This document shows positions 1 to 64,000 of a stretch of 64,000 nt of DNA, in pieces. Source of the DNA: Heptranchias perlo (lineage: Eukaryota); contig NW_027139247.1 in NCBI RefSeq assembly GCF_035084215.1, positions 310,001 to 374,000 of the forward strand, written 5' to 3'. The position numbers and the translations under genes were made by a program. Positions within the stretch are counted from its first letter, which is position 1. Each line of letters opens with the position of its first letter. The notes beneath the pieces were generated by a model, which was given only the letters and a program-made list of their open reading frames with translations, did not search any database and was not told where the DNA came from.

Positions 1-585
1 GGGGGATTCGGCGATGGTAATGCCGTTGAATGTCAAAGGGGAGGTGATTAGACTCACTCTTGTTGGAGATGGTCATTGCCTGGCATTTTTATGGCGCAAA
101 TGTTACTTGCCACTTATGAGCCCAAACCTGGATGTTGTCCAGATCCTGTTGCATGCGGGCTCGGACTACTTCATTATCTGAGGGGTTTCGAATGGAACTG
201 AACACTGTGCAATCATCAGCGAACATCCCCATTTCTGACCTTATGATGGAGGAAAGGTCATTGATGAAGCAGCTGAAGATGGTTGGGCCTAGGACACTGC
301 CTTGAGGAACTCCTGCAGCAATGTCCTGGGGCTGAGATGATTGGCCACCAACAACCACTACCACTTTCCTTTGTGCTCGGTATGACTCCAGCCACTGGAG
401 GGTTTTCCCCCTGTTTCCCATTGACTTCAATTTTACTCGGTCAAATGCTGCCTTGATGTCAAGGGCAGTCAGTGTCACCTCACCTCTGGAATTCAGCTCT
501 TTTGTCCATGTTTGGACCAAGGCTGTAATGAGGTCTGGAGCCGAATGGTCCTGGCGGAACCCAAACTGAGCATCGGTGAGCACGT
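1..585 (-). mobile_element. Non-LTR retrotransposon RT fragment, second LINE family ('family B', CR1/L2 superclade)
   Basis: ORF 89..625(-) has RT motifs [30 protein letters not shown]. The sequence is distinct from the main CR1 family. The first ~15 aa of that ORF come from the adjacent CR1. Confidence 0.85.
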
Positions 586-589
586 TCTC

Positions 590-1745
590 TACTTCTATAT
601 TCCATTCCTTTGGAATAAATGACAATATTCAATTGGCCTTTCTAATCACTTGCTGTACCTGCATCCGAACTTTTTGTGATCCATGTACTAGGACACCCAG
701 ATCCCTCTGCACCTCAGAGTTCTGCAATCTCGCTCCATTCAAATAATATACTGCTTTTCTATTCCTCCTGCCAAAGTGGTCAAGTTCACATTTTCCCACA
801 TTATACTCCATCTGCCAAATTTTTGCCTACACACTTAACCTATCTATAACCCTTTGCAGACTCCATCTATCCTCTTCACAACTTATTTTCCTTCCTACCT
901 TTGTGTCATCAGCAAATTTAGCAACCATACATTCGGTCCTTTCATCCAAGTCATTGATATAGATTGTAAATAGTTGAGGCCCCAGCATTGATCCCTGTGG
1001 CACTCCACTCATTATATCTTGACAACCTGAAAATGACCCATTTATTCCTACTCTCTGTTTCTTGTTAGCTAACCAATCCTTTATCCATGCTAATATGTTA
1101 CCCCCTATCTCATGAGCTCTTATTTTGTGTAGTAGCCTTTGATGTGGCACCTTATCAACTGCCTTCTAGAAATCCAAGTAGACTACATCCACAGGATCCC
1201 CTTTATCCATGTTGTTTGTTACTTCCTCAAAGAACTCGAATAAATTCGTCAAACATGATTTCCCTTGCATAAAGCCGTGTTGTCTCTGCCTGATAGCACT
1301 GAGATTTTCTAAGTGTCCTGCTATAACCTCCTTAATAATATATTCTAGCATTTTCCCTATGACAGATGTTAAGCTAACTGGCCTGTAGTTTCCTGCTTTC
1401 TGTCTCCTTCCTTTCTTGAATAGAGGAGTTGCATTCGCTACTTTCCAATCTGATGGGACCCTTCCAGAATCTAAGGTATTTTGTAAAATTAATACCAATG
1501 CATCTATTGTCTCTGCAGCCACTTCGTTTGGATGAAGTCATTCAGGGCCTGGGAACTTGTCAGCTTGTAGTTCTAATAAATGTTAAGAACCCTTTCCCCG
1601 GTGATTGTAAATGTTTTAAGCTCCTCTTTGGCTTTCACCTCTTGACTCACAATTATTTCTGGCATGTTATTTGTATCCTCCACAGTGAAGACAGACGCAA
1701 AATATCTGTTCAATTCATCTGCCATTACCTTGTTCTCCATTATTG
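590..1745 (-). mobile_element. CR1 LINE ORF2 fragment, decayed
   Basis: Broken ORFs 1166..1522, 827..1150 and 629..811 give NYRPVSLTS, QHGFMQGKSCLTNL, GVPQGSMLGP, KFADDTK and RDLGV, separated by stops and frameshifts. Confidence 0.92.
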
Positions 1746-2275
1746 ACTCCCAAAATGACCATCAACTCCAAACTGACCCACCAATCCTAAATTGACCACC
1801 ACCCTCAAATTGATCCAACACTCCCCAACTGAACATCATTATCAAACTGACCCATCACTCCCTAACTGGACACCATACCCAAACTGACCATCACCCTCAA
1901 ATTAACCCATCACTTCGAAACTGACCATCAACTCCAAACTGACACATCACTCCCAAATTGACTGTCACCCCAAACTGACCATCACCTTCGAACTGACCCA
2001 TCATTCACGAACTGACCATTTCTCCCATAATGACCATCATCCAAAAACTGACCCATCACCCCACTAACTTAACAATTACTATTAATGCCAAACTGAACCA
2101 ACACCCCAACCTGACCATCACCTTCAAACTGACCCAACACTCCCCAAATTACCATTATCCCCAAATTGACTCACCACACCCAAACTAACCATCATCCCCA
2201 AACAGATCATCTCCCTCAAAGTGACCCAAAATTCCAAAATTAATTATCACTCCTAAAATTAACATTATCCGCACA

Positions 2276-2555
2276 CTAGAAGGAAAAGGGCCGCAGGCAC
2301 ATGGGAACACCACGGCCTGCACGTTCCCCTCCAAGTCACAAACTATACTAACTTGGAAATATATCGCCGTTCCTTCATCATCGCTGGGTCAAAGTTCTGG
2401 AACTCCCTACCTAACGGCACTATGGAAGTACCTTCACCACATCGGTTCAAGAAGGCGACTCACCAACACCTTCTCAAGGGCAATAAGGGATGGGCAATAA
2501 ATGCTGGCTTTGCCAGCGACGCCCACATCCGATGAACGAATAAATAGAAAAAAAA
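2276..2555 (+). mobile_element. 3' end of family-B LINE inserted in the satellite
   Basis: Ends ...aagaaggcgactcaccaacaccttctcaagggcaataagggatgggcaataaatgctggctttgccagcgacgcccacatccgatgaacgaat + A-run. The same tail occurs at 40853, 41724, 42755 and 51235. Confidence 0.88.
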
Positions 2556-5500
2556 CTCTCAATCTGTCCTATTAACGCCAAACTGACCATCAATCCCAAA
2601 TTGACCATCAATCCCAAACTAGTCATCAATCCCAAACTGACCATCAATCCCAAACTGACCGATCACTGCTAACTCACTATCACTCCCGAACTGACCCATC
2701 ACTCTCAAACTGACCCATCACCTTAAAATTAATATTAAACTCTCAAACTGACCATCATCCCCAAACTGTCCAAACATCCCCAAACTGATTAAAATCCCCA
2801 ACAGACCCATCGCCCCTAAACTGATCATTACTGCCAAATTTAACAACATCACCAGACTGAACCATCAATCTCAAACTGACCATTACCCTCAAACTGCACC
2901 ATAATCCCAAAACTGACTGATCATGCCCAAACTAACCATCAATCCCAAACTGACCATCATCCTCATTTGACCCATCACTCCAAAAACTGACCCATCACTC
3001 CCAAACTGGCCATCAACCTCAAAATGACCCATCATTCCCATACTGACCATCACTCCCAAACTGACCATCACACTGAAAGTGACACATGACTCCCAACCTG
3101 ATCATCATCCGGTGATTGATGCACCACTGTAAACTGACTCATTACTTCCCAAACTGACCATTACCCCAAACTGACCATCACCGTCAAACTAATCCAGAGC
3201 ACGTAAACTGACCATTTCCCCTAAAATGTCCATCACCAAAAACTGACCCATCACCCGAAACTGACCATCTCTCCATCTGACCCATCACTCCCAAAGTGAC
3301 CATCACTTCCAAACTGACCATCAGACCTAAAATGTCCCAACATCCCCAAACTTTTCTATCACCCTGAAACTGACCATCAACCCCAACTATTCCACCACAC
3401 CAAAACTGACCATCATCTCCAAACTGACCATCAACCCGAAACTGAACATCATCCCCTAACTGACCCATCATTCACTAATTGACCATATCTCCCAAAATGA
3501 CCATCATCCTAAAACTGCACGATCTCCCACAAACTGACCCATCATTCCCAACCTGACCATCATTCCCAAACTGACCATCACCCTCAAATTAACCCATCAC
3601 CCTGAAATGGACCATCGCCCCATACTGACCATCACCTTCAAACTGACCCATCATTCCTAAACTGACCATTTCTCCCATAATGACCATCATCCAAAAACTG
3701 ACCCACACCCTCAAACTGACCAATCACTTCCAAACTAACCGTAACTCCCAAACTGACCATCATCCCCAAACTGACCTATTACTGCCAAACTGACCCATCA
3801 CCCCAAACTTGCCATCAACTTCAAACTGACCCAACTGACCATTATCCACAAACTGACTCATCACTCCCAAATGACCATCAGCAACAAATTGACCATCATG
3901 CTCAAAAAGACCCATCGTTCCAAAACTGACCATCACACCCAAACTGACCATCATCCCACACTGACCTAACACACCTAAACTGATCCATCCCTCCGAAACT
4001 AGCCAGCAATCCCAAACTGACTATCATCCCTATTTGACCCATCACTCCAGAAACTGACTCATCACTCCCACACTGGGCATCACAATCATTCCCACACTGA
4101 CCATCACTCCCAAACTGACTACCAACCCGAAACTGACACATGACTCCCAACCTGACTGTCATCCCCAAACTGATGCATCACCACAAACTGACACATTACT
4201 CCCAAACTGACCATCACCCCAAATTGACCATCACTGTCAAACTAACCAATCACACACAAACTGACCATTTCTCCCAAAATCCCCATTACCAAAAACTGAC
4301 CCATTACCCAAAACTGGCCATCAACCTCAAACTGACACATTACTCCCAAACTGACCACCATTCCCAAACTGACACGTCACTCCCAAACTGGCCATTATTC
4401 CAAAAGTGACCGATTACTAACAAACTGATCATCACTCTCACATTGACCCATCACTCCCATAGCGGCCATCACTCCCAGAAAAGCCATCACCTCCACATTG
4501 ACCCATCACATCCAAACTGACCATCATCCCCAAATGGACCAATCATCTTCAAACTGACCCATCATTCCCAAACTGACCCATCACTGCCAAACTGAACCAT
4601 TACTCCCGATTTGACCATCTTACCCAAACTGACCTTCATCCGGAAACTGACCAACACCCTGAAGCTGACCCATCACTTTCAAACTAACCCATCATTAACA
4701 AACCTATAAATACAGCCAACGTGGCCAAAATTCCCAAAATGACCCATAACTTCTAAAACAGACCATCACTCCCAAATTGACCATCATCCACAAACTGCAT
4801 GACCAATCCCAAAGCTACCATCACTCCCAATCTGACCCATCACCCTCAAACTTACCATAACTCCTAAAGTGACCCTCATCCCCGAACTGATCATTTCTCC
4901 CAAAATTAGCATCATCCAAAAACTGATCCATCACCCCCAAACTAACCATCACTCCCAAACTAACCATTATACCAAACTGACCCATCACTCCCAAACTGAC
5001 CCATCACTCCCAAACAGACCATCACTCCCAAACTGACCACACATCCCCAAACTGAATCAAATTGACCATCATCACCATCCCCAAACTGACCCATCGCTCC
5101 CAAACTGACCCATCACCCCAAAGTGGAAATAAATCTCAAACTGCCACATTACTCCCAAATTGACTTTCACTCCCAAACTGACCATCACTCTGAAACTGAC
5201 ACATACATTCCCCAACTGACCATCACCCCGCCAACTGAGCCATCACTCCAAACTGGCCATCACCTGCAAATTGACCATCATGTTCAAAGTGAACAACACT
5301 CTTAAACTGAACTAAACTCCCAAAATGACTATCTTCCTCAAACTGACAATTATCCTCAAACTGACCCATCTCTCCCAAACTGACCATCACTCCAAAACTG
5401 ACAATCAACCCCAAAATGACCCATCACTCTGAAACTGACCCATTACCCCCAAAGTGACCATTGCTGCCAAACTGCCTAACACCCCCAAACTGACCCATCA

Positions 5501-6223
5501 CTCCCAAACTGACCACCACCCCCAAAATGATCATCACCCCCAAACTGACCGATCATTCCCAAACACACCATCAATCCCAAATTGACCCATCACCCTCAAA
5601 TGGACCCATCACCCTCAAACTGACCACAACACCCAAATTGGTCATTATCCGAAAACTAACCCATCACGCCCAATCTGACCATCACCTCCAAACTGACCAA
5701 TCACTCCCATACTGACCATTACTCTCAACCTGACCAATCACCCCTAAACTGACCATCACTCCCAAAATAACCATCGACCCCACAATGACCCTTCATCCCC
5801 AAACTGATCCATCACTCCCAAACTGACGAACTCACTAAAACTGACCCATCACTCCCAAACTGACAATCACTTGCAAACTGACCATCATCTCCAAAACTAA
5901 CCATCACCCTCAAACTGACTGATCATCCCCAAACTGACCTATCACTCCCAAACTTACCCATCACTTCCGAACTGAACATCATCCCCAAACTGAACTACAG
6001 CCAGAAACTGAACACCACCCTAAAAATGATGGATCACTCCAAAACGGGCCACTATTCCCAAAATGACCCATCACCCCAAACTGGCTATTACTGCCAAAGT
6101 GACAAAAATCCTCAAACTAACCCATTACTCGCAAACTGACCATCACTCCCAAACTGAAAATCGTCCCATCCTGCATGCTCAATCCCAAACATACCATCTC
6201 TCGCAAATTGACCCATCACCCTC

Positions 6224-7054
6224 AAATGTGAGGCTATGCACTTTGGCATGAAAAATCAGAGAGCAAGTTATTATCTTAATGGCAAGAAACTGGAAAGTAC
6301 TGCAGTACAAAGGCATCTGGGGGTCCCAGTGCAAGAAAATCAAAAAGTTAGTATGCAGGTGCAACAGGTGATCAAGAAGGCCAATGGAATGTTGGCTTTT
6401 ATTGCTAGGGGGATAGAATATAAAAACAGGGAGGTATTGCTGCAGTTATACAAGGTATAGGTGAGACCGCACCTGGAATACTGCATACAGTTTTGGTCTC
6501 CATACTTAAGAAAAGACATACTTGCTCTCGAGGCAGTACAAAGAAGGTTCACTCGGTTAATCCCGGGGATGAGGGGGCGGACATATGAGGAGAGGTTTAG
6601 TAGATTGGGACTCTACTCATTGGAGTTCAGAAGAATGAGAGGCGATCTTATTGAAACATATAAGATTTTGAAGGGGCTTGATTGGGTGGATGCGGTAAGG
6701 ATGTTCCCAAGGATGGGTGAAACTAGAACTAGGGGGCATAATCTTAGAATAAGGGGCGGCTCTTTCAAAACTGATATGAGGAGAAACTTCTTCACTCAGA
6801 GGGTAGTAGGTCTGTGGAATTTGCTGCCCCAGGAAGCTGTGGAAGCTACATCATTAAATAAATTTAAAACAGAAATAGACAGTTTCCTAGAAGTAAAGGG
6901 GATTAGGGGTTATGGGGAGCGGGCAGGAAATTGGACATGAGTTTAGATTTGAGGTTGGGATCAGATCAGTCATGATCTTATTGAATGGCGGAGCAGGCTC
7001 GAAGGGCCGATTGGCCTACTCCTGCTCCTATTTCTTATGTTCTTATGTTCTTAT
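6224..7054 (+). mobile_element. Young 5'-truncated CR1 LINE inserted in the satellite
   Basis: ORFs 6236..6460 and 6461..6940 are separated by one TAG and are nearly identical to the C-terminus of the 36134..38968 ORF. Ends in a (TTCTTATG)n tail. Confidence 0.95.
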
Positions 7055-10000
7055 AAACTGACCCATCACATTCAAACTGACCGATCCCTCCCAATCTGAC
7101 CATCATTCCCAAACTGACCATCAATTCCAAACTGACTCAACACTCCCAAAGTGACCATCACCTTCAAACTGACCCAACACTACCCAACTGGCCATCACCC
7201 CAAACTGACCGATCAATCCCAAACTGACCATTACTCTCAACCTGAACAATCACTTGCAAGCTGACCATCACTCCCAATATAACCATCAACCCCACACTGA
7301 AACATCACCGCCAAACTGACACATCACTCCCAAACTGACGAACTCACTAAAACTGACCATCATCCACAAACTGCATGATCAATCCCAAACTCATTATCTC
7401 TCCTGAACAGACATATCAGAATAAAACTGGTCATTGCTTCCAAACTGACCAATCACCCTCAAACTTTACCAACATCCACAAACTCTACCATCACTACCCA
7501 GCTGACCATCAAACCCAAACTAACCATCATTACCAAACTGAACATCATTACCAAACTAACTCATCACTTCCAAAACGACCATCACTCCCAACTTGACCAC
7601 CATACACAGACTGACTCATCACTCCAAGATTAACCATTATCCCCAAACTGACCATTTCTCACAAAATGACCATCACTGTCAAACTAACGCATCACTCCCA
7701 AACTGATCATCACCCCAAATTGACACATCTCTCCCAAACTAGCCATCATCCCCAACTGACCCATCACTCCTATCATGACCATCATCCCAAATTGACCATC
7801 ATCCCCAAACTGACCCATCACCCCGAACTAACCCATCACTATAAACTTTCCCAACATCCAAAAAGAGTCCCATCATGCTCAATTGACCATCTTCACCAAA
7901 CTGGCCATCATCTCCAAACTGACCCACCACTCCCAAACTGATCATCACTCCTAAACTGATCATCATCTCCAAATTGACTCATCAGTCCCAAACTGCCCAT
8001 CACCCGCAAACTGACCATCACCCCAAAACTGCCCTTCATCCCCAAACTGACCCATCACTCCAACTAACCCATCACTCCCAAACTGACCCATCACACGCAA
8101 ACCGAACCATCATCCAGAAACGGACCTATCAGTCACAAACTGAGTCATCTCTCCCAAACTGACCATCATCCCCAAACTGACCATCACCCTCAAACTGAAC
8201 CATCAATCCCAAACTGACCCATTATCATCAAATTATCCATCATTCCCAAACTGACCATGATCCACTAACCGACAAAATCCCCTAAAATCACCAATCGCTC
8301 CCAAACTGATCACTACTTCTAAACTGACCAACATCCGCAAACTGATCCATTTCATCAATCTGACCCATCACACCCAAGCTTACCATCACACCCAAAATGA
8401 TCGATCAGCCTCAAACTGACTAACATTCTAAAACTGACCCATCACTCCCAAACTGACCATCTCACGCCAACTGACCCATCAACTCCAAACGGATCCATCA
8501 CTAGCCAACTGAACATCATCCCCAAACGGACCAGCAACCCCAACAGACACATCACTCCCAAACTGACCATGACTGCCAAACTGACCATCATCCCCAAACT
8601 AACCCGTCATGCCCAAATTTACCATCATGCCCAAACTGACCATCATCTCCAAACAGACCGAACACTTCCAAACTGACAATCACTGCCAAACTGACCAAAA
8701 TCGTCAAACTGATCCATCACCACAAATTGGCCATCATCCTCAAACTAACCAATCACCCTCAAACTGACCATTATCTCCAAACTGACCAATCTCTCCCAAA
8801 CTGACTATCACTCCAAAACTGATCATCATCTATAAAATGATCCACCACTCTCAAACTGACCCATCACCCCCAAAACTGAGTTTTATTGCCAAACTGACCA
8901 ACATCCTCAAACTGATCCATTACCTGCAAACAGGTCATCATCTGTAAATTGACCCATCACTCTTAAATGGACCATTACCCCAAACTGACCATTATTTCCA
9001 AACTGACCATCATCTCCAAATTAATCCATTATTCACAAACTGAACAGTATCCTCAAACTGACCTATCACCCCAAACTGACCCATCACCCTCAAACTGACG
9101 AATCAACCTAAAACAGACCCATCACCCCCAAAGTGGCCATCACTCCAAATCAGACCATCAATCCCAAACTGACCATCATCCCCAAAATGACCCATCACTC
9201 CCAAATTGACCCATCACTTACACATTCACCATTACCCTCAAACTGATCATCATCCCAATCTGGCCATCATCCTCAAAAAGTCCATGAGCCTCAAACTGAA
9301 CCATCACTCCAAAACTGGCCATCTGACTCCTACTGACCCATCACTCTCAAACTGACCATCACCCACAAACTGACCCATCACTCCGAAACTGATCGTCATC
9401 CCCAAACTGACCCATCACGAGGAAACTAACCCATCACTCCCAAACCCATCACCCCCAAACTGACTATTACTGCCAAACTGATCATCATACCCAAACTGAC
9501 CCATCACTCTGTAACTGACCCATCACTCTGTAACTGACCACCATCCTCAAACAGACCATCAGTTCCAAACTGATCAATTGATAACTGAACGATCACCCCA
9601 AATTGACCATTATTGCCAAACTGACCATCATCCCTAAACTGACCATCACTAGGAGACTGACACATCACTCCCTAATTGGCAATCAACCTTAAACTGACCA
9701 CCATCTTCAAAATGACCAATCACTTCCAAACTGTCCATCATACCCAAACTGACCCATCACTCTCAAACTGACCATCATCCCGAAAGTGACCATCACCCTC
9801 AAACTGACCACTCACTCCAAAACTGACTCATCACCTTCAAACAGTCCCAACATCCCCAAACTGTCCGCTTACTCCCCAAACGATTATCATCACCAAACTG
9901 AACCTCATCCACAAACAGAGCAATCACCCTCAAACGATACATTATCTTCAAACGGACCCCTCACTCCCAAACCGAGCATCACCCCTGAAACTTACTATCA

Positions 10001-12196
10001 CCACATAACTGAACATTAGGACAAAACTGACCAACAACCCCAAGCTAAATATCAGCCCCAAACTGACCCATCACTCGGAAACTGATCCACCAATCCCTGA
10101 TCATCATCCTCAACTGAGCATCATCCACAAACTGACCCATCACTCCTAAATTGGCCATCAGCCTCGAAATGACCATCACACTCAAACTGACCTATCACTC
10201 CCAAATTGAACCATCACTCCCAAACTGAACATCATCCCCAAACTGACCAATCACCTCTAGACTGACCCAACACCCCAAACTGGCCATTAACGTCAACATG
10301 ACCATCACCATAAAACTGACCCATCGGTCTAAAACTGACCATCATCCCCAAACTGACCATTTCCCTCAAACTGACCCATCATTCACAAATTGACAAATAA
10401 TCCCCAGACTGACAATCATCCCCAAACTGACCTTTCACCCTAAAAATGACCATCTCACTCCAACTGAGAAATCACTCCCAAATCGCCATCCTTTCCAACT
10501 GACCATCTCACTCCAACTGACCCATCACAACCAAATTGTTCATCACTTCCAAAATGACGGTCATCCCTAAACAGACAGACCACCCACAAACTGACGCATC
10601 GCCTTCAAACTGTCCCATCATCCACAAACAGACCCTTCACTTCCCAACTGACTATTATCCTCAAACTGACCAAAATCCCCAAACTGACCCATCTGTCCCA
10701 AACTGAACAATCACTCCCAAACTGACCGTCATTCTAAAACTGACCATCATCTCCAAACAGACTCATCACTCCAAAAATGGCCATAACCCACAAGCTGACC
10801 CATCATTCCCAGTCTGACCAACATCCCCAAAGTGCCCATCATCCCCAAACTGACCCATCACTCCCAAACTGGCCATCACCCTCAAACTGACCCATCACCC
10901 TAAAACTGATTATCATCCCCAAACTAACCCATCACTGGGAAGCTAACCCATCACTCCCTAACTGACCATCATTCCCAAATTTACCATCAATCACAAATAA
11001 CTCATCACTCTAAAACTAGCCGTCAAGCTCAAACTGACCATTACCCTAAAAATGACCCATCACTCCCGTACTGACTATCATCCCCAAAATGACCCATCAC
11101 TCCCAAATTGACCCATCACTTACACATTCACCATTACCCTCAAACTGACCATCATCCCAATCTGGCCATCATCCTCAAAATGTCCATGAGCCTCAAACTG
11201 AACCATCACTCCCAAACTGGCCATCTGATTCCTACTGACCCATCACTCTCAAACTGACCATCACCCACAAACTGACCCATCACTCCGAAACTGATCGTTA
11301 TCCCCAAACTGACCCATCACGAGGAAACTAACCCATCACTCCCAAACGAGCCACCAACCTGAAACCGACCATCACCCTCAAAATGACCCACCACTCTCAA
11401 ACAGACCCATCACTCCCAAACTGACCACCATCCCCAAACTGAGCCATCACTAGAAAACTGACTCATCACCCCAAACTGACCTATCATTACCAAATTGACC
11501 ATCATCCCCCCACTTACCCATATCTCAGATGCTAACCGTCATCCCCAATCACACCATCTCTCTCAAACTGACCATCATCCCGAAAATAACCATCACCTTC
11601 AAAATGACTAATCACTTCCAAACTGACACACACCCACAAACTGATTTATCACCTCCAAACTGACCACTACTGCAAAACTGACCGTCATAATCAAACTGAC
11701 CCATCACTATTAAACTGACCCACCACTACTTAACTGACATTCATCCCCAAACTGACCCATCACTCCCAAACAGACCGATCACTCCAAACTGACTATTACA
11801 ATGAAACTGACCATCATCCCTAAACTGACCCATCTCTAGGAAAGTTACCCATCAAACCCTAACTGATCATCATCTCCAAACTGACCATCATCCCGAGCCA
11901 GCCCATCATCCCGAAACCGACCCATCACTCCCAAATTGACCATCATCCTCAAAATGGTCATCGCCCTCAAACTGACCAATCACACTCAACTTGACCCATC
12001 ACTCCCAAACTGACCATCACTCCCAGTCTGGCACTGATCCCCAAACTAACTCTTCACCCGCAAACTGACCCATCACTCCCAAACTAACAATCTCACTCTA
12101 AATGAACCATTATTCCCAAACTGACCATCCTTTCCAAATTTACCATCACCCACAAACTGACCAATCACTCCCAAACTGACCATTATCCCCAAACTG

Positions 12197-12370
12197 ATGG
12201 AAGGTGTTGTCGACAGTGCTATCAAGTGGCACTTACTCACCAAAAACCTACTCACTGATGCTTAGTTTGGGTTCAGCCAGAACCACTGGGCTCCAAACTC
12301 ATTACACCATTCGTCCAAACATGGACAAACGAGCTGAATTCCAAAGGTGAGGTGAGAGTGACTGCCCTTG
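12197..12370 (+). mobile_element. Family-B LINE internal RT fragment
   Basis: ctcactgatgcttagtttgggttcagccag...tggacaaacgagctgaattccaaaggtgaggtgagagtgactgcccttg matches the LTDAQFGFRQ...WTKELNSRGEV region of 1-585. Confidence 0.8.
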
Positions 12371-12539
12371 TGTGTGTCCAGGATTTCAGATCTCCCGTCA
12401 GAACTGAAGACATGAAAAACCTGAGAGGTGATGTGTGCAGAGGAAAATCATCAAGAAACAGTCATTGCCTTGAATTCAACAAGTTATTCAAAAAGTTCAT
12501 TTAGTTGTGTTATTCTTATAGAGAACCCAGGTTAGATGA

Positions 12540-13098
12540 GATTTAGAATACTGTGCAGAGTTCTGGTCTCCATATTACAAAAATAATGTCGAAGGACTGG
12601 AGAATGTGCAAGTAAGATTTACAAGAATGGTCCCAGAACTGAGAGGGTATAACTATCAGGAAAGACTGAACAGGCTGGGGTTCCTTCCTCTAGAAAAGAG
12701 AAGGCTGAGGGGTGACCTGATAGAGGTCTTTAAAATTATGAAGAGGCTCGATAGGGTAGACGTAGAGAAGATGTTCCCAAATGTGGGGAGTCCAAAACTA
12801 GGGGCCATATATATAAATAGTCACTAATAAATCCAATACGGAATTCAGGAGAAACTTCTTTACTCAGAGTTTGCTGACAATGTGGAACTGGCTACCACAG
12901 GGAGTTGTTGAGGCGAATAGCATAGATGAAATTAAGGGGAAGCTAGATAAGTATATGAGGGAGAAAGGAATAGAAGGATACGTTGATAGGGTGAGATGAA
13001 GTAAGGTGGGAGGTGGCTCATGTGGAGCATAAACACGGGCATAGACCCGTTGGGCCGAATGGCCTGTTTCTGTGCTGTAAATTCTACGTAATTCTATG
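12540..13098 (+). mobile_element. CR1 LINE 3' fragment
   Basis: ORF 12606..12827 (LEKRRLRGDLIEVFKIM), followed by the CR1 3' UTR gggccgaatggcctgtttctgtgctgtaaattctacgtaattctatg. Confidence 0.88.
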
Positions 13099-13997
13099 AA
13101 ATAAAGTGGGAGGTCGACAAATTTCAAAGCTTGTGAGGCAATCTTTAAATGTACTGACTCTTTCCACTAAAAGATCCTTTAATTGTCCCCCTATTAGAGA
13201 GATTAAATCCACCGACTCTCAATCCAAATGCATTAACTGTCCAATCAGACTGTCCTCTCCAATACATTACTAGATTTTTTCACTGCTTAATTAATTTCCA
13301 AACAACGGCACGGACAAAGACAAAGAAACAGCTTTCAGATTAGATGTTTATTTTTACACAGACTGACAGGTCTGCACAGTTCAGGTCATCACTGCCATGG
13401 GAACAATGGAATTTTTGTAATTAAATGTCATTATCACATATTACTAAGCATTTGAGAGATTTTCGCCCATCTAACTGTTATCCCCCTCTCACCTCCGCGC
13501 AAGTTCTGTTAATACCTCCAGAAATCCAACATTTCTACATATCTGTGGGGCTGTTCAGCTGTACAAAACTGACTAGATTACTTTCTGTGTGTAAAAGCGC
13601 GTGTTCTTCGATCTAACGTGCACCACGGACCCTCCTTATGTCGATATTATGTACAGCACTAATTAAAAAGATAGAAAAAATGTAACTCAGAGCTAGATTA
13701 AGCTAATCTATCACAAACATGCGATTTTGTTTTAGCAAATGCCTTGCATGAACCTATAAGTGGAAATCCTCATTTATCCATTACTGTAGGAGTGGAGATG
13801 TCGAAATGTTTTTTGAACCTATGATGGAAATACTATTCTAGACTCCTTACTCTTTCAACAGGCAATAACACTGCAAAATGTCCTCATCCCGAGCCATTAG
13901 GAGTCAAAGCAGCTCGGCTCAACATGTTTGTTGAATTGACTGTAACTAATGTCAATCATTGTGCAATGCTCGTGTGTCACTTGAGGTTTCTCTTAGG

Positions 13998-14004
13998 TAT
14001 AAAT
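13998..14004 (+). promoter_or_regulatory. Candidate TATA box of the GPR139-like gene
   Basis: TATAAAT lies about 75 bp upstream of the ATG at 14076, in unique sequence. Confidence 0.45.
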
Positions 14005-14075
14005 GAGGCCTTATTTTGAAAACAGAAGATCTGTGTACCCATAACACTAAGAGACAACGCCGCTTCTCTCCGAAA

Positions 14076-14145
14076 ATGGGACTGCCGGTAATCATACAGA
14101 TAGAAAACATATACTACCCTATTCTTGCAATTATTGGTGTTCCTG
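14076..14145 (+). CDS. GPR139-like GPCR coding exon 1 (N-terminus and first part of TM1)
   Basis: aaaATGGga start; encodes MGLPVIIQIENIYYPILAIIGVP + G; donor G|GTAAGC at 14146. Confidence 0.88.
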
Positions 14146-17100
14146 GTAAGCTTTTTACATTCAGTCAATATTTAGATTTAACAGTGCTTCACTGTATCAC
14201 TGCTCCTGCTGTCGGTGTAATAATATTATGTGTTTATCTGTTTATTTTGAAGTGTATGATTTGCAGACACTGGCATCAAAGCAATTAAATTAATTGATCC
14301 AAGTTTTAGTCATATTGTTAATGTAACAACCTGAAAAGAATCACAATTTACTGACTTTTTTTTAAATTCAGCAATTTAGTGGGGATATCTTCTCTTTTGT
14401 AGACGGTCTTGCAGTTTTGTGTCTGAGTCAAGGATTGGTATGGAATCGGGCGAACAAACCAACAATTTTTAAGGGGCCGCTGGAGGCTGTTCAAAAAAAG
14501 CATAGGACATTTTCCCTTTTTATATTTGTTAGCACAGGAGAAACAGGAGAGATCCGCCCGGGCGCACAAAAGAAATCTGGGCCAGTGTTCGAGTATTGGA
14601 GCCCACTGGGGCTGTATCCCGTCCCCATTTGGCCAGATCAGCATCGGAGCCGGCTGATTCCCCGCTCTTCTGGCGCCTGCAGCCAGCCAGCAGCATTTAA
14701 ACAAGGCTGGAAACCGAGCCTCAGGGGCTGACATTGGTCTTCCCCAGTAGCGCGAAGCGGGCTCCGGGCGATCGAGCAGCTCATTTTACACCCAGTCTGA
14801 TGGTCCTTTCCATTGAAGACAGTGGAAGCGAAAATCGGGCGCAGTTTCAAGCGGGCTGTCGATTCGTTATGTGCTCGTTTCGCGCTACTGAAAAAGAGCA
14901 ATTTCACCCCTTACATCTGACACACCCTGGTGGAGCGGAGAGAGGAATAGATGGTGGGCAGGGTTTCAATGGAAAGTAAATTTGGGTAAAATGGGCTGCC
15001 GATTTGCAATCACCAGTTTGACGCGACTCTGCGATACCAATTTCACCCAGGTGGTCACTAATTATCCGAATTGCGACTGAAGCAGTTTTTGTCACTGCTA
15101 CTGGATATGGGAAACAGTGGGGGTTATGTGTTGGTGCCGGGCGAGGTCATTGACCGCTGGCAACTAGTCGGAAATGTTGTGCGTATAGTGTAATCCTGAA
15201 GGGCACGATTCTGAAACTGTGCGATTTAGTATGTTGTATTAAGCTGCAGCCAGTTAGTGTTGTGAGCCCGCAAAGCAAAGTGAAACAAGTGATGCTAAAG
15301 CGAGTCCAACTATTGCTGTGCTGTTGTAATTCTAAATCCAAGTTGTTGTACTTGGTGATTTCTCCGGTAAATATGGGATAGATTTTAGTCTTTACATCCG
15401 GGGTGTTCGGCATCACTTGGGTCAAACACAAAAAAAGGAAATTCCTCCGGGGAGGATGACACTTCCTTAAAAAAACAGCAGATTGTCTTCCATTACTTTC
15501 AATGGAAGGAAAATCCGGCGGGTTGACCGTCAGATTTTCATTTTTATATAGGGGTAGAAATTGGTCTCAGGCGGTAGCGGGAAACGGGCGGTCTGATGTC
15601 TGCTTCCCGTTCTACTCCCTGTCTGAAATTCAGCTTCACTGAGAGTGCATAACACCCGTACCATGAAACACCGCCCATTTCAGGCTACTGCCCAAGATTT
15701 CTCCCCCACAGAATCGGGCGATGTTTAATGTCCAGGTGATTGAGATTACAATCTGTCCCAAGTTTCCTTTGCATGGTAGAAATAGAGTGAGAGCATTAGA
15801 ATTTCCGCTGGTTCTTCTCCCGATTTCGCGCTACCACCTGGAAATCCGGGAATAACGGTGCAACCGGGTGAAGTTACCACAGGAATAAAAACAGAAAAAT
15901 GCTGGAAACACTCAGCAGGTCAGGCAGCGTCTGTGGAGAAAGAAACAGAGTTAACGTTTCAGGTCAATGATTTTTCATCGCAACTGGAACAAATGAAAGA
16001 CAAACCTTTACCAGAAACATTTCTGATATATATCCAAAATTCCTTCTGCCCATGCTCAGACCCGTGGTAACTCCGGCCATTTAACTGGTTGCTTTGATCT
16101 AAGCATTTCCGGTGTTACTTTGCCGGGGCACAATCCAAAATGAAGTGTTTGCTGTTATGTTGTTCACTTGTAACAATGTGTCGCTGAAAAATCTTACTTT
16201 GCTGGTTATTTGCTGATGAAGAGCACGGGAAGATCACCTGGTAATAGTTTTCATCTGCTTCCAGAAAACCAAAAGATGGAATATTCCAGTCGGAATCGTG
16301 TTATCACACTGAAACCTACGTTACATGATTATTGGGGATATTTGTAATGAGGATACACTGGGGTACATTTTAAGCCTGATGCTTGGCTTAAAACTGGCAT
16401 TGGGTTTCGGCCGCCTGCCATAGGTGGGCTAACGGATACGCAACGCCAGTTTTATATCAAGACGGACAGTTGGAAACCTACCCCACGATTTTTATGGAGG
16501 AATAGAGGTGAGCAAGTTAACCGCCCATTCTGCACCCAACCCGAAATTCCTTTCTGTTAAAGTCAATGGAAATGAAAATGGGGCGGATTCTATGACGGGC
16601 ACCGGTCAGAAAAGGCCAATTTTGGTCGGGTGAAAAATCCTCCCGCGTATTTCAGTCCATCAATTTTTTAATCTTTTGAAGTAACTCACAAAATAAGTTA
16701 GTGACGTATGTCCATAGAGAAATGTATCTTTTCAGAATGCCTTAGTTTATCGGATAGAGTGGGAGAAAGAGAAAGAGATTTGAGCAGCAAGAAAAAAAAA
16801 ATCCCTGTATTTTCAGACAAAGAACTGATCTTCCTCTCAATATAAGGAAAGTTAGTAATTCAATTTCCTCCTTTTTGCAGCTAATTTGGTGACAGTTGTG
16901 ATTCTCTCCCGCAGAAGTTGCGGCCTCTCCAATTGCATCACCCGTTACCTGGTGGCCATGGCAGTGGCGGATCTAATGATCCTGATATTTGAAGTGATCT
17001 TTTATGAGCTTCAAGATGCTTATTTCCCATATTCATTCCTGAACTACACTCCAATTTGTAGTTTCAATATCGCTATGCTTTTTGTTTCCATTGATTGTTC

Positions 17101-17794
17101 TGTCTGGTTAACTGTCGCTTTCACCTTTGATCGATTTATGTCTATTTGTTGTCAAAAGTTGCGAACAAAATATTTCACTGAAAAAACCGTGTATGTAGTT
17201 ATAACAGTGGTGAGTTCCTTAAGCTTATTAGAAAATATTCCAATGTACTTTATATTTAAACCTCGGGAAATAATTGACAATGTACCATGGTCCTGCTTTG
17301 TAAAATCAAGCTTCTATACCTTACCCATATGGGTAGCATATTTGTGGATAGAAACAATTTTAACTCCATTTGTTCCATTTGTGTTGATTTTACTGCTCAA
17401 TGCTGTGACCATCAAGCACATTGTACTGGCCAATAGATTGAGGAAGGGTCTCCGTGGAAACAGCAATAGTGAGAATCACAATGATCCAGAGATGGAGAAC
17501 CGAAGGAAATCCATCATTTTACTGCTCGCCATATCTGGCAGTTTTATACTTTTATGGATGCTAATTTTCATAAATTTCATAGTTGTGCAATTTACAGATA
17601 TGCAATTTTTAGAAACAAATTACAATGACCCTTTCACCATTATGGAAAAATTTGGGTACATGCTCAGGTCTTTGAGTACTTGCACTAACACGTTTATTTA
17701 TGCAGTGTCCCAGAGTAAATTCAGAGAGGAATTGAAGAATGCAATAAAGAGTCCTCTGACTCTCATTACTAATTTAATCAAACAATTTAAATGA
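14076..17794 (+). CDS. GPR139/GPR142-like class A GPCR, two coding exons join(14076..14145,16881..17794), 327 aa
   Basis: Spliced product MGLPVIIQIENIYYPILAIIGVPANLVTVVILSRR...; phase-1 GT-AG intron; 984 nt in frame. Seven hydrophobic helices with AVADL (TM2), PICS, SVWLTVAFTFDRF (TM3), PFVPF (TM5) and TCTNTFIYAVSQSKFREEL (TM7/H8). Confidence 0.92.
14724..14910. mobile_element. Palindromic MITE (PIF/Harbinger-like)
   Basis: GGGGCTGACATTGGTCTT..CAGTAGCGCGAAGCGGGC is inverted to GCTCGTTTCGCGCTACTG..AAGAGCAATTTCACCCC; central ccattgaagacagtgg; flanks TCA/TTA. Confidence 0.8.
15551..15707. mobile_element. Palindromic MITE
   Basis: GGGGTAGAAATTGGTC...GATTTCTCCCCC termini with internal inverted arms. 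Confidence 0.65.
15883..15990 (-). mobile_element. Penelope-like terminal-repeat fragment with decayed minimal hammerhead core
   Basis: Minus strand reads gcgatga-aaaatcattgacct-gaaacgttaactctgtttctttctccacagacgctgcctgacctgctgagtgtttccagcattttt. This matches my recollection of the fish/shark Penelope repeat with core CTGATGA..GAAAC. Confidence 0.65.
16360..16645. mobile_element. Two adjacent palindromic MITE copies
   Basis: GGGGTACATTTTAA...TTGGAAACCTACCCC (16360-16484), then a copy centred on gttaaagtcaatggaaatgaaaat. Confidence 0.6.
16881..17794 (+). CDS. GPR139-like GPCR coding exon 2 (TM1-TM7 and tail)
   Basis: Acceptor tttcctcctttttgcag|CT; open to TGA at 17792-17794 (ORF 16886..17794). 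Confidence 0.94.
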
Positions 17795-18294
17795 CTTCAC
17801 AGAACTAAAGTGCAATTACATTGATCGGAACCTAACAGAAGTTGTTCAATTGAGATGTGGAAACAGGAAATTCCAATCGCAGTGGGGGCTGCAATCTGGT
17901 CCCCATATTAGACATCATATTGTATGAGATCAAAGATGCTTCGGGTAATATTAACTTTTGCCGATAGTGTAAGGCAGGCATTATCGGATCGCGACAAACA
18001 CATAACAATTTTTCAGAACTGAATTAAATCAACTCGACAAACATATCTGTTCCTTTTGACTGATCTAAACCCAACATCTGTTTCCCGAGCATATCCTTCA
18101 ACACATCCACCCGTCAGAAACACATGCATCTGTTGAAACTGCTAGCTATTCCCTTCATCTTGTAAATTATCCAACGTGTGTTTGATCCTTTCAGTGAAAA
18201 GATCCTGCCTGATCTGCCATTTTGCTCCCAAGTTGCGAATTTACAACTTGTGACATGAAATTTGAAATGTTCACCACATGGAATAATTTGGTTG

Positions 18295-18300
18295 AATAAA
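18295..18300 (+). terminator. Candidate polyadenylation signal of the GPCR gene
   Basis: First AATAAA I found after the stop, about 500 nt downstream. A second one is at 18678-18683. Confidence 0.3.
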
Positions 18301-19004
18301 CTTGCTGATCACCTTCATGGTTTTGGACAATCCAGTTGGGTCGCTCCAAGTCTGCTCTTTTTCAAGGAACAGCCAGCTGCCTTCAAGTTTTCTGGAAACG
18401 TCAATTGATGACCACCTAGAATCGTGTCTGTTGCTGGACTAAGACTGTAAACCTACCATGGGAGTAATGGCTGATATTTCTTCATCCACTTGTCCAATTT
18501 AGTCTTGGAATGTTGATATAGATTCGACCTCAACCATTAACCCTGCAAGTGAATTCCACAGCCTCACAACCATTTGTGCAAAGAGCTTTCTGTTGCCCTG
18601 GACCTATTTCTGTTGTTCCCTAATGATATACAAATTTAACAGTAATCTATGTACTAGAGCATTAAAAGCAGACCATTAATAAACTGTTGCAATAATAATT
18701 GAATAGGGCATTTTGGTACTCCATGTTACATCGCATTGCGGTGGATTATCAATTTGCTGCCCATGCGTAAAACTCTCGCTGTGGCTCAAACCCGCCTTGT
18801 AGAAACAGCTTGATTTTCATCTCCACTGATTTCAATGCAAATAATAATTGGTTGGTTTCGATGAAAGGCGGCCGATCCACAAAGTTATTTTACCTGGGAG
18901 CAGAAAGTTGAAAATCGAACCGTAAGCCTGCCCATCATTACCTATGTCGTCACATACACTGACAACTCGGGATTAATTTGATTTACCTGAGCTGACCCTA
19001 CGCT

Positions 19005-19932
19005 GTAAGGGGCATGATTAAGAAGTTTGCGGATGATACAAAAATTGGCCATGTGGCTGATAGTGAGGAGGAAAGTTGCAGATTGTGGGAAGATATCAAT
19101 GGATTGGTCAGGTGGGCAGAAAAGTGGCAAATGGAATTCAATCCAGAGAAATGTGAGGTAATGCATTTGGGGAGGGCAAACAAGGCAAGGGAACACACAA
19201 TAAATGGGAGGATACAGAGAGGGGTAGAAGAAGAGAGGGACCTTGGAGCGCATGTCCACAGATGGTTGAAGGTAGCAGGATAGCTGGATAAGTGGTTAAG
19301 AAGGCATATGGGATACTTTCATTTATTAACCGAGGCATAGAACGTAAGAGCAGGGAGGTTATGCTAGAACTGTATAAAACATTGGTTAGGCCACAGCTTG
19401 AGTACTGCATACATTTCTGGTCACCACATTACAGGAAAGATGTGATTGCACTAGAGATGGTACAGAAGACATTTATGAGGATGTTGCCAGGACTGGAGAA
19501 TTTTAGCTATAAGGAAAGATTGGATAGGCTGGGGCTGTTTTCTTTGGAGCAGAGGAGGTTGAGGGGTGATTTAATTAAGATGTATAAAATTATGAGCAGC
19601 CTGGATAGATTGGTTAGGAAGGGCCTATTTCCCTTAGCAGAGAGGTCAGTAACCAGGGGACGTAGGTTGAAAGTAGTTGGTAGAGGGGTTAAAGGGGAGC
19701 AGAGGAAAAAAGTTTCACCCTGCCGGTGGTGGGGTCTGGAATCATTACCTGAAAGGGTGGTAGATGTAGAAACCATCATCACATCTAAAGAACACTTGGA
19801 TATGCACTTGAAGTGCCGTGGCCTACAAGGCTACGGACCAAGTGCTGGAAAGTGGGATTAATCTGGTAGCTCTTTTTCGACCGGCACAGACACGATGGGC
19901 TGAATGGCCTCCTTCTGTGCCGTAATTTTTTC
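19005..19932 (+). mobile_element. CR1 LINE 3' fragment
   Basis: ORFs 19014..19283 (KFADDTK) and 19292..19861; CR1 3' UTR. Confidence 0.92.
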
Positions 19933-21054
19933 TCAGGGTATCGGGAGGGAGCTGCTTCTATCCGACTGTACTGGGTTTTGTCACTGGCAAGCTGCCTTTT
20001 CACTTCTCGTTTATTGAAACATGAGTTGCATAACATAGTCTGTAAAAGGCACAGCTTCCAGTGGTGAAATGTTTACAATCATGGCCTATCACTGATTAAC
20101 TATGGGTTAATACATAGGACATGTGTCAATGTGAGATTTTTTTTGTGGAAAAGAAGAGGTTTTTTTTAACCCATTATCAGTGTTAAGCGGGCCCAGATCA
20201 GGTCAGGTAAAGAGTAAAGCTTCCCTCCTTCTCCATTTGACCATGAGTCACCTCCTTTCATTCTCCGACTGCTGCTCACCATTCATTGCTGCTCTTGCAG
20301 ATCACAAAGACATACTTGTATATATAAAAAAACCACAGGGAGGCCATTCAGCCTCTCTAGCTCATCCATGCTCAGACTCTCCCATGTCTAACTGCCGCTA
20401 TAGAATGATGACTTTGTCTCCATTCCCCCACCCAGAGACCAGTCCAATAATCACTTTTCACCCGTGGTCCTGTAGTGATGGTATAGCTTGAATCACCTCG
20501 GGGCCTCTTGCTCTATTAAAGGTGCCTGACCTGCTGCAGCATCCAGTTCCCCTGAGTGAATGAATTGAATAGTTCTCGGCCATTGTCAGGACAAGACTTT
20601 AAATGAATATGTTGCAGGAGGCAGGAGGTAATTCCAGAAGTTATGCTATGGAGTTTAATATTCCTGGCAGCAATGGAATTAATTAATTTAAACAGGGAGA
20701 ACTGGAGGTTTGGTAAACCAGTTCTGGTTCAAACTTCAAGATCCTGTCAGCTGCTTAGTGAGATACTGCAGCTGGTTAATGTATTGGAGGATGGAATTTG
20801 TCACCTTGAGAGGGGAAGATCGTTGTGCTGGGGATTTGAGGACGCGGATGATAGCTCACCAAGGACCCTGGGCCTTAGACTGGGCAGTGTACCTTGTGAC
20901 AATATGCTGGGACACTGCACCTTCTCTGAGATATGGTGCTGTTGGAGAGGTTTAATGGGCAGGATTGCATCCTGGGCTGGGCTGGGCTGGCTGTGCTCAG
21001 TCACATTGCTGCACTCTTTACTTGTATATGTAGGGGGCCTATCCGTGGCATTGA

Positions 21055-21430
21055 CTCGGCCGCCAATGGTGGGGCAAAGGAAGTGGGGGTGTGGGGGGAA
21101 ATAGCCCAGAATTGGTGGAGCGCAGAGATCTCGGAGGGTTGTAGGGCTGGAGGAGGTTACAGAGATAGGGAGGGCCGAGGCCATGGAGGGATTTGAATAG
21201 GTCAGCAAGCATGGGGGCAATAGGTCAACGGGACTTGGTGAGAGTTAGGATGCGGGCAGCAGGGTTTTGGATTAGCTCAAGTTTACGGAGGGTGCAGGTG
21301 GGATGCCAGCCAGGGGAGCATTGGAATAGTCAGGTCTAGAGGAAACAAAGACATGAATGAGGGTTTCTACAGCAGATGGGATGAGGCGGGGCGGAGACGG
21401 GCAATGTTACGGAGGTGGAAGTAGGCTATC
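21055..21430 (-). mobile_element. L2 LINE fragment
   Basis: Minus strand gives AYFHLRNIARLRP and a ctagacctgactattccaatgctc (SRLDYSNA-like) segment, homologous to 58490-59803. Confidence 0.7.
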
Positions 21431-21749
21431 GAGATTGATTCAATACAATGACTGAAAGGAAATATTGAATGATAATGTGCTGGTGCGTTACGGGATATTT
21501 GACCATGATGTACTAAACCATGTTGAGCCACAGACATTCTTTGTAAATTCAACAGTAATTTTCTCTTTGAGCTCTCCTGTGGAAACTTAATGTGAGACAG
21601 AAAATCGAAGGATCAAAGGATGTGACTTGTTAAAGTCAATAAACCTGGCAAAGATGCGAGACCAGAACACCGAGTGTGATGGGCCTGCAGATCATCAAAG
21701 CGCATATGGCTGATTAAAACCACCTCGGATGCAGGATATGCTGCTTTGT

Positions 21750-22841
21750 TCTGGCTAAGGGACAGGAATCAGAGAGTAGTGGTGAACGGTTGTTTTTTGG
21801 ACTGGAGGGAGGTGTACAGTGGTGTTCCCCAGGGTCGGTACTCGGACCACTGCTTTTCTTGATATATATTAATGACTTGGACTTGGGTGTACAGGGCACA
21901 ATTTCAAAATTTACAGATGACACAAAACTTGGAAGGGTAGTAAACAGTGAGGAGGATAGTGATAGACTTTAAGAGGATATAGACAGGCTGGTGGAACGGG
22001 TGGACACGTAGCAGTTGAAATTTGACACAGAAAAATGTGAAGTGATACATTTTGGTGGGAAGAATGAGGAGAGGCAATATAAACTAGAGGGCACAATTCA
22101 AAAAGGGGCACAGGAACTGAGAGATCTGGGGGTATATGTGCACAAATCATTGAAGGTGGCAGGGCAGGTTGAGAAAGCGGTTAAAAAAGCATACAGGATC
22201 CTGGGCTTTATAAATAGAGGCATAGAGTACAAAAGTATGGAAGTCATGATGAACCTTTATAAAACACTGGTTCGGCCACAAATGGAGTATTGTGTTCAGT
22301 TCTGGGCACCGCACTTTCGGAAAGATGTGAAGGCCTTAGAGAGAGGGCAGAAGAGATTTGCTAGAATGATACCAGGGATGAGGGACTTTAGTTGCATGGA
22401 TAGACTGGAGAAGCTGGGGTTGTTCTCCTTGGAACAGAGACAGTTGCGAGGAGATTTGATAGAGGTGTTCAAAATCATGAATGGTCTAAACAGAGTAGAT
22501 AGAGAGAAACTGTTCCCATTGGCCGAAGAGTCAAGAAACAGAGGACATAGATTTAAGATGATTGGCAAAAGTTCCAAAGGTGACATGAGGAAAAACTTTG
22601 TCACACAGCGAGTGGTTAGGATCTGGAATGCACTGCCCGAGGGGGTGGTGGAGGCAGATTCAATCATGGCCTTCAAAAGGGAACTGGATAAGCACTTGAA
22701 AGGAAAAAAAGTTACAGGGCTACGGGGATAGGGTTGGGGAGTGGGACTAACTAAATTGCTCTTGCATAGAGCCGGCCTGGACTCAATGGACCAAATGATT
22801 TCCTTCTGTGCTGTAACCTTTCTATGATTCTATGATTCTAT
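21750..22841 (+). mobile_element. CR1 LINE 3' fragment
   Basis: ORFs 21790..21972 and 22015..22731; (TTCTATGA)n tail. Confidence 0.93.
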
Positions 22842-23074
22842 GAACATGTATTTCCAGGTTATAAACTTCTCACATTTAAGTCGTTGAAATAACGTGACTC
22901 TTAAAACATAAGAACGTAGAAACAGTAACAGGCAGGAAAAGACCCTCTGGTCCCTCCAGCCTCTCCCACTCAACTGTGATTCCTTGTGTATCACAATATA
23001 TAGACTCCCCACCCCACCCAAAACCATGTGATCTCCTGGGAGAGCCCAAAAAAAAGTTTAAAACCCAGGCCAAT

Positions 23075-24150
23075 TTAAAAATATTAAGCTGGGAAATTTG
23101 ACGGGTGTTTTTGTGACTGGAAGGCTGTTTCCAGTGGAGTTCCGCAGGGCTCAGTACTAGGTCCCTGGCTTTTTGTGGCATATATCAATGATTTAGACTT
23201 AAATGTAGGGGGCATGATTACGAAGTTTGCAGATGATACAAAAATTGGCCGTGTGGTTGATAGTGAGGAGGAAAGTTGTAGACTGCAGGAAGATTTAAAT
23301 GGACTGGTCAGTTGGGCAGAAAAGTGGCAAATGGAATTCAATCCAGAGAAGTGTGAGGTAATGTAGTTGAGGAGGGCAAACAAGGCAAGGGAATACACAA
23401 TAAATGGGAGGATACTGGGAAGTGTAGAGAAACAGAGGGACCTTGGAGTGCATGTCCACAGATCCCTGAAGGTAGCAGGACAGGTAGATAAGGTGGTTAA
23501 GAAGGCATACGGGATACTTTCCTTTATTAGCCGAGGCATAGAATATAAGAGCAGGGAGGTTATGCTAGAACTGTATAAATTTCTAGTTAGGCCATAGCTA
23601 GAGTACTGCATACAGTTCTGGTCACCACATTACAGGAAAGATGTAATTGCACGAGAGAGCGTACAGAGGAGATTTAGGAGGATGTTGCCAGGACTGGAGA
23701 ATTTTAGCTGCGAGGAAAGATTGGATAGGTTGGGGATGTTTTCTTTGGAACAGAGGAGGCTGAGGGAATATTTAATTGAGGTGTATAAAATTATGAGGGG
23801 CCTATAAATAGTGGATAGGAAGGACCTATTTCTCTTAGCGGAGAAGTCAGTAACCAGGGGGCATAGATTTAAAGTAATTAGTAGAAGGATTAGAGGGGAG
23901 CTGAGGACATTTTTTTCACCCAGAGGGTGGCCGGGGTCTGGAACTCACTGCCTGAAAGGGTGGGAGAGGCAGAAACCCTCAACTCATTTAAAAAGTACCT
24001 GGATGTGCACTTGAAGTGCCGTAACCTACAGGGCTACGGATCAAGAGCTGGAAAGTGGGATTAGGCTGGATAGCTCTTTTTCGGCTGGCACAGACAGGAT
24101 GGGCCGAATGGCCTCCTCCTGTGCCCTAATTTTCTATGATTCTATGATTC
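23075..24150 (+). mobile_element. CR1 LINE 3' fragment (same subfamily as 19005-19932)
   Basis: ORFs 23175..23366, 23367..23597 and 23811..24014; (TTCTATGA)n tail. Confidence 0.92.
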
Positions 24151-24418
24151 CGCTCCAACCCCATTAGGTGATCGAAACTAGTCCAGGAGATCACTCTGGC
24201 CCTGATAAGGACATGCATTACAAAGTGATTGCTCTCCCACTCCTACTCTGCAGACACCATTTGACCACAAGGCTCCGAGCCTGGTCTCCAACAATCTCCA
24301 GTCCAACTCTGTACCAGCAGCCACTTCACGGTGGTTTGTCCAGAGTTCCCATTTCTGTGTCGTTACAGCTGGAACACAAACTGTTCCAATCTTTTTTTTA
24401 AAGTACCAACTGTAACAT

Positions 24419-24510
24419 CCTTTAATTCACTGAGATCTAATCCCATGCCTTTAATTCACTGGGATCTCATCCCACTCCTATAATTCACTGGGATCTGATC
24501 CTATTCCTTT
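24419..24510. repeat. 29-bp tandem repeat, ~3 copies
   Basis: cctttaattcactgRgatctNatcccaNN repeated three times. Confidence 0.8.
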
Positions 24511-24949
24511 AGGCCATGCTGTACTCAGAGGATTGAAATGTATTTAGTGAGCCAATAATGGTTGAATGAAACATCAGCTTCGAAACATGGACGGGCCGAA
24601 TGGGGCAGAATGTGAACCTAATCATCGGGATGCATTGACACAATTTGTCTGGGGAAAATCACTTAAGGCATGACCTCCCTTTTAAAGACATTTGTTTAGC
24701 TGTCATAATTTGGGAGAGCCTCCCACAAGTCTTTCCCCAACCTGCCCGGCTCCAGTGTGCAGCGTTATCTTTTAGCACACCCCAGAACTCAGAGTGTTGA
24801 CACCCAAGGTAACCCAGATCGAAGAAAAGAATCAAAGCAAACATTCCCTGTAAGGCCCAAGAGACAACAAAGTGGGTAGAAAATGCTGTGTTACTTGAAG
24901 AATGAAGAGGAGCTTCCAACGGAGCAGTTTAAAGGGGATCAGTTTACAA

Positions 24950-27900
24950 GGGAGCTGATCTTCATTCAGGTATTTGACACACACTGCAGGGTACTATCCA
25001 AGCAGTACTGAGGACAAGGAGGATGGAAATACTTGTATGGGAACTGAGACTTCAGTGGACCAGGACAGACATGATAAAGTGAGCATTACCTATGGATGTC
25101 TGAGTAGTGATGCCTGGTGGAGATATGAGGGTGACTCCATGGTGCAGGTATGTTTGAGACACAAGTAGTGTGTCCACCATGGTCGGTATCACACTGATGG
25201 TAAACCCGAATCTGATAGGCAATCCATCGTAACATCCAGGCTATCAATCAGAAGCTGGCAGGATCAAGATCCAGATCCTGACGGTTCAGCTTACAGTTTG
25301 GACTGAGCGTCCGTGAATAACACTCTCTTTGATCTATTTGACCTGGGAGCCGAAGTCTGATCACTTGCAGGGCCCGCCCTTCTCACACTGAGTACCAGTT
25401 GGACAATGTCCAACGATGTGTGGAGGAGGTCAGAATGAAAAATAAAGATTCCCTAAAAAAAAAGTAGGATCGTCGTTACTCTTCAAATGACTTGATGAAT
25501 CTTCCATGGGCTTCTGAAGTCAGGTTGGCAGCAATCAACACCGCGGTGTCTGAGAAGCTCGGTTTGTGAGGCCAGTAAAGACTTTACCAGAACCAACTTG
25601 TGCTGCAATTTTCTGTGGCATCCTGGAGATCAGGCAACCCTGAGCAACAGAATATAGAGAAAAAAAGAATAAAAGACTGTCCCAGCCTCCACCCTGACTG
25701 CCTGAGGTCCTCGAGCAGATTGGTGATTGTCCGGTGATGCGAGCAGGTCAATCGATTTGGTTACCCCCAAGTGTTGAAGATATTCTGGACTACCTCAGTT
25801 TGGATCATCCACTCGTCAGACTGGACCATAGAGCAGCAAAGTGTCATCTTGACAGAGGGACCCGGGAGTGGGACTCACCCTGTTTGTAGACATACCGGAC
25901 AATGGTAATATTGTCTGGCTAGAGACAAACTGAGACCCCGCACGGAGTCTGAAAGTGGATAATGTACCGTTTACATCTCGAGCCTGTTCAAATGCCAAGT
26001 GCACTCATCCATGTCCATTGACCAGAAGCCTGAATGTGGCCTCCCACTCAGATGTCGAAGCATTAGCTGAAGTGTCTGTTGGTTGTCGCACCAACCCCTG
26101 GTGAACATGTTCTCCCAGGACCACCAGCTCTATTTCAGACGCTGTGACAAAGGAGACCTGTGGAAACATTACTGGCGAATCAACTGGAGAAATATCCAAT
26201 TAGTTGAGCCTTGTGGAAGACGAAGCTGACTGTGACTATCACTCACTCGCTCTCAGTGTGAATGGTAGAAGATGCTGATGTCACCTGCCAGTATGCCCAT
26301 TAGCAGATGGTTCCTCTGATGGTCAAACCAAACCACGTTGTGAAAACATTTGAGGCTCAAGCTACAAATACAAAGGATATTCAGTACTTCGGGCCTCCTG
26401 GGACCAAGCGATTGATCCACTTCGACATGGAGGTGCTGGAAATGGCCCAGCCATCCAGATCTGTGGTGAGCTATCAAGGCAGGAATCACTGCTTGGGGAG
26501 GTGGAGCTGGACACGGTCTTGAAGGTTACTTGTTGTAATCGGGAATGACGGGCTGGTAAGGTACAAGGACATTGTAGTCCGGCTAAAGCCTTGAAATGGC
26601 TGCTGCCCCTGAAGGGGCCTGTAGATGGGGTGGGCCAAGCTACAAAGTGAGACAGCGTCCCCTTGGGTGGACACACTGGGAATGCCTGAAGGTTCTGCTG
26701 GAGACACTTGAAGCCCTGCAGCAGCTCCTCCACTTGCTCCCCAAAGAAGCCCTCAGCATCAAAGGGCATCTGCAGTTGTTGCTGCTGCAGTCCCTGAAGG
26801 ATCCTCAAAGTACGCAGCCAAGCTAAGTAGCGATGCAACATCCACTGGACAATAAGGGCACCCACACAGCCTGCTGCTATAGCGAAACTCTCTGACAGTG
26901 GCCCTCACTCTGTAGCGGGGATGGCTCCCTCAACTCACCAGCGAGGCATTAACCTGCTGATATGAAAAGCAAGCCCATAGGATTTAATTTAGGCTATACA
27001 GACATGAGGAAACCCTACAGGGTGGTTGACCAGACCCATATGTCCCACCATTTGGATTCTGGTGAGTGGAGCAGGACTAATTTAATGGGTGGGAACTTTC
27101 CTTCTGATGCTTTCACGACTGGAATTTGCCAGCTGGATCAGCGAACTGGAAGATGTGAAGCAGGGTGGTGGAGGCACTATGGACACTTCCTACCTTGGTC
27201 ATAACCGGAGGATTCTTATCAAGTCTGCCCAAACTGCCCTGGACATTCTTAGCATGAATCCAGCAAAGGTTGGTGCCTGTGGGCCTTTGTAAGACGCCAA
27301 TTAAGACTCAACCCTCCAGGTGCAGGAGCTTCTGTAACCGACAGTTTCAGGCTCGAGGTCACCCTTGTGTTGAATATATTAATAAGCCTCAGTGACTGGA
27401 GGTCGTGGTCTGACTCAGGCTCCCAACTCGGCTTACAAAGGTGGGAAGCCTCCGGGCAGCTTCCTCAGGATGAACCGACAGGGAAGATTGAGAGGGAGCC
27501 CTGGGAGCAGGGATAAGGGTGGCTATATCAGTGATGAGCACATGAACACACACGCCGATCAAGTTGAACCCTCGAGACATGAGTCCCTGTCACTCGGGGG
27601 AGGTGTCACTGAGGCACATATAACCTCCCTGGGAGTGAGAACCCTTGGAACCGGGATGTCGCTCAGGAATTGAAGGGAGCGCTGAAGGTGGCTTCACAGT
27701 TGTTGTGGGCGGTGCGAAGTGGGGAAACAGAGATCTGTAAAAAGTGAATGGAGACCTGCGACTGCCCTCACCAAAGCTGAACTCACCCGCAGCATAGGTG
27801 ACCCTGAGAGGGGTCGAGTCCTCCGAGGGTGATGCCCCCAAAGGAGCTGGCGCCAACAGGTTACAAATGTCCCATGGTTGGGTTGGTGTCACCAGACGGC

Positions 27901-28700
27901 TCCTCAGAAGCTGCTGGTGGAGGACTCACCAACAATAGCTGCCAGTGCTTGGGGGAACCAGCCCCATTCTGGCAGGTGTAGACACGGACACCTCAGAGCC
28001 AGCTAGTGTCAGAGGAGGATTCTCCCTCTTTCTCTTGGGAGGCCTGGGTACAAGTTGGTGTGCAGTGGGATGGCAGGGATTGGTTGGTGAGTGGTCTTAA
28101 CCAGCCCGTCCCACTCTAAACCATCGAGGCAACAACCGGAGCGTCCCCCCACCCCGCCTTTGAGGTTTTCCTGTTCAATCCCATAGTGGGACCCCAGCCG
28201 ACAGGGCTTGGAGATGACTGTATGAACTGGACCCCAACCAATCCAACTGCATTTAATCCCGAGTAGTGCCAAACTGAACCTGGAATTGGAGCAGAGTTGG
28301 TGCTTGATGCCGATGCAGGGACATGAGGGCTGGACATTTCACACCCCCCCACCCCCGAAGATTTATTGGAGTTATTAAAGAAACCCTGGTGTGACTGTGT
28401 TTTAAAAAATCCAGGGTCTCTCAAAATGGCTGCGGTCAGACACATGGCCTGAAAGCCTGCTGGATTCTCCAACAACTTGGCAGGCTTCGTGTTTCAGACA
28501 GGTTTCCTTGAACAATGCAGTTGCATTCAAGCCCTGAGGCAAGCCATCAACATGGCCGGCCGACACATCTAAATTCGAGCAGGAGAAACCCCAGGACAAA
28601 AGATAGACCATCAAGGAACATTTGGAACAATGGTAAAGCAGTTATGGAACAGATCAATACAGGAACCGGCCATCATGTAAATGGGCCAGAGATGGGGTCC
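24950..28700 (-). mobile_element. Decayed DIRS1-type tyrosine-recombinase retrotransposon
   Basis: Minus-strand remnants in DIRS order. Gag-like: RYLAWLR..QMPFDAEGFFGEQVEELL (~26720-26835). RT start: GWLGHF and Y*ISFVFVA*ASNVFTT. Methyltransferase-like: EWMIQTEVVQNIFNTWG*P..IDLLASPDN (~25725-25815). YR C-terminus: PAPWSHPHISTRHHY (~25095-25150; consensus AATWxSxxTFxxHY). Ends not defined. Confidence 0.7.
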
Positions 28701-31700
28701 TTTGTCTTACATTTTCGTGCTTAAATAGAACAATAAAGCAAGCTGATGAGGTACGAAAAAAACCTGTTACCAGGAGGGTATAACTGGGAGCTTCCCAGTA
28801 TCTCTCTCTCTTTTTCTCTTCGCCTCCTGGCTCAGGGTCCTGCTGCCTGCTAGCAGCTAAGAAGGAAGGCCATCCAGTAAACCTCGCAAACACCTGTCGA
28901 CGGCAGCAGCAGGGCACAGGGGCCAGGTCTTTTCATCTGTTTCACCGGTGAGCATTAATTTTCTGGCCGCCACAAGACAACCTAGCTAGGTGTAAGGGTG
29001 GGGGTTAAAGGGGATTGCTAAACTTGCGATTTTAGAATTTTCCCTCGATGTGTCCGTTTCTTCCACCCCGTTAAGTGTAAGACTGTATTGTATCTATAGC
29101 GATTTCTTTATCTTCTGTATAATACTGTTTACCTTGTAGTTTTTAGTTATCTTATTAATAAACATTGGTTTTCCTTGTACCAATCCACTGGTCTGTTTGT
29201 CTGTCTTTGTTACCGCCCGATAAGTCCTCAGCTCAGAATCAGGAAGGGGAAAGTGATTCGCAACCGCACTGCGGGCAGGGCAGCTCAGGAAAAACATAAC
29301 TGGCTGACCTATAATAAGCCCGAGAAACAGTAAAAAAAAACCTTACATTAACAATACAAATAGATGTCAGAACAAGTCAAAATGAAAATGGAAGGGATGG
29401 AAGTCTCAGTGATCTTAGTGTCCAAACTACAGCCAGCAGACTATAGACAGACTCTGTGAGCCCCTGCAATCTGGCCAACAAGTGTCTTTCTCTGCTTCAA
29501 ATACGTATCCAATTTTCCATCAAATGCAATAATCTTTGCCTCAACTATTCCCTGTGGTAAAGCATTCTGTGCTCCAAACAACTCCAAATAAATATCTCCT
29601 AACCTCTCTTCTCACTCTTAGTAATCATTTTAAATTGTTGCCTCTACTTCAACGACTCTTCAACCAGAGGAAATAATATTTCCCTTTTCACTTGATCAAA
29701 ACCCTTCATAATTTTGGAAACCTCAATGGATCATCCTCTTGGCTTCTCTGCTCCAGTTGAAATAGTCTGAGGACTGACGGCATGATGAGATTGGGGGATG
29801 GGCCTGTAGGTGAGGCACAACCAATCGAGGAAGGGGCTAAGGTTCTCCCCGGGCACTTTCTTTGCTAGAATTATCAGAATCAATGAACCAGCTCCTAGCT
29901 TTTAATGTTAGTTCCTTACTCCGACATCTATTTGTCTTTTTAATTCTTGCCTTATTTGATTCTGCTCATTTTTTGGAATCTAGTTTAATCATTTTATCCT
30001 GGATTATGCACAAAATAGACCTGGTGGGTGGACCCTTAAACTTCGCTAAAACTGGGCGTCTGGAATGGGAAAGAAATGCAGCAGAAGAGAATGGGTTGGA
30101 TGCAATCTCCATCCATTGGCTGCGTGTTTCGATGGGACTGTGGCGGCGGAGGTGGGGAGAGGGGGGAGAGGGATGGGGGGTGGGGGGTGGGGGTTGGTGC
30201 TGGTTGTTGACCATCAATGAAAAAACAAATTAAATTATGTAGAGTTGGTACTAAGAAATGGATGGTACACAGAGGGATGGGTTGAGAAGGCTTTCAGATG
30301 CTCTGCTCCCTCCTTTGCTGTATCTCTACTGGCACTGATTAGATTTTGCTCTCTCTTGTATTCGATCCACTTGTTTTTGTGGTTTTGTTCCTCACAACTT
30401 TGGTCTGTGGGTAGCTTGATAAAAAAAAACATTTCCTCTCGCCCTTCCTAATATCAACCGTGGGTCAGTGACAGAAGAAAAAATTACACTACCGGAAGGC
30501 ATATTATTCAAAGGCCAATCATTATTTTAATATAACGCCAACTGTAATGTGCTTCGGTCAGTTTATGGGTCACCAAAATCATTTAATAAATGTTGATAAT
30601 AGAACGGATGAAAGAAATCGAAGGGGAATAAATCTTCTGGTCGTCCTGGTCTAGCAATTACTGTTAGTAAAATAAGTTTACTCAGGCTTATAACATCCAT
30701 ATAACATTCTCCATGCTCTATTTTAATATAGACATCAACCCATTTATTTTAAAAGGGCCAAAGCTAATCTATGATACAGATGACCTTTTTTGGCAGTATT
30801 ATTATAGATGGAAATCAGAGGAAATGTTTTTGTTATATTCAGTGTTCTGAACGAAGAGCACATTTATGGAAATTCTGTAGCTCCAACCGTGACTATTGAC
30901 AGTAATTTTAAGAGACAAAATGTTCTGGGCTGGGATGGAGAAGAAGCCGATGTGAACTTCCCCCGCCCCCCTCGCCCCCCGTGTGTAGCGGAGACGCTGA
31001 AAGGGAAATTCTGGCCCAAAATGCCGCCAGCATATTACAGTTTCGTCCCATTTAACATTTTTTTTAAAAATCGTCCTTTCCATCTTCTATGTTAGATCTG
31101 TGCATTGTCGATTCTCTCTCATTCTCTGCCATTCTATCTCATTCCTGTAGAATTAGGACCATCGCTATATCTCTCTGTTTTATTCCCAGCAGTTTCAGTT
31201 CGAGACAAGCCTGGATCTTCCAATCGTTCCTCCCACCAGCAGAGGTGAAAGGGGTGGGAGCTTCCGTCCACCAAAGATGTGTGTCTTCGACTCTGACTTA
31301 ATTCCCCTGATAATCTCATTTGCAAAAACAGAAGTTGGGCGTTAAACGCAAATATGCGGGAATCATGGTGCAGCTGAAAAAGGCAACTCGGATGCAGGAA
31401 AGTTCAGTAGTAAATGAAGATTCAAGGCGGCATGTGTACATTCGGTTAATTGTGATGTTTCTCATTGGAGGTGCTCCTGTAGGAAGGGCGGAAAAGGAGG
31501 GGTGTTCTGTTTGAGTAACAGTTGCCAGGAGGAGGGGTGTGGGAGATTTTCCTTTGCACTGATTTGAATTTTGTCTGCAGGAGGTTGTAGAAACAGGTCT
31601 TCTGTGATGCCTCACTCTATGAGCCTCTCAACTAGCCTGTTCTATCTCCTCCTCATAACATAGGAACAGTGGGATTCCCATTAGAAAACGCATATGGCCA

Positions 31701-31939
31701 GTACAAAACTACTTTCTGCAGAGCTGACTAAAATGATCAATAAAAGTCCAGAAAGAACCTCCAGAGCACCAAACAGTTAAAGTCATCATGCAGTCAAAGT
31801 AACAGCAAACTTCAGCTGTCGCAAACATAACGGCCTCCTCAATGGGTATTGCCTCGGGGAACCAGTCTGCAGGTAGTATCGCCCTTCTACAGTGATGGTA
31901 ACAATTGGGAGTGAGTCTGGGGTAAAAGTTGGGGACAAT

Positions 31940-32123
31940 GAGAGTAATGTTAACTTTGAGTGTTAATGTAAAATGGGTGATATCGAATTGGCCGCTCGTT
32001 ATAGGCCCCGCCCTATTTTCCATTCCATTGACTTCAATACAAAGGAAAATTGAGCGTGGTATATAATGGCGGCTAATCCCATATCGTTCATTTTACGCCA
32101 TGGCTCAAAGTTAAAGTTACCCC
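31940..32123. mobile_element. Palindromic MITE, near-complete hairpin
   Basis: GAGAGTAATGTTAACTTTGAG...CTCAAAGTTAAAGTTACCCC with centre ccattgacttcaat. Confidence 0.8.
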
Positions 32124-32276
32124 ACAATGACTGGGGGTAGCCACGTCCAAATCACCCTATTTAAATAATACCAGATGCCTTAGTGGGGGGTAATACAGGT
32201 GGTGACCAACACGGCTCCATTTTACTGAGTTTCTCTCCCAAAAGGAGCCCTAAATCAGAATTAAATACAGCCACTT

Positions 32277-32390
32277 GGGGGGTAAGTTTCACTTTGGCCT
32301 CAAAGAATGAAGCAACGGAAGATGTGTATAACGGGCGGCCCATCCGATATCGCCCGTTTTACACTATCGCCGAAAGTTAAAATCTTCCCC
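32277..32390. mobile_element. Palindromic MITE, internally deleted
   Basis: GGGGGGTAAGTTTCACTTTGGC...CGCCGAAAGTTAAAATCTTCCCC. Confidence 0.75.
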
Positions 32391-33396
32391 TTGTGTCTCG
32401 GATCCCACCGTGAGAATATGATGCCGAGCTCCCAATTTTTATTATTTTCAGGGTAAATGAGAAATAACAAGTTTGCTGATGACTCCCCTGTACTCATCAG
32501 TGTGGATCATTACACTGTTTGGACCAACCTTGTACGGTGTAGATCTGTGTAAAGTGTTTTATGTGCACCGCCGATGCAGCGCCAGCAATCCGTGCGCCAT
32601 TATTAGTTATTTTAACAATCCCTCCAGCTTTTTTTTTTGATTTACTGCAGCATTGCAAGTAAGCTAAGTGTTAAAAAGTGATTAAACAGGTCAAACCTGA
32701 ATACGTACCTTTCTACTAATTACAATGTGCTATATTTTATGGACCACAAATCTGGTACATTAAATGGTCCCGCTGCTGAGGCGTGGAGCGTGCTGATTCT
32801 GGGGCTATGTGGAGCTGCCTTACAATCGAGTTTGAAATATTTTGATATTACATTGTGTTAGGGCCTAATGTATCAGAGAAATTGAACTCTCATTGGTCAC
32901 TTTACGAGGTCAAACATCAGGATATCACCTGCTCAATGTTTGAATGCATTTGCTAAAAGTCAGGATTGGATATTAAATGGTATTTTATTACACTATTACA
33001 CGTTACAATGCAAAATCACAAAGGTTATTTGTAGAAAAGGTGCGTCTGATTTATATTATCATTGATGTCATTTGTAAAGGCATCGAATCTATTCGGGTGG
33101 CGCAATATAATGTGTTTCCTGTTTGTACAGAAAACTTTCGACACCAATGAAATGCCAAATGATTGACTTAAGCTCTACCAGTTACCAATTTCGCAGCACA
33201 ATCTTTTTCTTTGAGGTAACTCACGCAATAAATGATGTGCGGTGCATGGATAGTTGTAGTGCGCAGGATTTACGTGGCACAGAGTGTGAATAATTCGAGT
33301 GAAGGAAAAATCAGCATTAATTATCAGACAGTACTTTTTAGTCAATTATTTTTGATGACCATGATCCTGATTTTTTTCACTCCCCCCAAATTGCAG

Positions 33397-34219
33397 CCAA
33401 TTTGCTAACCGTTGTGATTCTCTCCCGGGGAAAGTGCGGTCTCTTCAAAAGCATTTATTTACCTGGTGGCCATGGCAGCGGCTTATCTCCTGGTCCTGAT
33501 ATTCGATGTGAAATGAATGAAATTTATTTCCCAGGTTCATTCCTGGACAACACTCCCGTCTGCAGTCTGAATTTCTTCCTAATTTTTGCTTCTATTGAAC
33601 ATCCTGTCTGCTTAATGGTCGCTTTCACCTTTGATACATTTGTGGCCAAAAATTAAGAACAAAATATTGCATCGAAAAATCTGGTTGGAACAATGATAGG
33701 CGGCTGTGCATTTTTGAAAACATCCCAATTTAATTTACCTTTTAACCTCACGTATTAATTAACAATATATCGTGGTTCTGCGATGTGTAATCAAGCCTCT
33801 ATACTGTAGCTATATGGGTTACATTCTTATGGGTTGACAAAGCTTTAATGCCTTTTATCCAGATCCTTTTGATTCTGACATTTAATGGTCTGACCATCTG
33901 GCCTGTTCATTCTACTGACAAGTAGCAACAGTGACACAGAAATGGAAAATGGAAGGCAATCCATCCTTTGGCTGCGTTTACACTGTTATCGATGGTAACT
34001 TTTATTCATTGTATCGGTGTACAAATGGCAGATACTCAATATTTGCAGACAGATTACAGTAATCCTTTCACTGTCATGGAACAAACTGGATATATGCTGC
34101 AGCATTTGAATTCCTGCACAAATACCATTATTTATGTAGTGGCCCAGAATAAATTCAGGGAGGAGTTAAATAATCTGTTTAAATATCCCTTAGCTCTAAT
34201 TATTAAGTTAGGGAAATAA
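33397..34219 (+). pseudogene. GPR139-like GPCR pseudogene, exon 2
   Basis: Acceptor ttgcag|CC AAT TTG. Homologous to 16881-17794: LTVVILSRGKCGL, YFPGSFLDNTPVCSLN, VAFTFDTF, NPFTVMEQTGYMLQHLNSCTNTIIYVVAQNKFREEL. Frameshifts (~33455), in-frame stops (33654, 33788) and deletions. Confidence 0.9.
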
Positions 34220-34289
34220 TTGAAAGGTCTGACTCCAACCATAACTGACTACAGGGAATTGGAACTAACTTCCATCTTAATTATCCAAA

Positions 34290-34700
34290 ATATGCAGCCG
34301 CTCACCCGCCTGTTTTACATCCAATGTGATTATTTTTCCAATTCATTTGAATGTAGAGGAAAGTCGGGTGGGGTGTAATGGGCGGCCGACCTGCTCCCGC
34401 CTGGATTGCACCTCACCTGATGCTGAATGTGACCCCTGGTAAGTTGGGACTTTCAACTCTGGTCGGGGGAGGCCAATGGACAGGAAATCCGGGCGGCCGG
34501 TCCGTTTCTGCTCGTTTCGTGCCCCTGCCGAAGTTGAAAGTCGCCTCTAAAATATTCCCGAAATCCATCTGTACTTGTGTGAGCTTTCAACTTTCAGCTT
34601 GACTCTGTGGAGAAGATTTTCAACTTGCCCCTGGGGCCTGAAACGGGCTTTGCAGATTGGCCGCCCCGTTACAGAAACCGCCTGATCCTCATTTGCGTTG
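34290..34700. mobile_element. Cluster of 2-3 decayed palindromic MITEs
   Basis: Family motifs tgaatgtgacccc, aagttgaaagtcgcc and gattttcaactt..gaaacgggc..gattggccgccccgtta. Confidence 0.55.
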
Positions 34701-35414
34701 AAATCACAGGGTTAGCAGCAGAGGTATTAGATTGACCTCACTCCGTTCAGTTAGGGAGCGAGAAGTGGCCTCGGGATTTGCTCTGGATCACTGACTTGGG
34801 GATGCTGCTGTGTGAAATGTGAATGTGCGGGAAGGATTGGGCTCGCCCGCGTTGCCAGGAACTGAATCGTGTGTCCAGATTCACTGCTGAGGCTCACAAA
34901 GGGAGCCTGTTCCCCCGCGGCCAATGCCAAGGGAGAAAACAGAAAATAAAATCAAGATTGTGCTAATTAAGAATGTGTCACTTTTAACAAAACATATTTT
35001 AAAATCCTTGGCGTGCATTTATTCCGCACGACATTATGTAATATATAGCACCAGTTTAAGCAATTATCGATGGGATTTGATAATGTGGCTTCAATGTGGA
35101 ATTTTTCTAATACAATGACTGACACATAAAGCAGGCGTGAAATGGTTATGCAAATAGATTTGGTTCAGCAATGAAGTAAATGATTCGCAATGACTATTTC
35201 AGCGAGTTGTTGGATCCAAAGCAAGTCTGGCGTTTGACCATCTCAGGTACTGGTTAAACTATGTTGTAATCTGGGGAGTGAAATATAAATATTAGACAAT
35301 CCAAAGATGATGGTGCAGAGCACGCTATAGAGAATGAAGTGACTTGTTTATTCTCTATTCGTGTTTGTTACTCTTCGTTAGTTACCTGACTGTAGCTAGT
35401 CGCTTTCTACCAGG

Positions 35415-35705
35415 TACATACGTACGAACATACGAATTAAGAGCAGGAGTAGGCCATTCGGCCCCTCGAGCCTGCTATGCCATTTGATAAGATCATGATT
35501 GTGACCTCAACCCTACTTTCCCGTCTACCTACTATAATCTTTGACTCCTTGTTAATCAGGAATCTATCTAACCCTGCCTTAAAAATATTCAATGACCCTG
35601 CCTCCACTGCTCTCTGGGGAAGGGAGTTCCACAGACTCACGACCCTCAGAGAAAAAATTTCTCCTCATCTCCGTTTTAAATGGGAGACCCCTTAATTTTA
35701 AACTG
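35415..35705 (-). mobile_element. CR1 LINE 3' end
   Basis: ORF 35437..35640 (LWNSLPQRAVEA); tail catacgtacgaacatacgaa. Confidence 0.88.
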
Positions 35706-35935
35706 TGTGGATGCCAACATTGCAACAAAGACACCCAGTATGTGGTAAACATTCCAGGGAAATTGATTGAAAGGCCTATTGACAGTGAGAAAATGCACCA
35801 TCTAAATTGTACTGTGCCAGGTCAACCAGGCTCCATCTAAGAACGCTGGTCGCAGCCGTGTGGCTGTCGGGGAGTTGACGTTAGCCCCAGGATTGTTGGG
35901 CTTGCAAGGAGAGAAATGGCTGAGGCTCTGCTCTT

Positions 35936-38884
35936 AGAACATAAGAACATAAGAAATTGGAGCAGGAGTAGGCCAATCGGCCCCTCGAGCCTGCTCCGCC
36001 ATTCAATAAGATCATGGCTGATCTGATCCCAACCACAAATCTAAAGAACACAAGAAGTCGGAGCAGGACCCGGCCACATAGCCCCTGGGCCCTCTCCGCC
36101 ACCCACAGGGCATTGACCGATCCGAACTCAGCTTCATGTCCAATTTCCTGCCCGCTCCCCATAACCCCTAATTCCCTTTACTTCTAGGAAACTGTCTATT
36201 TCTGTTTTAAATTTATCTAATGATGTAGCTTCCACAGCTTCCTGGGGCAGCATATTCCACAGACCTACCACCCTCTGAGTGAAGAAGTTTCTCCTCATCT
36301 CAGTTTTGAAAGAGCAGCCCCTTATTCTAAGATTATGCCCCCTAGTTCTAGTTTCACCCATCTTTGGGAACATCCTTACTGCATCCACCCGATCAAGACC
36401 CTTCACAATCTTATATGTTTCAATAAGATCGCCTCTCATTCTTCTGAACTCCAATGAGTAGAGTCCCAATCTACTCAACCTCTCCTCATATGTCCGCCCC
36501 CTCATCCCCGGGATTAACCGAGTGAACCTTCTTTGTACTGCCTCGAGAGCAAGTATGTCTTTTCTTAAGTATGGAGACCAAAACTGTATGCAGTATTCCA
36601 GGTGCGGTCTCACCAATACCTTATATAACTGCAGCAATACCTCCTTGTTTTTATATTCTATCCCCCTAGCAATAAAAGCCAACATTCCGTTGGCTTTCTT
36701 GATCACCTGCTGCACCTGCATACCAACTTTTTGATTTTCTTGCACTAGGACCCCCAGATCCCTTTGTACTGCAGTACTTTCCAGTCTCTCGCCATTAAGA
36801 AAATAACTTGCTCTCTGATTTTTCCTGCCAAAGTGCATAACCTCACATTTTCCAATATTATATTGCATCTGCCAAATCTCCGCCCACTCACCCAGCCTGT
36901 CTATATCCCCTTGCAGGTTTTTTATGTCCTCCTCACTCTCTACTTTCCCTCCCATCTTTGTATCATCTGCAAATTTTGATATGTTGCACTCGATCCCCTC
37001 CTCCAAATCGTTAATATAGATTGTAAAGAGTTGGGGACCCAGCACCGACCCCTGTGGAACACCACTGGTTACTGGTTGCCAGTCCGAAAATGAACCATTT
37101 ATCCCAACTCTCTGCTTCCTGTTTGATAACCAATCCTCCACCCATGCCAGAATATTACCCCCAATCCCGTGATTTTTTATCTTAAGTAATAATCTTTTAT
37201 GTGGCACCTTGTCGAATGCCTTCTGGAAGTCTAAATACACTACGTCCACTGGTTCCCCTTTATCCACCCTATACGTTATATCCTCGAAGAACTCAAGCAA
37301 ATTTGTCAGACATGACTTCCCCTTCATGAAGCCATGCTGACTTTGTCCTATTAAATTATGCTTATCTAAATGTTCCGTTACTGTCTCCTTAATAATAGAC
37401 TCCAAAATTTTACCCACCACAGATGTTAAGCTAACTGGCCTATAATTTCCAGCCTTCTGCCTACTACCCTTTTTAAATAACGGTGTTACATTAGCAGTTT
37501 TCCAATCTGCCGGGACCTCTCCTGAGTCCAGGGAATTTTGGAAAACTATCACCAAAGCATCCACAATCCCTACTGCCACTTCCCTCAAGACCCTAGGATG
37601 GAAGCCATCAGGTCCAGGGGATTTATCCGCCTTGAGTCCCATTATTTTACTGAGTACCATCTCCTGAGTGATTTTAATCGTATTTAGCTCCTCCCCCCCG
37701 AGAGTCCCCTGTTTGTCCAGTGTTGGGATATTCTTAGTGTCCTCTACTGTAAAGACTGAAACAAAATATTTGTTCAGCATTTTTGCCATCTCCATGTTTC
37801 CCACCATTAATTTCCCGGTCTCATCCTCTAAGGGACCTATGTTTGCCTTAGCCACCCTTTTTCTTTTTATATAACTATAGAAACTCTTGCTATCTGTTTT
37901 TATATTTTTTGCTAATTTCTTTTCATAATCTAACTTCCCTTTCTTAATCAATCCTTTAGTTACTTTTTGCTGTCTTTTGAAGAATTCCCAATCTTCTATC
38001 CTCCCACTAAGTTTGGCTACCTTATATGTCCTTGTTTTTAGTCGGATACTATCCTTGATTTCTTTACTTAGCCACGGGTGGCTGTCATTTCTTTTACACC
38101 CTTTTTTCCTCAGTGGAATATATTTATTTTGAAAGTTGTAAAATAACTCCCTAAATGAACACCACTGCTCATGTACCGTCTTACCCTTTAATCTATTTTC
38201 CCAGTCCACTTTAATCAATTCCGCTCTCATACCATCATAGTCTCCTTTATTCAAGCTCAGTACGCTTGTTTGAGAATCAACCTTCTCACCCTCTAATTGG
38301 ATATGGAATTCAACCATGTTGTGGTCGCTCGTTCCAAGGGGATCCTTAACTAGGACATTATTAATTAATCCTGACTCATTACACAGGACCAGGTCCAAGG
38401 TTGCCTGCCCCCTTGTAGGATCAGTTACATACTGCTCAAGAAATCCATCCCTGATGCACTCAATGAACTCGTCCTCAAGGCTGCTCTGCCCAATTTGATT
38501 TGTCCAGTTAATATGATAATTAAAATCCCCCATAATTATGGCTGTTCCCTTATTACATGCCCCGACTATCTCCTGATTAATACTTCTTCCAGCAGAGTTG
38601 CAACTATTAGGAGGCCTATATACTACGCCCACTAATGTTTTTTTTCCCTTATTATTCCTTATCTCCACCCAAACTGTTTCATTATCTTGATGCTTTGTCC
38701 CAATATCATTTCTCTGTATTACAGTGATTCCTTCCTTTATTAACATAGCCACCCCACCTCCCCTTCCTTCCTGCCTGTCCTTCCTGATTGTTAAATACCC
38801 TGGCATATTTAATTCCCAGTCGTTGTCACCCTGCAGCCATGTTTCTGTAATGGCCACAAGATCATACCCATACGTAGTTATTTG
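35936..38884 (-). mobile_element. Young CR1 LINE with uninterrupted ORF2 (APE endonuclease + RT), 5'-truncated, 7-bp TSD
   Basis: ORF 36134..38968: AITETWL, GGGVA, YRPP, GDFN, TLDL, SDH (EN); [34 protein letters not shown] (RT). TGCTCTT at 35929-35935 and 38885-38891. (TTCTTATG)n tail. Confidence 0.97.
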
Positions 38885-38887
38885 TGC
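36134..38887 (-). CDS. CR1 ORF2 endonuclease/reverse transcriptase, N-terminally truncated, no stops
   Basis: About 917 element-derived codons from AQITTYGYDL to GNWT*. The first 27 aa of the called ORF are flank sequence and start at GTG. Confidence 0.85.
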   Translation of the reverse strand, partial: AQITTYGYDLVAITETWLQGDNDWELNMPGYLTIRKDRQEGRGGGVAMLIKEGITVIQRNDIGTKHQDNETVWVEIRNNKGKKTLVGVVYRPPNSCNSAGRSINQEIVGACNKGTAIIMGDFNYHINWTNQIGQSSLEDEFIECIRDGFLEQYVTDPTRGQATLDLVLCNESGLINNVLVKDPLGTSDHNMVEFHIQLEGEKVDSQTSVLSLNKGDYDGMRAELIKVDWENRLKGKTVHEQWCSFRELFYNFQNKYIPLRKKGCKRNDSHPWLSKEIKDSIRLKTRTYKVAKLSGRIEDWEFFKRQQKVTKGLIKKGKLDYEKKLAKNIKTDSKSFYSYIKRKRVAKANIGPLEDETGKLMVGNMEMAKMLNKYFVSVFTVEDTKNIPTLDKQGTLGGEELNTIKITQEMVLSKIMGLKADKSPGPDGFHPRVLREVAVGIVDALVIVFQNSLDSGEVPADWKTANVTPLFKKGSRQKAGNYRPVSLTSVVGKILESIIKETVTEHLDKHNLIGQSQHGFMKGKSCLTNLLEFFEDITYRVDKGEPVDVVYLDFQKAFDKVPHKRLLLKIKNHGIGGNILAWVEDWLSNRKQRVGINGSFSDWQPVTSGVPQGSVLGPQLFTIYINDLEEGIECNISKFADDTKMGGKVESEEDIKNLQGDIDRLGEWAEIWQMQYNIGKCEVMHFGRKNQRASYFLNGERLESTAVQRDLGVLVQENQKVGMQVQQVIKKANGMLAFIARGIEYKNKEVLLQLYKVLVRPHLEYCIQFWSPYLRKDILALEAVQRRFTRLIPGMRGRTYEERLSRLGLYSLEFRRMRGDLIETYKIVKGLDRVDAVRMFPKMGETRTRGHNLRIRGCSFKTEMRRNFFTQRVVGLWNMLPQEAVEATSLDKFKTEIDSFLEVKGIRGYGERAGNWT

Positions 38888-39252
38888 TCTTGATGGCCAT
38901 CCTGCTGGAAAGGGCGGCTCTATGAGCACAGGGTGAAGGCAGGACCTCAGAGTCTGGCGGAAACACACATGAAGTATGGCCCTTCAGACCAGGTACCTGA
39001 GGGCTGCCGGTGTCTGGGAATCACTGAGTTGTCCGGAGAAAAGGGTGGGCAGAAAAATAGCCCGTTCTATAGAACTGAACAAACACATTAATTTGAATGA
39101 GTATTCAATTCCTATGATATCCAGTCACCGACCATTCCCATCATATTTTCCGTTGTTTCACTTCATTTATGATATTTTAATATTATTAAGCATTACAAAC
39201 CCTGCTGCCGAGTTAACAAAAGTTTTGGTTGATTCAGAGACATCTTTGTAAA

Positions 39253-41150
39253 TAAGAACATAAGAAATAGGAGCAGGAGTAGGTCATACTGCCCCTCGAG
39301 CCTGCTCCACCATTCAATAAGATCATGGATGAATTTTGACCTCAAATCCACTTTCCCGTCCGATTCCTATATCCCTTGATTCCCTCGAGTCCAAAAATCT
39401 ATCGATCTCAGCCTTGAATATACTCAACGACTCAGCATCCACAGCCCTCTGGGGTAAAGAATTCCAAAGATTCACAACCCTCCGAGTGAAGAAATTTCTC
39501 CTCATCTCAGTCTTAAATGGCCGACCCCTTATCCTGAGACTATGCCCCCTAGTTCTAGACTCCCAGCCATGGGAAACCACCTCTCAGCATCTACCCTGTC
39601 AAGCCCCCTCAGAATCTTATATGTTTCAATTAGATCGCCTCTCATTCTTCTAAACTCCATTCTACGCAATCTCTCCTCATAGGACAACCCTCTCATCCCA
39701 GGAATTAATCTACTGAACCTTCATTGCACCGCCTCTAAGACAAGTATATCCTTCCTTAGATAAGGAGAACAAAACTATACACAGTACTCCAGGTGAGGTC
39801 TCATCAAAGCCCTGTACAATTGTAGTAAGACCTCCTTACTCTTGTACTCAAACCCCTTTGCAATAAAGGCCAACATGCCATTTGCCTTCCTTATTGCTTG
39901 CTGTATCTGCATGCTAACTTTCTGTGTTTCTTGTATGAGGACACCCAAATCTCTCTCAACACCAACATTTAATAGTTTCTCACCATTTAAAAAATATTCT
40001 GATTTTCTATTCTTCCTACCAAAGTGAATAACCTCACATTTCCCCACATTATACTCCATCTGCCACCTTCTTGTCCACTCATTCAACCTGTCTATATCCC
40101 TTTGCAAACCCTTAGCGTCCTCCTCACAGCTTACTTTCCCACCTAGCTTTGTAGTGTTAGCAAACTTGGATACATTACACTCGGTCCCTTCATATAAGTT
40201 ATTAATGTAGATTGTAACTAGCTGAGGCCCAAGCACTGATCCTTGCGGCACCCCACTAGTTACAGCCTGCCAAACTGAAAATGACCTGTTTATCCCTACT
40301 CTCTGTTTTCTGTCTGTTAAATAAGCCTCTATTCAAGCACCTTCTGTATTACCCCCAAACCCATGAGCCCTTACCTTGCATAACAACCTTTTATGTGGCA
40401 CCTTATTGAATGCCTTTCGAAAATCCAAATATACTACATCCACTGGTTCCCCTTTATCTACCCTGTTAGTTACATCCTCAAAAAACTCTAATAAATTAGT
40501 CATCAAGATTTCCCTTTCATAAAACCATGTTGACTCTGCCTAATCATATTCTGATTTTCTAAGTGCCCTGTTACCACTTCCTTAATAATGGATTCCAGCA
40601 TTTTCCCGACGACTGACGTCAGGCTAACCGGCCAGTAGTTCCCTGTTTTCTCTCTCCCTCCTTTCTTGAATAGCGATGTTACATTTGCCACCTTCCAGTC
40701 CACTGGGACCATTCTAGAATCTAGGGACTTTTGGAAGATCATAACCAATGCACCCACTATCTCTGCAGCCACTTCTTTTAGAACCCAAGGATGTAGGCCA
40801 TTGGATCGAGGGGAGTTAGCGTCTTTTCGTTTCTCTAGTACTTTCTGGCACTTATGGACTACAGCGGTTCGAGAAGGCGGCTCACCACCACCTTCTCAAG
40901 GGCAATTAGGGATGGGCAACAAATGCTCGCCTTGCCAGCGATGCCACACATCCCATGAATGAAAAAAAACTTTCTCTCTACTGAAATAAATGTTTTAAGT
41001 TCCTCACTCTCATTAGCCCCTTGGTTCCCCATTATTTCTGGTATACTTTGTGTCTTCTCCTGTGAAGACAGATACAAAATATTTGTTTAACGGCTCTGTC
41101 ATTTCCTTATTCCCCGTTATAATTTCTCCTGTCTCAGCCTCACACAGCTT
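39253..41150 (-). mobile_element. CR1 LINE ORF2/3' fragment
   Basis: ORFs 39323..39580, 39775..40251, 40503..40772 and 41013..41201; tail aagaacataagaa. Confidence 0.92.
40853..40968 (+). mobile_element. Family-B LINE tail nested in CR1
   Basis: atggactacagcggttcgagaaggcggctcaccaccaccttctcaagggcaattagggatgggcaacaaatgc...cccatgaatg + A-run. Confidence 0.85.
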
Positions 41151-41723
41151 TGCAAATCCCACCTGATGGAGGCTAGTACTGTTTGTTTTGGTCAGGTTCA
41201 TTGTGAAATATTGAAGAAGTTATTCAAAATTAACACAGACACCTAGCAGGGGAGACAAGATTCAGCTAATATATGGCTGGAGCTTCGCCCCTTCATTTCA
41301 AATACACCTGCAGCAAAATGATCACTGGTAAGACAACAGAGATTTAGAAACAGCTCAATTCCCAAGATCATCAGAAGACTAACGCTCATGGGCTCAAACA
41401 CTGCCAGCCCAGACTAACGTTAGCATGGCTCTGAGATAGGGCTAGAAAAGTGTAGCTTAGGAGGCAGATTTTAAATCAGCTCAGATTGCCGTGACATGGG
41501 TCCAAGGTATCACAGGGGGAAAAATTGGATAGGGGCCGTTTTTGGGCGGGGGTAGCGTGATGTGCTATTACCCCGCGTCCAATGGTCCCGGCGCAGGCAG
41601 GACACAAGTTTTGACCCACCCGAGGACTTCCCTGCGATCAGCGTTCCATCCCAGGCCTTGCACCTGGAATCAATGCAATTCACACTTTCCACCACCAGAG
41701 GGAGTCCAATCTCTTAAAGGGAG

Positions 41724-42161
41724 GATTTTTTTTTATTCGTTCATGGGATGTGGGCGATGCTGGTGAGGCCGACATTTATTGCCCGTCCCTAATTGCCTTT
41801 GAGAAGGTGGTGGTGAGCCGCCTTCTATGAACAACTGAGTGGCTTGCTAGGCCATTTCAGAGGGCGATTAATAATCAACCACATTGCTGTGGGTCTGGAG
41901 TCATACATAAGCCAGACCGGGTAAGGACGGCAGGTTTCCTTCCCGAAAGGACATTAGTGAACCAGATGGGTTTTTACGACAATCTGGTAGTTTTGTGGCC
42001 ACCATTACTGAAACTAGATTTTTTATATTCCAGATTTTATTTAATTAATTGAATTTAAATTCCCCAGTTGCCATGGCGGGATTTAAACTCATGACTCCGG
42101 ATTATTAGTCCAGGCCTCATAGATTACTAGTCCAGTAACATAACCACTATGCTATCGTACC
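41724..42161 (-). mobile_element. Full-length tRNA-derived SINE with family-B LINE tail and 13-bp TSD
   Basis: Minus strand: A-box TAGCATAGTGG, B-box GAGTTTAAATCCC, central aaaacccatctggttcactaatgtcc...gactccagacccacagcaatgtgg domain, then the family-B tail. TSD CTCTTAAAGGGAG at 41711-41723 and 42162-42174. Confidence 0.9.
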
Positions 42162-42754
42162 CTCTTAAAGGGAGCTGGTACCTGTTATTTGCTGAAAATT
42201 ACAGTCTACTGTCTGCACAGAGTCTGAACAGAGATCAGACATCGCACACGTAAAACTCAGATGCAGGTCCCATCCCTATGTTAACACACTGATGAGTTAT
42301 GTTAAAACATTCAATAAAGGTTGCGCACTACTAAATCCCACATCCCCCAATCTGCACGCCAGACCTCACCAATCTGCCGATCTGAGTTGGTACCAGGCCT
42401 GTGAGAGTACATGCACCAAGGTTCTCTGCTGATGCACTAGAGATCTTGGTGCAAGAGATGGACAGAAGGAGGAACAGCCTATATCCGCAGGGATGGGGGA
42501 GGGGGGCAAGAGGCCCTCCAGACATATATCCAAAAGGCAGCAGGAGACAGGCGTCTCAGGTGCACAGCATCATGAACGTGGATGCAGTGCAGGAAGAAGT
42601 TCAATGTTTTGACATGAGTGGTCAAGGTGAGAGAGGTCAACTATCAAGTGGCATCTCCAACCAACTGGACCACGCACTACACCCCCATCCCCCACATACC
42701 AACAAACTCTTTCCATCAGTACTCAAGGCTTCCAACCAGATGCTTCCTCTCACC

Positions 42755-42903
42755 TTCCTAACAGCACTGTGGGAGAACCTTCACCACATGGACTGCAGCA
42801 GTTCAATGGCGGCGGCTCACCACCACCTTCTCAAGGGCAATTGGGGATGGGCAATAAATGCTGGTCTCGCCAGCAACGCCCACATCCCATGAACGAATAA
42901 AAA
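42755..42903 (+). mobile_element. Family-B LINE tail nested in the Harbinger element
   Basis: ...ctcaccaccaccttctcaagggcaattggggatgggcaataaatgctgg...cccatgaacgaat + A-run. Confidence 0.85.
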
Positions 42904-43059
42904 ACCCTTACACATTACCACTGCTTCAACCCGCACACCCACAGCTCACAGGCCACACACACTGGAAGCTGTTCAACCATGACAAGCACATCACCCAGAC
43001 ACACGCCCTGCTTTCTTGCAGGAGAAGGTGGCTCAAATCAAGAGGTAGCAAGTGGGGTG

Positions 43060-43340
43060 ACATTTAGCCCCTCGAGCCTGTTCCGCCATTCAATGAGATC
43101 ATGGTGGACCTGTGACCTAACTCCATATACCCACCTTAGCCCCATATCCCTTAATAGCCTTGGTTCACAGAAATCGATCAATCTCAGATTTAACATTCAC
43201 AAGTGAGCTAGCATCAACTGCCGTCTGTAGAAGAGTGTTCCAAACATCTCCCACCCTTTGCATGTAGAAGCATTTCCTAACTTCACTCCTGCACCTCCTG
43301 GCTCTAAATGTTAGGCTATGTCCCTGTGTTCTAGTATTGA
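43060..43340 (-). mobile_element. CR1 3' fragment nested in the Harbinger element
   Basis: ORF 43165..43464 C-terminal part TRTQGHSL..VGDVWNTL..KSEIDRFL. Confidence 0.75.
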
Positions 43341-43753
43341 AGTCGAGGAGACCTCCGAAAACAGTTACAAATGTCTCAGCAGCCAGAAACAATAATCCAG
43401 CCACTGACCTGTAAATCCTGCATGGTCCCTTTAAATAGCGCCGGTGGGGGGGTCCTCCAGGCACTCTAAGACACGTTCAGATGGTCAGGGCTAAGACTGC
43501 GTGTCGAGTTGAGCGTTAAGTCCCAAAATGGTGTCTATCACTTTAAATCAGCGTTGCACACTGATTGAAGTCATTTTCTCTCAACATTACATGATTCCAG
43601 CGTTCGTTATCTGCTCCTGCGCTAACTCCTATACCAAGATGGCATCTGGCGCACGTCACGCTGGAAATGTGCGTGCGCCAGACGCCATCTTGAATGTCGG
43701 AGAGGCCGTGTAGCACCGAACCAACAGGCACTACACGGCCCAATTTAGTACCC

Positions 43754-45022
43754 ATAGAATCATAGAATGGGAACAGCACAGAAGGAGGCCATTCGGCCCA
43801 TCGAGTCCATGCCAGCTCTCTGCAAGAGCAATCCAGCTAGTCCCACCAAACCCCTCCCCCCGCCCTGCCCTTTCACCGTAGTCCTGCAAATTTTTTCCCT
43901 TCAAGTACTTATCCAATTCCCTTTTGAAGGCCACGATTGAATCTGCCTCCACCACCTCCTCGGGCAGTGCATCCCAGATCGAAACCACTCGCTGTGTAAA
44001 AAAGCTTTTCCTCATGTCGCCTTTGGTTCTTTTGTCAATCACCTCAAAGCTATGTCCTCTGGTTCTTGACCCTTCCGCCAATGGGAACAGTTTCTCTCTA
44101 TCTACTCTGTCTAGACCCTTCAAGATTTTGAATACCTCTATCAAATCTCCTCGCAACCGTCTCTGTTCCAAGGAGAACAACCCCAGCTTCTCCAGTCTAT
44201 CCACGTAACTAAAGTCCCTCATCCCTGGAATCATTCTAGTAAATCTCTTCTGCACCCTCTTTGAGGCCTTTACATCCTTCCTAAAGTGCGGTGCCCAGAA
44301 CTGGACACCATACTCCAGTTGTGGCCGACCCAGTGTTTTATAAAGGTTCATCATAACCACCTTGCTTGTGTACTCTCTGCCTCTATTTATAAAGCCCAGG
44401 ATCCCGTATGCATTTTTTTTAAAACTGCTTTCTCACCCTGCCCTGCCACCTTCAAAGATTTGTGCACATATACCCCCAGGTCTCTCTGTTCCTGTACCCC
44501 TTTCAGAATTGTACCCTTTAGTTTATATTGTCTCTCCTCGTTCTTCCTACCAAAATGTATCACTTTGCATTTTTCGGTGCTAAATTTCATCTGCTACGTG
44601 TCAACCCGTTCCACCAGCCTGTCTATATCCTCTTGAAATCTATCACTAACCTCCTCAATGTTCACTGCCCTTCCAAGTTTTGTGTCATCTGCAAATTTTG
44701 AAATTGTGCCCTGTACACCCAAGTCCAAGTCATTAATATATAAAGAAAAGCAGTGGTCCCAGCACCGACCCCTGGGGAACACCACTGTACACCTCCCTCC
44801 AGTCCGAAAAACAACCATTCACCACTACTCTCTGTTTCCTGTCACTTAACCAATTTCCTATCCATGCTGCCACTGCCTCTTTTATTCCATGGGCTTCAAC
44901 TTTGATGACAAGCCTATTATGCGCCACTTTATCAAACACCTTTTGGAAGTTCATATAAACCACATCAACTGCATTACCCTCATGGACCCTCTCTTGTTAC
45001 CTCATCAAAAAACTTAATCAAG
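43754..45022 (-). mobile_element. CR1 LINE fragment
   Basis: ORFs 43731..44360, 44387..44590, 44594..44818 and 44733..44963; tail atagaatcatagaa. Confidence 0.93.
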
Positions 45023-45156
45023 CAATAGCAGAAAATTTAGGAGGCAGATTTTAAACCAGACCAAATGTTAGAATGGGTCTGAGATACAGCAGCAAGAGTA
45101 AAGCTTAGGAGGCCAATTTTTCAGCAGCCCACCTCTGACATGCACACCTAAAGGCG

Positions 45157-45582
45157 GGGTGCGATTTTCATGAGTTAATGGGGCAGTAAGGGCCTCCGAA
45201 TGGGGTCGGTAGCCTTATCGTCCCACTAACGTTGTACAGGCTGCAATCTGATCTACAGGTGATGGAACCGAAGTGACCTGCTTGTACTCCATCAATTTTC
45301 TTTTCCATTGACTCGAACATTGGGCGGAGTGGAAAATGGGCTGTCATGTCATTGTCGCCCGATATACACTCCCACCCAAAACAAATCTGCACCCCAATGG
45401 GGATCATTTTAATTTTTGGTGATAATGTAAAATGGGCGATAACTGATCGATCGCTTGCTATACACACCTCCCAATTGTCATTTCCAATAAGTCAATGGGA
45501 AGGAAAGTTAGGAGAGGTGTATAACGGGCGGCTGATCCACTATCGCCCGTATTACACTGCCGCCAAGTGTTAAAATTAGCCC
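45157..45582. mobile_element. Two tandem palindromic MITEs separated by 3 bp
   Basis: GGGGTGCGATTTT...AAATCTGCACCCC-AAT-GGGGATCATTTTAA...TTAAAATTAGCCCC. Confidence 0.75.
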
Positions 45583-46074
45583 CAGTGACTTTCCACCCTG
45601 TCTTGCCCCTATGAAAGTTCGATGGCCGCACAGAGAATGGCAATTTTGGTCCTAATGATGCAATCTGTGAAGACAAATCTCACAGAAAGAGTTTAACACC
45701 TTGGAGTTCTCATGTACGTTGTAATCTTCAGATTATATTTCCACTTCTGCCTTAATGCCACTCAAAAGCCATTGACGTCAAAACATTAGATTCGGTGTGA
45801 AGGGATATTATGGAGGAGGCAGTCTCCCTCTGCTTCCCCTGGCAGTCCGGTGAGGTCCTCAATCTAGATTTTCATTACAACTTCTCTACATCCGTGTGAA
45901 GCCAAACCACCTCTCAGGGATCCTAAGATTGCAGTGTAAATGAGGCCAACAGGAAGAGAAAGCTGATGTATGCTTAAATTAAACTTGCATTTTTCAGTGA
46001 CACGGCTGAGTGTGGATCTGCGCCCTGTCAGCCCCCTTTCATTCACTACTAGAAATTGAAGATGCTCCTTGAAC

Positions 46075-47805
46075 AATTACTTTGTGTCAGTATTTACAGT
46101 AGAAAAAGAGGATAGCATGCCGGAAATCCCAAGAAAACTAATATCGAATTAGGGACAGGGACTCGATAAAATTAACATAAGTGAAGCAACAGTAATGAAG
46201 AAAATAGTAGCACTAAAGAGTGACAAATCCCCAGGACCAGATGGTTTCCATCCCAGGGTTTTAAAGGAAGTAGATGAGCACATTGCAGATGCCCTAACTG
46301 TAATCTTTCAAAGTTCTCCAGATTCAGGAACTGTCCCTCTAGATTGGAAAATTACACATGTCACTCCGCTTTTTAAGAAAGGAGAGAGAGGGAAACCGGG
46401 GAATTATAGACCAGTTAGCCTAACATCTGTTGTGGGGAAAATGCTGGAGTCCATAATTAAGGATTGGGTGACTGAACACCTCGAGAATTTTCAGTTAATC
46501 AGAGAGAGCCAGCATGGATTTATGAAAGGTAGGTCGTGCCTGACAAACCTGATTGAATTTTTTGAAGAGGTGACTAAAGTAGTGGACAGGGGAATGTCAA
46601 TGGATGTTATTTATATGGACTTCCAGAAGGCATTTGATAAGGTCCCACATAAGAGACTGTTAGCTAAGATAGAAGCCCATGGAATCAAGGGAAAAATACT
46701 GACTTGGTTAGGAAGTTGGCTGAGCGAAAGGTGACAGAGAGTAGGGATAATGGGTAGGTACTCACATTGGCAGGATGTGACTAGTGGAGTCCCGCAGGGA
46801 TCTGTCTTGGGGCCTCAATTATTCACAATATTTATTGACGACTTACATGAAGGCATAGAATGTCTCATATCTAAGTTTGCCGATGACACAAAGATTGGTG
46901 GCATTGTAAGCAGCGTAGATTAAAACATAAAATTACAAAGCGATATTGATAGATTAGGTGAATGAGCAAAACTGTGGCAAATGGAATTCAATGTAGACCA
47001 ATGTGAGGTCATCCACTTTGGATCAAAAAAGGATAGAACAGGGTACTTTCTAAATGGAAAAAAGTTAAAAACAGTGGACGTCCAAAGGGACTTAGGGGTT
47101 CAGGTACATAGATCATTGAAGTGTCATGAACAGGTGCAGAAAATAATCAAGAAGGCTCATGGAATGCTGGCCTTTATATCTAGAGGACTAAAGTACAAGG
47201 GGGCAGAAGTTATGCTGCAGCTATACAAAACCCTGGTTAGACCGCACCTGGAGTACTGTGAGCAGTTCTGGGCACCGCACCTTCGGAAGGACATATTGGC
47301 CATGGAGGGAGTGCAGCGTAGGTTTACTAGAATGATACCCGGACTTCAAGGGTTAAGTTACGAGGAGAGATTACACAAATTGGGGTTGTATTCTCTAGAG
47401 TTTTGAAAGCTAATGGGTGATCTGATCGAAGTTTATAAGATATTAAGGGGAACAGATATGGTGGATAGACAGAAACTATTTCCGCTGGTTGAGGATTCTA
47501 GGAGTAGGGGGCACAGTCTAAAAATTAGAGCCAGACCTTTCAGGAGCGAGATTAGAAAACATTTCGACACACAAAGGGTGGTCGAAATTTGGAACTCTCT
47601 TCCGCAAATGGCAATTGATACGAGCTCAATTGCTAAATTTAAATCTGAGATAGGTAGCTTTTTGGCAACCAAAGGTATTAAGGGATATGGGCCAAAGGCA
47701 GGTATATGGAGTTAGATCACAGATCAGCCATGATCTTATCAAATGGCGGAGCAGGCACGAGGGGCTGAATGGCCTACTCCTGTTTCTATGTTCCTTCCTA
47801 TGTTT
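46075..47805 (+). mobile_element. CR1 LINE ORF2/3' fragment
   Basis: ORFs 46195..46734, 46981..47406 and 47413..47715; CR1 3' UTR and tail. Confidence 0.93.
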
Positions 47806-47907
47806 TAAAACATTTAGAAGGAAATGTCCTTTTCCATAGAGTGAGATGCTGACCTTCTTTCTTAAATCTGGGTTATTTTGATAGGCAGGAGTTCGGGGAA
47901 TGCTGCA

Positions 47908-47939
47908 TCAGAAAGTATTCCAAGTGTACAGCCTTGTTC
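47908..47939 (-). CDS. MHC class I probable cytoplasmic exon (GTRLYTWNTF*)
   Basis: Acceptor gtgttttag| in phase 1, 1.2 kb downstream of the TM donor, gives a 10-aa tail and TGA. Confidence 0.55.
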
Positions 47940-50900
47940 CTAAAACACGTTCAGGGAGAACTCTTGTAATAATACGATAATGCTGCTAAAATAAAAGGTT
48001 TTCAGCAAGTATCCTTCCCTTTGAAGACATCAATCAAAAATAAAATCATGTTGAGGGTGATGGGGTTAATCTGGGGAAAGTTTTCGTCTGTGGGCTGTCT
48101 GCTACAAAACAGAATGGGGCTGCAATTGTCCTTAGGCAGTAGCGCAAACTGGGCAATAACGAATCAGCAGTCGCTTGACACCATCCTGATTATCTTTCCT
48201 ATTGACTTCAATAATTGGGCTGCTGATTTGCTATCGGCCATTTTGCGTTTCCACCCAAGACCAATTCAACACCCTAAATCCATTGACAAAGAACTGGATT
48301 ACAAATTCACTACACTTCGGGCACACAGACGTTACAACTCAGAAACAGGTCATTTCACCTGACCAGTTTGTGTCAGCATTTACCCAGCAGCAAATAGTTC
48401 CAATCACATTTCCTCACCCTGTTTCCTCCCTTCAACCACTTTCCCTTCATCCACCTAACCAATTTAATCTTAAATGCTCACATTGTTTCTGCCTCAACCT
48501 CGATCACTGGAAGTAGATTCCACATCCTCACAACTCTCTGCGTAAAGAATTTTCTCCTGGCCGTTGTTCTGAATCGCTTACATTTAATCTGGCATCTCTG
48601 ACCCCTCCTTCTTGACCCCTCAACTACTGGAAACAGTCTGCTTCCATCTACCCGGTCTCATACTTTCATAATTTTACACACTTCTATTATATCACCCGGA
48701 AACAAAAAAGATCAATTTCCCCAAGTCTTTCTTTGTATTTGTGTTTCCTCATAACAGAAAATATCCTGGTGAACCCGCCTTGTAGCTTCTTTAAAGCCTC
48801 AATATCCTTCCTATCGTGTGAAGCTCAGTATTCTAGCTGAGGTCTTATTAAGGTTTGATACAGGCTCCTCATTACTTCTAGACTTTTATATTCTACACCT
48901 CTTGTGATAAAACCTATCATTTCATTCGGAAACCTCCCCTCGATAAATTTTCAGTTGTTCTTACACAAGTTAAGCAATGTATCAATTCTCACGGCAATAG
49001 CAGATGTTTAAAATTCAAACATAATCATGGTGGAGACCAAAAGATTTTCTGCAAAGCTGCCTTGTAATACTTTTACAGACAAGAGTGCAAAATTATTCAC
49101 TCGTCTTACCTCTCCGTCTTCTCCACCACATGTAGGTTAAAGCTATAATGATTGCCAGCAATACCAGTACAACTGCAACAATCAGCCCCACATGATTGCC
49201 TTTCTCAATTTTCTCTTCTGAAAAATATTAGAAAAGATTGTATTATTATATGTGTGTGGCGAGACAGTTATATATAAGAAGTGAATCCCTGTGGCTCATG
49301 GCAGGGAGAATGATGCATTGTTTTATCTGGACCGTGTTCTCACACCATATAGTCAAAATATAATATATTACTAAGGTGGAGCCATGTTTCTTTAAGGCCA
49401 CAAAGTTCACTTTTTGTGAAGTAAACAAAGGTTCAGGTCAACTGGAGTATAATCGTTATTTAGTCAGGGAAAGGTGCAGGGTGCTTGTCATTTTTAAGGC
49501 TTCAGGTTAAAAGTAACCAGATGACTTTGCATTTGGAGCAATGTGCGATGTTATCAGTATGACAGCCTTACCCCTGATCATATTGGAGACAGGTTTGCTT
49601 TGGGTTTCTATGGTGGCTGAACTACGTCAGGTTGAGGCAGGTCCTCTGTCTGCCCCATACCTGCTTCCCTGAGCTTGGCCAATTTCCTGGGCTCAGAGTA
49701 ATATGTTGGGTGGGGTGCGGCAGTCTCCCAAGCAGGATTCCTGGGGCGTCAGGGAGGGTGAGATGGAAGGAAGGTGGCGGGAGACGAAGAGCGAGGAAGG
49801 AGAGAGAAAGAAGGGGGCGGAGGGAGAGCAAGAGCAAGAAATGTGGGAAGGGGGAGAGTGGGAGAGGAGGGAGAGAGGAAGGGAAGGAAGGAAGGGAAGA
49901 GAAACAGAGGGGCGGAGGGGAGAGGACGGAAGAAAGATTAAGAGGGGGAGGGAAGAGAGTGGAGGAGAGAGGACAAAGTGGGAGAGGATGGCTGGGAGTG
50001 AGAGGGGAAGCGAGAAAGGGAGAGGAATGGAGGAGAGCAGGAGAATGGGCATGGGGAGGTGGACAGGCAGAGGCAGGTTAGAAGGGAGAAAAGGACACAG
50101 GGAATGATGGGGGCAGTCGGGAGGGGGAGGGGGCGGAAACAGGGAAGAATGTTGGGAACAAGGCAAAGAGGAGCAGGAGAGCAAGGAAGTTGAAGGGGTT
50201 TGAAGAGGATTGTCGATAGAAGTGGGTGATCGGGGAGGGTGAGGCGGATGGGTAATGGAGGATAATGGGGAAAAGGGATGGTGAGGTTGATGTGAGGACA
50301 GGGCAGGAGAGATGGGAGCAGAAGGAAATAAGGAGAAAGAGGGGGTGGAGGATGTTGGGGTGATTAGTGGTGAGGGTAGAACATTTCCCAGAGCTCAGTT
50401 TAATTTTCTGTGGAGGAGGGAAACTGTGGGCCAGGGGAGATATCCCTATTCAGGGAGGGTATGGTACAGGCATGAATCAATTCACTGCCCTGCCCAGTGA
50501 AGAGTTTCAGGGCCCAAAAGCTGTTCATTGGGGACGAGGAGAGGTGAGGCCAACAGGCTGGTTAGTGTGCTCGATGGGTCGGGAGCATACTGGGGCGAGT
50601 GAGGCCCAGAAGCTGGTCGGTTTTGGGGGTGGAAGGTTCAGAGTGTTACTCAGTGTGTGAGCGGGCGTCCTAAATGTGCAATAAGAGTTTATTTACTTCT
50701 GGGAGGGGAAACTTGGCTGAAGGGATGCACAGTGGGGGTGGAAGATCAAGAGGCTAGTTGGTGAGGGGGAGTGCAGGGTGGATGCGCTGCTCAGTGGCTT
50801 AGGAGAGATTTCAGGGGCAAAACTGAAGCATGGTGGGAGATAAACGCTGCACAATTCGGGCAAGATAGATCAGTGAGGGAGGTTCAACGGCTGAACTGCT

Positions 50901-53900
50901 GCAAAGCTTGGGGGGACTGGCAGAGCACAAAGCAATTTTCAGTTGATGTGGGGGGTGGGGGTCAGCTAATGTAAGGAAGGGAACAATGGACAAAACCAGG
51001 GGAGGTAGGGACATTGGATAGAAAAGTTGGGTGAGGGGGGTTGCTAAATTACTGAGGGAACGGGTCACCAAGTTGGAGATCTACTACATGGGGGAGAGGC
51101 ACACGGCCTAAGATGGTGATCAGTGATGGATAAGAGTGGAGAGAGGAACTCCTTGAAAAGCCACTTATAAGGGAGGTGTAAAAGTAATAGTCCTGGTGAA
51201 AGGGAGGGGGGACATGGGTAGGCTGAAAAGATTATCTTTTTTATTATTCATTCATGAGATGTGGGCGTCGCTGGCGAGGCCGGCATTTATTACCCATCCC
51301 TAATTGCCCTTGAGAAGGTGGTGGTGAGCCGCCTTCTTGAACCGCTGCAGTCCGTGTGGTGACGGTTCTCCCACAGTGCTGTTAGGAAGGGAGTTCCAGG
51401 ATTTTGACCCAGGGACGATGAAGGAACGGCCGATATATTTCCAAGTCGGGATGGTGTGTGACTTGGAGGGTAACGTGCAGGTGGTGTTGTTCCCATGTGC
51501 CTGCTGCCCCTGTCCTTCTACGTGGTAGAGGTTGCGGGTTTGGGAGGTGCTGTCGAAGAAGCCTTGGCGAGTTGCTGCAGTGCATCCTGTGGATGGTACA
51601 CACTGCAGCCACTGTGCGCCGGTGATGAAGGGAGTGAATGTTTAGGGTGGTGGATGGGGTGCCAATCAAGCGGGCTGCTTTGTACTACTGGAAGGCCTGT
51701 GGAAAAGGTTGTGGCATGGTGCCCAGTGAGGCAGAGGGAAAGCTAGCAGACACCACCCCCACCCTCCACCCACCCCCTCGGTTGGCTGAATGATCGGAGA
51801 GAACCAAGTAGGATGATGGAAGAGGCCTGTGCCTTAAAGATCTGGTGAGAAGGGGAAGATGAGGGCGAAGTAATGACAGTTGAATGGCTGGTGGCCACTA
51901 TGTGAGCTCCCAGGGCTGGGTGATTGAGTATCTGAAGGCTCCCACAGGTCCATGTGATGGAGATCTTTGGGGAAAGACTCAAGGTGGAAAGTTGCAGCTC
52001 ATGAGAAATGTAAAGAACCAAATTATCTACATAAAAGCTTACATTTAAATAAAAAGGCAAAATTCTTACCTCATTTTACTTACCTACACCAACATGGCTG
52101 CTGTCTCGAAAACCTAGGCTAGTCCACAGTGATACTCGTTGGCCAGAGGCTGCAACTGCATACAGACTCAGGTTTTTTTTTTACTCTCAATATACTGCAA
52201 GAGTCTCTTTGCGCTGCCATGTAACACCCTATCATGTTCAATCTATCACGTAATGTTCTGTTTACAACACCCACTGCCATGGATGGAAAAATAAGAAAGC
52301 AGAAACAAACAGTGTAGCAACAGCAAGTCGGGGAAGTAAAGAGTCTGATATCTGGGAATGGATTGTGAATATAGATTGATCCATTCTCTAAACCAGATAG
52401 ACTGTGGTTATGGATTAATTTGTTCACCAACTTTGTGACATGTGTGTATGGGGGGAGGAGGGTGCGTATATAATGGAGCCATACAGAAAGAAGGAACGAG
52501 AAAGATGTATAGAGAAAGCAAGTGTGTGAGAAGCACACAAGGAAGGGAGATTTACAAAATATGGAAGCGTCAGAAGATAAAAGAAATTTAGAAAAACAGA
52601 AAGAATGAGGAACAGTCAGAGACAGCCTGAAGTACAGAGGTAACAAAAGGGTCATCTGATGTATAAAGAAAAAGACAGAAAGGACCAGACAGAAAAAAGT
52701 TACACACAAAAAAAGATAGTTACAGGAAGTGGAAGACTTTTTCCCCCCTGTTTCTGTCCATGAGCAACAGCACAAAAGGTCAAATAGTAATAAATAAAAA
52801 TCAATAGGGTACTGAATAACGAGGTTCATTTCTAGAGTAATAGAATACTAAAGCAGGGAGGTAATGTTACATTTGGTTTAGTTATTCATTTAATTGATCT
52901 CTTTCTTCTATCCATCTAAGCAGGGGTGAAGGTTTGCGATTATCGGTGTATTTGTCAGTATTGTTGGTCACGTTCTTACCCCAGAGGACTGTCTTCCCAC
53001 CCGGCAGGCTGCTGTGCTCAATATGACAGGCGTATTGTTTCCCATCATACGGATTAAATTGAAGGGTCGTCCTCAGTTGATACGTCCCATCTTCATTAGG
53101 TAATAACCCAGTAGATTTGGTCTCAGGGACATGTTCTCCATTCTTCAACCAGGTCACATTGATGGGCTGCGGATAAAATCCAGTCGCAATGCAGTGAAGA
53201 AACCAATGGTCACTATTCCTGGCAATTATTGAGACCTCAGGGGAAACTATAGGATAGAACTACAGTTATTGTCAACTTCAATCAAAATCGCACATTTCAC
53301 AATAAAATCAAGGGGGTCATTTTGGCGATAGTGTAAAACGGGTGATATCAGATCGGCCGACTATTATATGGGAATGGGGAGAGATGTATAACATGGGCTG
53401 ATCCGACATCGTCCATTGTACAATATCACCAAGAGTTAAAATTACCCCCAGGTTGTTCTGAACTTACCTTTTCTGGTCAGTATTGCTTTTCCAAGTGGAT
53501 AGAACGTCCTCCATAAATCTACACAGTCCTTTTCTAACAAGCTCTTGAAATAAAGGTTCATTTTTCTTTCGTCATCCCATTTCACTTTGAAGGGCTGAGC
53601 TATTGGTTCATGTATAGTCCAAACCAATTTGTCTTTATCAAAACTAAGTGCGTATCTTCCATCAAAAGCGAACTTCAGCACCCCTCCACTAGGATTGTTA
53701 TCATTCAGCTCACAGCCAAACACTCCTTGAACGTAATGAATACCTAAAACAGTAATTCAATCGATTAATAGCTAAATAATTATCGGATCTATTCACACCA
53801 AACCTGCCAGTTTCACAGTTATTTTCCACTCACCTCATATTCAGTCACTCTTTTCACATTATTAAGGGTAGAAATTGAGTTAAGTGTCGAAAACAAGTAG

Positions 53901-56900
53901 GGACACAAAATTTACAGTAGAGAAAGAGAATATTTGGCACCAAATTTAAACTGGAACTGTCCAATTCCATTTCCCGGCCATTGCCCATTTCCTTTAAAAA
54001 TCTTCCTTTTCATATATTTATCAATTTCCCTTTTAAATTATGTTGTATTAGCTGTCACAGTAGAATTGCAGATTCTAATGGGAAAAAAATCCTCATGGTT
54101 CTTTTAGTGAATGTGTGCCTCTTATTAACAATTCACCAATCAGCGGTAACTATTGTTCTTTCTTTACTCTCTCAAAAACCTACGTAACATTGAAAAGTTC
54201 TCATATCCTCCACTAACCTTGGCTATTTGCACCATTTTCCAAGTCAACCTTCAGAACCACAATCACACATTCGAGTGAATCACATCCCCGTGCCTCTAAT
54301 ATCCTTGCTATAATAGGTGCTCAGAACTGCATGCAAAATTCCAACAGTGTACTAACCAATGTCTCCCGTAAGTCAACAGCAATTCCCTGATTTTATACAC
54401 AAAGCCCCCACACATAAAAACCAGACGGGGTGAAACTGGTCTTTGCGGGTAGCACGAAATGGACTGATAGTGAATTGGCAGCCTGTTTTACACCACGCCC
54501 GATTTTTATTTTCTATTGGCTTCAAAGATGTAAAATGGGCTGTCAATTCGCTATGACCTCAATAGACAGGAAAACTGGACGGAGTGTATAACGATCTAAT
54601 ATCGCTCGTTTTTCACTCTCACCTCAAGTTAAAATTACCCCTCACGCATGCAACGCCACAGGAAATTGAGTATCAAAATTAGAAAGCTTGCATCTGTCTG
54701 CACTTCCTGTCCACAAACTCATTCTTCCTGTTGTCATATTTCTGTTACATGTGTGTTAAATTCCTGTGTCCAGGTTTATAATGGTAGCTGCCAACTGTAA
54801 TGCTTGTCATGCTGAAATTTCATCCTCCCACCGTAGGCGGTATGTTTGATCTCAGCTTTGCATTTCGCAGAGAACCTCCTATGTTCCAACCAATTCCACT
54901 AATTTCAAGCAGAGAATAAGTTTTGCTATTTAACTATAATGCTATCTATGGTATATTAGATTAGATTTCTAATATAATGCATTATATTTATATTTATATG
55001 CACTATCTGACCATGCAACCTTACTTCTGGTTGTCACATTTTTGGAACATCTTATGTCAACTTTTTCCCTTTATAAATTCCAATGTTCACATTTAAAATG
55101 GGAGATGCCAGTGTAAAGTTAGCAGAATCCTTGCTCTAGAAGTGGCACTGTAATGCTTCAGTTTTATATTGTCCAACTCTTCAGCCGATGCATCTGGGTA
55201 ACTCCCATGTACAAACCAACTCTCCTTCTCAACTTCACAATTTGCTATCAATTTTGCTAATAAACTTTAAATAATATTATAACATGACAGAATGTATGAC
55301 ACAAAATAGGGATTGAATTATGTTTGTACAGTTTGGGCTAATCTTCCCTTCCCTCCAACCTTGCTACAATAGTTTTGACCCCCTTGGCTTAATTGTGACG
55401 TTGGCCGATAGCGGATCAGTCGCCCGTTATACATCTCTCCCGATGATCATTTCCGCTGAAGTAAATGGAAATGAAAATCAGTAGATGTTATAACGGGTGA
55501 CTGATCGATATCACCCATTTTACACTGTCGGCCATCGTCGAAATATCACCCCCCCACCCCGCTCCACCCACCGTGTGCAATGCCATGGCAGACCGACTAG
55601 TATTATATTACAAACCTTGGGGTTCCCCTGATTCTCCACTGTAACTTCATCAGATATATGTAAAAACCCTGGAGAAATGGCACAATGCAGAATCTTACAA
55701 GCAGCATGCAGCTTGTTGTAAAACCATGGATGTGCTGCCAGCGATTTTCCAATTATTAAATTCAATTGGGGTAGTTTTTACTTTGTGTGATCGTGTAAAT
55801 CAGGCGATATTGCATTAGTCACCCATTACATGCCCCGCCCAATTCTCCTGTATACCATCGCCCAAAGATAAAATTACCTCCAATGGATATAAAACTGCTG
55901 GCAGTGCACTATGATTTTTCTGATAAGCCACCTTCTGGATATAAGATGGCATTGGAGCCTCAAAATTACATATCTACATTACAAATCATATGTGTTCACC
56001 AATATCATTCAACAAATGAAATAATACGAATACAAATCCTTAAATTTAATATTGCCAGTATCATTCAATAAACACAATGGGGTCGACGTGGATTTTATGT
56101 GATAGTGTAAAACAGCTGTTAATGAATCTGCAGCCCGTTTTATATCTCTCTTAATTTTAATTTCCATTGTAGCCAATAGAAATAAAAATCAGGAGAGATG
56201 TAAAACTGGCTGTCGATTGGCTAAAACCCAGAGTCAAAATCTACCCTAATTTTACCAACATGATTCAATAAATGTGATATTGCCAATAGCATTCAATAAA
56301 TGTGTTGCTAATATCATTCATTAAAAGTAATATTACCATGATTCAAAGGAACATAGGAACAGGAGTAGGCCATGCAGCCCTTCGAGCCTGTTTTGCCATT
56401 CAATTATATCATGGCTGATTTATATGTTAACTTCATTTAGCCAACTTGGTTCCATAACCTTTAATACCAACAAAAATCGATCAATCTCAGTTTTGAAATT
56501 TTCAATTGACCCCCAGCCTCAACAGCTTTTAGGGGAGAGAGTTCCAGATTTCCACTCCCCTTTGTGTGAAGAAGTGCTTCCTGACATCACCCTCAACGGC
56601 CTAGCTCTAATTTTAAGGTTCTGCCCCCTTGCCCTGGACCCTCCAGCAGAGGAAGTAGTTTCTCTCTATCTCCCCTATCAACTCCTTTAATCATCTTAAA
56701 CACCTCAATTGGATCACCCCTTAATCTTCGATACTCAAGGGAATACAAGCCTGTCCTAATGTGAACCTTTTAGTTCAGGTGAATCTGTGCTGCACCATCT
56801 GCCACGGTTTTGCCCACTCACTTATTCTATCAATGTCCCTTTGCAACTTTCTGCTCCCATCTACACTATTTACTGTCCCACCCAATTTGGTGTCATCAGC

Positions 56901-59900
56901 TCGCTATTCCTTCATCTCAGTCATTTATAAATACAGTGAAAAACTGAGGCCCCAGTACAGATCCCTGGGGAACATCGCTAGTCACATCCTGCCAATTTGA
57001 GGACATACCCATTACCCCTACTCTCCGTCTCCTACCTCATAACCAATTCCCCATTCATGTCAATAGGTTGTCTCCAAATTCATGCACTCCCTTTTCTACC
57101 ACGTTAGTTACCTCCTCAAAAAATGCAACGAGGTTCATTAGACACGACTTACCCTTTACAAATCCATACTGGCTCTCTCCGATCACTTCATATTTGACCA
57201 AGTGCTCAGTCACTCTGTCCCGAATACCAGATTCTAGTAATTTCCCCACAACCAACGTTAGACTAATAGGCCTATAATTTCCAAGTTTATCTCTCCTACT
57301 CTTCTTAAATAATGGAGTGACATTGGCAATTTTCCAATCCAAGGGGACAATTCCTGAATCAAGAGAGTTTTGAATGATGATGACTAGAGCATCTACTATT
57401 TCCTCACCGACTTAATTTAATGCCCTGGGATGGAAAGCATCAGGTCCTGAAGATTTATATATTTTCAGACTCAATTTTTGCTCCATTACCATTTTTTTAT
57501 ATTAAATCTAATAAGTTCCTCCCCTTGATTTATTTTTAGTTTTCCTCGCATGTCTGGTGCTTTATCCTCACGCTCTACTGTGAAGAGACCAATAAGTATT
57601 TACCAAGTCTGCCATTTCCTCATTTTCAATTCGATTATCACCTGCGTCTGTCATTGAGGGGTGCACGTTACACTTCACCACCCTCTTTCTCTTGTAAAAA
57701 CCTTTAGTGTGATCCTTGATATCCCTCGCAATTTTTTTGTGTAATCCCTTTGCTGTTCTTTATATCTCTCCCAGTCCGCTCAATCTGTACTGTCCTTTGC
57801 ATTGGTATAAGCCCTTTCTTTTAGTTTTATACTATCTCTCACTTCTCTTGTTGACCAAGAGTGAGAGTAATTTTAACCTTTATCAATGTGTAAAACGGGC
57901 AACGAAAAGTAAAATCGGGCGTATTGTACACGGGCGCTGATCCGATATTGCCCAATTTACATTTTTGCCAAGAGCTAAAGTTATCCCCCATAAACTTAAT
58001 ATTACCAATATGATTCGTTATATGTAAAATTACAAGCAAAACCATTCAATAAATATTACAAATATCATTAATGAAATGTAATAATACTAATGTCATCCAA
58101 TAAACACTGGAGGTGGTGGCTGGGGAGGGGGTATTTTCACTTTTATCACCAAGTGAACTGTGGGCAATGGTCAATCGGCCGTTGGTTTTACACCAAGGCC
58201 GATCTTCAGAAAATCAATCCAGGTGTAAAACGGTCAGCTGATCCACAATCACCCGTATTTCACCTGGCGAGAAAAGTTAAAATGACTCCCGGGAGTGAAA
58301 TTCAACTTCAGCAGAGTTGCAAACAGGTCGGTAACGGAAACGCCGTCCGTTATATACCCCACCCGATTTTATTTTGAAGTCCCGCCACAGTTGACTTTCA
58401 GCCCCAGTTCCAAAACACACTGCGCGTTATCGCCAGCTGTGGAGTCGAAGGCAATGCTGCTGTCCGTTGGCTCCATACCCGTCGCCCATCTTTCCTGCAA
58501 CTCCATGTTTGAACCTCTCCGATCAGGTTTCGGCCCCAATCAAAGTCAAAAGTGACAACCTCTGTGACTGTGGCCCTGGTGAACTATCCCTCCTCATCCT
58601 TATTTCAGTAGCTTTTAATGCAGTTGACCACACCACCCTTCTCCAATGCCTCTCCTCCGTTGTCCAGCTAAGTGGGAATGCCTTTGCTTTGTGCCACTAT
58701 TACCTGTCCAATCGTAGCCAGAGAATCTCCTGCAATCTCTTCCCGTCCCTGCACCGTTACCTCTGGAGTCCCCAATGGATCGATCCTTGGCCCTATCCTA
58801 TTGCTCATCTACATGCTGCCCCTTGATAACATCATCCAAAGACATGGAGTCTGGTTCCACATGTACACTGACGACACTCAGCTCTACCTTACCACCTCTC
58901 TTGACCCCTCCACTGCATATGTTTTGTCAGACTGTTTGCCCAACATCCAGTCTTGGATGAACTGCAAATTCCTCCAAGTAAACATTGGGAAGACCACAGT
59001 CATTGCGTTCGGCCCCCACCACAATCTTCGTTCTCTCACTACTGATTCCATCCCCCTCCCTGGACACTGTCTCAGGCTGAAACTGACCGTTTGCAACAAT
59101 GGCATCCTATTTGACCCTGGGCTGAGCTTCCAACCCCACATTTCCATCACAAAGACCACCTACATCCACCTCCACAAAATTGCTTGTCTCTGCCCCTGCC
59201 TCAACCCATCTGCTGCTGCAGGCCTCATTCATGCCTTTGTTACCTCTAGACTCGACTATTCCAATGCTCTCCTGGCTGGCCTCCCGTTTTTCACCCTCCA
59301 TAAACTTGAGCTCATCCAAAACTCTGCTGCGTGCATCCTAACTTGCAGCAAGTCCTGTTCACCCACCACCCTTGTGCTCGCTGACTTACACTGACTCCCC
59401 CGCCACCAACACCTTGATTTGGAAATTTTCATTGTTATGCTTAAATCCCTCCATGTCCTCTACCCTTCCTATTGTTGTGACCTCCTCCAGCCTTTTAAAC
59501 CTCCAACAAATCTATGTCCCTCCAACTCTGGCCTCTTGTGCATTTCCCAGTCCCTTCGTCCTACCACTGGCAGCTGTTCTTTCAGCTATTTAGTCCCTAC
59601 GTTCTGGAATTCCCTCCCGAGCCTTTTCACCCCTCTCTTCTCTTAAGACGCTCCTTAAAACCTATCTCTTTCCCCACGATTTTAGTCACCCATCGTACTA
59701 TCTCCTTCTTTGGCTCGGTTTCAATTTTTGTCTGATATCACTCCTGTAAAGCATCGAGACGGTTTCCTACATTGACGGCGCAATGCAAATGCAGGTTGTT
59801 ATTGCCATGCTCTCTGAATAATTGTCCCTGGATGTTCTGTCCACCTTGCTACAAATTCTGCCTTAGATATTCGCTCAACGTAGGAGTCTGCCCATACTGA

Positions 59901-60614
59901 CCAGTGTCAGCTAGGGCCAATTTAAAACATTTTTAGCACAGCCCTCTCCTCATAAAGAAGAGAAATTGGAAACCATGCTGCCCTGTTTCAGTCAGCTGGT
60001 GTTAGCTGAAATCAGTTGTATTGGAGCTGTGCATTCTCTGAAATCGGTAGTGTTAGCACTGTGTGTTCTCTGAACTCCAGAGTGTTAGCGCTGTCCATTC
60101 TCTGAAATAGACAGGCACTGTGCCTTGTCTGAACTCTGTAACCTGCCTGACAACGACTGGATCAAATTACACATTGCAGACAAAGTGTTGGGTGAGTATT
60201 GTCTTCCTGGTGGTAAGAATAAGCATTATCTTTATGTTCACCACTGTGGTGTCACTAAACGCAGCCAATTCGATATTGCTGATTTGACACTATCCCCTGA
60301 AGTTAAAATGACCCCAGTTGTTCAATGCATTCGCTTCAAATGAATATACTCACTTGATGTTTCGTTGCTCTGCTGCAACCATCTATCAAACTGCCCCTTG
60401 ATGAGTCCGTGGAAACCAGCTTCAGTGATTGTGTATTCTTCCCAGTACCTCTTGTCAAATGCATCCGCCAGCCATTGCTGTCTTGGAACAGTTATTTTCA
60501 TATTCGAGTCGTAATAGTGTATCTCACAGCCATCCAAACGCCCCATAACACTATATTCTGGTAGATCAGCACTTCCATGGTTCAGGGTGTAATAAAATAG
60601 CAGAGAGTGAGACT
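47908..60614 (-). CDS. Non-classical MHC class I heavy chain, 5'-partial (leader not found): complement join(60354..60614,53468..53743,52980..53246,49110..49217,47908..47939)
   Basis: All introns are GT-AG and phase 1. Exon lengths 261/276/267/108 keep frame with no stops; ~314 aa, alpha1-alpha2-alpha3(C1 Ig)-TM-tail. Confidence 0.9.
48116..48274. mobile_element. Palindromic MITE
   Basis: GGGGCTGCAATTGTCC...GACCAATTCAACACCC; centre ctattgacttcaata. Confidence 0.7.
48330..48930 (-). mobile_element. Old CR1 3' fragment
   Basis: ttccacatcctcacaactctctgcgtaaagaattttctcc and cttgacccctcaactactggaaacag match the reverse complement of the CR1 ORF2 C-terminus. Confidence 0.65.
49110..49217 (-). CDS. 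MHC class I connecting peptide/transmembrane exon
   Basis: tttttcag| EEKIEKGNHVGLIVAVVLVLLAIIIALTYMWWRRRR G|gtaaga: a hydrophobic span followed by a basic stop-transfer signal. Confidence 0.88.
49750..50370. repeat. Polypurine (G/A-rich) low-complexity tract
   Basis: Almost purely G/A on the + strand, with many GGG and GGAGG runs. Confidence 0.85.
50550..51880 (-). mobile_element. Old L2-like endonuclease-region fragment interrupted by a family-B LINE
   Basis: C-rich minus strand with PHQLKIAL and PPLVLSI stretches typical of fish L2 ORF2; split by 51235-51682. Confidence 0.45.
51235..51682 (-). mobile_element. Family-B LINE 3' end, well preserved
   Basis: ORF 51382..51669 LIGTPSTTLNIHSLHHRRTVAAVCTIHRMHCSNSPRLL, plus the family tail and an A-run. 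Confidence 0.9.
52980..53246 (-). CDS. MHC class I alpha3 (C1-set Ig) exon
   Basis: VSPEVSIIARNSDHWFLHCIATGFYPQPINVTWLKNG...LLPNEDGTYQLR...YACHIEHSSL..VLW; cctatag| acceptor, |gtaaga donor. Confidence 0.95.
53312..53449. mobile_element. Palindromic MITE in the alpha2-alpha3 intron
   Basis: GGGGGTCATTTTGGCGATAGTGTAAAACGGG...GAGTTAAAATTACCCCC. Confidence 0.78.
53468..53743 (-). CDS. MHC class I alpha2 exon
   Basis: SIHYVQGVFGCEL..FAFDGRYALSFDKDKLVW..AQPFKVKWD..LLEKDCVDLWRTFYPLGKAILTRK; C101/C164 pair; gttttag| acceptor, |gtaagt donor. Confidence 0.95.
54427..54641. mobile_element. Palindromic MITE (composite)
   Basis: GGGGTGAAACTGGTC...AAGTTAAAATTACCCC. Confidence 0.7.
55386..55555. mobile_element. 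Palindromic MITE
   Basis: Arms gatcagtcgcccgttata / tataacgggtgactgatc around tttccgctgaagtaaatggaaa. Confidence 0.72.
55768..55881. mobile_element. Palindromic MITE, internally deleted
   Basis: GGGGTAGTTTTTACTTTG...CAAAGATAAAATTACCTC. Confidence 0.7.
56079..56247. mobile_element. Palindromic MITE
   Basis: GGGGTCGACGTGGA...TCAAAATCTACCC; arms gcagcccgttttatatctctc / gagagatgtaaaactggctg. Confidence 0.72.
56348..57830 (-). mobile_element. CR1 LINE, internally deleted
   Basis: ORF 57055..57342 NYRPISLT..QYGFVKGKSCL; tail ggaacataggaac. Confidence 0.88.
57863..58405. mobile_element. Three palindromic MITEs (57863-57988, 58127-58290, 58291-58405)
   Basis: Family termini GRGRGTAATTTTAAC and GTTAAAATGACYCC; the last two copies abut. 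Confidence 0.7.
58490..59803 (+). mobile_element. L2 LINE RT/3' fragment
   Basis: ORF 58672..59394 GVPNGSILGP, FHMYTDDTQLYL, FVTSRLDYSNALLAGLP; L2-type tail tgtaaagcat...ggcgcaatgcaaatgcaggttgttattg. Confidence 0.9.
60027..60110. repeat. 32-bp tandem repeat, ~2.6 copies
   Basis: ctgtgcattctctgaaatcggtagtgttagca / ctgtgtgttctctgaactccagagtgttagcg / ctgtccattctctgaaatag. Confidence 0.7.
60354..60614 (-). CDS. MHC class I alpha1 exon
   Basis: ttttcctttcatcctag| ESHSLLFYYT..LPEYSVMGRLDGCEIHYYDS..PRQQWL..YWEEYT..QSNETS A|gtgagt; N86 sequon retained. Confidence 0.95.
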
Positions 60615-60992
60615 CTAGGATGAAAGGAAAAAAAATTCCATTCTTGGCATAGCAAATATTGGAAAAGTCAATTTGCTGAACAACTTGAGAAAGTGCTTGA
60701 AATAATAACAAGGTCAGAAGAATTTATTCAGAAAAATGAGAATTCACTGGATATTTTGCCACACTCCCATGTTAAACCAATGTAGAGAAGGCAAAATGAG
60801 CCTTAATAGCAAACGTTATTTTCAAAAATATTCCCATTTTTGAAAACAAAGAAAACTGTGATGGTTCGACTGAATTACATCAGCTCATCACATTTGTAAA
60901 TCAAACATTTAGGTTATCACTCCCCTGTCTTGAAATATCCTGACCTGAGGATTCTTTGGTGTCTGAGTGAAGAAGTGCACCCAGTATTATGG

Positions 60993-61690
60993 TATCATCG
61001 TATCATACGGCACAGAGGAAGTCTATTCAGCCCATCGTGACTGTGCTGGCTCTTTGCAAGAGCTGTCCAATTAGTCCCACTCTCCTGCTCTTTCCCCATA
61101 GCCCTGTAATTATTTTCGCTCCAAGTATTTATCCAATTCTCTTCTGAAAGTTATTATTGAATCTGCTTCCACCGCCCTTTCAGGCAGTGAATTCCAGATC
61201 ATCACAACTCGCTGTGTAAAAATAAGTTTCCTCATGTCGCCTCTGGCTCTTTTGCCAATCACCTTAAATCTGTGTCCTCTGGTTACCGATCCTTCTGCCA
61301 CTGGAAACAGTTTCTCCTTATTTACTCTATCAAAACCGTTCATGATTTTGAACACCTCGATCAAATCTCCCCATAATCTTCTCTGCTCTAAGGAGAGCAA
61401 TCCCAGCTTCTCCAACTTCTCCATATAACTGAAGTCCCTCATCCCTGGTACCATTCTAATAAATCTCTTCTGCACCCTCTCGAAGGCTTTGACATCCTTC
61501 CGAAAGTGTGGTGCCCAGAAATGAACACTATACTCCGAGTGAGGCCTAACCAGTGTTTTATAAAGATTTAGCATAACTTCCTTGCTTCTGTACTCTATGC
61601 CTCTATTAATAAAGCCCAGGAACCCCTCTGCTTTTTTAACAACCTTCTCAGCTTGTCCTGCCACCTTCAAAGATTATGTACATGCACTTC
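60993..61690 (-). mobile_element. CR1 LINE 3' fragment
   Basis: ORF 61110..61670; tail tatcatcgtatcat. Confidence 0.92.
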
Positions 61691-61699
61691 AAACTCATT

Positions 61700-62340
61700 T
61701 TAGACTGCTTCGCATTTGCCCCCTGTCTGATTCCTCTTATTTCTGAACTATTCTTTACTCTAGTGCCACATGCCCCTCCCAGTCCTCTGAACATCTTGTT
61801 TCTCCTCTCTAATATTTCATTCTGCTGCCCATCCCCCTGCCAAATTAGTTTGAACCCTCCCCCACAGCACTAATTAACCTCCCCACGAGGACATTGGTCC
61901 CAGCTCTGTTGAGGTGCAATCTGTCCATCTTGACCAGATCCCTCCTGCCCCAGAACTGGTCCCAATGACCCAGGAGTCTGCAGCCCTCCCTCCTGCACCA
62001 TTTCTCCAGCCACGCATTAACCTGTCTTATCCTGCTAGTCCTACACTCACTAGTGTGGCACTGGGAGTAATCCAGAGATTACTACCTTTGAGGTCCTGCT
62101 TTTTAACTTCCTGAAACTCTGACTGCAGGACCCAAACCTTTTCCTTCCTAGGTCATTAGTTCCCTCATGGACCACGACTTCTGGCTGTTCCCCCCCACCC
62201 CCCCACAAAATGTTTTGCACTCTCTCAGTGATGACCTTTACCCTGACAAACCATGCAGGACTCACGTTGGTGGTCCGTCTATCCCCCTGACTAACGAATC
62301 CCCTATAACAACTGCATTTCAACACATTCTTGTGCCCCCC
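61700..62340 (-). mobile_element. CR1 ORF1 remnant (SGNH/GDSL esterase)
   Basis: ORF 62050..62388 ..ERVQNILWG..EQPEVVVHEGTNDLGRK..KVVISGLLPVP matches the esterase-type ORF1 motif VVVHxGTND. Confidence 0.75.
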
Positions 62341-63251
62341 CGAGCAGCCGAGTCTCCCACAGTGCCGTGGATTTGCTCCTGACTGCACTCCCCCGAGGAG
62401 ACATCACCCTCACTGGTACCAAACCGTGCAGAATCCATCCCTGGTGTGTGTGTGGAGTGATCTGCTCTCAGCTGGCTGGTTGTGGTGACATTAAAATTGG
62501 CCACGGTTTTGGTGAGCTAAAACGAAGGAAAAATCATCCATGGTCCCTTCTCCTTGGATGATCCACAGTAACTCCTTCAGGGAATTGCACATGTGTGTGG
62601 TGAAGACAAAATTAAGCCAAGTTATGATGCCCGCCATTGGAACGGGAGAAATGAAATTACTCTAAGCCCCTCTACATATCGTGGACCGCTCTCCCTGTAT
62701 TAATGGACACTATCAGAAATGTAGGGTAAAAGTGGGAATGATGTGCTGCCAATTATCTATCTGACGAAATTTGCCAATGAGCATGTGATGGTACATACAT
62801 TCCAATTCGAATCACTCGTCTAACCTCAATAACTAAGGTATCTTGCAACAGTGGTTATTCTCTCATGCAGGAGCCAGGACAGTTATGGGTTGCAGAGCAT
62901 TGAACTTTGGAAGAAGAGTCCAAGAAAACTGTCCTCAAGCATTATTCACACACAGGCACTTCCCAGCCATGATAATGTGACAATGATCAGGAGTGGAAAT
63001 CCCTGGCTGATTTGGTTGCATTGCTCTAGCCCAGACACAGTGGGGGCAAACAGTGATACAAACACAACCTCCCAAATGAGGTCGTCTCAATCAGCACTGA
63101 GCAGGGATGAAACCTGGAGCCCTCTTCAGGAACAGGAGCAGGCCATTCAATGAGATCATGACTGATCTGTACCCTCTACCTATATGATTCAGTAGCGCAC
63201 CCACAATTGAGAAGTTAGATGGACATTTGCCATTTTGCTTGAAACAATGTC

Positions 63252-63741
63252 GGGGTAGAATTTCCACATGCCGCCCGGGTGTAAAACTATCGAAGAGTAT
63301 CAGCAGCCAACTATAGAAACCGTGCGATTTTCATTTCCAATGACTTCAGAAGAAATCAAAATCGGGCAGTTTCTGCAATGGGCGGCCGATTCCAGTTTTA
63401 CACCTGAACAGAGAATTGAAAATCTGCCCTGTCATAAAGTGTTTGGGGGGAATTTTCACTCTCACCACTGAGCTGAACACTGCTGGTACAGGATCGGCTG
63501 CCCATTTTACACCCTGCCCAATTTTCCTTTCCATTTAATGGGTGGCCGATCCGCCAACACTAGTTTTCCACCCAAGGGTGAACGTGTGAAATGAGTGGTA
63601 TTGGATTGAGCACCCATTAAAAACCCCACCCAATTTTCCTTTCCACTGAAGTTAATGAAGAGGAAAATCAGACAGGTTGTATAACGAATGGCCGATCAGC
63701 TTGAATTTGTCCTGCAATCCCACCCAAGTTCATTTCTCCCC
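63252..63741. mobile_element. Three clustered palindromic MITEs
   Basis: GGGGTAGAATTT...AAAATCTGCCC (63252-63429); GGGGGGAATTTTCAC from 63445; the last copy ends TTCATTTCTCCCC at 63741. Confidence 0.72.
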
Positions 63742-63789
63742 GCAGTTTTTGTTTTTACTGCCAAGGATTGGCAGGACATGGAACGCACT

Positions 63790-63975
63790 ATCTCATAGAG
63801 TGTGGGAATAGAACATAAAATAGATTTTAAAAGGGAAGTGGATAAATATTTGAAAAAGGGTGAGTGGATGGGAGTGGGAAAGGACAGGGGAGCAGGACCA
63901 AATCAGAAAGACAGGGAGACGGCATAGCCACGATGGGCCGAGTGACCTCCTTCTGTGGTGTAAATTTCTGATTTC
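63790..63975 (+). mobile_element. CR1 3' end
   Basis: tttaaaagggaagtggataaatatttg...gatgggccgagtgacctccttctgtggtgtaaatttctgatttc. Confidence 0.7.
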
Positions 63976-64000
63976 AGGCATATTTCTGCTTGTAGAGTCA

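Follow-up and report, generated by a model that had tools for sequence, protein, structure and literature searches.

An intact Heptranchias perlo member of the shark UGA lineage of non-classical MHC class I, with hydrophobic groove-facing residues and a conserved tyrosine tail motif

The gene and its exons

The window, the whole stretch of 64,000 nucleotides of Heptranchias perlo DNA that was analysed, holds on its minus strand the greater part of an MHC class I gene. It comes from an unplaced 530-kb contig on which a further class Ib gene is found, along with a GPR139-like array. The alpha1, alpha2 and alpha3 exons are all open, bounded by AG and GT and in phase 1, much as a preliminary description of this DNA had them (open, phase-1 and canonically spliced), and its coordinates fall exactly on the start of alpha1 and the end of alpha3. 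A transmembrane exon and a very short tail exon, both absent from that description, complete the coding part within the window:

60354..60614, minus strand: alpha1 exon, 261 nt, phase 1, with the NET sequon at its end and an extra Cys in LDGCEI
53468..53743, minus strand: alpha2 exon, 276 nt, phase 1, with Y122, F143, K146, W147, L159, L167 and F171
52980..53246, minus strand: alpha3 exon, 267 nt, phase 1, an Ig C1-set domain with its Cys pair and an NVT sequon
49110..49217, minus strand: transmembrane exon, 108 nt, phase 1, with WWRRRR as its last residues
35254..35270, minus strand: terminal coding exon of isoform X1, 17 nt, encoding D-YNIV-stop, a YxxPhi sorting-type motif
35018..35023, minus strand: candidate poly(A) signal AATAAA, the first after the stop and about 230 nt downstream of it
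15920..15930, minus strand: tail of RefSeq isoform X2 (D-A-A-stop), the sole match in the window, within a repeat

The leader exon lies beyond the window, at contig position 426179 and 55 kb upstream of alpha1, with a second leader-like exon in between, at 398916. Leader, alpha1 to alpha3, transmembrane and 17-nt tail exons together give an open coding frame of 981 nt, each of the five introns having canonical splice sites, and a product identical letter for letter to the Heptranchias perlo protein XP_067834249, for which RefSeq offers only the label 'F10 alpha chain-like'. The 17-nt exon occurs once on the whole contig. In a BLAST search of the contig the flanks of the X2-tail site match 12 times, as against once each for the other small exons, and that tail is probably an exonised repeat or an annotation artefact. 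An X2-Y-box-like pair stands 122 and 97 nt upstream of the ATG. That the two leaders go back to a duplicated promoter finds no support: the similar stretch of 1.4 kb runs in inverted orientation and shares sequence with a retrotransposon-like frame, and direct alignment covers no more than 62 nt around the leaders. The gene is single-copy in this Heptranchias perlo assembly (G000), each of the three ectodomain exons having one match at 100% (1 of 26, 1 of 29 and 1 of 45 matches), with the next-best genomic matches among the best candidates scored at 51, 44 and 51% identity.

Membership of the UGA lineage

The three ectodomain exons all lead to the PDB entry 9CH4, which bears the title 'shark nonclassical MHC class I, UGA': alpha1 as its best PDB match (E 7.6e-43; the exon is also 100% identical to P0001), alpha2 at E 3.8e-37 and alpha3, to which Pfam assigns a C1-set, at E 6.3e-47. 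With the whole protein phmmer gives 9CH4 473 bits (E 3.8e-141) and the next chain 190 bits. The ectodomain aligns to 9CH4 ungapped at 73% identity, which falls within the 62-78% seen among UGA orthologues. The crystal sequence itself is outside the trees described below, but a count by eye finds only 21 differences over 268 positions between it and P0013 of the whale shark, which ties it to the UGA clade indirectly.

In an alpha1+alpha2 tree that took in 4 of the 13 Triakis alleles, the 20 UGA rows from sharks and rays form one clade (support 100/99), the rays on a branch of their own, and the Heptranchias perlo branch (0.14) is not longer than those of its relatives. AU tests on 30 rows (9 of the 20 UGA, 4 of the 12 sister, 2 of the 13 Triakis and 3 of the 6 bony) reject grouping of the gene with classical UAA (p 1.3e-30), with UFA (p 7e-4) and with an unnamed sister family (p 9e-3). 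The last of these (P0032) is the nearest paralogue, at 39-46% identity, and is encoded on this contig too, 116 kb upstream of alpha1. The alpha3 tree, with 5 of the 12 sister proteins, supports the UGA group at just 53/99, and a long-branch caecilian row falls inside it.

The gene is thus an intact Heptranchias perlo member of an already named and crystallised lineage: a new species' copy, not a new kind. Of the two possibilities held out by the preliminary description, a described shark non-classical lineage or a new one, the former is right. By that description's own reasoning such nesting takes away the novelty and leaves the non-classical call as it was.

The antigen-binding groove

Groove and anchor residues were numbered in HLA style by alignment to P0085, a classical allele of the shark Triakis, in place of HLA-A2, and using what we take to be the HLA positions. 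On this re-alignment the protein has F7, Y59, Q84, Y122, A123, F143, K146, W147, L159, L167 and F171. It also has NET as the N86 sequon, one additional Cys (position 31) and paired Cys in alpha2 and in alpha3, and every substitution, sequon, cysteine and disulfide listed beforehand is found again. The peptide-terminus anchors are kept at three of the eight positions in Heptranchias perlo, at five in most orthologues and at all eight in 13 Triakis UAA alleles. The earlier count of three therefore stands for this species, but read as a trait of the lineage it overstates the loss. F7 and F171 belong mostly to Heptranchias perlo alone, since the other UGA proteins have Y7 in 18 of 19 cases and Y171 in 16, and 9CH4 carries both. 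What is lost throughout UGA is T143, Y159, W167 and D122 (each kept in none of the 20), and position 84 is K, Q or E in 18 and R in two skates; G97, F99, L114 and L159 are invariant. The extra alpha1 Cys is present in 18 of the 20 and, among the five Cys of this protein, has none to pair with.

Hydropathy over 38 positions that we presume to line the groove, a sequence proxy, is 0.85 here and 0.41-1.29 across UGA (n=20), against -0.19 to 0.25 in the 13 classical Triakis alleles; coelacanth class I P0086 is also high at 0.69. This difference, and the rejection of classical nesting, bear out the proposal of a non-classical class I molecule with a hydrophobic groove. Special conservation of the UGA groove across orthologues was not found (groove versus rest 0.789 versus 0.770, P 0.34). 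As to allelic polymorphism, five skate UGA sequences show 0-6 differences in alpha1-alpha2, a weak comparison which mixes loci and species, and the 13 Triakis UAA alleles show a mean of 13.6. A structure model from an 18-row alignment reached a pLDDT of 61.9, with most of alpha1 below 50 and the domains misplaced (rmsd 11 to 9CH4), and served only for reading PDB titles; among its fold matches 9CH4 comes first, followed by CD1, MR1, ZAG and HFE at tied Z.

The cytoplasmic tail

A YxxPhi motif directly after the basic stop-transfer run is found in 16 of the 20 UGA proteins, and in none of the 13 UAA or of the 11 sister proteins that have a membrane segment. The preliminary description had passed over it. 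In Heptranchias perlo it reads YNIV and is terminal; the four UGA models without it are three from Pristiophorus and one from Rhincodon. The skate UGA tail RRDYQNIP matches RRSYQNIP of human CD1b at seven of eight positions, the human residues being read off a primer in PMC2194227, passages of which have the tail tyrosine motif serve the endosomal localisation of CD1b, CD1c and CD1d. The primary UGA paper may already describe the motif.

Ligand, trafficking and recognition

According to a 2025 review UGA is CD1-like and binds lipids; its one sentence on this cites a personal communication, and it reports CD1d-like lipids in UGA by crystallography and mass spectrometry. The 9CH4 entry contains three copies each of the heavy chain and of beta2m (9CH4_B is beta2m). 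It seems very probable that the Heptranchias perlo gene, as a UGA member, works in a CD1-like manner. Going by this orthologue its membrane-anchored heavy chain, presumably expressed in Heptranchias perlo, likely pairs with beta2-microglobulin, and the hydrophobic groove likely carries lipids and not peptides, as its residues and the review suggest. By analogy with CD1, the YNIV tail is predicted to draw the product, through adaptors, into endosomes, by way of which it likely recycles, for lipid swap, and the lipid-loaded product would be shown to T or NK-like cells. The non-peptide ligand that had been proposed earlier gains support from groove hydropathy and from the reported lipid binding.

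Rather improbable, though the least so of the alternatives, is that the same UGA gene has for its natural ligand, in the way of chicken YF1 or MR1, a lipopeptide or else a small amphipathic metabolite. The acyl part would then occupy the hydrophobic floor, and Y59, K146 and W147, with Y7 and Y171 in most orthologues, would grip the polar or peptide end. The five anchors kept by most orthologues speak for this, as does the ranking of sequence matches after 9CH4, which are MR1 and classical class I and not CD1; YF1 with an N-acylated glycine (9EB3, 9EB4), ZAG and MR1 also tie with CD1 among the fold matches. However that fold ranking depends on a poor model, the hydroxyls of Y7 and Y171 are gone in Heptranchias perlo, and the lipids reported in the review are CD1d-like.

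An intact gene that is silent or decaying in Heptranchias perlo is very unlikely. The 55 kb between leader and alpha1 and the leader-like exon within it would fit, but the frame is open over 981 nt with all five introns canonical, the branch is no longer than its relatives', the X2-Y-box-like pair precedes the ATG, and full-length skate orthologues lie on Logan contigs whose 1.4-3.5 kb could not span an unspliced gene, from which we infer that the skate orthologues are spliced. Equally hard to credit is an undescribed non-classical lineage, or UFA in place of UGA. The RefSeq name is uninformative, and literature searches for UGA found no primary paper, a '9CH4' query giving no related paper among the matches listed; the PMC10751288 supplement had no UFA or UGA gene label in the places listed (the first two per term), and neither accession queried was found there. 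Yet the identity to 9CH4 is inside the orthologue range, while that to the UFA gene of the same genome is 34%, with the AU test also against UFA, and the idea is already refuted unless 9CH4 is mislabelled.

For the UGA lineage, already named, crystallised and analysed for lipids by others, the find extends the range to a hexanchiform shark and supports the lineage's age, which will not surprise a specialist. It adds that, of the anchors at the groove's N-terminal end, UGA retains most, and a contrast in tails: a motif in UGA, no tail in UFA (two models) and a long tail without the motif in the sister family. The conserved YxxPhi tail is a handle for a trafficking experiment and a character for the question of CD1 orthology.

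Comparison with known class I systems

The UGA reference (PDB 9CH4, released 2026-03-18; PMC12562908) shares with the window protein Y59, K146 and W147, F143, L159, L167, Y122, C31 and the N86 sequon, and differs in having Y7, Y171 and K84 for F7, F171 and Q84; a Cys at 63, present in 9CH4 and several orthologues, is absent here. Copy number is low in the lineage as for this gene, Pristiophorus having three UGA models.

Shark UFA (PDB 8GM8; PMC10751288) is non-classical and CD1-like by report, beta2m-bound like UGA (8GM8_B), and in the alpha1+alpha2 tree falls on the side of UGA and the sister family. The UFA gene of this genome (G000:C1101, P0044), with 8GM8, titled UFA, as its best PDB match, is separate and has lost W147. 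It and a second UFA-like protein, P0174, stop at the hydrophobic segment and have no cytoplasmic tail. P0170 was ruled out as UFA by the alpha1+alpha2 tree and removed from the trees. The sister family has a hydrophobic groove as UGA does, but forms its own clade (100/99), has 12 near-identical copies in the assembly, keeps D122 and W167, is without the N86 sequon and bears its long tail without YxxPhi. UAA-like genes are also present separately in this genome, and the names UDA-like and UEA-like for other genes are our presumption.

Classical shark UAA (the Triakis alleles; PDB 6LUP) shares the class I fold, exon plan and phases, the N86 glycan, the disulfides and Q96 with the window protein, at 32-34% identity, but has all eight anchors intact, and its variation is concentrated in the groove (0.854 versus 0.976).

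CD1 (human CD1b and CD1d, chicken CD1) resembles UGA in reported lipid binding, beta2m pairing and a short tail with a membrane-proximal YxxPhi, and differs in that UGA keeps several peptide anchors. The alpha1-alpha2 region scores 81 bits on Pfam MHC_I (cut-off 28.3) versus 21 on MHC_I_3 (cut-off 35), which we take to be the CD1-type model; CD1 is absent among the listed PDB matches to alpha1, alpha2 and the full-length protein, and the Atlas matches are class I clusters. Judged by sequence, alpha1-alpha2 is closer to class I and MR1 than to CD1. A groove half-way to CD1, with five anchors kept and a hydrophobic floor, joined to a near-CD1b tail signal might still mean that the trafficking form of CD1 has its surviving shark and ray orthologue in UGA, endosomal lipid sampling being shared by descent since the first jawed vertebrates. 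We hold this to be a doubtful but serious possibility; if true, UGA, UFA and the sister family would divide compartments as CD1a-e do.

An intact UGA gene

The class I gene on the minus strand of the window (C1080:310001-374000) is real and intact, and is an orthologue of UGA, a shark non-classical lineage already named and crystallised. An alpha1 search returned 11 proteins, headed by an H. perlo class I-like protein with a 100% match, and RefSeq lists two proteins for the gene (XP_067834249 and XP_067834250), which when mapped back onto the DNA supply the leader, transmembrane and last exons.

60614-60354, minus: alpha1 exon, open, AG/GT-bounded, phase 1
53743-53468, minus: alpha2 exon, open, AG/GT-bounded, phase 1
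53246-52980, minus: alpha3 exon, open, AG/GT-bounded, phase 1
49217-49110, minus: transmembrane exon, from the RefSeq protein
35270-35254, minus: last coding exon, 17 nt, from the RefSeq protein
G000:C1080:426179-426128, contig positions beyond the window: leader exon, from the RefSeq protein

The six exons join into a 981-nt frame that is isoform X1 plus stop, splice sites are canonical at all five introns, and among the best-scoring candidates in the assembly alpha1, alpha2 and alpha3 have one exact match each (one of 26, of 29 and of 45 matches). The preliminary description was thus right about three open, phase 1, canonically spliced exons, and all its listed substitutions are found when HLA-style numbering is carried through a Triakis classical allele, HLA-A2 itself lying outside the alignment; the position numbers of groove residues follow HLA usage.

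Chain A of 9CH4 ('Crystal structure of shark nonclassical MHC CLASS I, UGA', released 2026-03-18) is the best solved structure for each of the three domain exons as well as for the full-length protein, which scores 473 bits against it and 190 against the next structure. Identity to 9CH4 is 73%; between 9CH4 and the whale-shark member (P0013) a count by eye gives 21 differences over 268 positions. A 53-row alpha1+alpha2 tree gathers the 20 UGA-like shark, skate and ray proteins in a single clade (support 100/99). The non-classical call is correct and, of the two origins left open earlier, a described lineage stands and novelty falls. Support in the alpha3 tree is lower (53/99), and a long-branch caecilian row falls within the group. 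AU tests on a 30-row tree rejected constrained groupings of the gene with UAA-like rows (p 1.3e-30), with UFA (p 7e-4) and with the adjoining sister family (p 9e-3). UFA is present in this genome as a separate gene (P0044 on C1101, with 8GM8, titled UFA, as its best match), as are several UAA-like genes, so the UGA assignment is not one by default. A literature search that reached few subscription journals found no primary UGA paper.

Upstream region and neighbours

At G000:C1080:426276-426301 (L018) TGACG and ATTGG precede the ATG of the leader by 122 and 97 nt, a spacing which we take to be that of the MHC X2-Y module. Such a pair is found two times along the 530-kb contig, both on the minus strand. 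A second intact leader-like exon sits between alpha1 and the leader used by RefSeq (G000:C1080:398865-398916, L015), similar to a skate leader, with an ATG and a phase 1 GTAAGT donor that splices in frame to the gene. A Y box lies upstream of this exon, as does an ISRE-like site; it may mark an alternative promoter or be what is left of a lost copy.

The sister class Ib gene lies next in the upstream direction and forms its own clade in the alpha1+alpha2 tree; the assembly contains 12 near-identical copies. Sites are at G000:C1080:482061-505660 and on C1097, C1101, C1105, C1406, C1424, C1486 and C1772; alpha1 and alpha2 proteins are near-identical and 11 sampled loci share 96-99% identity, introns included, reflecting either recent amplification or unresolved haplotypes. 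Downstream is an array of GPR139-like single-exon genes, with about 15 matches on the contig and two in the window:

16889-17776, plus: GPR139-like single-exon gene, open frame
33405-34210, plus: GPR139-like single-exon gene, frameshifts and stops

One skate UGA model is fused to a GPR139-like gene, which suggests an old neighbourhood. As for MHC linkage, what the unplaced 530-kb contig offers is this second class Ib gene and the GPR139-like array.

Elsewhere, G000:C1101:40000-243600 carries five class I genes, presumably UEA, whose alpha2 lacks the first Cys (both in four of the five); one UDA-like gene lies nearby, at about 14-15 kb. Contigs C1050, C1057, C1161, C1438 and C1654 together carry some ten alpha2 matches of UAA-like type, most with an identical alpha3 score.

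Groove and tail

Over 38 positions that we take to form the groove, mean hydropathy is 0.85 in the H. perlo protein and 0.41-1.29 among the 20 UGA proteins, while the 13 UAA alleles of Triakis span -0.19 to 0.25; it is below zero in five of six bony-vertebrate class I proteins, a coelacanth protein reaching 0.69. The predicted structure is poor and unfit for pocket measurement; this chemistry is read from sequence. Retention of only three anchors holds for H. perlo but not for the lineage, other UGA proteins keeping Y7 (18 of 19) and Y171 (16 of 19), as does 9CH4. Losses of T143, Y159, W167 and D122 are lineage-wide, position 84 is mostly K or Q, and G97, F99, L114 and L159 are invariant. UGA groove positions are not specially conserved relative to other positions in the same domains (P 0.34); UAA alleles, by contrast, vary mainly at theirs. 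The H. perlo beta2m exon was used to find three beta2m chains in 9CH4, so D122 to Y is no bar to pairing in the orthologue.

G000:C736:597212-597481 (L143): beta2-microglobulin main exon

Isoform X1 ends WWRRRR-DYNIV-stop. A YxxPhi motif directly follows the basic run in 16 of 20 UGA proteins. It is absent there from all 13 UAA alleles, from the 11 sister proteins that have a membrane segment and from six bony class I proteins. The UGA proteins without it are Rhincodon (YSLT) and three Pristiophorus japonicus paralogue models as annotated (P0002, P0004, P0006), whose tail exons may be mis-modelled. UFA-like models P0044 (G000:C1101:256000-263200, L095) and P0174 end in a hydrophobic segment without cytoplasmic tail, a pattern consistent with GPI anchoring or with models that are incomplete.

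Proposed working and comparison with CD1

Gene structure, copy number, UGA lineage, tail motif and the chemistry of the groove are established by this analysis. Judging from the PDB entry of the orthologue, and from a review (PMC12562908) that calls UGA CD1-like and lipid-binding on a personal communication, the heavy chain most likely folds with beta2m and binds lipid. The complex would most likely load self lipid and reach the surface, be internalised through YNIV, exchange lipid in endosomes and present it to lymphocytes; the traffic, the expression in H. perlo and the lymphocyte recognition are steps that we infer. The chief competing idea is that the ligand is a lipopeptide or metabolite, as in chicken YF1 or MR1, which the anchors retained in UGA permit; lipid is still the most likely ligand, on the orthologue evidence.

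According to PMC2194227, endosome access of CD1b, c and d depends on such a tail motif, and its primer translates to a human CD1b tail end of RRSYQNIP, against RRDYQNIP in skate (Amblyraja) UGA. A comparable spot in Triakis UAA reads GYNPA, so YxxPhi could have arisen independently, in a few steps, from an ancestral class I tyrosine, and the match is a lead, not proof of common descent. PMC10751288 mentions UFA as unpublished and CD1-like, with orthology to CD1 hard to assess. For this UGA member, alpha1-alpha2 scores 81 bits with Pfam MHC_I against 21 with MHC_I_3, and its language-model neighbours are class I clusters. The product likely works like CD1, though by alpha1-alpha2 sequence it is nearer class I models and is at most a possible CD1 orthologue.
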